NCBI RefSeq assembly: GCF_006345805.1
Contig: NC_043016.1
Location: 10,416,001-10,480,000, forward strand
Direction: 5' to 3'
DNA length: 64,000 nucleotides
Source: Octopus sinensis
Taxonomy: Eukaryota
Shown: one piece after another, positions 1-64,000 of the stretch
Layout of the letters: every line of letters starts with the position of its first letter
Position numbering within the stretch: position 1 is the stretch's first letter
The notes under the pieces: model-generated
Seen by the model: only the letters and a program-made list of their open reading frames with translations
Databases searched by the model: none
What the model was told of the DNA's origin: nothing
Program-made: the position numbers and the translations under genes

Positions 1-3000
1 AATCAAGTTATGGCGAAGGCTTGAAAGTAGCCTAAAAGGTTAATTTTCGTAACAATGTATGAAGAAACGTAGTAACAACGAATAAAATAGTAAGATAAAT
101 TTTAAGAACTTGCTGCGGACATCGAACGGAGTTGAAATTGAATTGGGAATTTAAATTATAGAATCGTAATGGTGAGTGAGAGGAGGAAAAAAGACCGCCA
201 AATGGCTGATGAAAGATGGGAAGAGATAGGAGTTACGGCTTGAGGTAGCCTGGCCTAAGGTTAAATTTTGTAGAGAGAGAGATAGAAAGATAAATCAAGT
301 TATGGCGAAGGCTTGAAAGTAGCCTAAAAGGTTAAATTTCGTAACAATGTATGAAGAAACGTAGTAAAACGAATAAAATAGTAAGATAAATTTTTAAGAA
401 CTTGCTGCGGACATCGAACGGGAGTTGAAATTGAATTGGGAATTTAAATTATAGAATCGTAATGGTGAGAGGAGAAAAAAAAGACCGCCAAATGGCTGAA
501 AGATGGGAAGAGATAGGATTACGGCTTGAGGTAGCCTGGCCTAAGGTTAAATTTTGTAGAGAGAGAGATAGAAAGATAAATCAAGTTATGGCGAAGGCTT
601 GAAAGTAGCCTAAAAGGTTAAATTTTCGTAACAATGTATGAGAAGAAACGTAGTAACACAACGAATAAAATAGTAAGATAAATTTTTAAGAACTTGCTGC
701 GGACATCGAACGGGAGTTGAATTGAATTGGGAATTTAAATTATAGAATCGTAATGGTGAGAGGAGGAAAAAAAGACCGCCAAAGGCTGAAAGATGGGAAG
801 AGAATAGAGATTACGGGCTTGAGGTAGCCTGGCCTAAGGTTAAATTTTGTAGAGAGAGAGATAGAAAGATAAATCAAGTTATGGCGAGGCTTGAAAGTAG
901 CCTAAAAGGTTAAATTTTCGTAACAATGTATGAAGAAACGTAGTAACAACGAATAAAATAGTAAGATAATAAATTTTTAAGAACTTGCTGCGGACATCGA
1001 ACGGGAGTTGAAATTGAATTGGGAATTTAAATTATAGAATCGTAATGGTGAGAGGAGGAAAAAAAGACCGCCAAATGGCTGAAAGATGGAAGAGATAGGA
1101 TTACGGCTTGAGGTAGCCTGGCCTAAGGTTAAATTTTGTAGGAGAGAGATAGAAAGATAAATCAAGTTATGGCGAAGGCTTGAAAGTAGCCTAAAAGGTT
1201 AAATTTTCGTAACAATGTATGAAGAAACGTAGTAACAACGAATAAAATAGTAAGATAAATTTTTAAGAACTTGCTGCGGACATCGAACGCGAACGGGAAG
1301 TTGAAATTGAATTGGGAATTTAAATTATAGAATCGTAATGGTGAGAGGAGGAAAAAGACCGCCCCCCCAAATGGCTGAAAGATGGGAAGAGATAGGATTA
1401 CGGCTTGAGGTAGCCTGGCCTAAGGTTAAATTTTGTAGAGAGAGAGATAGAAAGATAAATCAAGTTATGGCGAAGGCTTGAAAGTAGCCTAAAAGGTTAA
1501 ATTTTCGTAACAATGTATGAAGAAACGTAGTAACAACGAATAAAATAGTAAGATAAATTTTAAGAACTTGCTGCGGACATCGAACGGGAGTTGAAATTGA
1601 ATTGGGAATTAAATTATAGAATCGTAATGGTGAGAGGAGAAAAAAAGACCGCCAAATGGCTGAAAGATGGGAAGAGATAGGATTACGGCTTGAGGTAGCC
1701 TGGCCTAAGGTTAAATTTTGTAGAGAGAGAGATAGAAAGATAAATCAAGTTATGGCGAAGGCTTGAAAGTAGCCTAAAGGTTAAATTTTCGTAACAATGT
1801 ATGAAGAAACGTAGTAACAACGAATAAAATAGTAAGATAAATTTTTAAGAACTTGCTGCGGACATCGAACGGGAGTTGAAATTGAATTGGGAATTTAAAT
1901 TATAGAATCGTAATGGTGAGAGGAGGAAAAAAAGACCGCCAAATGGCTGAAAGATGGAAGAGATAGGATTACGGCTGAGGTAGCCTGGCCTAAGGTTAAA
2001 TTTGTAGAGAGAGAGATAGAAAGATAAATCAAGTTATGGCGAAGGCTTGAAAGTAGCCTAAAAGGTTAAATTTTTCGTAACAATGTATGAAGAAACGTAG
2101 TAACAACGAATAAAATAGTAAGATAAATTTTAAGAACTTGCTGCGGACATCGAACGGGAGTTGAAATTGAATTGGGAATTTAAATTATAGAATCGTAATG
2201 GTGAGAGGAGGAAAAAAAAGAAAAAAAGACCGCAAATGGCTGATGAAAGATGGAAGAGATAGGATTACGGCTTGAGGTAGCCTGGCCTAAGGTTAAATTT
2301 TGTAGAGAGAGAGATAGAAAGATAAATCAAGTTATGGCGAAGGCTTGAAAGTAGCCTAAAAGGTTAAATTTTCGTAACAATGTATGAAGAAACGTAGTAA
2401 CAACGAATAAAATAGTAAGATAAATTTTTAAGAACTTGCTGCGGACATCGAACGGGAGTTGAAATTGAATTGGGAATTTAAATTATAGAATCGTAATGGT
2501 GAGAGGAGGAAAAAAAAGACCGCCAAATGGCTGAAAGATGGGAAGAGATAGGATTACGGCTTGAGGTAGCCTGGCCTAAGGTTAAATTTTGTAGAGAGAG
2601 AGATAGAAAGATAAATCAAGTTATGGCGAAGGCTTGAAAGTAGCCTAAAAGGTTAAATTTTCGTAACAATGTATGAAGAAACGTAGTAACAACGAATAAA
2701 ATAGTAAGATAAATTTTTAAGAACTTGCTGCGGACATCGAACGGGAGTTGAAATTGAATTGGGAATTAAATTAGAGAATCGTAATGGTGAGAGGAGGAAA
2801 AAAAGACCGCCAAATGGCTGAAAGATGGGAAGAGATAGGATACGGCTTGAGGTAGCCTGGCCTAAGGTTAAATTTTGTAGAGAGAGAGATAGAAAGATAA
2901 ATCAAGTTATGGCGAAGGCTTGAAAGTAGCCTAAAAGGTTAAATTTTCGTAACAATGTATGAAGAAACGTAGTAACAACGAATAAAATAGTAAGATAAAT

Positions 3001-4133
3001 TTTTAAGAACTTGCTGCGGACATCGAACGGGAGTTGAAATTGAATTGGGAATTTAAATTATAGAATCGTAATGGTGAGAGGAGGAAAAAAAAAAAAAGAC
3101 CGCCAAATGGCTGAAAGATGGGAAGAGATAGGATTACGGCTTGAGGTAGCCTGGCCTAAGGTTAAATTTTGTAGAGAGAGAGATAGAAAGATAAATCAAG
3201 TTATGGCGAAGGCTTGAAAGTAGCCTAAAAGGTTAAATTTTCGTAACAATGTATGAAGAAACGTAGTAACAACGAATAAAATAGTAAGATAAATTTTTAA
3301 GAACTTGCTGCGGACATCGAACGGGAGTTGAATTGAAATTGTGGAATTTAAATTATAGAATCGTAATGGTGAGAGGAGGAAAAAAAAGACCGCCAAATGG
3401 CTGAAAGATGGGAAGAGATAGGATTACGGCTTGAGGTAGCCTGGCCTAAGGTTAAATTTTGTAGAGAGAGAGATAGAAAGATAAATCAAGTTATGGCGAA
3501 GGCTTGAAAGTAGCCTAAAAGGTTAAATTTTCGTAACAATGTATGAAGAAACGTAGTAACAACGAATAATAAAATAGTAAGATAAATTTTAAGAACTTGC
3601 TGCGGACATCGAACGGGAGTTGAAATTGAATTGGGAATTTAAATTATAGAATCGTAATGGTGAGAGGAGGAAAAAAAAAGACCGCCAAAGGCTGAAAGAT
3701 GGAAGGAGATAGGATTACGGCTTGAGGTAGCCTGGCCTAAGTTAAATTTGTAGAGAGAGAGATAGAAAGATAAATCAAGTTATGGCGAAGGCTTGAAAGT
3801 AGCCTAAAAGGTTAAATTTTCGTAACAATGTATGAAGAAACGTAGTAACAACGAATAAAATAGTAAGATAAATTTTTAAGAACTTGCTGCGGACATCGAA
3901 CGGGAGTTGAAATTGAATTGGGAATTTAAATTATAGAATCGTAATGGTGAGAGGAGGAAAAAAACCGCCAAATGGCTGAAAGATGGGAAGAGATAGGATT
4001 ACGGCTTGAGGTAGCCTGGCCTAAGGTTAATTTTGTAGAGAGAGAGATAGAAAGATAAATCAAGTTATGCGAAGGCTTGAAAGTAGCCTAAAAGGTTAAA
4101 TTTTCGTAACAATGTATGAAGAAACGTAGTAAC
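1..4133. repeat. Tandem satellite, ~290-bp unit, 14 full copies plus a partial one (may continue left of the window)
   Basis: Unit start AATCAAGTTATG recurs at 1, 293, 579, 872, 1160, 1458, 1743, 2027, 2325, 2614, 2900, 3194, 3484, 3773 and 4058. Copies differ mainly by small indels. Confidence 0.97.
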
Positions 4134-4420
4134 AATATATATACACACACAACACTCACACAGTGTATAATATATATATACACACTCTCACACACACACA
4201 CACACACACAACATATATATATATATATATATAATATTTGGCTCATCCATAAATAATGCAGTTTTTGCAACAGCATTAACTAAAAGTCAGGGAAGCGGGG
4301 ATATAAACTACCTGCATCCACTGTATAAAAGCAGGTAGTAATCTTACCTTTTTTTATTATTCTTAGTGCAAGTTTGGAAGAATGCAGTTTGATTTTAATA
4401 GTTATGTTTTCAAAGCTATA

Positions 4421-5346
4421 ATGGAAGTGAAAAAAGAGTGTATTCGGTATATTTCACTTTATGAGTTCAATAAAAGCAACAACACAATGGAAAGCGTGAG
4501 GAATATTAATGCAGTATATTTGGGGATTGGCAATAAGTGCAAGCCAGTGTCAACGGTGGTTCCAGAAATCTAAGCCAGAAACTACAGCCTAGAAGACAAG
4601 CCTCTTCCTGAAAGATCTATAGAGTTCAATGAGGACGTCCTGCAAACCCTGGTGAAACAAAATCTCATCGTAACTGTTAAGGAAGCAGCAGCAACGCTTG
4701 GATTTACTCATTCAACCATTCATCAACACCTGTGTGCCATTGGAAAAGTCAGCAAATCTAGTCAATGGGTTCCTCACAAACTTTCTGAGTCTAGTCACAC
4801 ACAGAGAGTGAATGTGTGCTCTTCTTTGCTATCACATCTCACGAATGAACCTTTTTTTAATCAAATAGTGACTGGTGATAAGAAATTCGTTCTCTATAAA
4901 AATGTCAAGTACCGAAGACAGTAGGTAGGGAAACACTGGCACCTCAGGCTAAAAAAGGTTTTCACCCATGTCAGGTGTTGTGGCTTAAGTCAGTGCTAGA
5001 AGAAATATGACCATCTTTGGTTTCAAGACAAAAGGTGTTCTCCCATCAGGATAATGATTGACCACATACAACGAGGATGACATCCCAAAGGCTGGAGCAG
5101 TTTCAATGGGAAACAATGTCCCACCCACCATATTCACCAGACATTGCTCCATCTGATTATCATTTATTCCACTGTCTTCAAAGTCATTTGGACAGAAAAA
5201 ATATGAATTCTGTAGACGAGGTCAGAACAAAACTGGAGGAGTATTTTTCATCACGGACAAATGAATTTTGGAAGAGGGGCCTGGAAAGTCTACCAGATAG
5301 ATAGAAGAGCATTGTAGGAAATGAAGGAGAATATATTTTAGATTAA
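4421..5346 (+). pseudogene. Decayed mariner (DD34D) transposase; the element probably starts near 4235
   Basis: Fragments MEVKKECIRYISLYEF, WVPHKL, IVTGDKKFV and HPPYSPDIAPSDYHLF; ends EGEYILD*. Contains frameshifts, stops and an internal deletion. Confidence 0.92.
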
Positions 5347-5369
5347 TAAAGAACTTTGTTTATCTTAAT

Positions 5370-5433
5370 ATACAAATACATGCACATATACATACATACA
5401 TACATACATACACACACACATACATACATACAT

Positions 5434-5466
<33 letters not shown>

Positions 5467-5475
5467 TACATACAT

Positions 5476-5506
<31 letters not shown>

Positions 5507-5603
5507 TACATACATACATACATACATGCATACATACATGCATACATACATGCATACATAAATACATACATACATACATACATACATACATACATACATA
5601 CTT

Positions 5604-5634
<31 letters not shown>

Positions 5635-5688
5635 TACATACATACATGCATACATACATGCATACATACATGCATACATAAACACACA
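5370..5688. repeat. (ATAC)n/(AC)n compound microsatellite
   Basis: Directly visible; replaces the right end of the mariner. Confidence 0.95.
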
Positions 5689-6316
5689 AAAGAGTAGAAT
5701 GTGATTTGAAGAAGATTTTTGCTGCTATTTCTAGCAAATCGAACATTCACATTGAGGGCCCCTTAGCTGAATCATACAGTAAGTAGTTAGAAGTATATCC
5801 ATGCACCTCTACTTACTGAAATTTGGGTACCAACTTGATAGCTTAGTCAATCAAATTGATACCAATGCTTATCTTAAGTCAAGCATTTATTTTATCAGTT
5901 TCTTTTTGCCAAATCTCTAAGTAACAAAGATGTAACGAAAAGAAATTTCTGAATTTGAGTGACCAGCTACAAGGTTTGTTGAAGTTATATTTTGGCCATT
6001 GAGATTTTAAATCCCAAAATATTTATTTTCTATCATTAACAAGTGTATAATATAATGATTAGCACATGTGACAGTGACAGAACAGGTATTTACACCAAAA
6101 TAACAGTTAGTCAATGAGGTACAAAGGTGAGTGGACTGTCTAGCAACATGACAGGTATCTGTCCTACTGAAATGAATTGATTGATTCTAGCAGCTCGCTG
6201 GTTTAGATGTGTCATCGTCATCATTGCCATCCATTGATCTTGATGTTACAACCAAGTGTGCCCTACTTTGCTAACAGACTTTACTCACTAATGGCAAAAA
6301 GGTACTAAGTATATAG

Positions 6317-6462
6317 AAGGCGATAAGCTGGCAGAAACGTTAGCACACTGGGTGAAATGTTCAACGGTATTTCGTCTGCCGCTACGTTCTGAGTTCAAAT
6401 TCCGCAGAGATCAACTTTGCCTTGCATCCTTTCGGGGTCGATTAAATAAGTACCAGTTACGC
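6317..6462 (+). mobile_element. tRNA-derived SINE, Meta-domain-like family, 3'-truncated
   Basis: AGCTGGCAGAAACGTTAGC head, GAGTTCAAATTCC B box and CATCCTTTCGGGGTCGAT..AAGTACCAG core. Confidence 0.8.
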
Positions 6463-6710
6463 AACATCAACAACAGAAGGATATTTTTGCTTGTATGTAT
6501 GTATGTATCAAACTCAATTGTTACACCAAAAACATTAAATTTCAGGACTCAATACAAATGTAGAGCATTCTCTAATGCATTATAACAAAAAGGCTCCAGT
6601 CAGTTTCCAGTTCTCAGAGTTGCTTGCTTCTAATAATTAGTTGGTAAACCGAGCCTGGTTTTCTTTTGAAATATCCATAGTCTGAATATTCTTTGAAAGT
6701 TTGAAGGAAA

Positions 6711-7138
6711 TACTTATTCGGAGTAAAGATTATTTGCCAACGTAACATGGCAGTCCTAGTTTAGGATGAATGTTGCTGTAATTTAGCCCCAGGAAACACC
6801 ACCTGGGGCTAAATTATAGCAACAATCATCCTAAACCAGGATTGCCATGTTATTTCTTATTTCTTTACTGATCACAAAGAGCTACACACAGAGGGGACAA
6901 ACAAGGACTGACAAATGGATTAAGTCGATTATGTCGAACCTAGTGTGTAACTGGTACTTATTTAATCGCCCCCAAAAGGATGAAAGGCAAAGTCGACCTC
7001 AGTGGAATTTGAACTCAGAACGTAGTGGCAGACAAAATATCACTAAGCATTTCGCCCGGTGTGCTAACATTTCTGCCGGCTCGCCACCTTATCCAGGACT
7101 GCCATGTTATGTTGGCAAACAATCTTTACTCCAAAGTA
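6711..7138. mobile_element. Fold-back MITE interrupted by a minus-strand Meta-type SINE (6854-7091)
   Basis: GGAGTAAAGATTATTTGCCAAC is inverted to GTTGGCAAACAATCTTTACTCC; centre CCCCAGG..CCTGGGG. The SINE is flanked by a CCAGGA(T/C)TGCCATGTTAT duplication. Confidence 0.8.
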
Positions 7139-8111
7139 CTGTTGCTTAATATCTCTCATTGTAAGATTTAAAAAATAGTAATTTTCTAAATACTTATTCA
7201 TATGTTCTTTTGTTTAAAAGCCTTTGTGAATGATACATGAAGCTTCTTTTCAGTTTCCCCACCTACAAAATTTTACTCACAAGGCACAAATTAATGTGGG
7301 ACAAATAACAGCAGAAGACACATGCCTAAAGTGTTGGGGCATGGGATTGAAATGAAAATTGCATGGCTGCAAGCCAAACTCCTTATCCACAAACCAAATT
7401 TCTCAACCACACACTCATGCTAACATCCGTCTTTGTATAGAGTTAACGATACACGAACAATATGGAAACGTTCCAAATTTGATGGAAAAAGAAAATTAGA
7501 TTTAAGTTGACGATTTCATTATCTGATTACAAACACATCGACTAACAATGGAATGAACGCAAATTTACTCTGATGTCATTCTTCAAATGAATCTAGTTTA
7601 GGCATAACCAGCATTAACGTGTACTTTTCGTATCAATTCCTGATAGTTAATATCCATTATCGCAGCCTGGTGCTTTAATGACATCTTCACATGTATTAAT
7701 GTACAACTGTCTTTCTTCATCAATTCCTGAAACAACATAACAGAAAATGAATTTGTCTCATGTTAAAAGCTCTGCTGTCTTTGTTTCCAGAAATTGCACA
7801 ATTCTTTCATTTTCTGGGGTTTTTTTTTTGGTGTGTGGGAGTTACTTTTTACCATTTTTCATTTCCTTTATTTATTTCTTTTTTGATCTTTTACATGTTT
7901 CAGTTATAAGACTGTGGCCATGGAGGAGCATTTTCTTAAAGAGTTTAGTCAAACCAATTGACCTCAGAACTTGTTTTTTTGTTTTTAATCTGGAATTCAA
8001 TTCTATCCGTTTCTTTTGCTGAATCTCTAAGTTACAGGAACAACACAAGCTGTGAAGCAACCGGGTGTGAATAAACACAAAGACAAACACACACACACGC
8101 ACACATACACA

Positions 8112-8168
<57 letters not shown>

Positions 8169-8175
8169 CACACAC

Positions 8176-8672
8176 AATGGTGAGCTGGCAGAATCATTAG
8201 CACACCAGGTAAAATGCTTGGTGGCATTTCATCTGTCCTCGTGTTCTGAGTTCAAATTCCATTGTGGTCAGTTTTGCTGTTTAGCCTTTGAGGGTCGGTA
8301 AACTAAGTACCAGTTGAATACTGGGGGTTGATGTAATCAACTTAGCTCCTCCCACAAAACTTGTTGGCCTTGTGCCAAAAACATGAAACCATTATTAATA
8401 CGGTAGAAAGCTGGCAGAATCATTATCATGATGGACAAAATGCTTAGCAGCATTTCTTCTGACTTTATATTCTGAGTTCAAATCCCACCATAGTCGACAA
8501 TGCTTTTCAGCTTTTCAGCTTTTCAGGATTGTTAAACTAAGAACCAGTTGAGTACTAAAATTTGAAACCAATACTCTTATTAATACTTTTTTTTCTACTC
8601 TAGGCACAAGGCCTGAAATTTTGGGGGAAGGAAACAAGCGATTAGATCATCCCCAGTATGCAACTGGTACTT
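8176..8672. mobile_element. Cluster of three degenerate Meta-type SINEs
   Basis: GCTGGCAGAATCATTA heads at ~8180 and ~8410; an inverted tail at ~8590-8672. Confidence 0.7.
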
Positions 8673-8677
8673 TAGAT

Positions 8678-9878
8678 GGTGCGTAAATTACATGAGTAGA
8701 TCATTTCCAGAATTTGTTTTGAAATTTTTTTTTGTTGGAAAAAGACGTACAAAATGTAAACATTTGTATCGGAAGTTGACTCATTTAATGTCCGAAGAGG
8801 TTTTTACAGAAACAAATAATGGTTTAAATACACATAATGAAGTTGGCTTACTTATCTGGGATGGTGTAATGCTTGATTTTTCTGTATAAATTTACTAAAA
8901 CCGTTTAATGGTCAACTACTTTTCAAAGTCTGATGTTCATGCTAGTAAACATGGTCCAGGCCATATTTTACATTGCTTGGAGTTTCTACCTATTGCAATG
9001 GAGCACCATTGACGAACATAGTGATATGGATATTCCTGACTGAAAAAAATGCAATGATATGGATAATCTTGATTGTATATTTATATTTTTGTCTGTTTAT
9101 TACTAGGCACAGTTTTAAGTTTGTCCTACTGTTCGCGCCTATTTCGAGCATTGGCTTCCTTAACATTAAAATGCCTTCCAGTGGCTCTATTGCCACATTC
9201 AAAGGCATATTCAACATATTTAATTCCTCCTTCGCATGAGTTCTGCCCATACCTGACAATAATGGTAATGACAAATTTTTAAGTTTGCTTGACATTTTAT
9301 AAATATGAAAGGGATTAAAACTTCGATACTCTGTATCAAAGGTTGCGACAAGAATAGGCAGAAAAGAATTCTGTTTACATAATCAATATGATTGGTCGCC
9401 TTCCTCTGTTGGTTGAACAAAGTGTCATCCAAACTGAAGTTTATTGGTAATTAAACTTAATTTGCAACACCTGTGCATATTTATCAGCTTTGTTTTTGTT
9501 AGTAATTCCTATCAACAACTTTTCCTGTGATTGTGATTTGAGAAGATATACAGCATAATCTCTTATGGGCAAGAAATGTAAAATAAAGTTTATTATAAAC
9601 AACACAAACATTTTGTAATTTAATAGCTTTCACTGTGATACCTGTTAAACAGCAATTATTTTTATTTAATGAAAATTTAATAGTATTTAATCATAAGTAA
9701 GTGAAATTATGCTAAATACAACTAAATTGAAAACCTTCTTTCCTTGGCTATACTGGCAATTCTGAAAACTTTTAGGTTTGAATTTTACATGAGTAGAAGC
9801 TTTTTTTAACAAATTTAATCCTGAAAATCACCTGCGTAAATTACAGGTGTGCAAATTACATAGGTTTTATATGGCATA
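8678..9878 (-). mobile_element. Old pogo-like (POGK/BrkDBD-type) DNA transposon remnant
   Basis: A minus frame at ~9090-9225 reads KYVEYAFECGNRATGRHFNVKEANARNRREQ*DKLK, resembling a Brinker-type DBD. TGCGTAAATTACA motifs occur at both ends. Confidence 0.5.
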
Positions 9879-10484
9879 TATTAAGACAGGCTTCTTTTAG
9901 TTTCTGTCTACCAATCCACTCACAAGGCTTTAGTTAGCTTGAGGCTATAGTAGAAGACACTTGTCCAAGGTGCCACACAGTGGGAGTGAACCCAGAACCA
10001 TATGGTTGAGAAGTAAGCTTCTTACCATACATCCACACCTGTGCCTGTTTTTTTTTTTTTTTTGCATAATGTGAAGAAAAATAAGCCCTGACAAAAAGAA
10101 CTCAGATTTGCCAATGGCATGTATATGAACAACATATGCAAATACAGGCATAACAAACACCATACAGCATAATTTGTTGGCTTATTAAAATTATCAAAAT
10201 TATGTGTTTTAATTACATAATGGCAATTGAGACCAACTTCATGTGAGAAAGGGGAGATAACCTCAAGAATCAAGAATTCTCTGAAAGGAACATGTTGTTC
10301 ATAAAAAGGATAGGCTTAATGTCTAGAGATAAGGGAACGGTTGTGGACATGTGCTTCTGCTTCAATAGATGAGCATTCTTGATTTCTGAAGTCATCTCTG
10401 TTTTCCACACAGAGCTAGTCACATCTCTCATTTGCTAATTACGACACAGAAAAGTACCTCTAGAGGAGGAGATTCTTTTAATAA

Positions 10485-10892
10485 ATCAGGAGTGGCTGTG
10501 TGGTAAGTAGCTTGCTTACTAACCACATGGCTCCAGGTTCAGTCCCACTGCGTGGCATCTTGGGCAAGTGTCTTCTGCTATAGCCTCGGGCCGACCAATG
10601 CCTTGTGAGTGGATTTGGTAGACGGAAACTGAAAGAAGCCTGTCGTATATATGTATATATATATATATATAAGTGTGTGTGTATATGTTTGTGTGTCTGT
10701 GTTTGTCCCCCTAGCATGCTTGACAACCGATGCTGGTGTGTTTACGTCCCCGTCACTTAGCGGTCGGCAAAAGAGACCGATAGAATAAGTACTTACAAAG
10801 AATAAGTCCTGGGGTCGATTTGCTCGACTAAAGGCGGTGCTCCAGCATGGCCTCAGTCAAATGACTGAAACAAGTAAAAGAGTAAAAGAGTA
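10485..10892 (+). mobile_element. Full-length CORE-like tRNA SINE
   Basis: GGAGTGGCTGTGTGGTAAG head, GGTTCAGTCCC B box, CTTGGGCAAGT core, internal TA/TG tract and GTAAAAGA tail. Confidence 0.85.
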
Positions 10893-11327
10893 ATTTATGC
10901 TGTATGGTATTTGATATACCTGTATTTGTTTATGTTATTCTTCAAAGACATGCCATTACCTACTCTTGACTTATTTGTTTTAGCTTATTCTTGTTTAAAT
11001 TTTGCAAAATTACTCCAAATATAAATATGTTCAACTCATTTTTTAATATATATATAAGTCTAAGCTGTTTGGCTACAGGAGATACAATTGGACAGTTGTC
11101 AAGCTGATGATGACTACTGAGGCAGAAACATATGTGTCAAGGATTGTCATCTGATCTCCAGGCATTAAGCCAGTTCTTTTCCTTAATGGTCTGTCAGCCG
11201 TGGAGAAGTCTTGATTCTTGAGATTATTTCCCCTTGTCAAATTATTTCCCCTTAATTACAATTTGGTAATAGGGACACTTCCTGCAGATGTGAAGATAAT
11301 TTTAATAAATCAAGATTTTATGTTATC

Positions 11328-11526
11328 TCTTTCTTTTTACTTGTTTCAGTCATGTGACTATGGCCATGTTGGAGCACCGCCTTTAGTCAAGCAAATCGAC
11401 CCCAGGACTTATTCTTTGTAAGCCTAGTACTTATTTTATCGGTCTCTTTTTTGCCGAACCACTAAGTTATGGAGACGTAAACACCAGCATCGGTTGTCGA
11501 GCGATGTTGGAGGGACACATACATAT

Positions 11527-11561
<35 letters not shown>

Positions 11562-11728
11562 TACAATGAGTTACTTTCAGTTTCCATCTACCAAATCCAC
11601 TCACAAGGCTTTGGTCAGCCCGAGGCTATAGTAGAAGACACTTGTCCAACGTGCCACGCAGTGGGACTGAACTCGGAACCATGTGGTTCATCATCAAGCT
11701 ACTTACTACACAGCCACTCCTACGCCTA
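11328..11728 (-). mobile_element. Full-length CORE-like tRNA SINE
   Basis: Reverse complement of the 10485-10892 family. Confidence 0.85.
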
Positions 11729-12069
11729 TATATGTTATATGTTTTATTTTAATTAATCAAGATCTTATTTGAGTGAGAATTACTTCTCTTAGCAATAGGG
11801 AGTTTCTTGCTTCCAATCATCAGCGGGTAGACTGAACCTGGTTTTTCTTTGAAATATGAAATAAAAGTTTGAAGGAAACACTTAGATCTTATTACATTAC
11901 ATTTAAAAACCTTTGTGAACATCATTATAAGCAAAAACATATACATCGAGTTTCTTTTCAGTTTCCCATCTACAAAACTTTTAACTCACAAAGCACAAAT
12001 TAATATGGAACAATAGTAGAATTACTTCTCCTAACACTAATGAAGACTTTTTGGTACTGGAGGTAAATA

Positions 12070-12145
<76 letters not shown>

Positions 12146-12204
12146 AGAAACAGAGACAAATAGACAGAGAGAAAGACACAGAGAAAGTGAGAGAGAGAGA
12201 AAGT

Positions 12205-12920
12205 GAGAACCTGATTGACATGAACATTTTCCCTCACTTCATGCACATAAAGGGAAATATACTCACACACACACACACAGAGGGGGAGGGAGAGAGAGAG
12301 AGAGAGAGGAGCGGAGGAGAGAGAGAGAGAGAGATTATAATTAATTGGACATGATTATTATAAATACTTTCCCTCTCCTCAGACACATACATGGAAATAC
12401 GCTCACACACATATACAGAGTGAGAAAGAGTGGGAGGGAGAGAGAGAGGGAGAAGAGGGGGAGAGAGGGAGAAGAAGGAGAGGGGGAGAACAGGGAGAAC
12501 AGGGAGGGAGAACAGGGGGAGAGAGATTGCAATCCATTAATTGAACCTAACTGACATAAACACTTTCTATCTCCTCAGACACCATAAAGGGAAATATGGT
12601 CACAAGGAAGGAGAGAAAGGATGGGAAGAGAGAATGGGGGAGAAAGAGAGAGAGAGAGAGAGAGAGATTATAGAGTATTAATTGAACACAGTTGACATAA
12701 ACACTTTCCTTCTCCTTAGACACATAAAAGGAAATATGGTCAGAGAGCGAGAGAGAGAGAGAGATTACAGTTTATTAATTAAAAATAATTAACATTGAAC
12801 CCTTTCCATTTCCTCAGACTCATAAAAAGAAAGAGAGAGAGAGAGAGAGATTGCAATTTATTAATTGAGCCTGGTTGACATAAACAGTTTCTCTTTCCTT
12901 ATACGCATAAAGAGATATGT
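12205..12920. repeat. Degenerate minisatellite, ~6 units separated by (GA)n tracts
   Basis: Recurring ATTAATTG..TGACATAAACACTTTC..CTCAGAC..ATAAAGGGAAAT motif. Confidence 0.7.
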
Positions 12921-13384
12921 ACGTTCACGGGGAGTAAGAAAGAGGAGGTGGGAGAGAGAGTAAAAAAACATTAAAAGGTCGTGTAAAATAAGTCAGCCTT
13001 GAACTGGTGCCACTTAATGGTTGGTGCCAAAACAGCTGAACTAAAACATCTCGTACACGTAATAAATTTCCCCATCCAGAGAGGTGAAATGGTAGGTAGA
13101 TCGTATAGGAGGGTTAAGGAAAGATGCCTGGTGGTAGTTATTCTGGTCCCTTTGTGTTCTAACAGCAACACCTTCCAAGACACTCGTAATCGGTTGAAAC
13201 CTGCAGCTTTTCTTCTTGGAAGACCATCGAGCAGTGCAGAGGGGGTGGAGAGACTGGCATTAGGGGTCAGCTGCCAGTTTTCTTTAAAAAAAAAAAAAAA
13301 ATTAAATAATACTATGATTACTCCATTTCAAAGAGGTGCTCCAGCATGGCTGCAACCCCAAAAAAAGAGAACCGTTTCCCTTCT

Positions 13385-13840
13385 AACTACCACCACTGCC
13401 TCCACATCCATCACCACTACAACCACCACCACCACCATCACGACCACCACCATCACAACCACCACCACCAACATCACCATTGCCACCACGACCACCACAA
13501 CCACCACCACCACGATCACATCTACCACCACCATCACCACCACCACCACAACAACCACAATAATCGCCCATGATACCACCTCTACCATCACCACCAATAT
13601 CACCATGACCACCACCACTACAACCATTACTCCTCCCACCATCACGACCACTACCATCGCCACCATTCCAACCATCACCCCACCATCATCACCACTACCA
13701 CTATCACCACCATGACCACTACCATCACCACCATTACAATTATCATCCCCACCAGTATCACCACTACCATTACCACCATTACAACCATCACCCCCACCAC
13801 TACCACCATCATCACCCCCACCACCATCACCACCATCAAT
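13385..13840. repeat. (ACC/ATC)n trinucleotide low-complexity tract
   Basis: Directly visible. Confidence 0.9.
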
Positions 13841-14577
13841 ACTGTGTGTTTAGTACGATTCCTGCAGTAACTAATGAATCTGTTGAATGCAATTGCTACT
13901 GTGTCTGCAATGTCCGGTATTGATGACAGTACCATTGTCTTCCTTTTATCTTTATTTTTTTTTTGTGTGCCATTGTCTGATCCCAGACCAGATTCCATTA
14001 GACTTAGCTCGGTTCCAATTCCTTCCTCCATTTAACCCAGCGATGATGTCATCGAGGTCGGTAAAAGAGTTAAGATGAATGGAAACTGAACATCGTTTCG
14101 GTTCTGACAAAAGACTCTCTTAACATACAATGGCAAAGACTTAATTGAAATATCGGTGGATCTTTGTATTTTGGTAGCAGCAGTAGCAGCAGTAGCAGCA
14201 GTAGCAGCAGCAGTGACAATGTCAACGAGAACAAAATCAACAATAACAAGATGAAGGAAGATCCAATAATTCAAAGTACGGAACAGATTCACACACCGAT
14301 TCTTTCAGAAATTTCCAAATGAAAACAGAAGAACAAGAGACAAGGATTAACAATATCATGCATCATTAGTTTCTAATGAGTGTATAGCCATACGAGTATA
14401 ATTCGTGTACATACATGTGGGCGCTTACCAACCACATGGTTCTGGGTTCACTCCCACGGTGTGGCACCTCGGGCAAATGTCTTCTACTGTAGCCTCGGCC
14501 CAACCAAAGCCTTGTGAGTGGATTTGGTTGATGAAAATGTAAAGAAGTCCGTCATATATATATATTATATATATTCT

Positions 14578-15757
14578 CATCGTCATCATCATCATCATCA
14601 TCGTTTAATGTCCATTTTCCGCGCTAGCACGGGTTGGACGGTTCGACCGGGGTCTGGGAAGCCAGAAGGCTGCACCAGGCTCCGGTCTTATCTGGCAATG
14701 TTTCTACAGCTGGATGCCCTTCCTAACGCCAACCACTCCGCGAGTGTAGTGGGTGCTTTTTACGTGCCACCCGCACAGGTGCCAGACGGAGCTGGCAAAC
14801 GGCCATGAACGGATGGTGCTTTTACGTGCCACCGGCACGGGGGCCAGGCGAGGCTGGCAACGAACACGAGCGGATGGTGCTTTCGGCACGGGGGCCAGGC
14901 AAGGCTGGCAACGGACACGAAAGGATGGTGCTTTTTACGTGCCACCGGCACGAGGCCAGTCGGGGCGGCGCTGGCAATGGTCACGAACGGATGGTTCTCT
15001 TATGTGCCACCGGCACTGGTAACTCAGCTGCAATTTCCATTGATCGATTTCGATTCTGATTCTCACTTGCCTCAACAGGTCTTCACAAGTAGAGTTTTGT
15101 GTCGCAAGAAGGGAAGGTATGCATACGTAGGCTGGCTCCATCCCATGTAGAAGGCCACGGGTTATGGACTCACTTGTCCTGCAGGGTCTTCTCACGCACA
15201 GCATACTTCCAGAGGTCTCGGTCTCTAGTCATCTCCTCAGTGAGACCTAAATTTCGAAGGTCGTGCTTCACCACCTCGTCCCAGGTTTTCCTGGGTCTGC
15301 TTCTACCACAGGTTTCCTCAACCGCTAGGGTGTGGCACTTTTTCACACAACTATCTTCATCCATTCTCGCCACATGCCCATACCAGCGCAAACGTCTCTC
15401 TTGCACACCACAACTGATGCTTCTTAGGTCCAGCTTTTCTCTCAAGGTACTTACACTCTGTCGAGTATGAGTACTGACATTACACATCCATCGGAGCATA
15501 CTGGCTTCATTTCTTGCAAGCTTACGCATATCCTCAGCAGTCGCAACCCATGTTTCACTCCCATGTAGCATGGCTGTTTGTACACACGCATCATACGGTC
15601 TGCCTTTTACTCCGTGCGAGAGGCCTTTTGTCACCAGCAGAGGTAAGAGCTCTCTGAACTTTGCCCAAGCTATTCTTACTCTAGCAGTTACACTTTCAGC
15701 ACACCCGCCCCCGCTGCTGACTTGGTCACCTAGGTAACGGAAGCTATCAACTATTTC
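14578..15757 (-). mobile_element. 5'-truncated RTE-clade LINE (ORF C-terminus, 3' UTR and (GAT)n tail)
   Basis: MLHGSETW..RNEASMLRWMC..RLRWYGHVARM..RPRKTWDEVVKHDL; stop at 15170. Confidence 0.93.
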
Positions 15758-15759
15758 TA

Positions 15760-18700
15760 AGGCCCGTTAGGAATTACAAACCTGCACAACAGAAAACTTG
15801 CCTTCTGGAACATGATAAAAAATTCCAACAAAGCAGATATATACGAGGGATGGATGAACTCAACACCAATTATCCTCCCACGCAAATTCCAGATAAAATT
15901 AATTCCTAACGAGTCTGACGGACAGAGAACTATTAGAGAAAAGTCAGCTCTGTTCAATTTAAGATCAGAAATAGAGCTTCTAAGACTAAGGGCCTCCACA
16001 AATGAGGAAAAATTTAAAAGCATCGACGAGGAGATGCACGATATAATACAAAAACATACCGAGGGACAACCCCTCGAAAATACATTAGATCATTGGAAGG
16101 ATACCTGTGAAAAAGAAGAGAGAAATTCTCTCCTGTGCTGGGAGAAAAACATGGATTTCTTCCAAAAATATAGTTCAACTTTCAAAAATGAATTGGGTAC
16201 AAATAATCCCTTCCTTAAGAAAATTACAAAAAAAAAAAAGAAAAACCAAACAACCCACGAACAACCCCCAACTATCCTCCATACACTAAAAACAGAAATC
16301 ACCCACAACCAACCTTGCAAACCACGCAAGACCTAACAGGGAACTAGCTGACAGACGACGCGTCTATGAAATAAATTACACCAAAAACAGAACAAACCAA
16401 CAACATCCTAATACCAAACCCAACCACCACCATACAGCACAAAACGACACTAGAATAAGAAATACACCACACACAAGTCGCTACTACCCCATGAACCAAA
16501 ATTACTGGTCCCCACTGAACACAAGACAAACGCAAAAAACACTATGTCAAGCAACATCCCTCATACAGGCAGTTCGAAACAAAAATATTTCACATACAGA
16601 AATTTTACACACAAATAGATTCCCACACACACACAACGATCGGGGGCAACAATACCACCATTCCCACGATCCAATATCACACAACCTCACAGACAACTCA
16701 TACAAAGAAAATCACGCCCAACATTTTTTAGCCAGGGACCAGAGACACCAGGACACAGGCTGGAACCTAGTAATAAGGAAAAACCGAAGATAATCAATCT
16801 TTCAACCAAACCTCTTTCTAACATAAAAAGTGACATCCTCTCAAAAGGGCTCAAATTTACACCAACTCCACGCAGAGCCAACCTAAATGAAATCAAGGAT
16901 AATATAACAGAATTTTGCAGAAAATTAAGACTAGCAGAAGCATCAATCTAGTTTCAATACTGAAGATGAATCACTAGTCAAGAACAAAAGTGAACACATC
17001 CCACACAGAGGAAGAAATAAAGATCTTGACGAATTCTGTGACCACATTGAGAACGTCCCCTACCATACTATACATAAACAGAAAGCTAACCCAAATTTTA
17101 ACACTACACAATGGAAAGAACTGATAGAACTTCAAAATGATGAAGATATAACCATTAAGGAAGCAGACAGGGAAATGCAGTTGTAATAATGGATACATCA
17201 TACTACAGAAATCTTGTAATTTCCTTGCTTGATGACGACCTACATTATAAAAATTACCAACTACACCCCACAAAAAATAATGAAAACTCTATCTTCACTA
17301 ATTAAAACCCATGAAAGGAACTAACAACCAAAGAGATTGACTTTCTAACAAACTTTAAATGCAAACCTAGCCTTTTCTATGGTCTGCCAAAAATTCATAA
17401 AAGTCAAATTATAAATGAAATCATTAAAAAATCACCAAAGACATACATACACACCTAACCCGGGGGACCTAAAACTACGACCCATTGTAATTAGCCCAAC
17501 CTGTGAAACACACAGACTAAGTCTATTTATGGACATCCTCCTGAAACCCTTCCTTAAACATATCGATAGCCATATCAGAGATGACTTGGATATGTTAAAC
17601 CACCTTCCAAAAAAAGCCAAGGAAGAAACAATCCTGGTTTCATTTGATGTAGTTAACTTATATACCAGTATACCTCATAATTATGGACTAGAGGCAATAC
17701 AGTTCTGGCTGGACCAATTTCCGGAAGAAATACCAAAAAGGATCAGTAAAGAATTCATTACTAAATCAATTGAATTCATCCTACACAATAACCACTTCAT
17801 GTTTGACAATACATTTTACCGTCAAAAATCCGAATTGCTATGGGTACAAGGGCAGCACCAGTCATTGCGAACCTAACAATGGGCTACATGGAAATAATCA
17901 TTTACCAGGAATCTTTATCAATCTTTGGAAACCCCCTTTCTCAATACATAAAAGAGAATTGGAAACGATTCTTAGACGATTGTTTTATACTCTGGAATGA
18001 AAACACAGATAAACTCCTAAAATTTAAAAATCTATTGAACAGCATAAACCCAAATATACAGTTCACAATGGAATACAACCAAAAAGGAGCTCCCGTTCTT
18101 GGATATACTAATTAAAAAAATTAACCTTATAATAGAAACAGACATTTTCTACAAAGCCACAGACGCCAAACAATCCTTCTTTTTAATTCATGCCACCCAA
18201 GACACACTAAAACAAACATCCCTTCAACCTTGCAAGAAGGATATGCACAATAGTGTCAGAACAAAATACCAGGAACTTTAGACTGCAAGAACTCAAAAAA
18301 CACCCTAATTGAGAGACATTACCCAGCTCAACTCATAGAGGATGGGATCAGACATGCAACAGAAATCAACATAGAAACTTAAGAAAAGTTCAACACAACA
18401 ACACACCCCCAAAATACTACCTTACATATCTACATACAACCCCAGAAACAAAGAAGCCTTCACCATCATCACCCAGAATTTACCAATACTTCATAAGGAC
18501 CCCAAATTAAAGGAAATTCTAAACATACACCAAATCATTAAAAGCTACAAACAACCTAAATCACTTAAAAAGATTCTCACAAGGCAAAATTGTCTTCTGA
18601 TATTACGGATGCAAAAGTAAAAAAATGTGGTAGATCGAACTGTGCAACATGTCCAAACCTGCTGGAAGGATCAGAATTCCTCTTTAAGAGGGACAGAAAT

Positions 18701-19065
18701 TCAAGATCAAATCTAACTTTACTTGTGCCTCTGAAAACATAATTTATGTCATAAAATGCTCGGGCTGCCACCAAGACTACGTGGGATCCACGGGACTATC
18801 ACTCAGACGTAGATGCACACTGCATCGACAACAGATTGCATTCCAGAATACAGAATGATACCTTTTAGTGAGCACATTGAGAATGTGCAAAGCAACTACT
18901 ACCACAATTTTAATCTTTCCATTTTACCAATGTGCTATCGGATCATCAACACAAATTAGACTAAACAAGGAAACATTCTTCATTGAAAAGTACAAGCCCA
19001 GACTTAACCATCCCAACATACTGGTACAGAGAAATTCACACCAAGGGAAAGGAAAAAATTTTTAA
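15760..19065 (+). pseudogene. Penelope-like element ORF (RT + Cys motif + GIY-YIG endonuclease), Neptune-like, frameshifted
   Basis: YGLPKIHK, LRPIV, SFDVVNLYTSIP, MGTRAAPVIANL, WKRFLDDCF, IQFTME, KCGRSNCATCP (~18623) and NIIYVIKCSGCHQDYVGST (~18737). Confidence 0.93.
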
Positions 19066-19327
19066 GCGATTATCTCCCTTACACCGGAAGAAATCACTCA
19101 TTACCTCCCCTTATTTAGAACTCTTTTGAACATAAACATAACGATAACCCTATTCAACATAAACATAATGTCGCAAGAAATTTGAAAAGCTAAACGCAAA
19201 ACCGGTCTTTCTTCTAAATTATGTCATTATAAGAGAAAAAAATTTTTTTAATATTCTTCAGACATATTGACGCAAATATATATTTTTTAACATTTAAGCC
19301 TTCTGTAGTTTTTTCACTTTTTACTAT

Positions 19328-19409
<82 letters not shown>

Positions 19410-19443
19410 GTGTATATATATATATGTATGTATATGTATATAT

Positions 19444-19595
19444 AAAGTTAATCCAACATGAAAAACACAAGAGAAAACACAACAATGCGAGGACGTGGAA
19501 CAAATATAGTATTATTGGACGCTCAGGAAGGAGGGAAGAAGGAGGGTTTACCGTTTCGAGCGGAGCTCTTGTCGGAAACATAGAAGGAAAGATCC

Positions 19596-19598
<3 letters not shown>
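19444..19598 (-). mobile_element. Short repeat with a damaged hammerhead-like motif; same family as 57663-57845
   Basis: Minus strand reads GTTTCCGACAAGAGCTCCGCTCGAAACGGTAAAC at 19546-19579. Confidence 0.65.
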
Positions 19599-19629
<31 letters not shown>

Positions 19630-19633
<4 letters not shown>

Positions 19634-20002
19634 GCACATAAAAAGCACCATCCGAACGTGGCCGATGCCAGCGTCGCCTCGACTGGCTTCTGTGCTGGTG
19701 GCACATAAAATGCACCATCCGAACGTGGCCAATGCCAGCGCCGCTTTGACTGGCTTCCATCCCGGTGGCACATTAAAAGCACCAACCGATCGTGGCCGAT
19801 GCCAGACTACCCTGGCACCTGTGCCGGTGGCACGTAAAAAGCACCCACTACACTCGCAGAGTGGTTGGCATTAGGAAGGGCTGTAGAAACACTGCCAGAT
19901 CAGACTGGAGCCTGGTGCAGCCCCTGGCTTCCCAGACCCCGGTCGAATCGTCCAACCTGTGCTGGCGCGGAAAACGGACGTTAAACGATTATGATGATGA
20001 TG
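19630..20002 (+). mobile_element. RTE 3' UTR/tail fragment
   Basis: GTGCCGGTGGCACGTAAAAAGCACC repeats and a GGACGTTAAACGAT(GAT)n end. Confidence 0.85.
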
Positions 20003-20250
20003 ATTCCCTTCATCATTTAAATTTAATTTGCCAAAATATTTTCGTCGCATTGAGACCATGACCTGTTTACTGACAAAATTCTGTGCTGGATCTCAAAACA
20101 ACAAAAATATTTTGGCAAATTAAATTTAAATGTTGAAGTGAATCTAATGTTTTTGTGTTTTTTCAAATGGCTTATAAACAGCTTCACACTGCAATTGTTT
20201 TCATTCCAGCACATGATCTAAGATCAGGTCACTTGCTATGCAAGTACATT
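20002..20250. mobile_element. Inverted-repeat element; same family as 62288-62612
   Basis: TTTAAATTTAATTTGCCAAAATATTTT and its inverse; shared tail CAGGTCACTTGCT.TGCAAGTACAT. Confidence 0.75.
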
Positions 20251-20254
20251 TCCA

Positions 20255-20301
<47 letters not shown>

Positions 20302-20876
20302 CTTTATTTAAGCAGCAGAAAAATATAACAAAAGCTGTTACTCAGAGTTTCACTGCCCAACTGAAAAGCCCCACTACACACTCGGAGTGGTTGGCGTTAG
20401 GAAGGACACCCAGCTGTAGAAACATTGCCAGATCGGATTGTGGTGCAGCCATCTGGCTTGCCAGCCCTTAGTCAAACCATCCGAACCATGCCAGCATGGA
20501 AAACGGACGTTAAACGACAATGATGATATATACATATATATATATACACACACATTTATGAATATTTTGGCAGAAGTAATAGGGGAAAGAATTTCATCTG
20601 TCAGTATTTATCAAATTAGCTACAAAACAACAGGTTATATACAGTGATAACTGTATATACACTTGAAACTCTCTGCCCTTGAGTCACTCTGTTACTTCTG
20701 CCATATTGATAATGTAATATATATATATATATATATATGATATATATATATATATATATAGACATGTTGTGAGTTTTATTTTCCCTGTTTGTATTGCCAA
20801 ACCTGTACATGCATATATAATTATTAATATATGTAGATATGTGTATGTGTATGAATGCTTGTATATAAATATATAT

Positions 20877-20911
<35 letters not shown>

Positions 20912-21594
20912 TTAACAACTGCCTTCCATACCAGCACGGGTGTATAATATATGTGTGTGTGTGTATAGATAGATAGATAGATAGATAGATAGGTACATAC
21001 ATGCATACATACATATGTATATATGTGTATAGTACATACATACACACAGACTTATACACCACATACACACACATTACATGAATATTCATGTGTATATATA
21101 TATGTATATATATAATTATTAAAGAGAAAAACCTATGCTTCATTTCTTATTTCATTTCATCTGTTGTAAATAAATATAAATGGAAACGGACAGTGGAAAA
21201 TAGATTACGGAAATTATATTGCGAGATTAAAGTAACGAAAAACCATGCGAACACATGAATTTAACAATGTAAAAACTCTTCTATCTGTTGTCTAACAAAT
21301 TTGTCAATTTTGTCAGAATGTCAGAATTTATAAAGATCATCACAGTGAAAATATTTAAACACAGACTAAAATAATATTGAAGAAGAAAAAAATATTTTGT
21401 AACTTCCTTTAGTTTGAAGTTTGGTAACATTTTAATAACATTAAATGGATTTTTAAAATAACAAAATCGCATGGGCGTAGTCATGGCTATGTGGTTAAGA
21501 ATTTAACTTTGGAACTATGCATTTGATGGTATGGGCGTGTTTAACAATTTCCCAGGGGCCTTTCAGGTTTTGGTAAGGACTCTGATGCTAACAT

Positions 21595-21770
21595 ATATAT
21601 GTCGATGCACCTTCATATGATGTAGTTAAGCACTGGCATCGCCAGTTCAAATATGGTTGTACATCAGAGAAAACTGCTCCTATTCCTGGATGACCATATT
21701 CTGCCATCGATGATGACACCATCCATAAAGCGGAAGCTGCCATTTTGGAGGGTTGCAGCATATGGTGTAG
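21595..21770 (+). mobile_element. Internal fragment of the mariner family seen at 22160
   Basis: Aligns by eye to 22425-22585. Confidence 0.75.
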
Positions 21771-23428
21771 TTCTTTGTGTAGAGGTCATTGTGCATTGGT
21801 CTGCCTGGTGTCCATAAAGCTGTTTAAGAAGGTTCTGATTCCCAGATTTTATCCAACTCAGCAGTTGCCAATCACTTTTAGCTCATGGGCCCCTCTGATT
21901 CCTATTTTATTCTTCTTGACCCTTATGGCTATCTCATTATATTTTTATAATTAATATATTATTAAGAAGCTGTTAAAATATTTTGTGCATTGTATAAGTA
22001 TTAGCAATTTGTTTCAGATAAATTTCAGCCATGAAATATTTTATTGACTTCTAAAAGTCATATGAAACATGGTTGAGAACCACTGATCTAACTAAATGGT
22101 GCTGGGGTTTATCTAATCAAATGACATGAGCCAATATCACCTTCTCTAATGAGAACATTCATGAGAGGTGTTCATTAAAGATTTCCCTTGACCCACTTCC
22201 AGTTATTGCAAGAAATGGAACTTGTGCAGGTATAATCATACATGTTTCTACATGTCACGTTGTAAATTGCTGCTTTTCACTAATTTTCATTCGTCTTTTA
22301 TGGCTGCTGAAGTGGACTAAGGTGTTATAATGGAGGCAGTTGAATGCTGATCAGTGATCAGGTTCTTATAATTGAAAGAACATACACCAAAAGAAACTTT
22401 CAATGAGATGAAAGAAGTTTATGGTGATGATGCACCTTCAAATGACATAGTCAAGCACTCACATCGCCAGTTCAAATGTGGTCGCACATCAGTGAAAATT
22501 GCTCCTATCCCTGGATGGCCATATTCTGACATCGATGACAACACCATCCATAAAGTGGAAGCTGCTATTTTGGAGGATTGTGGCATAACTATTCAACAAC
22601 TTGCCCGAGAAGTGAAGATAAATGTAGGGTCCATGGAAAAAATTATTCACGACCATTTGCCCATGCAGAAGTTGTTTCCACGATGGATTCCCTTGATATT
22701 CACACCTTTTCAGAAGCAGGAACAAGTCAATTGCTCCTAGTTTCTTTTGGCAATGTGCCAAGAAAACGAGGAGGACTTTTTCAGTAGACTTATCACACTG
22801 GATGTAACATGGGTCCATCACTATGATGCTGAGACTAAAGTCCAGTCAAAGCAATTGAAGCATGATAACTCACTACCTCCAAAGAAGGCCTGTATCCAAC
22901 CCTCAACAGGCAAGGTGATGCTCACAGTCTTTTGGAACCAGCGTGGAGTAGTGAGGGTGGATTTCCAGGCAAAGAGCACCACAATTAATGGACATATTAT
23001 GCTTCTCTGCTGCAGAAATTGCAGGATGCCATCGAAGCAGAGAGGCGTGGCATGCTGACCAAAGGAGTCTGCCTCCTCCAAGACAATGCCCCAGTTCACA
23101 ATGTGTATGTTGCCCAGATGAATGCACACTCCTGTTGATATCAAATCCTTCCTCTCCTGACCTCACACCATCTGACTTCCACCCCTTTCCAAACATGAAG
23201 TCTTTTTTTGAAGGGGAAGCACTTGCAGATGATGATGAACTTATTTCCAAGGTAAAGTTTTGGCTGCAGATGCAACCCGCCAATTTCTACAGATGAGGTC
23301 TTCACAACTGCATAAAACGATGAGGAAAGTGTGTCATCATTGGTGGTGACCATGTAGAGAAGGACTAATAATTATGTGAAGTTTCAATTATTCCAGTCCT
23401 TGGAAAGTAGGTCATGGGAAGTCTTTAA

Positions 23429-23650
23429 CCCTTTCGATACCAACCCAGCTGAAACCGGTTCTGGCTCTGTAGTACAAATGTCTTGTTTGAATAAGTTTTG
23501 AATTAAAATCTTCCACCAAACCTTAGTCACAATTTACGTTCCTAACACTAGCTTAATGATAACCAAACTATTTTACTAAATTCTTTGTTATATTTAAAAT
23601 TAATTGAAAGCAACACAGAGCATCTCAACAGAAATATGGTACCAAAAGGG
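23429..23650. mobile_element. piggyBac-type MITE
   Basis: TTAA|CCCTTTCGATACC...GGTACCAAAAGGG|TTAA. Confidence 0.85.
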
Positions 23651-23681
23651 TTAAAATATATAATAGAGGAACAATTCTTAA

Positions 23682-24204
23682 CCCTTTTGTCACCAACCCG
23701 ACCGAAACCGCCTCTTACTCTGAGTACAAATGTCTTGTTTTTATAAGTTTTTAATTAAAATCTTTCACCAAACCTTAGTCACAATTTATGTTCCTAACAT
23801 TAGCTTAATGGTAACTAAGTTATTTTATTAAATTCTTTGTTATATTTAAAACTAGCAGTATCGCCCGGCGTTGCTCGGGTTTGTAAGGGAAATAACTATA
23901 TAAGCATTTTTAGAGAGTTACTTCCCTTATATAATAGCAAAAAAATGCATTAAAAATGGAAAAAAATAATGGTAAATTTTTTTTTTAATCGTAGACTCAT
24001 CGTAGACGTGTGCTAATACCCAGAAGGGCTCGATAGGAATCACGACTATAAGATACCCGGTTTTGGTTAAACTGCACAGCAAAATGTGGGAGTAGTTAGG
24101 AATCTAAATCGTAGGAGACAGACACCACACAACTTCAGTTTTATATATATAGATTAATTGAAAGAAACACAGAGCAACTCGAAATAAATACAGTAATGGA
24201 AAGG
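23682..24204. mobile_element. Second piggyBac-type MITE copy, carrying a Helitron insertion
   Basis: TTAA|CCCTTTTGTCACC...GGAAAGG|TTAA; colinear with 23429-23650 on either side of the insertion. Confidence 0.82.
23852..24153 (-). mobile_element. Non-autonomous Helitron
   Basis: Minus strand starts TC and ends CTAG, with a subterminal hairpin CCCGAGCAACGCCGGG. Inserted between A and T with no TSD; the empty site is visible in the sister MITE. Confidence 0.85.
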
Positions 24205-24389
24205 TTAATGAACACCCTTTGTATGTGAGTCAGAAAGTTGATCTCTGTTTCATACAGGTCAGACAGTTGCATAGAGCATAATCTGCAAACAGTTTGTTGC
24301 AAAACGCTGATGTACAGCAGATGTGCCTAAAGAGATTATCTACGTGCAACATAAATATTCTCTTTTAAAATGTATTTTCTAAGTAGACA

Positions 24390-24950
24390 CTAGCATGACT
24401 GTGGTAAGAAGCTTCTTTCCCAACCACATGTTTCCAGGTTCAGTCCCACTGCATGGCACCCTGGGCAAGTGTCTTCCATTATAGCCTTGGTTTGACCAAA
24501 ACCTTTTGAGTGGATATGGTAGACGGAAACTGAAAGAAGTCTATTGTATGAGTGTGTGTGTGTGCATGTGTGTGTGTCAATGTGTGAGTGTGTGTGTGCG
24601 TGTGTGTGTGTGTGTGTGTCGGTGTGTTTACAACCCAATAACTTAGCAGTTCGGCAAAAGGGAACCAATAGGATAAGTACCGGGCTTATAATTATGAAGC
24701 AGTATCAAATGAAATGTAGTTGTTCCTTTATTCTTTTACTTGTTTCAGTCATTAGACTGTGGCCATGCTGGAGCACCACCATGAAGAAATTTTAGTCAAA
24801 CAAATCAACCCTAGGACTTATTTCTTAAGCCTAGTACTTATTCTACTGGTCCCTTTTGCCAAACTGCTGAGTTACAGGACCTAAAAATACCAACACCAGT
24901 TCTCAAGCAGTGATTGGGGGTGGGAGACAAACACAGACACAAAGACACAC
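24390..24950. mobile_element. Two CORE-like SINE pieces, tail to tail
   Basis: Family motifs on + (24390-24690) and on - (24725-24950). Confidence 0.75.
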
Positions 24951-25709
24951 ACATAAAGGTATATACATATATATATATGTTCTTTTTTTTGTAAATTCTC
25001 AGTATATATATATATATATATATACTAAGAATTTACAAAAAAGGGACAAAAGACGAAGGCGGGTGTGTAAACAACAAACAGATGTATTAGTTTAATGCTT
25101 GGGAAGTGAGAAAGTCTTTTACATTTCAAGCCTTTGCTCTTCAACAGAAAGGAATACAGAAATAAACAGGGAGAGAAAATAGAAAAAGGTATAGTGGCTG
25201 GTGGTCTATCATGGTGAATGCTGGACAGAGGGTCACACAGGAGAGCTAGAAAGAAGGGGTGATAATAAGGTAGTGGTGATCCCAAAACAAAGGAGCCCAT
25301 GCATGTGTATGTGAGTGCATGTATGTGCATGTGAAAGGGGCTGGTGACATTGACATGTGCCTCTGTGCATGTGTAGGTGTGTGGATGATGGTGTGGGTGC
25401 TAGGAAGTGATCAGTGCTAGTGTGTGCAGGGTGGTGTGATGTGGTGTGGTATGGTGGTGTGTAGTGTGTGGTGTCTTGTTGTAGTGTGGTGGTGTGATGT
25501 GATGGTGTGGTGGTGTGTGGTATGGTGTGCCTCTATATTCATTAATCCAATGTGGGAAACTCGAAATGATTACTTGACCTTCAAAAAATAGTAGCTAAAT
25601 TTTCCTCAAATTGTATCTTGCTATCACAAAATAATGAAAATCACACTAGAAAATGCAGTGTTGAATATACAACAAAATGGTATGGCCATGGCTGGAATGG
25701 TTTTAATAA

Positions 25710-26120
25710 TCCTTTCTACTGAAGGCACAAATCCTAACCCTGAAACTTTGAGGGAGGGGACTAGTTGATTACATCAATCCCAGCGTTTCACTGGTATTTA
25801 ATTTATTGACCCCAAAAGGATGGAAAACAAAGTCAACCTCAGCAGAGTTTGAACTCAGAACATTAAGGCAGACAAAATGCCCCTAAACATTTTGTCTGGC
25901 ATGCTAATGATTTTTTTTCTACTAAGGGCACAAGACCCGAAATTTTGTGGTGAGGGGGACGGTCGATTAGATCAACCCCAGTGCACAACTGGTACTTAAT
26001 TTATCAACCTCTGAAAGAATGAAAGGCAAAGTCAACCTCTGTGGAATCTGAACTCAAAACAAGAAGACAGACGAAATGCCGCTAAGCATTTTGCAGGATC
26101 ACGTTTACTGACGGATGGCC
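25710..26120 (-). mobile_element. Two tandem Meta-type SINEs
   Basis: CAAAGTCAACCTC..GAACTCA occurs twice. Confidence 0.75.
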
Positions 26121-26522
26121 TTAAACAACCACAACAACAACACCAACAACAACAACAGCAACAACAACAACAACAACAACAACAGCAACAACAACAACAT
26201 TAACCTTTTCTTTCCATAGTAGTACACTATTTCAGCAGATATGAATACCTGGCCTCCATTTAATAAATCCATACAAGCATACAAGCCAATGCTGATGTCC
26301 AGACATTTTCTCACTTCTTTTATGTTCAGTTTTTCATGCAATTTAATTGTGCACATCAAATGGATCACATGTAATTTATTCCATTGCAGTTCCTTTGAAG
26401 TTCTTTCATGCCCAGCTTTCCATACCTCACTGCAACATCTTGAACGATTTCTTTTCTTTTTTTTTTTTTCTGTTTAAAAAAATTTAAGCAGAATTGTTAA
26501 ACTGAAAGTTGGTCTGTATACA

Positions 26523-26554
<32 letters not shown>

Positions 26555-26631
26555 ATTTATAAAGCAGATCTACAAACAAGGCTAATTTAACTATTTATCA
26601 GTGAGCTAAAAAAAAAAATGAACAGCCTTAA

Positions 26632-26995
26632 TAGGCGCAGGAGTGGCTGTGTGGTAAGTAGCTTGCTTATCAACCACATGGTTCTGAGTTCAATCCCACT
26701 GTGTGGCACCTTGGGCAAGTGTCTTCTACTATAGCCTCAGGCCAACCAAAGCCTTGTGAGTGAATTTGGTTGATGGAAACTGAAGGAAGCCCATCATATG
26801 TGTGTGTTTGTCCCCTCACCATCGCTTAACAACTGATGTTGGTTTGTTTATGTCCCCGCAGTTTTGCAATTTGGCAAAAGAGACCAATAGAATAAGTACT
26901 AGGCTTACAAAGAATAAGTCCTGGGGTCGATTTGTTTGACTAAAGGCGGTGCTCCAGCATGGCCACAGTCAAATGACTGAAACAAATAAAAAAAA
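26632..26995 (+). mobile_element. Full-length CORE-like SINE
   Basis: AGGCGCAGGAGTGGCTGTGTGG head through CAAATGACTGAAACAA tail. Confidence 0.87.
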
Positions 26996-27478
26996 CCTTA
27001 ATTGATTTTCAAATATGATTGGATTCTGATCAGAGGCATTTCACATCAATTTGACCAATCTCGGGGAAACCAACTGCCAGTTTGTTTATATACTCCACAA
27101 TTACAACAGCTACAGGAAACTGGGGTTACAAATTTGCATACCAAAAGTGTTAACACTTTATTTAATATCAGGGGCCAGTCAACAGGGGTCTCAGTTCATA
27201 CAGTATCAAGGTATGATATAACATATGTATCCTATATAGTAGATTTATTGACAGGGTTAATTCTCCAAAGACTAAAAATATGTCCAACAACCTTTATTGA
27301 TTTTCATATATAAATACAAGGGGGTACCTAAAAGAAACAAGAATTTTGCAATATTATTTTATTGATTTAGGTACCATGTAGTGAGACTGAACCCAGGCAC
27401 AGGTGTAGGTACGTAGTTGTGAAGCAAGCTTCTCAATCTGAATTTTTCCCTGTAAGTTTGGAGGTATACTCCCTAATA

Positions 27479-27523
<45 letters not shown>

Positions 27524-27909
27524 AAGATGGTGGTTTTTTTGTAATTTCCATCTACTAATCCAATCACAAGGCTTTAGTTGGCCCAGGAGTACTTCTAAAA
27601 GATACTTGCCCAAAGAGTCATGCAGTGGAACTGAACCTTAAGCCACATGATTGTGAAGCAAGCTTCTCGACTACGTAAATAAACCTGTGCTTATGGACCT
27701 TTCCTTTCTCCTCTTTCTGATGAAGAGCCATACTCAAAATGTTATGCATCCACTCCTTTTTCCATTTTATACTGAGCATCTACCTAATACACTCCATGAG
27801 TATGTTGTTTTGTTACTTGTTATTTTTGATTTTCAATTTGCCTATATATATATATATATACATACACACATACACACACATATATATAGATAAATATATA
27901 CATACATAT

Positions 27910-27943
<34 letters not shown>

Positions 27944-28008
27944 ATAGATATATATATATATATACACACACATACATACATACATATATATGTATGTATA
28001 TATAAATA

Positions 28009-28047
<39 letters not shown>

Positions 28048-28874
28048 AGGTAATTATTTGGACTTTGGGTATATATCTGGTTGCATGCTAATTAAAGCAC
28101 ATTCACCATTTAAGCTACCTGATGCCATCTGCAGTCGTGATGTAATTGTCACTGGATTTACCTGAGGAATTCTGTAGTGTTCATTGAGTTTATAATGAGT
28201 GAACTTCATTTTCCATTTCCCTCATTCATTATATATACACATACACACATACACCAAGTAAGTTTTATTTTAATAATTCTGATGTGCACTCTATGCAATC
28301 TTTTTACTCTTTCCTTTTTCTTTCTCTTATTCTTTTACCTCCTCTTCTCCCACTATTCTATCCTATTACTCTGTCACTCTCTCTCCCTCACTCCGCCTCC
28401 TTTGCTCACGTGGCTCACGTGACCATCGGCCATCTTTCTTTCTTTCTCTCTGTTGTAGCTGGAACAAGGAAGACATGTTCTTGTTTGTCTCCTGTCCAAG
28501 CTTGATTTACACATTTGCCACCACAACCTCATTTAGGCTTAGCAGCCCTTCTGGTTTGTTTTCACTGTCCTGTTTGTGTTACCAGTTTTGACACTCTACA
28601 AAATCCCAAATTTTATTTAATTTGCTTCGTGGGAGCAACTGCTTTATTGAAAGTGTATATTGTTGTTAAATGCTCGAAATACAAGACTAGAAAAACAACA
28701 TAGAAAGCGGAGGTTAAATGATGATGATGATGATGTATATGAGTAGCTAAAATATGAAGGCCCCTAGCCTGCCCCCTATATATGCTTGTATAGCCGGTCC
28801 AAAGATGGTGCACCCTTAAAAATGTTGCTCAGAGCAGATTGCTGCCTTTGAATCCCTTATAGCTATGTCACTGG

Positions 28875-29332
28875 TGTATGTATATATGCAATGTATAAGT
28901 GTGTGTGTGTATTTAAAAGTATGCTGTGTATATGTGTGAATGAACGTATATATGTATGTGTTTATGTATATGTATACATTGTGCATAAGTATGTGAATGA
29001 ATGCGTTTATGTGTGTGTGTGACCATGTGCATGTGAGTGTGTGTGTGTGTGAAAGTGTGAGTGCGTATGTGTGTGTGTGAGTGTATATGTGTGAATGTGC
29101 ATGTGAGTGTGTGTGTATGAGTGCGTGTGTGTGTGAGAGTGTGTATGTGTGTGTGCATGTGCGTTGCATGTGAGTGTGTGTGTGCATGTGTGTGCGTGTG
29201 TGTGTGTGTGAGTGCATGTGTGTGTGAGTGTGTACATGTGTGTGTGTGTGTGTGCATGTGTGAGTGAGTGAGTGAGTGAGTGTGTATGTGTGTGTGTGTA
29301 TGTGTGTGTGTGTATGTGTGTGTGTGTGTGTT
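28875..29332. repeat. (TG)n-rich microsatellite
   Basis: Directly visible. Confidence 0.9.
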
Positions 29333-29660
29333 TAAGATTAACAAACATCAAGCTTTGAAGAAGAAAAAATATATCAAGACACATTCATCAGATATTTTAT
29401 AAAAAAAAGAAGAAAAAAATGCAGAAACAAAAATAATAAAAACAAACAAAAAAAAAGGAAACAAAAAGCAACAACAACAACAGCAAAAACAAAAACAAAC
29501 AAAAACAACAATCTCAACAAAATGAAAATATTTCAACTAATTATATTTTAAGTGAGCATTGAAAGACCTCGGCTAATTAAATTTTTGGTTCTTTCAAAAT
29601 ATTTCATCATTTGATTTAAATGTTATTTCTTTGTTTGTCAATTCTCAAAAAAAAAAAATA

Positions 29661-29693
<33 letters not shown>

Positions 29694-30664
29694 GATGATA
29701 ATATTGTTGTTAATGATATTGTGACCAGGGTTTGATTTTGATTCCCTGCGGGGAAGTTCATAGTGATTGTCGAGGTGATGCTCCAGCAGGGCCACAATCA
29801 AAGGACTGAAGCAAGTAAAAGAATTCCAATGTTTACCTTATTTATATGTGTATTGTTATAACTGTTGTTGTTGTTGTTGCTGCAGCTGCTGCTGCTGCTG
29901 TTACTGTTGTTGTTCTTCTTCATCTTCTTCATCTTCTTCTTTCTTCATCTTCTTCTTTTTCTTCTTCTTCTTCTTACTGCTGCTGCTGTTGTTGTTGTTG
30001 TTGTTGTTGTTGTTGATAAGCCTCAAGACGAGTAAGGGTGATTAGGTGATGGTCTAGGGCTTTTAGGGGCGGGAGACCCCAGACCTTGGAAAAAAAGAAA
30101 AAACTTTGGTCGTCTTGTTGTAGTCGAGGGCTCTTCGTCGACGCCCGACACCCCTGTTAGGTGGCCCTCAAAGTCGCTGGAAATGGAGATCTCCAGGTCC
30201 AAATTCTTGAACTGCTGTTGTTGCTGGTGCTGGTGCTGTTGTTGTTGTTGCTGTTGCTGCTGTTGTTTAGTTCTCCCAAAACCATTCCTAACTTAGAACA
30301 TCTACAAAAAAAAAAAATGTCAATGCTACCTTTTTTTTAGGTCATGTCACCTCATAAGGGCCAGTTTCCTGGTTTCGTGGCATATATATTTCCCCGCCGA
30401 AGCATTATCCTTCGTTTCCAATGTTTTGTGTAAACATGTCTGGACATGGGAAAAAAATATTGTCTCACTTTTGAAACAGATGAGGACTTGCATCAGAATG
30501 GTCATTCAAGCCTTGACAAACTCTGTCTGACCCATGCAAGCATGGAAAAGTGGACGTTAAAACAATTATGAATGTAGCTTGGACTGCCTGATCCATTAAT
30601 TGTGCCAGGCAGGTTTTTTTTTTTTTTAAAGACAAGAAGATGCAATTTGAAGGAAATATCTAAG

Positions 30665-30860
30665 AGCTGGCACCTGTGCCGGTGGCACGTAAAAAGCACC
30701 CACTACACTCACGGAGTGGTTGGCGTTAGGAAGGGCATCCAGCTGTAGAAACACTGCCAGATCTGACTGGCCTGGTGCAGCCTTCGGGCTTCCCAGACCC
30801 CAGCTGAACCGTTCAACCCATACTAGCATGGAAAGCGGATGTTAAACGATGATGATGATT
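30665..30860 (+). mobile_element. RTE 3' tail fragment
   Basis: GAGTGGTTGGCGTTAGGAAGGGCATCCAGCTGTAGAAAC motif and (GAT)n end. Confidence 0.85.
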
Positions 30861-31689
30861 ATAGGAGATCAAATCTTCATGTTGTTGATTTCTGCAAAGT
30901 TATCTCTGAGTCTGGATTAACAGAGCAAGACCTGTGACCAGATGCTTTTCAGTTGCGACCATCTTCTCACCTTTTTCTGACATTAACTACATTAGTTAAC
31001 TCATGCATCTGCCCTTTGACATGGTATTGAATGTGACTTCAGTGATATTTGACTGCCATTTCTAGCAGATAAAATCATTACACTACCCTATGCTGGATCT
31101 CGATGTTGGATCACAGATCCTCAGGTGACATTCAACTTGAGCATTTTAATCTGCCCCAGAAATAGGTTCCAAGTCATTTGAGAGAATGTCAATGTAAGGC
31201 GGCAAGCTAGCAGAAACATTAGCATGCCGGCCGAAATGCTTAGCAATATTTTGCCTGTCATTACATTCTGAGTTCAAATTCCGCCAATGTCAACTTTGCC
31301 TTTCATCTTTTCAGGGTTGATAAATTAAGTACCAGTTGCATACTGAGGTCAATCTAGTCGACTTCCCCCACCACCTCCACCAAAATTTCGGGCCTTGTGC
31401 CCAGAGTAGAAAAGAATGTGATAGATTAGCTCCCTACCCAGGTGTATTATCCTTAATTCATTTCACTTGGTTTTATACCTCCACCATTTATTTGGTTGTG
31501 GAGGCATGTGGTTTAGAGGTTAGGGTGTTGGACTCGTGATCGTAAGATTGTGGTTTCGATTCCTGGACCGGGTGATACGTGTTCTTGAGCAAAACATTTC
31601 ATTTAACATTGCTCCAGTCCACTCAGCTGGCAAAAATGAGGAAACCTGTGATGGACTGGTATCCCGTCCAGGTGGGGAATATATACACC

Positions 31690-32390
31690 TGGATGAGGTG
31701 GAGAAGCTTGGGTCACACAGAGGAAATGACAAAAGAGCAAGACCTCTGGAGATATGCTGTGACTGAGAAGACCCAGCAAATAAAGTGATTTCACAGCTAT
31801 AACCTACACCAGTGTTACATAAGCAGCCAACTCAAAAAGTATCCTTGGGTTGTAAGGTGACATGCCATGCTTGAGGAGACCTATTGAGTCAAGTACATCA
31901 ACATCAAAATCAAATTAAATCACAATCAAATGGAAATTGTAGTTGTGGTCCTCATGCCAGTGGCATGTAAAAAGCACCATCTGAATGTGGTCGATGCCAG
32001 CCCCCCTCACCCTGACTGGCTTCTGTGCCCATGGCACATAAACATAAAAAGCACCATCCGAACACAGCCGATGCTAGCACTGCCGAGACTGGCTCCTGTG
32101 CCGGTGGCACGTAAAATGCACCATCCAATCATGGTTGATGCCAGCCCTCTCTGGCCCCTGTGCTGGTGGTATGTAAAAAGCACCCACTACGCTCTCAGAG
32201 TGGTTGGCATCAGGAAGGGCATCCAGCTGTAGAAACATTGCCAGATCAGACTGATGGCTGGTGCAACCTCCTGGCTTTCCAGATCCCAGTCGAAACTTCT
32301 CACCCATGCCAACATGGAAAGCAGACGTTAAACAATGATGATGGTGGTGGTGGTGGTGGTGGTGGTGAAGATGATGATGATGATGATGAT
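31690..32390 (+). mobile_element. RTE 3' fragment
   Basis: LGHTEEMTKEQDLWRYAVTEKTQQIK* followed by the UTR and tail. Confidence 0.85.
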
Positions 32391-32977
32391 GTTGAAAACG
32401 GGAAACAGCCCTTATTAGTCAACATGACTTGAGAAGGTAACCTTTTTTTTACGTTTATTTGGTTCTTGGGCGTTGCTAACAGAGACCACACTGTTTGAAA
32501 GTAATTTCCTTCCTTTCTTCCTTCCACACATCTTGGAGGCTGACTCCACTTTTGACCAACCAATACTAAATAAAATAATATAAATCAACTCAAAGAAAAG
32601 GTTATTCCAGCTCTATTCCACACCTGCTTAGCACACCTGTACACTTCACAACTGCAGTTCATATAATTGCACCTTCAAGCCACATCTATATTATTGTATT
32701 ATTTCTGCAGGAGATATCTACTTCCAGTTTGTGTTGTTATAATCAGAATGGTGTGGTACAGTGCACATTTTGGGGACCATGGCCCAATATCCTTCTTTGA
32801 AATTTAACTGGTGTTGGCTAGGTTCTGCATCCAAGCAACATCGCTAAAATAAGTAATATCCAATTGACTTTAGTACTTTCTCACTCAAACAAAATTTCTG
32901 GTCTTTTGCCAAAGCGAAAAATCAATAATGGTGTCAGATATTAATATTTTATTTACACACACACACAGACACACACA

Positions 32978-33032
<55 letters not shown>

Positions 33033-33511
33033 ACACCCACCACGCACACACAGCACACGGCACCACACACACTCACACACACATCCGCACACACACGCAC
33101 TCACACACACACACACACACACACTCACACACACTCAGACACACACACACTCACACACACACGCATCACACACACACTCGCACACACACACACCCACACA
33201 CACAGACGCATGAAGAAACAGTTGTAAATGCCAAATGCTTAAAACATTTTTGATAATAAAATGTTTGATATCAACGATGACTATCTTTTCTCTCTGAGAT
33301 TTCTACAGGATCAAAAAGCATTGCCAATATAATTCCTCTTTGTCTCTTTGCAATTCGTAAAAGAGAACACTTCAGATGAGACTTCAGTGTAGAGTTTGTT
33401 CGGCCAGCATGAAAGGGAAGGAAAATTCCTTTGAAATAAGGAGCAGGTAGGCAGGCAGGTAGGAAAATTAAAACGAGATCATATTCCATTGGACAGACAT
33501 TCGACTGAGTG

Positions 33512-33553
33512 ACTGCTGCTGCTGCTGCTACTGCTGTTGTTGTTGCTGTTGCT

Positions 33554-33605
<52 letters not shown>

Positions 33606-33633
33606 ATGATAATGATGATGGTGGTGGTGATGA

Positions 33634-33665
<32 letters not shown>

Positions 33666-33675
33666 ATGATGATGG

Positions 33676-33707
<32 letters not shown>

Positions 33708-34012
33708 GTGATGATAGTGATGATGACGATTATGATGATGATGATGGTGACGGTGGTGGTGGTGGTGGTGGTGGTGGTGATGATGATGATGATGTTGACG
33801 ATAGTGATGATGATGATTATGATGATGATGATGATGATGGTGACGGTGGTGGTGGTGGTGGTGGTGGTGGTGGTGGTGGTGGTGATGATGATGATTATGA
33901 TGATGATGATGGTGGTGGTGGTGGTGGTGATGATGATGGTGATGATTATGATGATGGTGATGATGATGATTATGATGATGATTATGATGGTGATGATGAT
34001 GAAGACGATGAC

Positions 34013-34074
<62 letters not shown>

Positions 34075-34100
34075 GATGATGTTGTAGTGGTGGTGGTGGG
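33512..34100. repeat. (GAT/GGT)n trinucleotide tract
   Basis: Directly visible. Confidence 0.95.
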
Positions 34101-34555
34101 TGTCGTTTAGGCCATCTGTCAGTAAACCTGATCCTGAAAATGTACTGACGGAATCGTTAACACATCGAGCAATAATTGCTTAACAGCATTTTTTCCAGCT
34201 TCTTCATGTCCTGAGTGCAAATTCCACCAAGGTCAACTTCGTTTTTCATCCTTTCAGAACCCTGGGGGTCGATTACATCGACAAGCTCTTTCCCTAAAGA
34301 TTTCAGGCCCTGTGCCTAAAATTAGAAAAAAAAAAACTATTAAAGAGCAGACAGGATCATTAATATGTCAGGCAAAATACTGAGCAGCATTCCTTCCAGC
34401 TTTATGTTCTGCACTCTTATTCCACTGAGGTTGACTTTGCCTTTCATCCTTTTGGGGGTCGATAAAATAATTACCAGTCATGCACTGGGGTTGATATAAT
34501 CAACTATCTCTCTCCCCCAAAATTTCAGCCTATGTTCCCAAAGTAGAAAGGATTA

Positions 34556-34972
34556 CTCTCTTTTTACTCTTTTACTCTTTTACTTGTTTCAGTCATTTGA
34601 CTGCGGCCATGCTGGAGCACCGCCTTTAATTGAGTAACTCGACCCCGGGACTTATTCTTTTGTAAGCCCAGTACTTATTCTATTGGTCTCTTTTGCCGAA
34701 CCGCTAAGTAACGGGGACATAAACACACCAGCATCAGTTGTCAAGCAATGCTAGGGGGACAAACACAGATACACAAACACACACACGCATATATATATAC
34801 ATATATACGACGGGCTTCTTTCAGTTTCCGTCTACCAAATCCACTCACAAGGCTTTGGTCGGCCCAAGGCTATAGTAGAAGACACTTGCCCAAGGTGCCA
34901 CGCAGTGGGACTGAACCCGGAACCATGTGGCTGGTTAGCAAGCTACTTACCACACAGCCACTTCTGCACCTA
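34556..34972 (-). mobile_element. Full-length CORE-like SINE, flanked by Meta-type SINEs at ~34150-34555 and 35058-35272
   Basis: Family motifs. Confidence 0.85.
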
Positions 34973-34976
34973 TTTA

Positions 34977-35015
<39 letters not shown>

Positions 35016-35019
35016 CATA

Positions 35020-35057
<38 letters not shown>

Positions 35058-36930
35058 TAAGGTGGTGAGCTGGCAGAATTGTTAGCATGCTGTCGAAATG
35101 CTTAGCGGCATTTTGTCTTACATTCTGAGATCAAATTTTGCCGAGGTCAACTTTGCCTTTCATCCTTTCAGGGTCAATAAAATAAGTACCAGTTGTATCC
35201 TGGGGTATGAAGTAATTCTTGTTGTCCCTTCCTTCAAAATTTCTGACTTTTTGCCAAAATTTGAAATTGTTATTAAAACCGTTCCAGCCATGGCCATACC
35301 ATTTTGTTGTATATTTAGTTTTGCATTTTCTAGTGTGACCTTGAATTGTCTTATGATAGCAAGACGTGATCTACGGTAAAATTGGCTGCTATTTCTTGAA
35401 GGTCAAGCAATTATGTTATGTCTTCCCACATGGGCTTAAAGATATTAATGCAAAGAAATTTGCTTCGCAACCACAGGGTTTAAAGTTCGATTCCACAGCA
35501 CCACACATTGGAGTAAAATGTGTTATATTGAATACATTTGTAGGGAGAGAAGGTGGGAAGAAGAGAAAGAAACCATTGAAAAGGATGTAAATAATATAGA
35601 TAAACAGATAGCTGAGGGTTTGAGAGAGGAAGCAAGAGATGGAGGGAGAGAGGAAGCAAGAGATGGAGGGAGAGAGAGAGAGAGAGAGAGAGTGAGGAAT
35701 AGAGGTATTATTAGTTTGGTTTAGCTAAGTTGTTGCTGTTGTTGTTACAGGGGAAGGTGTTGTTCTTGCTATTTTTTTTTGTTTTTTTTTTCTTATCATC
35801 ATTGTTTGTTTTACTTTCTTGTTCTGAAAAAAAAAATGGTCAACGCCTATGGCATTTGCAGGACTATTAAGAACAGAGAATTCGATGCTATTAATGGTCT
35901 GCTTAAACTGTTGCAACTTGAGACCTGCAAGGAGATATGTGCAAGTAAAGAATTCCGGAGGGAGGACATCCAAGGGAGGAAGGAATGGGAATAAGAGGGG
36001 ATACAGACAGTGGGTCAGCGATGGGGAGAACAGAGCGGGTGTTTTTATAGGTGTGTTAGGGGAGGGTAACAGATGAGGGTAGAGAATGTACGAGGTCTGA
36101 TCGATAAGTATCCAGACTGTTGCCATAGTAACGAAGCTAAAGTACGCAGAGTGAAGCCATTTGCCACAGATTGACTTTGAACTCTGCTGTGCATGCGCAC
36201 TAAGTTTTAACATTCTAGCTCACTTCTGCTGTTTACAGCAGTGCTTGGAAGGAAGGTGTGTAGTGTGTGATTGTTATATTGATCATGACAAAGAAAGTTG
36301 TCATGGCGATACCTGCTCAGAGGCATACTCAAAGTTTCAGAAAGTGTATGGAGAGGAGTGTATGAGCTGCACACAAGTGTACAAGAGGTTCAAACGTTTC
36401 CAAGCTGGCCAAAAATATGTTGATAGTGACGAACATTCTGGGAGACCCGCAACCAGCAGAACTGAGAAAAACATCATAGATGTGAGTGCAGTTGTGAGGG
36501 GAATCGTCGAATCACCAATGCAGATTAGTTATGGTTCAGTTCATTCCATTATCACTGAAGATTTGGGTATGAGATGCGTGTCTGCCAAGCTTGCGCCAAA
36601 ATTGTTTTCAGCTGACCAAAAAGACAGTCGGGGTTTCAATTGCACAAGATCTCCTTGATTGTGTCGAGAATGATGAAAACTTTTTGAAAACCTTGTGTAG
36701 GCCTCTGAGCAGGTGTCACCAAGCATTTGACAAAATTTGATGCAGATTCTCTGCTTGCGTTCTCTGTCATGGTCAATGTAATGATTACACGCTACACACG
36801 TTCCTTCCAGGCACTGCTGTAAACAGCTGAAGTGAGCTAGGATGTGAAAATTTAGTGCTCATGCACAGCAGAGTTCAAGGTCAATCTGTGCCAAGCAGCT
36901 TCATTGTGTGTGCTTTTGCTTTGTTACTAT

Positions 36931-37165
36931 ATATTTCTTTATTGCCCACAAGGGGCTAAACATAGAGGGGGACAAACAAGACAGACAAACAGATTAAGTC
37001 GATTACATCGACCCCAGTGCGAAACTGGTACTTTATTTATCGACCCCGAAAGGACGAAAGGCAAAGTCGACCTCAGCGGAATTTGAACTCAGAATGCAGC
37101 AGCGGACGAAATACCGCAAAGCATTTCGCCTGGCGTGCTAACGTTTCTGCCAGCTCACCGCCTTT
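36931..37165 (-). mobile_element. Full-length Meta-type SINE fused to the U6 copy
   Basis: Minus-strand head AAGGCGGTGAGCTGGCAGAAACG and tail AATAAAGAAATA. Confidence 0.9.
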
Positions 37166-37262
37166 AAAAAATATGGAACGCTTCACGAATTTGCATGTCA
37201 TCCTTGCGCAGGGACCATGCTAATCTTCTCTGTATCATTCCAATTTTAGAATATGTACCGCC
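37166..37262 (-). pseudogene. U6: U6 snRNA retro-pseudogene, missing ~11 nt at the 5' end
   Basis: Minus strand GGCGGTACATATTCTAAAATTGGAATGATACAGAGAAGATTAGCATGGTCCCTGCGCAAGGATGACATGCAAATTCGTGAAGCGTTCCATATTTTTT contains the ACAGAGA box, AGC triad and oligo-U end. Confidence 0.95.
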
Positions 37263-37446
37263 TTAGCTTTGTTACAATAGCAACAGTCCGGATACTTATT
37301 GATCAGATCTTGTGCAGTTAACAGAAAATATCAGACAGAAATTGGTCTGGAAGGAAGATTAGATTAGATTAGAAGATAATGAGGTGGGGTTGGGGGTGAA
37401 ATGCAAAGTGTTGGAGTGGTGAGGAAAGAGATGTATGGTACCAGAG

Positions 37447-37674
37447 CTGCGAGCTGGCAGAATCATTAGCATGCCGGGCAAAATGCATAGCAGTATTTCG
37501 TCTGCCATTACGTTCTGAGTTCAAATTCCGCCGAGGTCGACTTTGCCTTTCATCCTTTCGGGGTCGATTAATTAAGTACCAGTTACGCACTGGGGTCGAT
37601 GTAATTGACTTAATCCGTTTGTCTGTCCTTGTTTGTCCTCTCTGTGTTTAGCCCCTTGTGGGTAGTAAAGAAAT
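37447..37674 (+). mobile_element. Meta-type SINE with TSD
   Basis: Flanked by GGTACCAGAG direct repeats. Confidence 0.88.
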
Positions 37675-38002
37675 AGGTACCAGAGGGTGTCTACAGTGAG
37701 TTGGTGTGATGGCAACATTATGAGAGGGTTCTGAGGATGAAACAGGAAAGAATGGAATATGGTAGATGAGAGAGATTACTGAAGACAGAGGAATGAGGTG
37801 ATTGAGGAAATAGTGTTGGTGGGGAAGGGATTATAATGGGGAGGAGGTAACTAGTGGTGCAAAGTACTGCTCTAAAGTGATAGCGGATGCCAGGTGACGC
37901 CAGAGATAGTGTGACAGAGGTTGGGGGATAGGGGAATGAGATATGGGGAGGGAAGCTCAATGGGAGCAGAAGGGGTTACAAGCCTATACAGACTGCCTTT
38001 AA

Positions 38003-38223
38003 CCCTTTTGTTACCGTATTTCTGTTGAGATGCTCTGTGTTTCTTTCAATTAATTTTAAATATAACAAAGGATTTAGTAAAATAATTTAGTTATCATTAA
38101 CCTAGTGTTAAGAACATAAATTGTTACTTAGGTTTGGTGGAAGATTTTAATTCAAAACTTATGAAAACAAGACATTTGTACTCAGAGCCAAAGCCGGTTT
38201 CAGCCAGGTTGGTAACGAAAGGG
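38003..38223. mobile_element. piggyBac-type MITE
   Basis: TTAA|CCCTTTTGTTACC...GGTAACGAAAGGG|TTAA. Confidence 0.87.
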
Positions 38224-38269
38224 TTAAGACATAATTTTTGGTTGTGATGGATGGGTTTTCTTGAGTACA

Positions 38270-38705
38270 ACCAATCATCAATCACCTTGGTCTTATATCA
38301 TCTCCTCAGAGAGGCTCAACATCTTGAGATCAGCCTTCACTACTTAAACCCATGTTTCCCTGGGTCACCCTCTTCCACAAGTTCCATCCATTTTAAGCAA
38401 CCAGCACTTTATGCAGTTTTCCTCATCATACACATCACACGATCATACCAGCACAGTTTTCTCTCTTACATCCTACATCTGATTCCTCTTATTCTTTCAT
38501 TCTTCTACTTGTTTCAGACATTTGACTGTAGCCATGCTGGAGCACTGCCTTAAAGGGTTTTTAATTGAGCAAATAGATCCCAAGGCTTTTTTCTTAAAAG
38601 CCTAGTACTTATTTTATTGGTTTCTTTTGTTGAACACACCAACATTGGTTGTCAAACAGTGATGGGGAGGACAAACACAGACACACACACATACACACAC
38701 AAACG

Positions 38706-38746
<41 letters not shown>

Positions 38747-39501
38747 CATCATCATCATCTTTTAACGTCCGCTTTCCATGCTAGCATAGGTTGGACGGTT
38801 CAACTGGGGTCTGGGAAGCCCGAAGGCTGCACCAGGCCAGTCAGATCTGGCAGTGTTTCTACAGCTGGATGCCCTTCCTAATGCCAACCACTCTGTGAGT
38901 GTAGTGGGTGCTTTTTATGTGCCACCGAAACAGGTGCCAGACAAGGCTGGCGAATGGTCACGCTCAGATGGTGTTTTTTATGTGCCACTGACACAGGTGC
39001 CAGACGAGGCTGAATCATTTTACAAGTCATCTTTCCAAGCTATTTCACAGTATATATATATATATATATATACGACAGGCTTCTTTCAGTTTTCATCTAT
39101 CAAATCCACTCACAAGGATTTGGTCAGCCCAATATAATAGAAGACATTTGTCCAAGGTGCATCATGGTGGGACTGAACCCGGAACCATGTGGTTAGGAAA
39201 CAAGCTTCTTACCACATAGCTCAATTTTTCTCCCAATGTCTTTGCACTTTGTCAGACACGCACACTTTTATTGCACATTCTATGATGCATTCCAGCCTCA
39301 TTCCTCTCTAGTTTTTACTCCTCCTCAACGTTCAGGGTCCATGTCTCACTAACATGTATCATCGTTATTCATACATGGTTCCGGGTTCAGTCCCACTGCG
39401 TGGCATCTTGGGCAAGTGTCTTCTGCTATAGCCCCGGGCCGACCAAAGCCTTGTGAGTGGATTTGGTAGACGGAAACTGAAAGAAGCCTGTCGTATATAT
39501 G

Positions 39502-39532
<31 letters not shown>

Positions 39533-39990
39533 ATATGTTTGTGTGTCTTCCCCCTAGCATTGCTTGACAACCGATGCTGGTGTGTTTACGTCCCTGTCAC
39601 TTAGCGGTTCGGCAAAACAGACCGATAGAATAAGTACTGGGCTTACAAAGAATAAGTCCCGGGGGTCGATTTGCTCGACTAAAGGCGGTGCTCCAGCATG
39701 GCCGCAGTCAAATGACTGAAACAAGTAAAAGAGTAAAAGAGTATACAATTTGCCTTTCACTCTGAGGCAGAGTCCCATTGTTACCAATAGAGGTAACAGG
39801 TCTAGAAACTTTCTCCATCCAATTCTTTTTTTCTAGCAACTATACTTTCAGAGCATCCACCTCCTCTGCTAATTAGGTCTCCTAGGTAACAGAAGCTATC
39901 TTCTACATCAAGGAACCTCCTGGGCATTTGAGAAAATCTATTTCCTGTGTGTGTGTCCACAGTCTTTATTGCTCCAGATTCACATTTACT
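38270..39990 (-). mobile_element. Old RTE fragment broken by CORE-like SINEs (38490-39220 -, 39372-39742 +) and a younger RTE tail (38746-39012)
   Basis: Colinear RTE C-terminal pieces lie between recognisable SINE motifs. Confidence 0.7.
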
Positions 39991-40540
39991 GCAATATTAG
40001 TTTTTTCTTTCATTTTGTGCTTGATATAAAGAGAATTTATTTTTCATTATTTTGTTATTTTTACACCTAAAGATAAATCTATTTCTAATGTACAATAATG
40101 TATTTTTAAAATATGGCAACGGTATTTTACATTCCTTATTTTGGAATCTCATACTGCACACAAGAATTTTAAATATGTGCACATGATATATGTGTGGGTG
40201 GGTTCATGGGTGTATGTGTATGTGGGGGTGTATGTGTGTGGGGTGAGTGTATATGTGTGCGAGTATATGTGTGTGTGTGTGTGAGTGTATGTGCAAGTGT
40301 GTGAATGTATGTGTTTGTATGTATATCTATGTGTGTGCGTATGAGCATGTGTGAGTGTATATATGTTTATGTGTGTGTTCTTGTGTTTCATAAGCTCAAG
40401 GACATGTATGTGTGCATGTGTTAAGTACGTGTGTGTGTGTGTGTGTGTGGATGTTTTGGAAACTAATGTTACCCACACACGCACTCACACACACACACAC
40501 AATACAACATCCACCCACCCACCCACACACACACACACAC

Positions 40541-40581
<41 letters not shown>

Positions 40582-41034
40582 GACACACCCACGCATGCAC
40601 AAACACACACATGACTAAATTTTTCTCCCAGTCAATACCAAACCTACAGTGCCGGCTGTTGTGACAAATGGAGGTCAGATGGATCACGTATCAATAAGAA
40701 ATCAGCATCAGTTACATACGTCATTCAATCGCTCATCATTTGGTCTATTGATAGTGATGGGTGGGGGTGGGGGGATCAGTGTGGGAGCGAGGGTAATGGC
40801 AATGGTGGCGAAGGCAGGTCGTAGGAAGGTGGTGGAAGGTGATAGAGATATGGACAGGCAACCCATTGATTGATTGAAGCAAGTCCCAGAGAATCTGTAA
40901 CAAGACACTGGCCAGCTACATTCATGAGCTACAGCCAGCGTTACTTAATCTGCTGGAAATAATAGGCAGATCGCCCTCACTGTCTTAATAATAGGGAAAG
41001 ACACAAAACCCAAAACACAAAGCACATCATTAGA

Positions 41035-41405
41035 AAGGACAGACAAAGGTATTAAGTCAATTACATCGACCCCAGTGTGTAACTGGTACTTAATTTATCG
41101 ACCCCAAAAGAATGAAAGGCAAAGTCTACCTCAGTGGAATTTGAACTCAGAACGTAATGACAGACAAAATACTTATTTCTTTATTACCCACAAGGGGCTA
41201 AACATAGAGGGGACAAACAAGGACAGACATAGGTATTAAGTCGATTACATCGACCCCAGTGCGTAACTGATACTTAATCTATCGACCGCCAAAGAATGAA
41301 AGGCAAAGTCTACCTCATTGGAATTTGAACTCAGAACGTAATGACAGACAAAATACTGCTAAGCATTTCATCCGGCATGCTAACGATTCTGCCAGCTCGC
41401 CAACT
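41035..41405 (-). mobile_element. Meta-type SINE with a tandemly duplicated 3' part
   Basis: 41035-41172 repeats 41220-41357. Confidence 0.8.
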
Positions 41406-41526
41406 TCATTGCAGGAAGTGGGAATGAGAGCAGAAGAATCGAACTCATTCATTCACCAAAAGCCTTTGATTAAAGGAGGATACATAAAAATGTAGCAACA
41501 CCAGCTGGCAGTGCCCCAACATATAT

Positions 41527-41911
41527 GGAAGCACTCCGTCGGTTACAATGATGAGGGTTCTGGTTGATCCGAATCAACGGAACAGCCTGCTCGTGAAATT
41601 AATGTGTAAGTGGCTGAGCACTCCACAGACACGTGGTACTCTTAACGTAGTTCTCGGGGATATTCAGCGTGACACAGAGAGTGACAAGGCCGGCCCCTTG
41701 AAATACAAGTACAACAGAAACAGGAAGTAAGAGTGAGAGAAAGTTGTGGTGAAAGAGTACAGCAGGGATCACCACCACCCCCTGCCGGAGCCTCGTGGAG
41801 CTTTTAGGTGTTTTCGCTCAATAAACACTCACAACGCCCGGTCTGGGAATCGAAACCACGATCCTATGACCGCGAGTCCGCTGCCCTAACCACTGGGCCA
41901 TTGCGCCTCCA
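41527..41911 (-). mobile_element. Third tRNA-SINE family, tail type 1, with TSD
   Basis: Head TGGAGGCGCAATGGCCCAGTGGTTAGGG..TTTCGATTCCC; TSD CCCCAACATATAT at 41514 and 41912. Confidence 0.87.
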
Positions 41912-42014
41912 CCCCAACATATATATATCTGTGAGGTACAACATCTGAAGATCCTTTCTCACTACTTCACCCAACATCTTCCTGGGTCTACCCCTCCCAC
42001 CAGCACTTCTTTAA

Positions 42015-42232
42015 CCCTTTTGTTACTGTATTTATTTTGAAATACTCTGTGTTTCTTTCAATTACTTTAAATATAACAAAGAATTTGGTAAAATAAATTA
42101 GTTATCATTTAGCTAGTGTTAGGAATGTAAAATGTGACTAAGGTTTGGTGGAAGATTTTCATTAAAAATTTATGGAAACAAGACATTTGTACTCAGTCAG
42201 AGCCGGTTTCAGCCGGGTTGGTAATGAAAGGG
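42015..42232. mobile_element. piggyBac-type MITE inserted in an RTE remnant
   Basis: TTAA|CCCTTTTGTTAC...GTAATGAAAGGG|TTAA. Confidence 0.85.
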
Positions 42233-42422
42233 TTAAGCAGCTGTCCTCGAATGCATCACATGACCAAACCAGCACAGTCTTCTCCCTTGCACACAACATC
42301 TGATGCCACTTATACACAGTTTTCCTCTTAAATCATTCACACTCAGTTGTGTGTGTGAACACTGACATTATACATCAAGCAGAGCATGCTGGCTTCATTT
42401 CTTTCAAGCATGTGAGATATAT

Positions 42423-42892
42423 ATCATCATCATCATCGTTTAACGTCCGCTTTCCATGCTAGCATGGGTTGGACGGTTCAACTGGGGTCTGGCAAGCCCG
42501 AAGGCTGCACCAGGCCAGTCAGATCTGGCAGTGTTTCTACAGCTGGATGCCCTTCCTAACGCCAACCACTCCGAGAGTGTAGTGGGTGATTTTATGTGCC
42601 ACCGACACAGGTGCCAGACGAGGCTGGCAGACGGCCACGCTCGGATGGTGTTTTTTATGTACCACCGACACAGGTGCCAGACGAGGCTGGCTGACGGCCA
42701 TGCTCGGATATATATATATATATATACATACATATATACGACGGGCTTCTTTCAGTTACCATCTACCAAATCTACTCACAAGGCTTTGGTCGGCCCGAGG
42801 CTATAGTAGAAGACACTTACCCAAGGTGCCACACAGTGGGACTGAACCCGGCTGGTAAGCGAGCTACTTACCACACAGCCACTCCTATGCCT
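42423..42892 (-). mobile_element. RTE tail followed by a CORE-like SINE 5' half
   Basis: Family motifs. Confidence 0.8.
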
Positions 42893-42985
42893 ATATATAA
42901 TACAAAACGTAAGACCAAAGACTTGTGAGTGAATTTGATAGACAGAAACTGAAAGAAGTCCGTCATGTGTATATATATATATATT

Positions 42986-43292
42986 TGTGGAGGCGCAATG
43001 GCCCAGTAGTTAGGGCAGCGAACTCGCGGTTGTAGGATCGCAGTTTCGATTCCCAGACCGGGCATTGTGAGTGTTTATTGAGCGAAAACACCTCAAGCTC
43101 CACGCGACTCCGGCAGGGAGGGTCGGCGATCCCTGCTGTACATCGCCCCACACCTTTCTCTCACTCTTCTTCTGTTGGCCTGCTCGCTTAGCCGCGGGGG
43201 TGGCGTCATTTGAAGGCTAAAACAATGCAAAGTGTATTATGACTAGCGATGTGTAGCAATATCTGACAGCCTGGTCGGTCACGGTGATCACA

Positions 43293-43297
<5 letters not shown>
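42986..43297 (+). mobile_element. Third tRNA-SINE family, tail type 2
   Basis: Same head as 41911, with a different 3' end (GGTCACGGTGATCACAGTGAT). Confidence 0.82.
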
Positions 43298-43350
<53 letters not shown>

Positions 43351-43354
<4 letters not shown>

Positions 43355-45510
43355 TCATACTATTGGTTCAGGTGATGAAAGTTACGGAGAGGGTCATAGT
43401 CCAACTAATTAAGAGGAGAGTTAACCTAGATGAGATGCGGTTTGGTTTTGTGCCACTGATGCTATATTTCTGGTAAGGCAACTGTGGGAGAAATATCTAA
43501 CCAAAGAAAAACCTCAGTACTTGGCTTTTGTTGAATTGGAGAAAGCCTTTGACAGGGTCCCCCTGATCCCTTATCTAGTGGTCAATGTGGAAACTGGAGA
43601 TAGACGAGTGGTTGGTAAGAACAGTACAAGCCCTGTACAGGGATGCTGTCAGTAAGGTGAGGGCTGGTAATGAGTATAGGGAAGAATTCTGGGTAGAAGT
43701 TGGGGTTCCCCAAGGATCAGTCCTCAGCCCCTCTTATTCATTATAGTTCTCCAGGCAATAACAGAGGAATTCAAGACAGGATACCCCTAGGAGCTCCTCT
43801 ATGCTAATGACCTACCAGAATTAGAGACAAAGTTCAGGGTGTGGAAGCAAGGTCTAGAATCGAAGGGCCTTAAGGTTAACCTAGCAAAAACCAGTCTTAG
43901 TAAGTAGGAAAGTTCACAAATCACAAATCCCATCAGGTAGATGGCTCTGGTTGATCTGTAGAAAAGGCATAGGTAGAAACTCCATGACGTGTACCTGGTG
44001 CAAGCCATGGACACATAAAAGGTGCAGCAATATCAAATGAAGGTTAACTAGGAAAATAGTCTTTCGTGTACGGCAGACGCACTGTGGCAATAGACATTGA
44101 AGATGTACAGAAAACAGATTCCATCACATGCCAAGGGAGAAAAAAAAACTAGTAGTTGATAGCTTCTGCTACCTAGGCGACCAAGTCTGTAGTTGGGGTG
44201 GTTGCTCTGAGAGTGTAGTGACTAGAGTAAGAATAGCCTGGGCAAAGTTCAGGGAACTCTTACCTCTGCTGGCAACTAAGAGCCTCTCACTCAGGATGAA
44301 AGATAGACTGTATGATGCATGTGTGTGTGAACAGCCATGCTACTTGGCAGTGAAACACTGGCCATGACTGCTGAGGACATGTGTAGGCTTGAAAGAAATG
44401 AAGCTAGTATGATCCACTGGATGTGTAATGTCAGTGTGCATACATGACAGAGTGTGAGCACTCTGAGAGAAAAGTTGGACTTAAGAAGCATTAGATGTGG
44501 TGTGCAAGAGAGACAACTGTACTGGTATGGCCATGTGTTACGTATGTATGAGGACAGCTGTGTGAGGAAGTGCCACTCCCTAACTGTGGAAGGAACCTGT
44601 GGAAGAGGTAGACCCTGGAAGACATGGGATGAAGTGGTGAAACATGACCTTCGAACATTGGACCTCACAGAGGCAATGACAAGAGGCTGAGATCTTTGGA
44701 GATATGCTGTGATTGAGAAGACCCAGCAAATAAAGTGAGATCACGGCCATGGTCAATACCAGTGTTGCATGTCCAGCCCATTTAAGAGTACCTTTGATGT
44801 GTCGGGTGATATGGTGGTGAGCTAGCAGAAACATTAGCACGTCGGGCGAAATGCTTAGCAGTATTTCGTCTGCCGTTACATTGTGAGTTCAAATTCCGCC
44901 GAGGTCGACTTTACCTTTCATCCTTTCGGGGTCGATAAATTAAGTACCAGTTATGCACTGGAGTCGATGTAATCAACTTAATACCAATGTCTGTCCTTGT
45001 TTGTCCCCTCTATGTTTAGCCCCTTGTGGGTAATAAAGAATTAGGTATGCTTGAGAAGACCTGTTGAGTCAAGTAAAACCAAAATTGAAGCTGTGGCCAG
45101 TGCCCACTGACTGGCTCCTGTTCCAACGGCACGTAAAATGCATTATCCAAATGTGGTCGATGCCAGTATCCACCTGATTGGCTCCCATGATGGTGGCAAG
45201 TAAAAAGCACTATCTGAAAGTGATCAATGCCAGAGCTGCCTGACTGGCTACTGTGCTGGTTGCACATATAAAATCACTATCCGAACATGATTGATGCCAG
45301 GCCTGCCTGACTGGCTCCCATGCTGGTGGCATGTAAAAAGTACCCACTACACTCTCAGAGTGGTTGGCATTAGGAAGGGCATCCAGCTGTAGAAACTCTG
45401 CCAGATCAGATTGGAGCCTGGAGCATCTGCTGGCTCTCCAGACCTCAGTCAAACCAACTAACCCATGCCAGCATGAAAAATGGATGTTAAACAATGATGA
45501 TGATGATGAT
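43351..45510 (+). mobile_element. Decayed RTE LINE containing the RT core; Meta-type SINE inserted at 44812-45045
   Basis: TDAIFLVRQL, LAFVELEKAFDRV, VGVPQGSVLSP, LLYANDL, YLGDQ and WYGHVLRM; ends in the UTR and GAT tail. Confidence 0.92.
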
Positions 45511-46105
45511 ATATAAATAGATAGATAAATAGATAGACATAAAATACATCAAGTACAAGACATCACTAAAGTCACGTAGACATACAACCGATAAGTAAAG
45601 GACAAATTACCAAAAATATACAATAAGAACAAGACATCACTAAAGAGTGAAAAATATGTAAACACATAATGAGAAGCAAGTATGGGACAAAATACCACAA
45701 GAATTCTAACCCCTCCTTAGTTGTCGACTGTTTTACTACTCCCTATTTCAAGCTTTCAATGACAATATAGGAAAACTTCCTGAGACAGCAGCTTCCAGAA
45801 ATTTTAAAGATATAAAATTTGTGGAGAGTTAGAGCTTTGAACAAACAACGACAGATTTATGTGTGTCTTTGTATCTGTGTCCGACCCCAACACCACCAAC
45901 ACCACCAACACCACCATCGCTTAACAATCGATGTTGGTGTGTTTATGTCCCCGTAAATTAGCGGTTCGACAAAAGAGCCTGATGGTAAAAGCCTGGAGTC
46001 GATATTTTCGACTAAAAAAAGGCACGCGCTCCAGCATGGTTGCAGTCAAATGACTGAAACAAATAAAAGAATAAAGAATATATACACACATACATATATA
46101 TATAT

Positions 46106-46137
<32 letters not shown>

Positions 46138-47298
46138 TATATATATATATATATATATTATATATACACACAAAGTGAAATATGTGTGTGTGTGTGTGTG
46201 ACTACTTATTAGACGAAAGATATATTTATATATTATGTAACAAAGGCACAGGACCTCGAATTTGGGTCACTGTGTGGTTGATTAAATCGATCTCATAACG
46301 ATTACTTTATTTTATCGATTTCAGATGGACAAAAGCCGAGGTCGTCTTTGACAACATTACAAATCATATTGTAAAAGACAGCATCAACGTAGTTTTTCTG
46401 TTTTAAGTCCTAAAATCTCTCTAAATTTATATCTTTAGCGATTTAGGCTCAAGCTAGTTATGTCCCTTGTTTCCTTAACTCACGAATTACAAATAAATTA
46501 AGTTTCTTTTAAAGTTTTGCAATAATAAGATACTTAAAAGAAAATTAAACCTTCTTATGACACCATTAATTACTCAAGTTATTGCAAAATTATAATTAAA
46601 AAAATCTAAGATGTGGTAATAAATATCGTACATTTTAAAACTTTTTTAAGCTACAAAATCCGTTTTTTTTTAAATTTTCTTTCAAGGATATTGTAAATTT
46701 CTTTATTGAACATTTTTCTTTCAGTGAAACTCTCAAAATATCTGCCTCTGTTCTTATTTCATATTCTCTTAATAATTCTTTTAAAACATAATAATAATAA
46801 TAATAAGGCAGGGTTTGTTTTATCCGATTGGACACTAAAATTGAAGACCTTGAGATATTCTAAAAAATTACAGTAATTAACAAATTAACTCCCTTGGGTT
46901 AGAAGTGCCCTGCATCGGATAGCGAGACTGTAGTTGGGGAGTTCCGGGGTTTAGGAGAATGTGGAACCACTTCTTAGCCACCACTATTGTTCCCACATCT
47001 ATTCTGATCCGGAGAAGCAGTACCTGTCAGGTTCAGAGCTATGAATTGTTAATTAATTCATGTAATCATCTGGGCCAGGGTACGTTAAAATCATGGGATG
47101 AAGCAGGATGGGTATGAAATCTTTCAGTGACATGAATTTTATTGAGACAATAACGAATATCACTTCATGTTAAGCCAATGAACAGACAATGAACTGTCAA
47201 TGGCCAGGATCAACCAACAAGTACAGTTAACGAACTACTGCTATCATCTATAGTAGTGACATACTCATATGAGATACTTATTTCAGCTAACAAAAGAC

Positions 47299-47714
47299 GG
47301 CGATCTTTCGTCTCTAGTAGACCTTTCCGTCGATTTCCGTAAAAAATTTTTTTTTTTTACATATGGGCTTGCGGGAACTTTTGAAGTAATATACATATAC
47401 ACATACACCGAGTAAAAAAATTCAGTTATCTCTTTCTTTCACACATTACTCTGTCTCTTCACACACACTAACAGAAGCACTTCACTTACACAACATACTG
47501 TCTGTCTCCCACACCCCATCAAACACACACACACACATGTACATCAATGCTTCCCATGCACGGTAACTTCAAAAGAACTTCCCTCGTCATACAATCGCTT
47601 TCTCTTAGTCTCTTTCGCTCTCATTACTTCAAAAGTTCCCGCAAGCCCATATGTAAAAAAAAAAATTTTTTTACGGAAATCGACGGAAAGGTCTACTAGA
47701 GACGAAAGATCGCC
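47299..47714. mobile_element. MITE with ~90-bp near-perfect TIRs and an 8-bp TSD (Merlin-like)
   Basis: GGCGATCTTTCGTCTCTAGTAGACC / GGTCTACTAGAGACGAAAGATCGCC; flanks CAAAAGAC and CAAAAGGC. Confidence 0.85.
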
Positions 47715-48267
47715 CAAAAGGCGATCTAAAGACTAATGGGACTGAAACTGAGACCAGACGGTTCATACTTCGTCGCTCGATCTCAGACATCTGGCGTAAA
47801 ACTGTCGCATTGGTCCGGGCAAGGTGCCCCGCCTGGGTGGAGGTTAGGAAGATCTCCATTATACAAAAATATGCCAGAATATAATTTTGATATTTTATTT
47901 AATTGAGTATGTTTTTATATATTTTAGTTTATTATAACAATAGGCGAATTATTTTATTAGAAATATTTACATATTCAATTGTTTGTCATCAACATATGCG
48001 CAAAGAAGTTGTCATTCATTAGCACAATACGGTGTCGATAGAAAAAATGTTCCCACCAGTAAAAAGTTTGTTTTTCTAACGCAAGGGAGGCTATACTGTT
48101 CAGTACTTCGGCACATTCTTCTTTATTGTATTATTCCTTAGGAGAAGGTAGCAATGTTAAGATAGATTAAAGTGGCCTCCTGGCAGAACCGTTAGCACGC
48201 GGACAAAATAGACAGACAAACAGATAGATAAATAGATATATAGACAAAGTAAAAAATATATATATAT

Positions 48268-48566
48268 TGGTAAAAACGGTAAGATAACAAAAGAAAGAAA
48301 GAGACCTCAATATTATGTAAATAGAGTAAATTTATCTGTAAAATAATAGGTGATAATTATTCAATAGTCAAGATAAAACTCTGAGTTTCAGATGCCGAAG
48401 TGGAAATTCACAACACCATCTCTTTGGTTATGTGGCCATCTGAAAAACGCTACGTAAACGTTTTTCAGATGGCCAGATGACCGAAGAGATGGTGTGAATT
48501 TCCACTTCGGCATCCAAAACTCAGAGTTTTATCTTGACTATTGAATAATTATCACCTATTATTTTA
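48268..48566. mobile_element. Inverted-repeat element with a hammerhead-like motif in each arm
   Basis: Arms 48339-48449 and 48459-48566. Confidence 0.7.
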
Positions 48567-49149
48567 TATATATATATATATCTTGCCCATAGCGTACACT
48601 GGGTACATCTTATGGAGTTTCTACTTACGCTTTTTCGATCTGTAGAAAAGGCGTAAGTAGAAATTCCATAAGATGTACATCCTGTCTGTCTGAACGTTCT
48701 GAGTTCAAATTCCGCCGAGGTCGATAAAATAAGTACCAGTTGAACAATGGTGCCGATTTAATCAGCTTACGCCACCCTATCAAAATTACTGGCCTTGTGC
48801 CAAAATGTGAAACCAATATTAAGGTAGATTAACCAAGCTTGAAACTAATTCTTAGGACAATCGTTGGCATTGTAGATTATCCTAATCTTTATTATAAACC
48901 TGTAGCGTAGGTTTGTATCCCTACAAACCCAAAAGAAAATATAACTTAACATCTGAAAGTGTTGGACCTTTTTTTTTTTTTTATATGATTTAGTCCCAAT
49001 CAAAGCTTGAGGTCACGGTAGTGTAAGAGACTATAAAGAAAGGAAACATGGGGCCTAAGGGTTCAATAAATATCAATTGATATAAAGTTGGAAGAACTGA
49101 ATTTCATGGATCAGAAGAAAACAAAACAATAGTGGTGATGGAAATCCTC

Positions 49150-49530
49150 CTCCTCATCATTATCATTTAATGTCCATTGTCTATGCTGGCATGGGTTGGA
49201 CAGTTTGACTAGGCTGGTACGCTGGAAGGTGGCACTGGACTCCAGTTTAATTTGGCATGGCTTTCTACAGCTGGGTGCCCTTCCTAATGCCAACCACTCC
49301 AAGAGTGTAATGGGTGCTTTTAAGTGCCACTAGCACAGGTGGCATTTGCATGACACCGGTATCTGCCATGACTGTGATTTTGCTCAGCTTGATGGGTCTT
49401 CTTCTCAAGCATTATATAATGCCAAAGGCCTCCATGAGGCCCAACACTCTAAAGGAACTTGGCCACTTTTCCTCCATGAGGCCCAACGCTTGAAAGGGAC
49501 TCAGCCACCTTGTGTCTGTGAGGCCCGCTC
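49150..49530 (-). mobile_element. RTE 3' fragment
   Basis: Tail motifs. Confidence 0.7.
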
Positions 49531-50164
49531 AAAATACTTACAGAAAAGACACAACAAAAATACATTTTAGAGTAATGAGCCAAAAACTTCAACCTAGAAG
49601 AAAGAGGAGAAACCACCATGCTAACAACTCAATTCTGATTTTGATTAAGCAAGTTAGGAAGTGTGGAGGCACATGGCTTAGTGATTAGGGTATTGGACTC
49701 ATGATTATGCAAGATTATGCTTTCAATTCCTACACCGGTCAACGTATTAGGTTCTTGAGCAAAACACTTCCGTTCATGTTGCCCCAGTCCACTCAGCTGG
49801 CAAAAATGAGTAATCCTGCAATGGCATCCTGACACATAGGGAATTTGTGCACCATGGAAACTGGGAAACCAGCCTTTATGAGTCAGCATGACTTGAGAAG
49901 GTAACTTCAAGTTAGGAGATTTATTATTATAGTCATCTCAGTCAGGGCCATCAGATATTTTCAGAGGGTGTGCATCTAGAAATGCAATTCTTATCGTTGA
50001 GTAAATTTCCTCAGAATGTGGCAACAATTTCTGTATTGAATAAGATTTGAGGATGCCAATGAAATTTGTCATTTGTCACATGAAAAATTCATTCTCATTT
50101 TTCAAGCCATTTTTGCCAGACTGTTTTCCTTAATGTCAATTTTAAAGTTGGTAAACATAAGGCT

Positions 50165-50446
50165 AGTTTGTTCCTTCTTGAGCCATGCCTGGCTCATAAG
50201 GGCCAGTTCCCCGGTATCCTTGGCATATAGGTTCCCCACCTGAATGGGACGCCGGACCATCACAGGTGAGCTGCAAGATGCAGGAGGAAAGAGTGAGAGA
50301 AAATTGTGGCGAAAGAGTCAGCAGAAGTCTGCCATTACCTTCTGCTGGAGCTGCATGGAGCTTGGGTGTTTCGCTCATAAACACACACATCACGATCCCT
50401 CAACCGCGAGTCTGCTGCTCTAACCACTAGGCCATGTGCCTCCACA
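50165..50446 (-). mobile_element. Third tRNA-SINE family, tail type 3
   Basis: GTGGAGGCACATGGCCTAGTGGTTAG head with a CTGTGATGGTCCGGCGTCCC..GAAGGAACAAAC tail. Confidence 0.75.
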
Positions 50447-50559
50447 AGGCTAGTAATATTATGCAATAAAATGCATTGTATACAAGATGGATTTTTCAAG
50501 CAGATCCATCTGGCAGGAAACCAAGGGGTAGACCAAAAATGAGATGGTTGGATAATATA

Positions 50560-51345
50560 AAGGTTCTGTCTGCAGAAGAGTATCATACCTCTTCTCAAAG
50601 ATCTAAGAAATTCAAGAACTAGTGATCAGCACAGAAATCATGACTGTTTTTTCAGGATGACAAGGGTATCATACACTTTGGTTTTTTTCTGAAATGCACC
50701 TATGCTGTGATCAGTGAGTAGTCAGTACATTGAAACACTGAAAAATGCTTAGAGAATCCATTAGGAGGAAAAAACTTTCCTGAAATATTACAGAAGCATT
50801 AAACAACTTGTGTTAGGAAGTGTGTGTGTGTGTATGTGTTTTTTAATCCATAGAAATAAGGGAGAATATTTAAAATGTAGTTCAGGAATTTGAATGAAAC
50901 ATTTAAAACATCATTTCATTCCTCTTCCTTACAACAAATAAATATCTAAAAAGAGCTCATGAACAAAATGGAAAAGGCATTGTCCCAGAGGATGTTGAAG
51001 GAGATGTGCTGGAACAACCACTGACTCACAGGGCTTGCACTTGCCGACAGCTAAGCAAAAATCTAAGAATGTTTCATATTCACCATATCAATGTGATCCA
51101 CGCATTCTCTTTGGCAACAAATCACATGATGGGCAGATTGTGATGGTCACTGGTTTCCTCTTCCAACACACAGCCTGGGTCTAGTGCCTTCTGACTTCCA
51201 TCTGTTTGGTCCCAATGAAAGATGGCCTTCAAAGACAATGATTTGATGGCACAGGTGAGGTCAAAATGGCTGTGAAGACGTGGGTTCTGCAGAGCACACT
51301 TGAACTTCTTCAAAGAGGATTTGAGAGTTGTTAAGTCCAACAATG
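50560..51345 (+). pseudogene. Highly decayed mariner transposase fragments
   Basis: SKKFKN, DDKGIIH, YIETLK and HSLGLVPSDFHLFGP. Confidence 0.6.
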
Positions 51346-51364
51346 GCACAAATCCATCACTTGT

Positions 51365-51641
51365 AAACTTTTATCTTATACTTGATTCAGTCATTGGACT
51401 GTGGCCATGCTGGGGCACCACCTTGAAGGGTTTTAGTTGAACAAATCAATCCCAGTACATCTTTTATCTTTTACTTGTTTCAGTCATTGCACTGTGGCTT
51501 ATTCTTTGTAAACCTAGTACTTATTCTATCGGTCTCTTTTTTGCCAAACCACTAAGTGACAGGGACGTAAACACACCAACATCGGTTGTCAAGCAATGAT
51601 GGGGGGACAAACACAGATACAAATAACAATACATATATATA

Positions 51642-51691
<50 letters not shown>

Positions 51692-51854
51692 CTCATATAT
51701 ATATGCAATGGGCTTCTTTCAGTTTCTGTCAATCAAATCCACTCACAAGGCTATAATAGAAGACTTTGCCCAAGGTGCCACACAGTGGACTGAACTCAGA
51801 ACCATGTGGTTGAGAAACAAGCTTCTTACCACACAGCCACTCCTGTGCTATATA

Positions 51855-51908
<54 letters not shown>

Positions 51909-52160
51909 TATATATATATATAGAGAGAGAGAGAGCGAGAGAGAGAGAGAGGTGGGGAGAGAAAGAGAGAGAGAGAAAAACTGAAAGAAGCCCAGCATAT
52001 ATGTATGCCAGGCTTCTTTTTGTTTCTGTCTACCAAATCCACTCAAGGTTTTGACCGAAGACTATTGTAGAAGATACTTGCCCAAGGTGCTATGCAATGG
52101 GACAGAACCTGGAACCATGTGGTTGAGAAGCAAGCTTCTTACCACACAGCCACTCCTGCA
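51365..52160 (-). mobile_element. CORE-like SINE cluster
   Basis: Two heads and two tails. Confidence 0.75.
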
Positions 52161-52212
52161 GACTATTTTGAGAAGTATCTTTGAAAAGACTTGTGCAATT
52201 TGAATTACCTGC

Positions 52213-53262
52213 CATCATCACCATCATCATCATCATCATCATTTAGTATCTGCATTCCCTGGATTAGATGGTTTGAGAGGAACCAATAAGCTGCAGAGTT
52301 ACACCAGGCTCCAATGTGATTTTGACTTGGTTTCTAGGGCTGAATGCCTTTCCTAATGCCAACCACTCCAAGAGTGTAATGGGTGCTTTTTGCATGTCAC
52401 CCGCATGGGTGCCAGTTACAGGATACCAGCATCAACCATAACTACAATTTCACTTGACTTGATGGGTCTTCTCAAGCATGAAGTCCAATGCAAAAAGGGT
52501 GTTTTTTACATGCCATTGGCATGGGTGCCAGTTATGTGGCACCGTGAGGCCCAACATTTACCGTGAGGCTCAACATTCGAAGATCATGTTTCACAACTTC
52601 CTCCTATATCTTCCTGGCTCTACCACTACCACAGGTTCTCCTTCATAGTTAGAGACCTGCACCTTTTTACACAGCTGTCCTCGCCCATATGCATCACATG
52701 ACCATACCAGGCACTTCTCTGTCATTCATGCAAACTGACATTGCACATCCAGTGAAGCATACCAGCTTCATTTCTTTCAAGCCTATGCATGTCCTCAGCA
52801 GTCATAGCTCATGTTTCACTGCCATGTAGCATGGCTGTTCACACACAGGCATCATACAATCTGCCTTTCACTCTGAGAGAGAGGCCCTTAGATGCCAACA
52901 GACATAGGAGCTCTCTGAACTATGCCCAGCCTACTCTTATTCTAGCAGCTACGCTTGTGGAGCATTCACCCCTGCTACTGACTTGGTCACCTAGGTGATG
53001 GACACTATCGACTACTTCTAATTCCTCCCCACCCCACCCCATTTATTGTACTTTTGTTTAGTGCTTATTGTACTTGTTAACTATTTTCCCTTTTAACCTT
53101 CCTTTGATATTGCTGCACCTCTTATGCATCCATAGCTTACACCAGGTACCTCTTATGGAGTTTCTGCTTACACCTTTTCTACAAATTGAGCAGGGCCATC
53201 TACCTGAAGGCACTTGTAATTTGTCTGTTTTCCTACTTACTAAGATTTTGTTTTTTGCTAGA
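52213..53262 (-). mobile_element. RTE fragment with an internal deletion
   Basis: GRWPCSICRKGV..HKRCS, LGDQV, LHGSE and the tail. Confidence 0.85.
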
Positions 53263-53276
53263 TATATATATATAGC

Positions 53277-54261
53277 CAGCAAAATTCAAGGAGCTCCTAC
53301 TTCTTCTGGCAACTAAGGGCCTCTCACTCAGGGTGAAAGGTAGACTGTATGATGCATATGTGCAAACTGGCATGCTACATGGCAGGGAGACATGGACCAT
53401 GAATGCTGAGAACATGCATAGGCTTGAAAGAAATGAAGCTAGTATGATCCGCTGGATGTGTAATGTCAGTGTGCACACACGACAGAGTATAAGTGCCCTG
53501 AGAGAAAAGTTGGGCACAAGAAGCATCAAATGTGATGCGCAAGAGAGGCACTGTTATGGCCATGTGTTATATATGAATGAAGACAGCTGTATGATGAAGT
53601 GCCACCCACTAACTGTAGAAGGAACCTGTGGAAGTGGTAGACTCAGGAAGACATGGAATGAGGTGGTGAAGCATGACCTTCGAACACTGGGCCTCACAGA
53701 GCCAATTACAGGAAACTGGGACCTTTGGAGATATGGTGTGATTGAGAAGACCCAGCAACTAAAGTGAGATCTCTGCCACGTCCATCCAGACATGTAAGGA
53801 ATACTCCTGTTGTGTTGGACAATATGATATGCTTGAAAAGACCTGTTGAGTCAAGTAAAATGAATATCGTAGCTGGAGCCAGTGCTTCTTCACTGGTTCC
53901 CATTCCAAAGGCACGTAAAAAGCATCATCCAAACGTGGTCGATGCCAGGTCTGCCTTATTGGCTCCAGTGCTGATGGCACGTAAAATGCATTAACCAATC
54001 ATGACCGATGCCAATACCCCGTGACCGGCTCCTGTGCCAGTGTCATGTAAAAAGTACCATTCGAATGTGATCATTGCCAGGCCCAACTTACACGCTCCTA
54101 TGCCAGTGGCACGTAAAAAGCACCCACTATACTCTCAGAGTGGTTGGCATTAGGAAGGGCATCCTGCTGTAGAGCCTAGTGCAGCCGTTAGCTCTCCAGA
54201 CCTGTCAAACCATCCAACCCATGCCAGCATGGAAAACGGACGTTAATTGATGATGATGATG
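53277..54261 (+). mobile_element. 5'-truncated RTE
   Basis: ORF 53333-53767 matches the RTE C-terminus; UTR and GAT tail follow. Confidence 0.9.
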
Positions 54262-54264
54262 ACA

Positions 54265-54486
54265 TATGAGGGGTGCTGAAAAGTACTTGGTTTTGGGTAT
54301 AAGAAAATACAGAAGGATCCGTTAATTATGATTTTAATCGACATATTCCCCTCTCAGATTCACACACTTATGGCAGTGTTCCTTCAGTTTTTCTAAGCCC
54401 TGTGAAAAAGAACTCAGAAAGTTGGGTCTCCAACCAGGTCTTTCACGATACCCTTAAAACCAGGAACTTTTCAGCACCCCCTCATA
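54265..54486. mobile_element. Mariner-type MITE; partial second copy at 54552-54700
   Basis: TATGAGGGGGTGCTGAAAAGT / ACTTTTCAGCACCCCCTCATA with TA ends. Confidence 0.85.
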
Positions 54487-55196
54487 TATATGTGTGTGTA
54501 TGTGTGTGTGAGTGTGTGTGTGTGTGTGTGTGAGTGTGTGTGGGTGTGTAAATATGATTTTATTCAACATATTCCCCTCTCACTTATTGCAGTGGTCCTT
54601 CAGTTTTTCTAAGCCCTATAAAAGAACTCAGACAGTTGGGCCTCCAACCAGGCCTTTTGTGATACTTTTAAAGCCAGGAACTTTTCAACACCGTCTCATA
54701 GAGTAGTCCTACACACACTCCATACCTACACAAATATTCCAAAGAATCTAAACAAAACATTAACAAAACACACACAAATGAACACGCAGGTGCCTTTGTG
54801 ACCTTTCAACACCCATCCATCACCACCAAAACCCAACCCCAACTCCCTGAAAACGCTACACATGAAATACCACTGCACACATTCCAGCTCCACATGTACA
54901 CTAACCACAAAGCATAAGCACATTTCCCATACACACATTTCCAGAAAACTCATAGAACTGGGGGCTTTTTGGGGTGTGTGTGTGCCAAGGGACATAACTC
55001 TTAACTTAACTCTTACTCGGTCTGTTCCATTGCCTTTTTTGCTGCAACCATCAACTGCCCCTTTTAATACAAATCACCAAGAAATGGATCGATTTATTCA
55101 CAATGAAGGACGAATAACAATCTGTAAGAAGAGGTGTGGGCAAGACGTATATGGAAACCATAGATATGTGTATAGTCAGGCTATTGGAAGTGCATA

Positions 55197-56058
55197 AAGG
55201 ACGGGGAGCTGGCAGAAAGGTTAGCAAGCCGGGCGAAATGCTTTGTGGTATTTCGTCTGTCGCTACGTTCTGGGTTCAAATTCCGCCGAGGTCGACTTTG
55301 CCTTTCATGCTTCCGGGGTCGATAAATAAAGTACCAGTTACGCACTGGGGGTTGATGTAATCGACTTAATCCGTTTGTCCCCTCTATGTTTAGCCCCTTG
55401 TGGGCAATAAAGAAATTTATTGAAAGTGCATAAGGAGATTGCATATGAGAGACAAATACCTAAGATAGAATAATCATTTCTAAAATAAGCGCAAGGCCTG
55501 GAATTTGCAGGGAGTGGGTCGATTTATCACATCGACCCCAGCACTTGACTGGTGCTTAATTTATCGAAAAGATGAAAGGCAATGCTGACCTCAGCGGAGT
55601 TTCTTTTCTACTCTAGGCACAAAGCCCCAAATTTTTTGTGGGGCTGGGGCCAGTCGAATAGATCGACCACAGTGCGCAACTGCTACTTAATTTATTGACC
55701 CCCGAAAGGATGAAAGGCAAAGTCGACCTCAGGAATTTGAACTCAGAATTAGCGAAGGGTGAAATACCTATTTCTTTACTACCCACAAGGGGCTAAACAC
55801 AGAGAGGACAAACAAAGACAGACAAACTGATTAAGTCGATTATATCGACCCCAATGCATAACTGGTACTTAATTTATCGACCCCAAAAGGATGAAAGGCA
55901 AAGTCGACCTCGGCAGAATTTGAACTCACAACGTAACGGCAGCCGAAATACCACTAAGCATTTCGCCCGACGTGCTAACGTTTCTGCCAACTCGCCGGTG
56001 AAATATCATTAAGCATTTTGTCCAGGGTGCTAACAATTCTGCCAGCTCACCACCTTTC
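55197..56058. mobile_element. Meta-type SINE cluster; the first copy (+) has TSD TATTG(G/A)AAGTGCATAA
   Basis: Family motifs. Confidence 0.82.
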
Positions 56059-56597
56059 CTTAAGATAGAATGATAAGGTGCTGAAAAGATAGTCATCATC
56101 ATCATCATCATTGTCGTTTAATGTCCGCTTTCCATGCTGGCATGGGTTGGACGATTTGACTGAGGACTGGCGAACCAGATGGCTGCACCAGGCTCCAATC
56201 TTGATCTGGCAGAGTTTCTAATGCTGGATGCCCTTCCTAACGCCAACCACTGCGAGAGTCTAGTGAAATAAAAATATAATGAAATAAAAATATAAAAATA
56301 ATGCAAGATGGGGAAAAGGTGGAATGAGATGATATTAAGCAAAATTTGGGATTATTAAGAATAAGAAAGGAAAGGAATGAAAATAGTGAAAGTATATATT
56401 AATGACTTGTAGGGACATGGTATTTCGTTATGCAACCATAATATTCTACAAATTATATTAAGCATTTAAATAAGTCAATACCATGTTCTTTTGTGTTAGC
56501 AGTGCGCTTTACATTACTTGTTATGGTTATCTCTACGGATATTCAATAGAAATTATAACCTGCACTGAGATGAAACATCGTAACAAAAATCAGTGCT

Positions 56598-56719
56598 TAC
56601 ATTATTTACTTTATTTACATTCGACGGATATTTGTCCTCATCTTCCTTGTTGTTAACACAACATTTCGGCTGATATACCCTCCAGCCTTCTTCAGGTGTC
56701 TTTTTTGACGTTATTATTA

Positions 56720-56751
<32 letters not shown>

Positions 56752-57267
56752 GTTAGGAAGGGCATCCAGCTGTAGAAACATTGCCGGATCAGACTGGGCC
56801 TGGTGCAGCCTTCTGGCTTCCCAGACTCCAGTTGAACCGTCCAACCCATGCTAGCATGGAAAGCAGATGCTAAATGATGATGATGATGATGATTATTATT
56901 ATTATTATTATTTTTGTTATTTTTATTATTATTGTTATTGTTATTATTGTTAATATTATTGTTATTATTATTGTTATTATTGTTGTTGTTGTTGTTGTTC
57001 AGGTCACTGCTTGGAATCGAACTTGGAATCTTGGGGTTAGTAGCCCGTGCTCTTAACCACTACGCCATATGCCCATGAGCCTATATGCCATGAGCATTCA
57101 AGAGATGAGGAATCATGTACATTATTTACATTGTTTACATTTGACGGATATTTGTCCTCATCTTCTTTGTTCTTGTGTTAACAACAAACAAGATGAGGAC
57201 AAATATCCGTCAAATGTAAATAATGTAAATAATGTACATAATTCCTCATCTCTTAAATATAGAACTG
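56598..57267 (-). mobile_element. tRNA-headed hammerhead-containing non-autonomous retroelement with a 13-bp TSD; RTE tail inserted at 56752-56892
   Basis: TSD AAAAATCAGTGCT at 56585 and 57268; A/B boxes at 57001-57070; hammerhead at 56655-56700; inverted tail at 57174-57267. Confidence 0.8.
56655..56700 (-). ncRNA. Minimal type I hammerhead ribozyme motif
   Basis: GACAC-CTGAAGA-A-GGCTG-loop-CAGCC-GAAA-TG-TT-GTGTT. Confidence 0.72.
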
Positions 57268-57716
57268 AAAAATCAGTGCTGACAATAATTTCTATTGAAA
57301 ATCTGTGGAGACAACCTTAACAAGTGTTGAAAGAGTATAGTATATATATATATATATATAGTGGAATCAACAAGAATAAGTTATAAATAAACCATTGAAA
57401 TAAGATAAGGATGTCTTATAGCGCTAATCATTTTCTTTCATATAGTTCTCAAAAATAACTTTTAATTTCAAAATATCTGTTTGGTTTGACTTCATTATTA
57501 CAACTCATACAATGCAATGCCACTACAAGTTGGCCAGTCTTGACTTCACTTATACGGATGTTCTAACAACAGTTCGGAGCAGCTGTTTTTATAATTGAAT
57601 TTTCAGGTCGAATATTCTGGTGCCGTACACTACTTCTTAGCATAATACACAGTATATATATTTGACCTCGTGTGTACCGTTGGCGATTTGTTTTCCTCTG
57701 TCTTTCCTTCTCCTAT

Positions 57717-57751
57717 GTTTCCGACGAAGAGCTCCGCTCGAAACGTTAAAC
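57717..57751 (+). ncRNA. Minimal type I hammerhead-like motif, U4C variant
   Basis: GTTT-CCGACGA-A-GAGC-TCC-GCTC-GAAA-CG-TT-AAAC. Confidence 0.65.
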
Positions 57752-57840
57752 CCTCCTTCTTTCCTGAGCGTCCAATAATACTATATTTGTTCCACGTCCT
57801 CGCGTTGTTGTGTTTTTGGTGTTTGTTTTCTTGTTTGGAT

Positions 57841-57883
<43 letters not shown>

Positions 57884-59079
57884 CAATATCATCATCATCA
57901 TCATCATCATCATCCTTATCATTGTTTAATGTATGCTTTCCATGCTGGCATGGGTGGGATGGTTTGACAGGAGCCAGCCAGGCAGAAGCCTAAACCAGAC
58001 TTCTGTGTCTGTTTTAACAGGGTTTTTACAGCTGGATGCCCTTCCTAACACCAACCACTCAGCAGAGGGACTAAGTGGTTCTTATGTGGCACCAGCACAG
58101 GCAAGGTCAATTTTGGTATGATTTTTACAGCTGGATGCCCTTCTAAACACCAACCACTTTACAGTGTAGACTACATGCTTTTATGTAGCACCTGCACTGA
58201 CAGGGTCACCAAGTAACCTGCAAGACAAAAATCTTTTGAGAGGGGAGGGGACATTGAAGGAGGTGATCTAGTGTCGGATGATGAAAGGTTAGAGTGAGAC
58301 ACAGAGATAGAGAGCAGTCTAGTTGTTGAGGAGGTACAAGGTTACCCAGCAAGAGAGAGAGAGAGGTCAGGAATGAAGACAGAAACAGGTATGCTGCTGT
58401 GAAGGAGATACATGGTTACTCATCCTGAGGAAAGTGCAACTGAAGGAGAGAGAGAGAGTGGGAGACAGCAGGATAGAGATGGTGGCAAGTGTCAGGGAAT
58501 ACTCACAAGGGATGAGGATCAGAATATAAATGGAATGGTCAAGTAAAGGCAGAGAGAGAGATATAGATGGTGGCAAAATGCCAGGGAATACCCTTGAGGT
58601 TTGATGGTCATAATATAAGTGGCAGGATACTGTCAAAGGAGTGTGATTAGAGATTGCAGATGGTGGGGGGGGGGTGAAAACCTGGGTATATAGAGTGTGG
58701 GGCAGGGACTACTGGATAGCAGTGATGCAGAAAAACAGGGAGGTGAGGGCAGAATTAGGGAGTGAGAGGTAGGCATGGTGCATGAATGAGGAAATGTGAG
58801 GAAGAGAAGAGATATAAATTGATTTGTTGGGGTAAGGTGTATGAAAAGTTTTCTTGTTATATGTGCATAGAACAAACAGTTCAGGGGGCTAGCAGATAAC
58901 AATGATACAGTGAGACAAGGGCCAAGTGGACAGGAATGGGGAGTGGGAGGTAAGTATTGTGCATGAAGTGGAAATGTGAGGAAGAGAAGACAAGTGAAGA
59001 TGTAGTTTGGTTTCTTGTGGTAGATTGTGAGAGGAGTTTTCCTGTTAAGTGTGGGTGGGACACACACTGCTTCCAGAAC

Positions 59080-59836
59080 TCAGTTTCACTGATGTGGGTG
59101 GGTCTTCTAAAAAATTTCCAAACATCTCAGTCCATTGTCATTTCCTCTGCAAGGCCCAACCTCCTGAGATTGATCCTTACCACTTCATCCTACATCTCCT
59201 CTTCTGCGGGTACCATCCACTTTCAGTGATCGGCACTTCTTTATACACCTGTCCTCATTCATACGCATCACATGTCCAAACCAATCTCGTCTTCTCTCTT
59301 GCATGTTACATTTGATTCCTCTGATGCCCAACTTTTCTCTCAACCGATTTGCACTTTGTCGTACATGTGCACTGATGTTGCACATCCAACGGAGCTTACT
59401 ACCTTCGTTTCTTTCCAGTTTATACATGTCTTCTGCATTCAGAGCCCATGTCTCACAACCATGGACTTTAGCCATTCGCAAACAAACATCATGCAGTCTA
59501 CCTTTCACCCTGAGAGAGAGTCCTTTTACTGCCAGCAACTTCCTCCACGCTATTCTTATTCTAGAAACAATACTTTCAGAGCAACCTCCACCATTGCTAA
59601 TTTGGTCACCTAGGTAACAGAATCTATCTACAACCTCAAGAGAGCCTCCTGCAGTGCCTCATAAAAGCACTGGTGATTGTGTCACATAAAAACACTCAGC
59701 CCCCTCTGTAAGTGGTTGGCATTAGAAAGGGGCATCCAAACATACAGATCATATAAAATAAGACTGGAGTCTAGTGCAGCTCTCCAGCTTGCCAGAACAC
59801 ATTCCAACCCATGCCAGCATGGACAACAGATGTTAA

Positions 59837-59867
<31 letters not shown>

Positions 59868-60160
59868 CAATGGCTGGTGTTTGCTTCCGATCGTGGCCGT
59901 TTGCCTCCGATCGTGGCCGTTTGCCTCCGATCGTGGCCGTTTGCCAGCCTCGTCTGGCACCTGTGCAGGTGGCACATAAAAAGCACCCACTACACTCTCG
60001 GAGTGGTTGGCGTTAGGAAGGGCATCCAGCTGTAGAAACAGTGCCAGATCAGACTGGGCCTGGTGCAGCCTTCTGGCTTCACAGATCCCGGTCGAACTGT
60101 CCAACCCATGCTAGCATGGAGAACGGACGTTAAACGAGGATGATGATGATGATGATGATG
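59080..60160. mobile_element. RTE fragment (-, 59080-59650) and two RTE tails (+)
   Basis: VHGCETWAL..LRWMCN..WFGHVMRM and the tail motifs; a 20-bp unit is repeated 3x at 59880-59945. Confidence 0.85.
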
Positions 60161-60184
60161 ATATATATATATATATATATATAT

Positions 60185-60542
60185 ACTACAGGCTTCTTAC
60201 TGCTTCTGTCTACCAAATCCACTCACGAGGCTTTGGTCAGCCTGAGGCTATAGTAGAAGACACTTGCCTGAGGTGCCATGCAGTGGGACTGAACCCAGAA
60301 CCATGTGGTTGGTTAGCAAACTACTTACCACTCAGCCACACCTGCACCTTAAGGTCAGCCCGAGGCTATAGTAGAAGACACTTGCCCGAGGTGCCATGCA
60401 GTGGGACTGAACCCAGAACCATGTGGTTGGTTAGCAAACTACTTACCACTCAGCCACACCTGCACCTTAAGGTCAGCCCGAGGCTATAGTAGAAGACACT
60501 TGCCCGAGGTGCCATGCGGTGGGACTGAACCCAGAACCATGC
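60185..60542 (-). repeat. CORE-like SINE head amplified as a 118-bp tandem repeat
   Basis: GGTCAGCC(C/T)GAGGCTATAG occurs at 60235, 60353 and 60471. Confidence 0.9.
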
Positions 60543-60612
60543 GATGGGGAAGGCAAAGAGAAGAGTTGGACCACTTAACCACTCTGGAAGAGCAACAGTA
60601 GAATTTTCTCAC

Positions 60613-60719
60613 CGTGGAAAGAAAAGCATTTTCCTACCGTGGAAAAGCTTTTCCAAAGCTAATGCCAAAACCAAGAATATGGTTAATAAGACATGTAGCG
60701 CTGCCAATTTGGTCAACAT
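60613..60719 (-). CDS. Candidate first coding exon (signal peptide/signal anchor) of an unknown gene
   Basis: AAAATG start, MLTKLAALHVLLTIFLVLALALEKLFHGRKMLFFP(R) and donor CG|GTGAGA. Confidence 0.35.
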
Positions 60720-60889
60720 TTTTTTTTGTTTTTTTTTGTGGAAACCAACATCTGGTAAACAGCATTTCAGTCTTCTTTGCTGTTTTTTTTTTTTTTCTTT
60801 TTGGTCATTCATGGAGCAATAGATGAAAATTGCTTCACATAATTAAATTTATGGTCATTACCCACATAATTATCGTGAGTACTGTGTTC

Positions 60890-61830
60890 ATCATTATCCT
60901 CCTCATCATCATCATCGTTGTTGTCATTGTTATCATCATCAATCGTCACCACCACCACCCCCACCACCACTACCACTTCTACCACTGCCACCACCACCAC
61001 CCCCACCACCACTACCACTTCTACCACGGCCACCACCACCCACCCCCACCACCACTACCACTTCTACCAACTGCCACCACCCCCACCCCCACCACCACCA
61101 CGACCACTTCTACCACTGCCACCACCCCCACCCCCACCACCACTACCACTTCTACCACTGCCACCACCCCCACCCCCACCACCACTACCACTTCTACCAC
61201 CGCCACCATCACCACCACCACCACCACTTCTACCACTGCCACCATCACCACCACCACCACTACCACTTCTACCACTGCCAACCCCACCCCCCCCCACCAC
61301 CACCACTTCTACCACTGCCACCATCACCACCACCACCACCACTACCACTTCTACCACTGCCACCATCACCACACCACCACCACTAACTTCTACCACTGCC
61401 ACCATCACCCCACCACCACAACACTTCTACCACTGCCACCATCACCACCACCACACTACCACTTCTACCACTGCCACCCACACACCCCACCACCACTTCT
61501 ACCACTGCCACCATCACCACCACCACCACCACTATCACCATTACTTCCATCATCATTACTATCACGTTCACCCCCAATATTAAAACGGCAGCCACAAGCA
61601 CCCAAGACCACCACCACCCACCACTACAACTTCCACATTACCACTACCTACCACTACCTTCATCGACACCACCACCCACCATCACCACCATCATCAAATA
61701 TTGTCTTCATCACAACTATCATCATTGCCACTATCATCACCTCTACCACTACCGTTATCATCATCATCATCATCATCATCATAATCATCACCACCACCAC
61801 AATAACCACCACCATCATCATCATCATCTG
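60890..61830. repeat. (ACC)-based low-complexity tract with a recurring ACCACTTCTACCACTGCC module
   Basis: Directly visible. Confidence 0.9.
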
Positions 61831-62287
61831 CATTTAAATATACCTATATCTGATATTCTTAAGCTTGATAATTTAGAAATCTAAGGTAGAAAAAATAATA
61901 TATTTACATAATTTATATCGTATTATTCGAATTAAGCAAAAATAAAGCATTTTTTTTCTGGGAAAAGAAGCCAAAATATGTGATTTATTCTGTTCGTTAT
62001 CTTTTTTTTTACAAATGGAAAAATATAAAATATTCAAGATTTTTAAGTTATATAGGTGACTGTGACCTATTTCTTAAAGAATTAAATTATGAAATATTTA
62101 GAATAGTTAAAACACTTAAAATATGTTAATTTTGATTGCTTGTCGGTCTGGTATGATGGGTGGGTGGGTGGGTGGGTGGGTAGGTGGGTAGTTAAAGGAA
62201 AGAGCTTATGTCAGCCTAAGACCACAAAAATACCCTGAATAGAATAGGAAAATGGTGTAAAGAAGTTTTATTCAAAATATGAAAAAG

Positions 62288-62612
62288 AATCAATTGCAGT
62301 GTGGAAGGTGTTTATAAGCCATTTAAGAAACACACAAAAACCGTTAGATTCACTTCAACATTTAAATTTAATTTGTCAAAATATTTTCGTTGCTTTGAGA
62401 CTGCGACCTGTTCACTGACAAAATTCCATGGTCAACGAACAGGTCGCGGTCTGAAAGCGATGAAAATATTTTGACAAATTAAATTTAAATGTTGAAGTGA
62501 ATCTAACGGATTTTGTGTGTTTCTTAAATGGCTTATAAACACCTTCCACACTGCAATTGATTTTTGTTTCAGCTCACAATCTCAGATCAGGTCACTTGCT
62601 TTGCAAGTACAT
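62288..62612. mobile_element. Long inverted-repeat element carrying a G3-C8 hammerhead-like motif
   Basis: Arms of ~130 bp (62288-62419 and 62431-62562) plus a 3' extension shared with 20002-20250. Confidence 0.78.
62372..62422 (-). ncRNA. Minimal type I hammerhead-like motif, G3-C8 variant
   Basis: TTTGTCA-GTGAACA-G-GTCGC-loop-GCAAC-GAAA-ATAT-TT-TGACAAA. Confidence 0.62.
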
Positions 62613-62982
62613 ATAATTTACAAAACAAGAACAACAAAAAAGACAAAAATTTTTTAAATAGGGAGTAAGAAAAAATAAATTGATGCAGCACCAATTGCTT
62701 CAGTTGGTCACACATTACAAAGTTTAATGGCAGCGGCGGCTCATAGATAAAATTAACGGGGGCGCTGCTTCAGAAAATTTTTAGCCTTTGTTTTAATATT
62801 ATGTAAAAGGAAACAAACATATAAAAAGAATATTTATACATAAACTGATCAGTTTCCGTTTAGCCTCTGCCAGGTAGTGTGTTTAATTTGTTCATTGAAC
62901 ACTGCTACGAATTACCCCTTGTTTTTCAAAAAATCCCCCCCTAAATCACAAAATAAGGGCAGGGGACTGTGCCCTATTTTTC

Positions 62983-63082
62983 NNNNNNNNNNNNNNNNNN
63001 NNNNNNNNNNNNNNNNNNNNNNNNNNNNNNNNNNNNNNNNNNNNNNNNNNNNNNNNNNNNNNNNNNNNNNNNNNNNNNNNNN
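62983..63082. other. Assembly gap (100 N)
   Basis: Run of N. Confidence 1.
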
Positions 63083-63230
63083 CATCAACCATCTTATGGT
63101 GTGTACTGGGTGTTTTTTGGAGGGGCCACCGGGGGCACCCACTACATAGAATAAGGTTGTTACTAATAGAAAGGACATCCAGCTGTAAAAAAAAAAAAAA
63201 CTGAGAAAGTTAAAGCTGAAATGAAATTAT

Positions 63231-63384
63231 ATTTACATTATTTACATTATTTACATTTGACGGATATTTGTCCTCATCTTGTTTGTTGTTAACACAACAT
63301 TTCGGCTGATATACCCTCCAGCCTTCATCAGGAGTCTTGGGGAAATTTCGAACCTGGATTCTCATTCCTTAGGTATTTTTCAGC

Positions 63385-63447
<63 letters not shown>

Positions 63448-63644
63448 TATTCAGTCACTGCCTGGAATTGAACTCGGAATCTTGGGGTTGGTAGCCTGTG
63501 CTCTTATGAGAACTACGCCATATGAGAAGCCATGTTCGAAATTTCCCCAAGACACCTGATGAAGGCTGGAGGGTATATCAGCTGAAACGGGTTAACAACA
63601 AACAAGATGAGGACAAATATCCATCAAATGTAAATAATGTAAAT
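63231..63644 (-). mobile_element. Second tRNA-headed hammerhead element, with an inverted 5'-truncated copy
   Basis: Hammerheads at 63291-63336 (-) and 63551-63594 (+); tRNA-like head at 63452-63522 (-). Confidence 0.8.
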
Positions 63645-63805
63645 AGGTGCAGGAGTGGCTGTGTGGTAAGTAGTTTGCCTACCAACCACATGGTTCCGGG
63701 TTCAGTCCCACTGTGTGGCACCTTGGGCAAGTGTCTTCTACTATAGCCTCGGGCCGACCAAAGCCTTGTGAGTGGATTTGGTAGTCGGAAACTGAAAGCC
63801 CGTCG

Positions 63806-63841
<36 letters not shown>

Positions 63842-64000
63842 CATGTATGTTTGTGTGTCTGTGTCTGTCCCCCTAGCATTGCTTGACAACCGATGCTGGT
63901 GTGTTTATGTCCCCATCACTTAGCGGTTCGGCAAAAAGATTCCGATAGAATAAGTACTGGGCTTACAAAGAATAAGTCCCGGGGTCGAGTTGCTCAACTA
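63644..64000 (+). mobile_element. CORE-like SINE running off the window
   Basis: Family motifs. Confidence 0.87.

What the first reader, a model, noticed from the sequence alone, without database searches (positions are those of the whole stretch)
62288..62612. Palindromic element whose hammerhead core has the compensatory G3-C8 swap
Seen: a 7-bp helix I (TTTGTCA/TGACAAA), core GTGAACA, helix II GTCGC/GC(G/A)AC, GAAA, a palindromic ATAT loop and UU. Known: C3 and G8 form a Watson-Crick tertiary pair in hammerheads, and G3-C8 is a rare natural variant. The double change keeps the pair, which argues for function and would be missed by CUGANGA searches. The opposite arm (62431-62477) is decayed in the core but supplies GCGA for helix II. 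Activity is inferred.
Basis: partly seen in the sequence, partly recalled or inferred. Interest (0 to 1): 0.75.

Follow-up and report, generated by a model that had tools for sequence, protein, structure and literature searches.

The report
Swapped-core hammerhead in Penelope retroelement ends
This palindrome is two head-to-head end pieces of a very common Penelope-type jumping gene, likely in an octopus; its family carries a hammerhead-shaped RNA with the core C-G pair swapped to G-C in thousands of copies, predicted but not shown to cut itself slowly, while this particular copy is likely inactive.

Summary
62288-62612 is a head-to-head pair of 5'-truncated ends of a Penelope-like retroelement (PLE), with a ~53-nt tail on one arm. 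A near-full-length parent was found: telomerase-like RT plus C-terminal GIY-YIG ORF between two direct copies of the unit. The family holds G3-C8 (72 of 74 and 72 of 75 unbiased arms; 6,612 pattern matches). A sister PLE family (RT 55% identical) has C3-G8 at the homologous place, so the swap is genuine covariation in a minimal type I hammerhead. Function is weaker than proposed. This copy has a helix II mismatch, a decayed second arm, and would fold into one long hairpin. 87 of 100 insertions span the uncut site. The sister family spread with A9C in 78 of 100 copies. Mismatched G3·G8 copies are about 3-fold in excess, but their order of origin is unresolved. Natural G3-C8 was not found in my paper searches, but key papers were unreadable. 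The scan found this family three times before on other DNA. Verdict: new variant of a known kind.

The parts
62288..62430 (-). Left arm: 5'-truncated copy of the PLE leader/pLTR end, without tail; starts 15 nt before G3, ends at the inner 3' end point of the family
62372..62422 (-). Minimal type I hammerhead motif with G3-C8 core, extra G after A9, helix II with one C·A mismatch (CpG decay), AAUAUU palindromic helix III, predicted cut between 62379 and 62378
62409..62415 (-). Core G3 U4 G5 A6 A7 C8 A9 (G3 = 62415, C8 = 62410)
62431..62612 (+). Right arm: second copy, joined to the left arm without spacer at 62430|62431, running through the tail
62431..62478 (+). Decayed hammerhead motif (A3, C4, U11.1; helix I 5' strand cut to 4 nt)
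62528..62612 (+). Remnant of the first ~28 codons of the parent ORF (ATG at 62528)
62560..62612 (+). Tail (~53 nt here, ~58-60 nt in the family) present on one arm only; stretch between the two preferred 3' end points

Best explanation
The element is a head-to-head pair of short end copies of a Neptune-like Penelope retroelement, likely written by the parent's RT/GIY-YIG protein from uncut leader RNA, and the family's leader carries a minimal type I hammerhead motif with the 3-8 pair swapped to G3-C8 that is predicted to cut slowly, likely only as a dimer or with protein help, while this copy is likely inactive. SHOWN: a parent with a telomerase-like RT + GIY-YIG ORF flanked by direct copies of the unit; the motif lies ~95 nt upstream of the ORF start; G3-C8 is the family state; a sister family has C3-G8 at the homologous place; 3' ends fall at two points inside the ORF start; the tail is on one arm only; the two arms come from the same subfamily. 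INFERRED (by analogy to the Anolis Poseidon experiments): the protein nicks both strands of AT-rich DNA, starts reverse transcription at two internal sites of the leader RNA (one per strand), copies back to the RNA 5' end about 23 nt before G3, and the two cDNAs are joined head to head. INFERRED: C3-G8 is ancestral and G3-C8 derived; any cleavage acts on parent or tandem transcripts and is not needed for these insertions.
For: Parent L135: unit 2557-2751 runs into an ORF at 2657, ORF ends 5868, second direct unit 6918-7050. P0001 has RT motifs, a CxxxCxxC linker and a GIY-YIG-type end; its model (pLDDT 89.5) matches telomerase RTs in ranks 1-5; homologue P0089 passes the Pfam GIY-YIG cut-off. 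G3 72 of 74 and C8 72 of 75 in 100 arms picked by a motif outside the hammerhead. Sister family: 3,616 matches, G8 in 100 of 100 listed, C3 in 93, G3 in 0, with a homologous ORF start and a compensatory change in helix II. 3' ends: 37 of 100 at +122..133 and 56 of 100 at +184..186. Tail on exactly one arm in 76 of 77 pairs. Arms share a subfamily in 68 of 73 pairs and share 15 rare variants against 1.7 in permutations. 87 of 100 arms start upstream of the cut site. Intact copies fold into helix I + II as the minimum-energy structure (z -1.9 and -2.5). Literature: PMC4209133 (anatomy, weak dimer cleavage), PMC11167929 (two RT start sites, C3G/G8C partial rescue, protein-assisted cleavage, not needed for insertion), PMC8557442 (inverted copies, tail).
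Against: No cleavage assay and no raw RNA reads. Within the family, paired and core positions are not significantly more constrained than the neighbouring flank (1 of 35 against 3 of 37 variable, p = 0.61); only loop II stands out (4 of 9). The sister family carries A9C in 78 of 100 listed copies, and G3·G8 is 3.3-fold in excess (260 against ~79 expected), so core integrity may be loosely kept. The triplet is UUU and the dimer helix III is all A-U (-2.0 kcal/mol). P0001 itself hits no Pfam family. The tail is longer than the 30-40 nt described for PLEs. Shared variants cannot tell one RNA molecule from one source locus, and 286 rare variants are on one arm only. Clade placement was not tested against reference PLEs.
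Confidence: 0.8

Rival explanations
1. Same retroelement origin, but the hammerhead is vestigial or works only as a folded signal (protein-binding site, promoter or leader element). The 3-8 swap arose by drift in a lineage that no longer needs cleavage.
For: Sister family with A9C spread to thousands of copies. G3·G8 excess, in both arms of 4 of 13 independent pairs. No fossil signal of cut templates. Paired positions are no more constrained than the flank. In the Anolis element cleavage is dispensable in vitro and no RNA ends were seen at the site (PMC11167929).
Against: A double transversion that restores the pair is unlikely to fix without selection on the pair. All other core letters stay at the consensus. 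Helix I and II change in compensated ways between families. G3-C8 and not G3·G8 dominates.
Confidence: 0.35
2. The palindrome is itself a functional non-autonomous unit (MITE-like or retrozyme-like) whose two arms cooperate to form an active ribozyme.
For: Thousands of short copies against few ORF copies; many copies share a similar centre.
Against: Junction positions differ from copy to copy. Ends are asymmetric, with a tail on one arm. The arms lie on opposite strands and pair with each other. No tandem arrays of the short unit were seen in the loci fetched. The unit is an exact part of the parent leader.
Confidence: 0.05
3. The hammerhead resemblance is chance within an ordinary repeat.
For: No Rfam hammerhead hit; the window arms fold no better than shuffles (z -0.2 and -0.5).
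Against: 1 descriptor hit against 0.025 expected; every min-HHR hallmark is present; a canonical CUGAUGA core occurs at the homologous place in the sister family (20 of 100 listed copies have A9); PLE leaders are known to carry such motifs.
Confidence: 0.03

Closest known systems
Minimal type I hammerheads (min-HHR) in pLTRs of metazoan Penelope-like elements (Cervera and de la Pena 2014, PMC4209133)
   Same: Type I topology, extra nucleotide between 9 and 10.1, G10.1-C11.1, tiny palindromic helix III, thousands of dispersed single motifs, some in opposite strands close together
   Different: 3-8 pair is G-C; the parts read report only C3-G8 and the natural U3-A8 variant; helix I is 7 bp and helix II 5 bp
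Poseidon element PAc of Anolis carolinensis (Frangieh et al. 2024, PMC11167929)
   Same: Hammerhead at the pLTR-ORF junction; two 3' end points inside the ORF start that define a tail; AT-rich targets; uncut RNA as template; engineered C3G/G8C partly active
   Different: Here G3-C8 is natural; the ORF starts ~60 nt after the cut site and not within stem II; tail ~58-60 nt; Neptune-type zinc-finger linker present
Neptune-clade EN+ Penelope-like elements (as described in Craig et al. 2021, PMC8557442)
   Same: C-terminal GIY-YIG with CCHH, CX2-5CxxC linker, tandem and inverted 5'-truncated copies, one-sided tail, (TA)n neighbourhood
   Different: Placement among reference clades not tested; hammerhead core is non-canonical and would escape the cuganga descriptor used there
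Non-LTR retrozymes (PMC7229834; bioRxiv 10.64898/2026.07.22.740005)
   Same: Short non-coding, hammerhead-bearing, PLE-derived, high copy
   Different: Not in tandem arrays; minimal and not canonical hammerhead; copies are direct truncations of the parent leader

Membership tests
Minimal type I hammerhead (PLE min-HHR) | Helix I closing the motif and helix II of 4-8 bp with G10.1-C11.1 | tested here: met
   the window's left arm has one mismatch in helix II
Minimal type I hammerhead (PLE min-HHR) | U4 G5 A6, A9, G12 A13 A14, A15.1-U16.1, H17 | tested here: met
   71/74, 71/74, 75/75, 78/78, 77/82, 82/82, 81/83, 81/84, 84/87, 87/87 in unbiased arms
Minimal type I hammerhead (PLE min-HHR) | Watson-Crick pair between positions 3 and 8 | tested here: met
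   G3-C8 here, C3-G8 in sister families
Minimal type I hammerhead (PLE min-HHR) | Literal CUGANGA core | tested here: not met
   0 of the first 100 of 6,612 matches are C3-G8; 1 in-family C3-G8 among 90 G8 copies
Minimal type I hammerhead (PLE min-HHR) | Extra nucleotide between 9 and 10.1; palindromic 15.2-16.2 | tested here: met
   G in 76 of 78; AAUAUU
Minimal type I hammerhead (PLE min-HHR) | Second same-sense motif available for dimer formation | tested here: inconclusive
   Not at this locus (opposite strands); present 4.4 kb apart in L135 and 2.6 kb apart in L097
Minimal type I hammerhead (PLE min-HHR) | Site-specific self-cleavage | not testable with these tools
   No raw RNA reads offered; needs an assay
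EN+ Penelope-like element (Neptune-like) | Single ORF with telomerase-like RT | tested here: met
   Pfam RVT_1 only sub-threshold on homologues and none on P0001
EN+ Penelope-like element (Neptune-like) | C-terminal GIY-YIG endonuclease with CCHH and a CX2-5CxxC linker | tested here: met
   Motifs read in P0001; C668, C671, Y686, Y702 invariant in 66 homologues; PF01541 above cut-off in P0089
EN+ Penelope-like element (Neptune-like) | pLTR direct repeats, inverted truncated copies, one-sided tail | tested here: met
   tail longer than the 30-40 nt described
EN+ Penelope-like element (Neptune-like) | Phylogenetic placement within Neptune rather than Nematis or another clade | not tested
   No reference PLE sequences at hand
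Non-LTR retrozyme | Tandem arrays of a 150-400 nt unit with canonical type I hammerheads | tested here: not met
   Solo or inverted copies in the loci examined
MITE / foldback DNA transposon | Symmetric fixed termini mobilised by a transposase | tested here: not met
   Asymmetric tail, variable junctions, RT parent

The most novel reading that the evidence does not exclude
This family is a natural, active G3-C8 hammerhead, and the genome keeps a fossil record of how the swap happened: C3-G8 in sister families, then a mismatched G3·G8 stage that still transposed (about 180 copies above background, concentrated in the older subfamilies), then compensation to G3-C8. That would be a natural case of a ribozyme core crossing an inactive valley while hitch-hiking on a retroelement that does not need cleavage to insert.
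Probability: 0.2. Interest if true: 0.7.

Novelty: new variant of a known kind. Interest (0 to 1): 0.42.

Why it matters
The C3-G8 tertiary pair was proven with an engineered G3-C8 double mutant. A natural family fixed for that swap in thousands of copies extends the hammerhead consensus and shows that CUGANGA-based surveys undercount PLE ribozymes, which bears on reports of PLEs 'lacking' hammerheads. With a sister family carrying A9C and natural G3·G8 copies, one genome supplies a ready series to ask whether PLE hammerhead cleavage matters at all. The two sharp 3' end points with a one-sided tail give genomic support, in a second PLE clade, for internal two-site initiation of reverse transcription. 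The locus itself is an ordinary decayed insertion.

Tried and rejected
Rfam scan: no hammerhead family at E<=1; only chance miRNA-type hairpin matches here. Fossil evidence for cleavage: only 2 of 100 arms start exactly at the cut site, both at inverted junctions where the 7-nt helix I repeat gives microhomology, so rejected as evidence. A G3·G8 source lineage with intact ORFs: the five ORF-linked GTGAAGAAG loci compared share outer flanks and are one insertion duplicated, and the ORF tree root had only 62-68% support. G8 arms are not one clade (16 changes for 22 rows, weak clustering; 87 of 199 arms long enough to be used). The higher divergence of G8 arms (5.2 against 3.2%) is biased by how the C8 arms were picked and is not used. 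Spliced 5' exon: the sequence before G|AGATG is not shared, so a common exon is unlikely; a copied cap G remains an untested idea. Expression: no RNA holder listed; contigs cannot show ends; the 60-nt lay gave no variant table. Pfam and PDB sequence searches with P0001 alone were blank. Co-folding two leader copies did not give the dimeric hammerhead, which is a kissing arrangement that the folding model cannot represent. Literature for natural G3-C8: searches found none. Lunse 2017, Hammann 2012, Arkhipova 2017, Martick and Scott 2006, Przybilski and Hammann 2007 and Nelson and Uhlenbeck 2008 were not held, and no supplements were read, so a prior report cannot be excluded.

Full report
OBSERVATION. 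The arms 62282-62419 and 62431-62568 are 138 nt and 93% complementary. On the minus strand the motif reads helix I (62422-62416), G3 U4 G5 A6 A7 C8 A9 (62415-62409), one extra G, helix II 5' strand (62407-62403), a 9-nt loop, helix II 3' strand with one C·A mismatch, GAAA, ATAT, UU and helix I 3' strand (62378-62372). The plus-strand arm has A3, C4 and U11.1 and only four bases of helix I. A descriptor that accepts any Watson-Crick 3-8 pair and one helix II mismatch finds this one site in the window, against 1 hit in 40 shuffled windows. Rfam gives no hammerhead hit at E<=1. The window arms do not fold better than shuffles, whereas intact family copies fold into helix I plus helix II (z -1.9 and -2.5).

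FAMILY AND CONSENSUS. The window lies in a 2.72-Gb animal genome. It is likely an Octopus species, because a protein named from O. vulgaris matches the sister family at 99%. The pattern TGTCANNGAANAGGTCGC has 6,612 exact matches (reversed control 1); of the first 100 listed, 92 are G3 with C8 and none is C3-G8. Only 239 matches with U4 have a letter other than G at position 3. A 19-mer outside the hammerhead has 9,646 matches. I took its first 100 as an unbiased sample: G3 72 of 74, C8 72 of 75, and the other core letters 94-100%. The unit is also in contigs of public runs labelled as four coded organisms, where the loose-end consensus lines that reach the core mostly read GTGAACAG.

PARENT ELEMENT. 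Copies that keep upstream sequence (696 matches) led to long insertions. L135 holds the unit at 2557-2751 running into an ORF (ATG 2657, about 95 nt after G3). The ORF ends at 5868 with one frameshift and is followed by a microsatellite-rich UTR and a second direct unit at 6918-7050. P0001 (793 aa, L093) shows RT motifs, a CxxxCxxC linker and a GIY-YIG-type C-terminus. It has no Pfam or PDB sequence hit itself. Homologues hit RVT_1 below cut-off and GIY-YIG above it (P0089; 6 of 66 scanned). Its model (pLDDT 89.5) matches telomerase RTs in ranks 1-5. These are the marks of an EN+ Penelope-like element, Neptune-like by the linker (PMC8557442, passages).

WHY A PALINDROME. In the 100 arms, 3' ends fall at two points inside the ORF start: 37 at +122..133 and 56 at +184..186 from G3. 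In 76 of 77 inverted pairs with both arms long enough, exactly one arm carries the tail. This set includes loci picked for likeness to the window and some duplicated loci. Arms share a subfamily in 68 of 73 pairs. They share 15 rare variants in 81 pairs against 1.7 in permutations (maximum 7), while 286 rare variants are on one arm only. 5' ends cluster near -23 (55 of 100 at -17 or further up, 73 upstream of -5). Of 37 copies starting at AG-ATG without genomic upstream sequence, 25 have a G in front where the parent has C or T, which may be a copied cap. Frangieh et al. (PMC11167929, parts 1, 2 and 4 read) showed in vitro that a Poseidon protein nicks and extends both strands, starts at two internal sites that bound the tail, and uses uncut RNA. 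I infer the same here: one cDNA per strand, joined head to head. In this copy the junction is 62430|62431 without spacer. A transcript through it folds into one hairpin (-202 kcal/mol), and each strand holds only one sense motif, so the locus is unlikely to be a working ribozyme.

IS THE SWAP REAL COVARIATION? A sister family (RT 55% identical) has a homologous ORF start and, at the same place upstream, GGACCA CTGATG(C/A) G GTCAC..GTGAC GAAA. It has 3,616 matches; of the first 100, all have G8, 93 have C3 and none has G3. Further small families have TGTCA CTGAAGA GGTCGC (5 matches). On a hand-picked alignment of 11 motifs the 3-8 pair is C-G in 5, G-C in 4 and unpaired in 2; helix II is 98% paired with one double change. 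The set is small and related, so this documents the covariation without testing it statistically. Since C3-G8 is the general state, G3-C8 is likely derived.

DOES IT CUT? Not shown. For: the pair and all other core letters are kept; the anatomy is that of PLE min-HHRs, which cut weakly as dimers (PMC4209133, parts 1-2 read); engineered C3G/G8C partly rescues activity (PMC11167929; PMC8495972, passages). Against: 87 of 100 arms span the uncut site, and the 2 that start at it are explained by microhomology. Paired and core positions are not more constrained than the flank (1 of 35 against 3 of 37, p 0.61), although loop II takes most subfamily changes (4 of 9). The sister family has A9C in 78 of 100 listed copies. 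The triplet is UUU and the dimer helix III is weak. I put slow, conditional cleavage of the intact leader at about 0.55-0.6.

G3·G8 EXCESS. G8 occurs in 260 matches against 217 for T8 plus A8. The background spectrum at other C/G sites is C>T 43, C>G 21, C>A 15, so about 79 are expected (p 5e-6). Eight of the first 100 of the 260 have the GAAGAAG form seen in the duplicated insertion. 85 of 90 G8 copies in one upstream context have G3. G8 is rarer in the youngest subfamily (3 of 30 against 13 of 26). It is present in both arms of 4 of 13 independent pairs and in one arm of 9. But G8 arms are scattered over the tree, including the young clade, the ORF-linked examples compared are one duplicated insertion, and the ORF tree cannot be rooted firmly. 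An evolutionary intermediate is possible but not shown; a hot spot or template mixing fits as well.

PRIOR KNOWLEDGE. Perreault et al. 2011 (PMC3088659, section 8 and passages) and Cervera and de la Pena 2014 report U3-A8 as the natural covariation. Seven searches found no natural G3-C8. Six relevant papers were not held and no supplements were read. PMC3884650, PMC7229834, PMC6765202 and PMC2920678 were seen as passages and the 2026 retrozyme preprint as part 1. This scan noted the same family three times on other DNA; my reading was formed before that look-up and agrees with it.

VERDICT. A real, ordinary insertion of a known retroelement class, carrying a hammerhead core variant that seems not to be described as natural. 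New variant of a known kind; interest 0.42.

Noticed in passing
window 20012-20259: Second, older copy of the same family: short inverted left arm with G3-C8 but G5 changed to A, right arm starting in loop II and carrying the tail, followed by (TA)n.
   Followed up: partly
window 37167-37275 (-): U6 snRNA copy, 104 bits, with an altered 5' stem and a common repeat right behind it; likely a retrocopy.
   Followed up: no
L277:8104-8158 and 3,616 genomic matches: Sister PLE family whose hammerhead has C3-G8 but A9 changed to C in 78 of the first 100 copies; a second non-canonical core that spread widely.
   Followed up: partly
L135:2510-2545 and 696 genomic matches: A textbook 3' splice-site-like sequence (CTAAC, pyrimidine tract, AG) ends exactly where most short copies begin, just before helix I, as described for the D. 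virilis Penelope intron; no spliced exon was found.
   Followed up: partly
family-wide, offset -24 from G3: 25 of 37 copies start with a G not present in the parent, possibly a reverse-transcribed cap marking the transcription start.
   Followed up: partly
L312-L316, L268-L275: Small older families with TGTCA (C/T)TGAAGA GGTCGC motifs; L312 and L314-L316 resemble the sister family downstream.
   Followed up: partly
L261:4265 and 4629: Two copies, 364 nt apart, of another hammerhead-like motif with U3-A8 (TTGACAA, helix II GGGG/CCCC, GAAA, CGCG, UC); possibly a different tandem element.
   Followed up: no
L014, L020-L024, L039, L046, L051, L175, L200: One palindromic insertion with identical junction and shared flanks occurs at many loci, carried inside another repeat or duplication.
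   Followed up: no
window 62984-63082: Assembly gap (run of N) about 370 nt downstream of the element.
   Followed up: no
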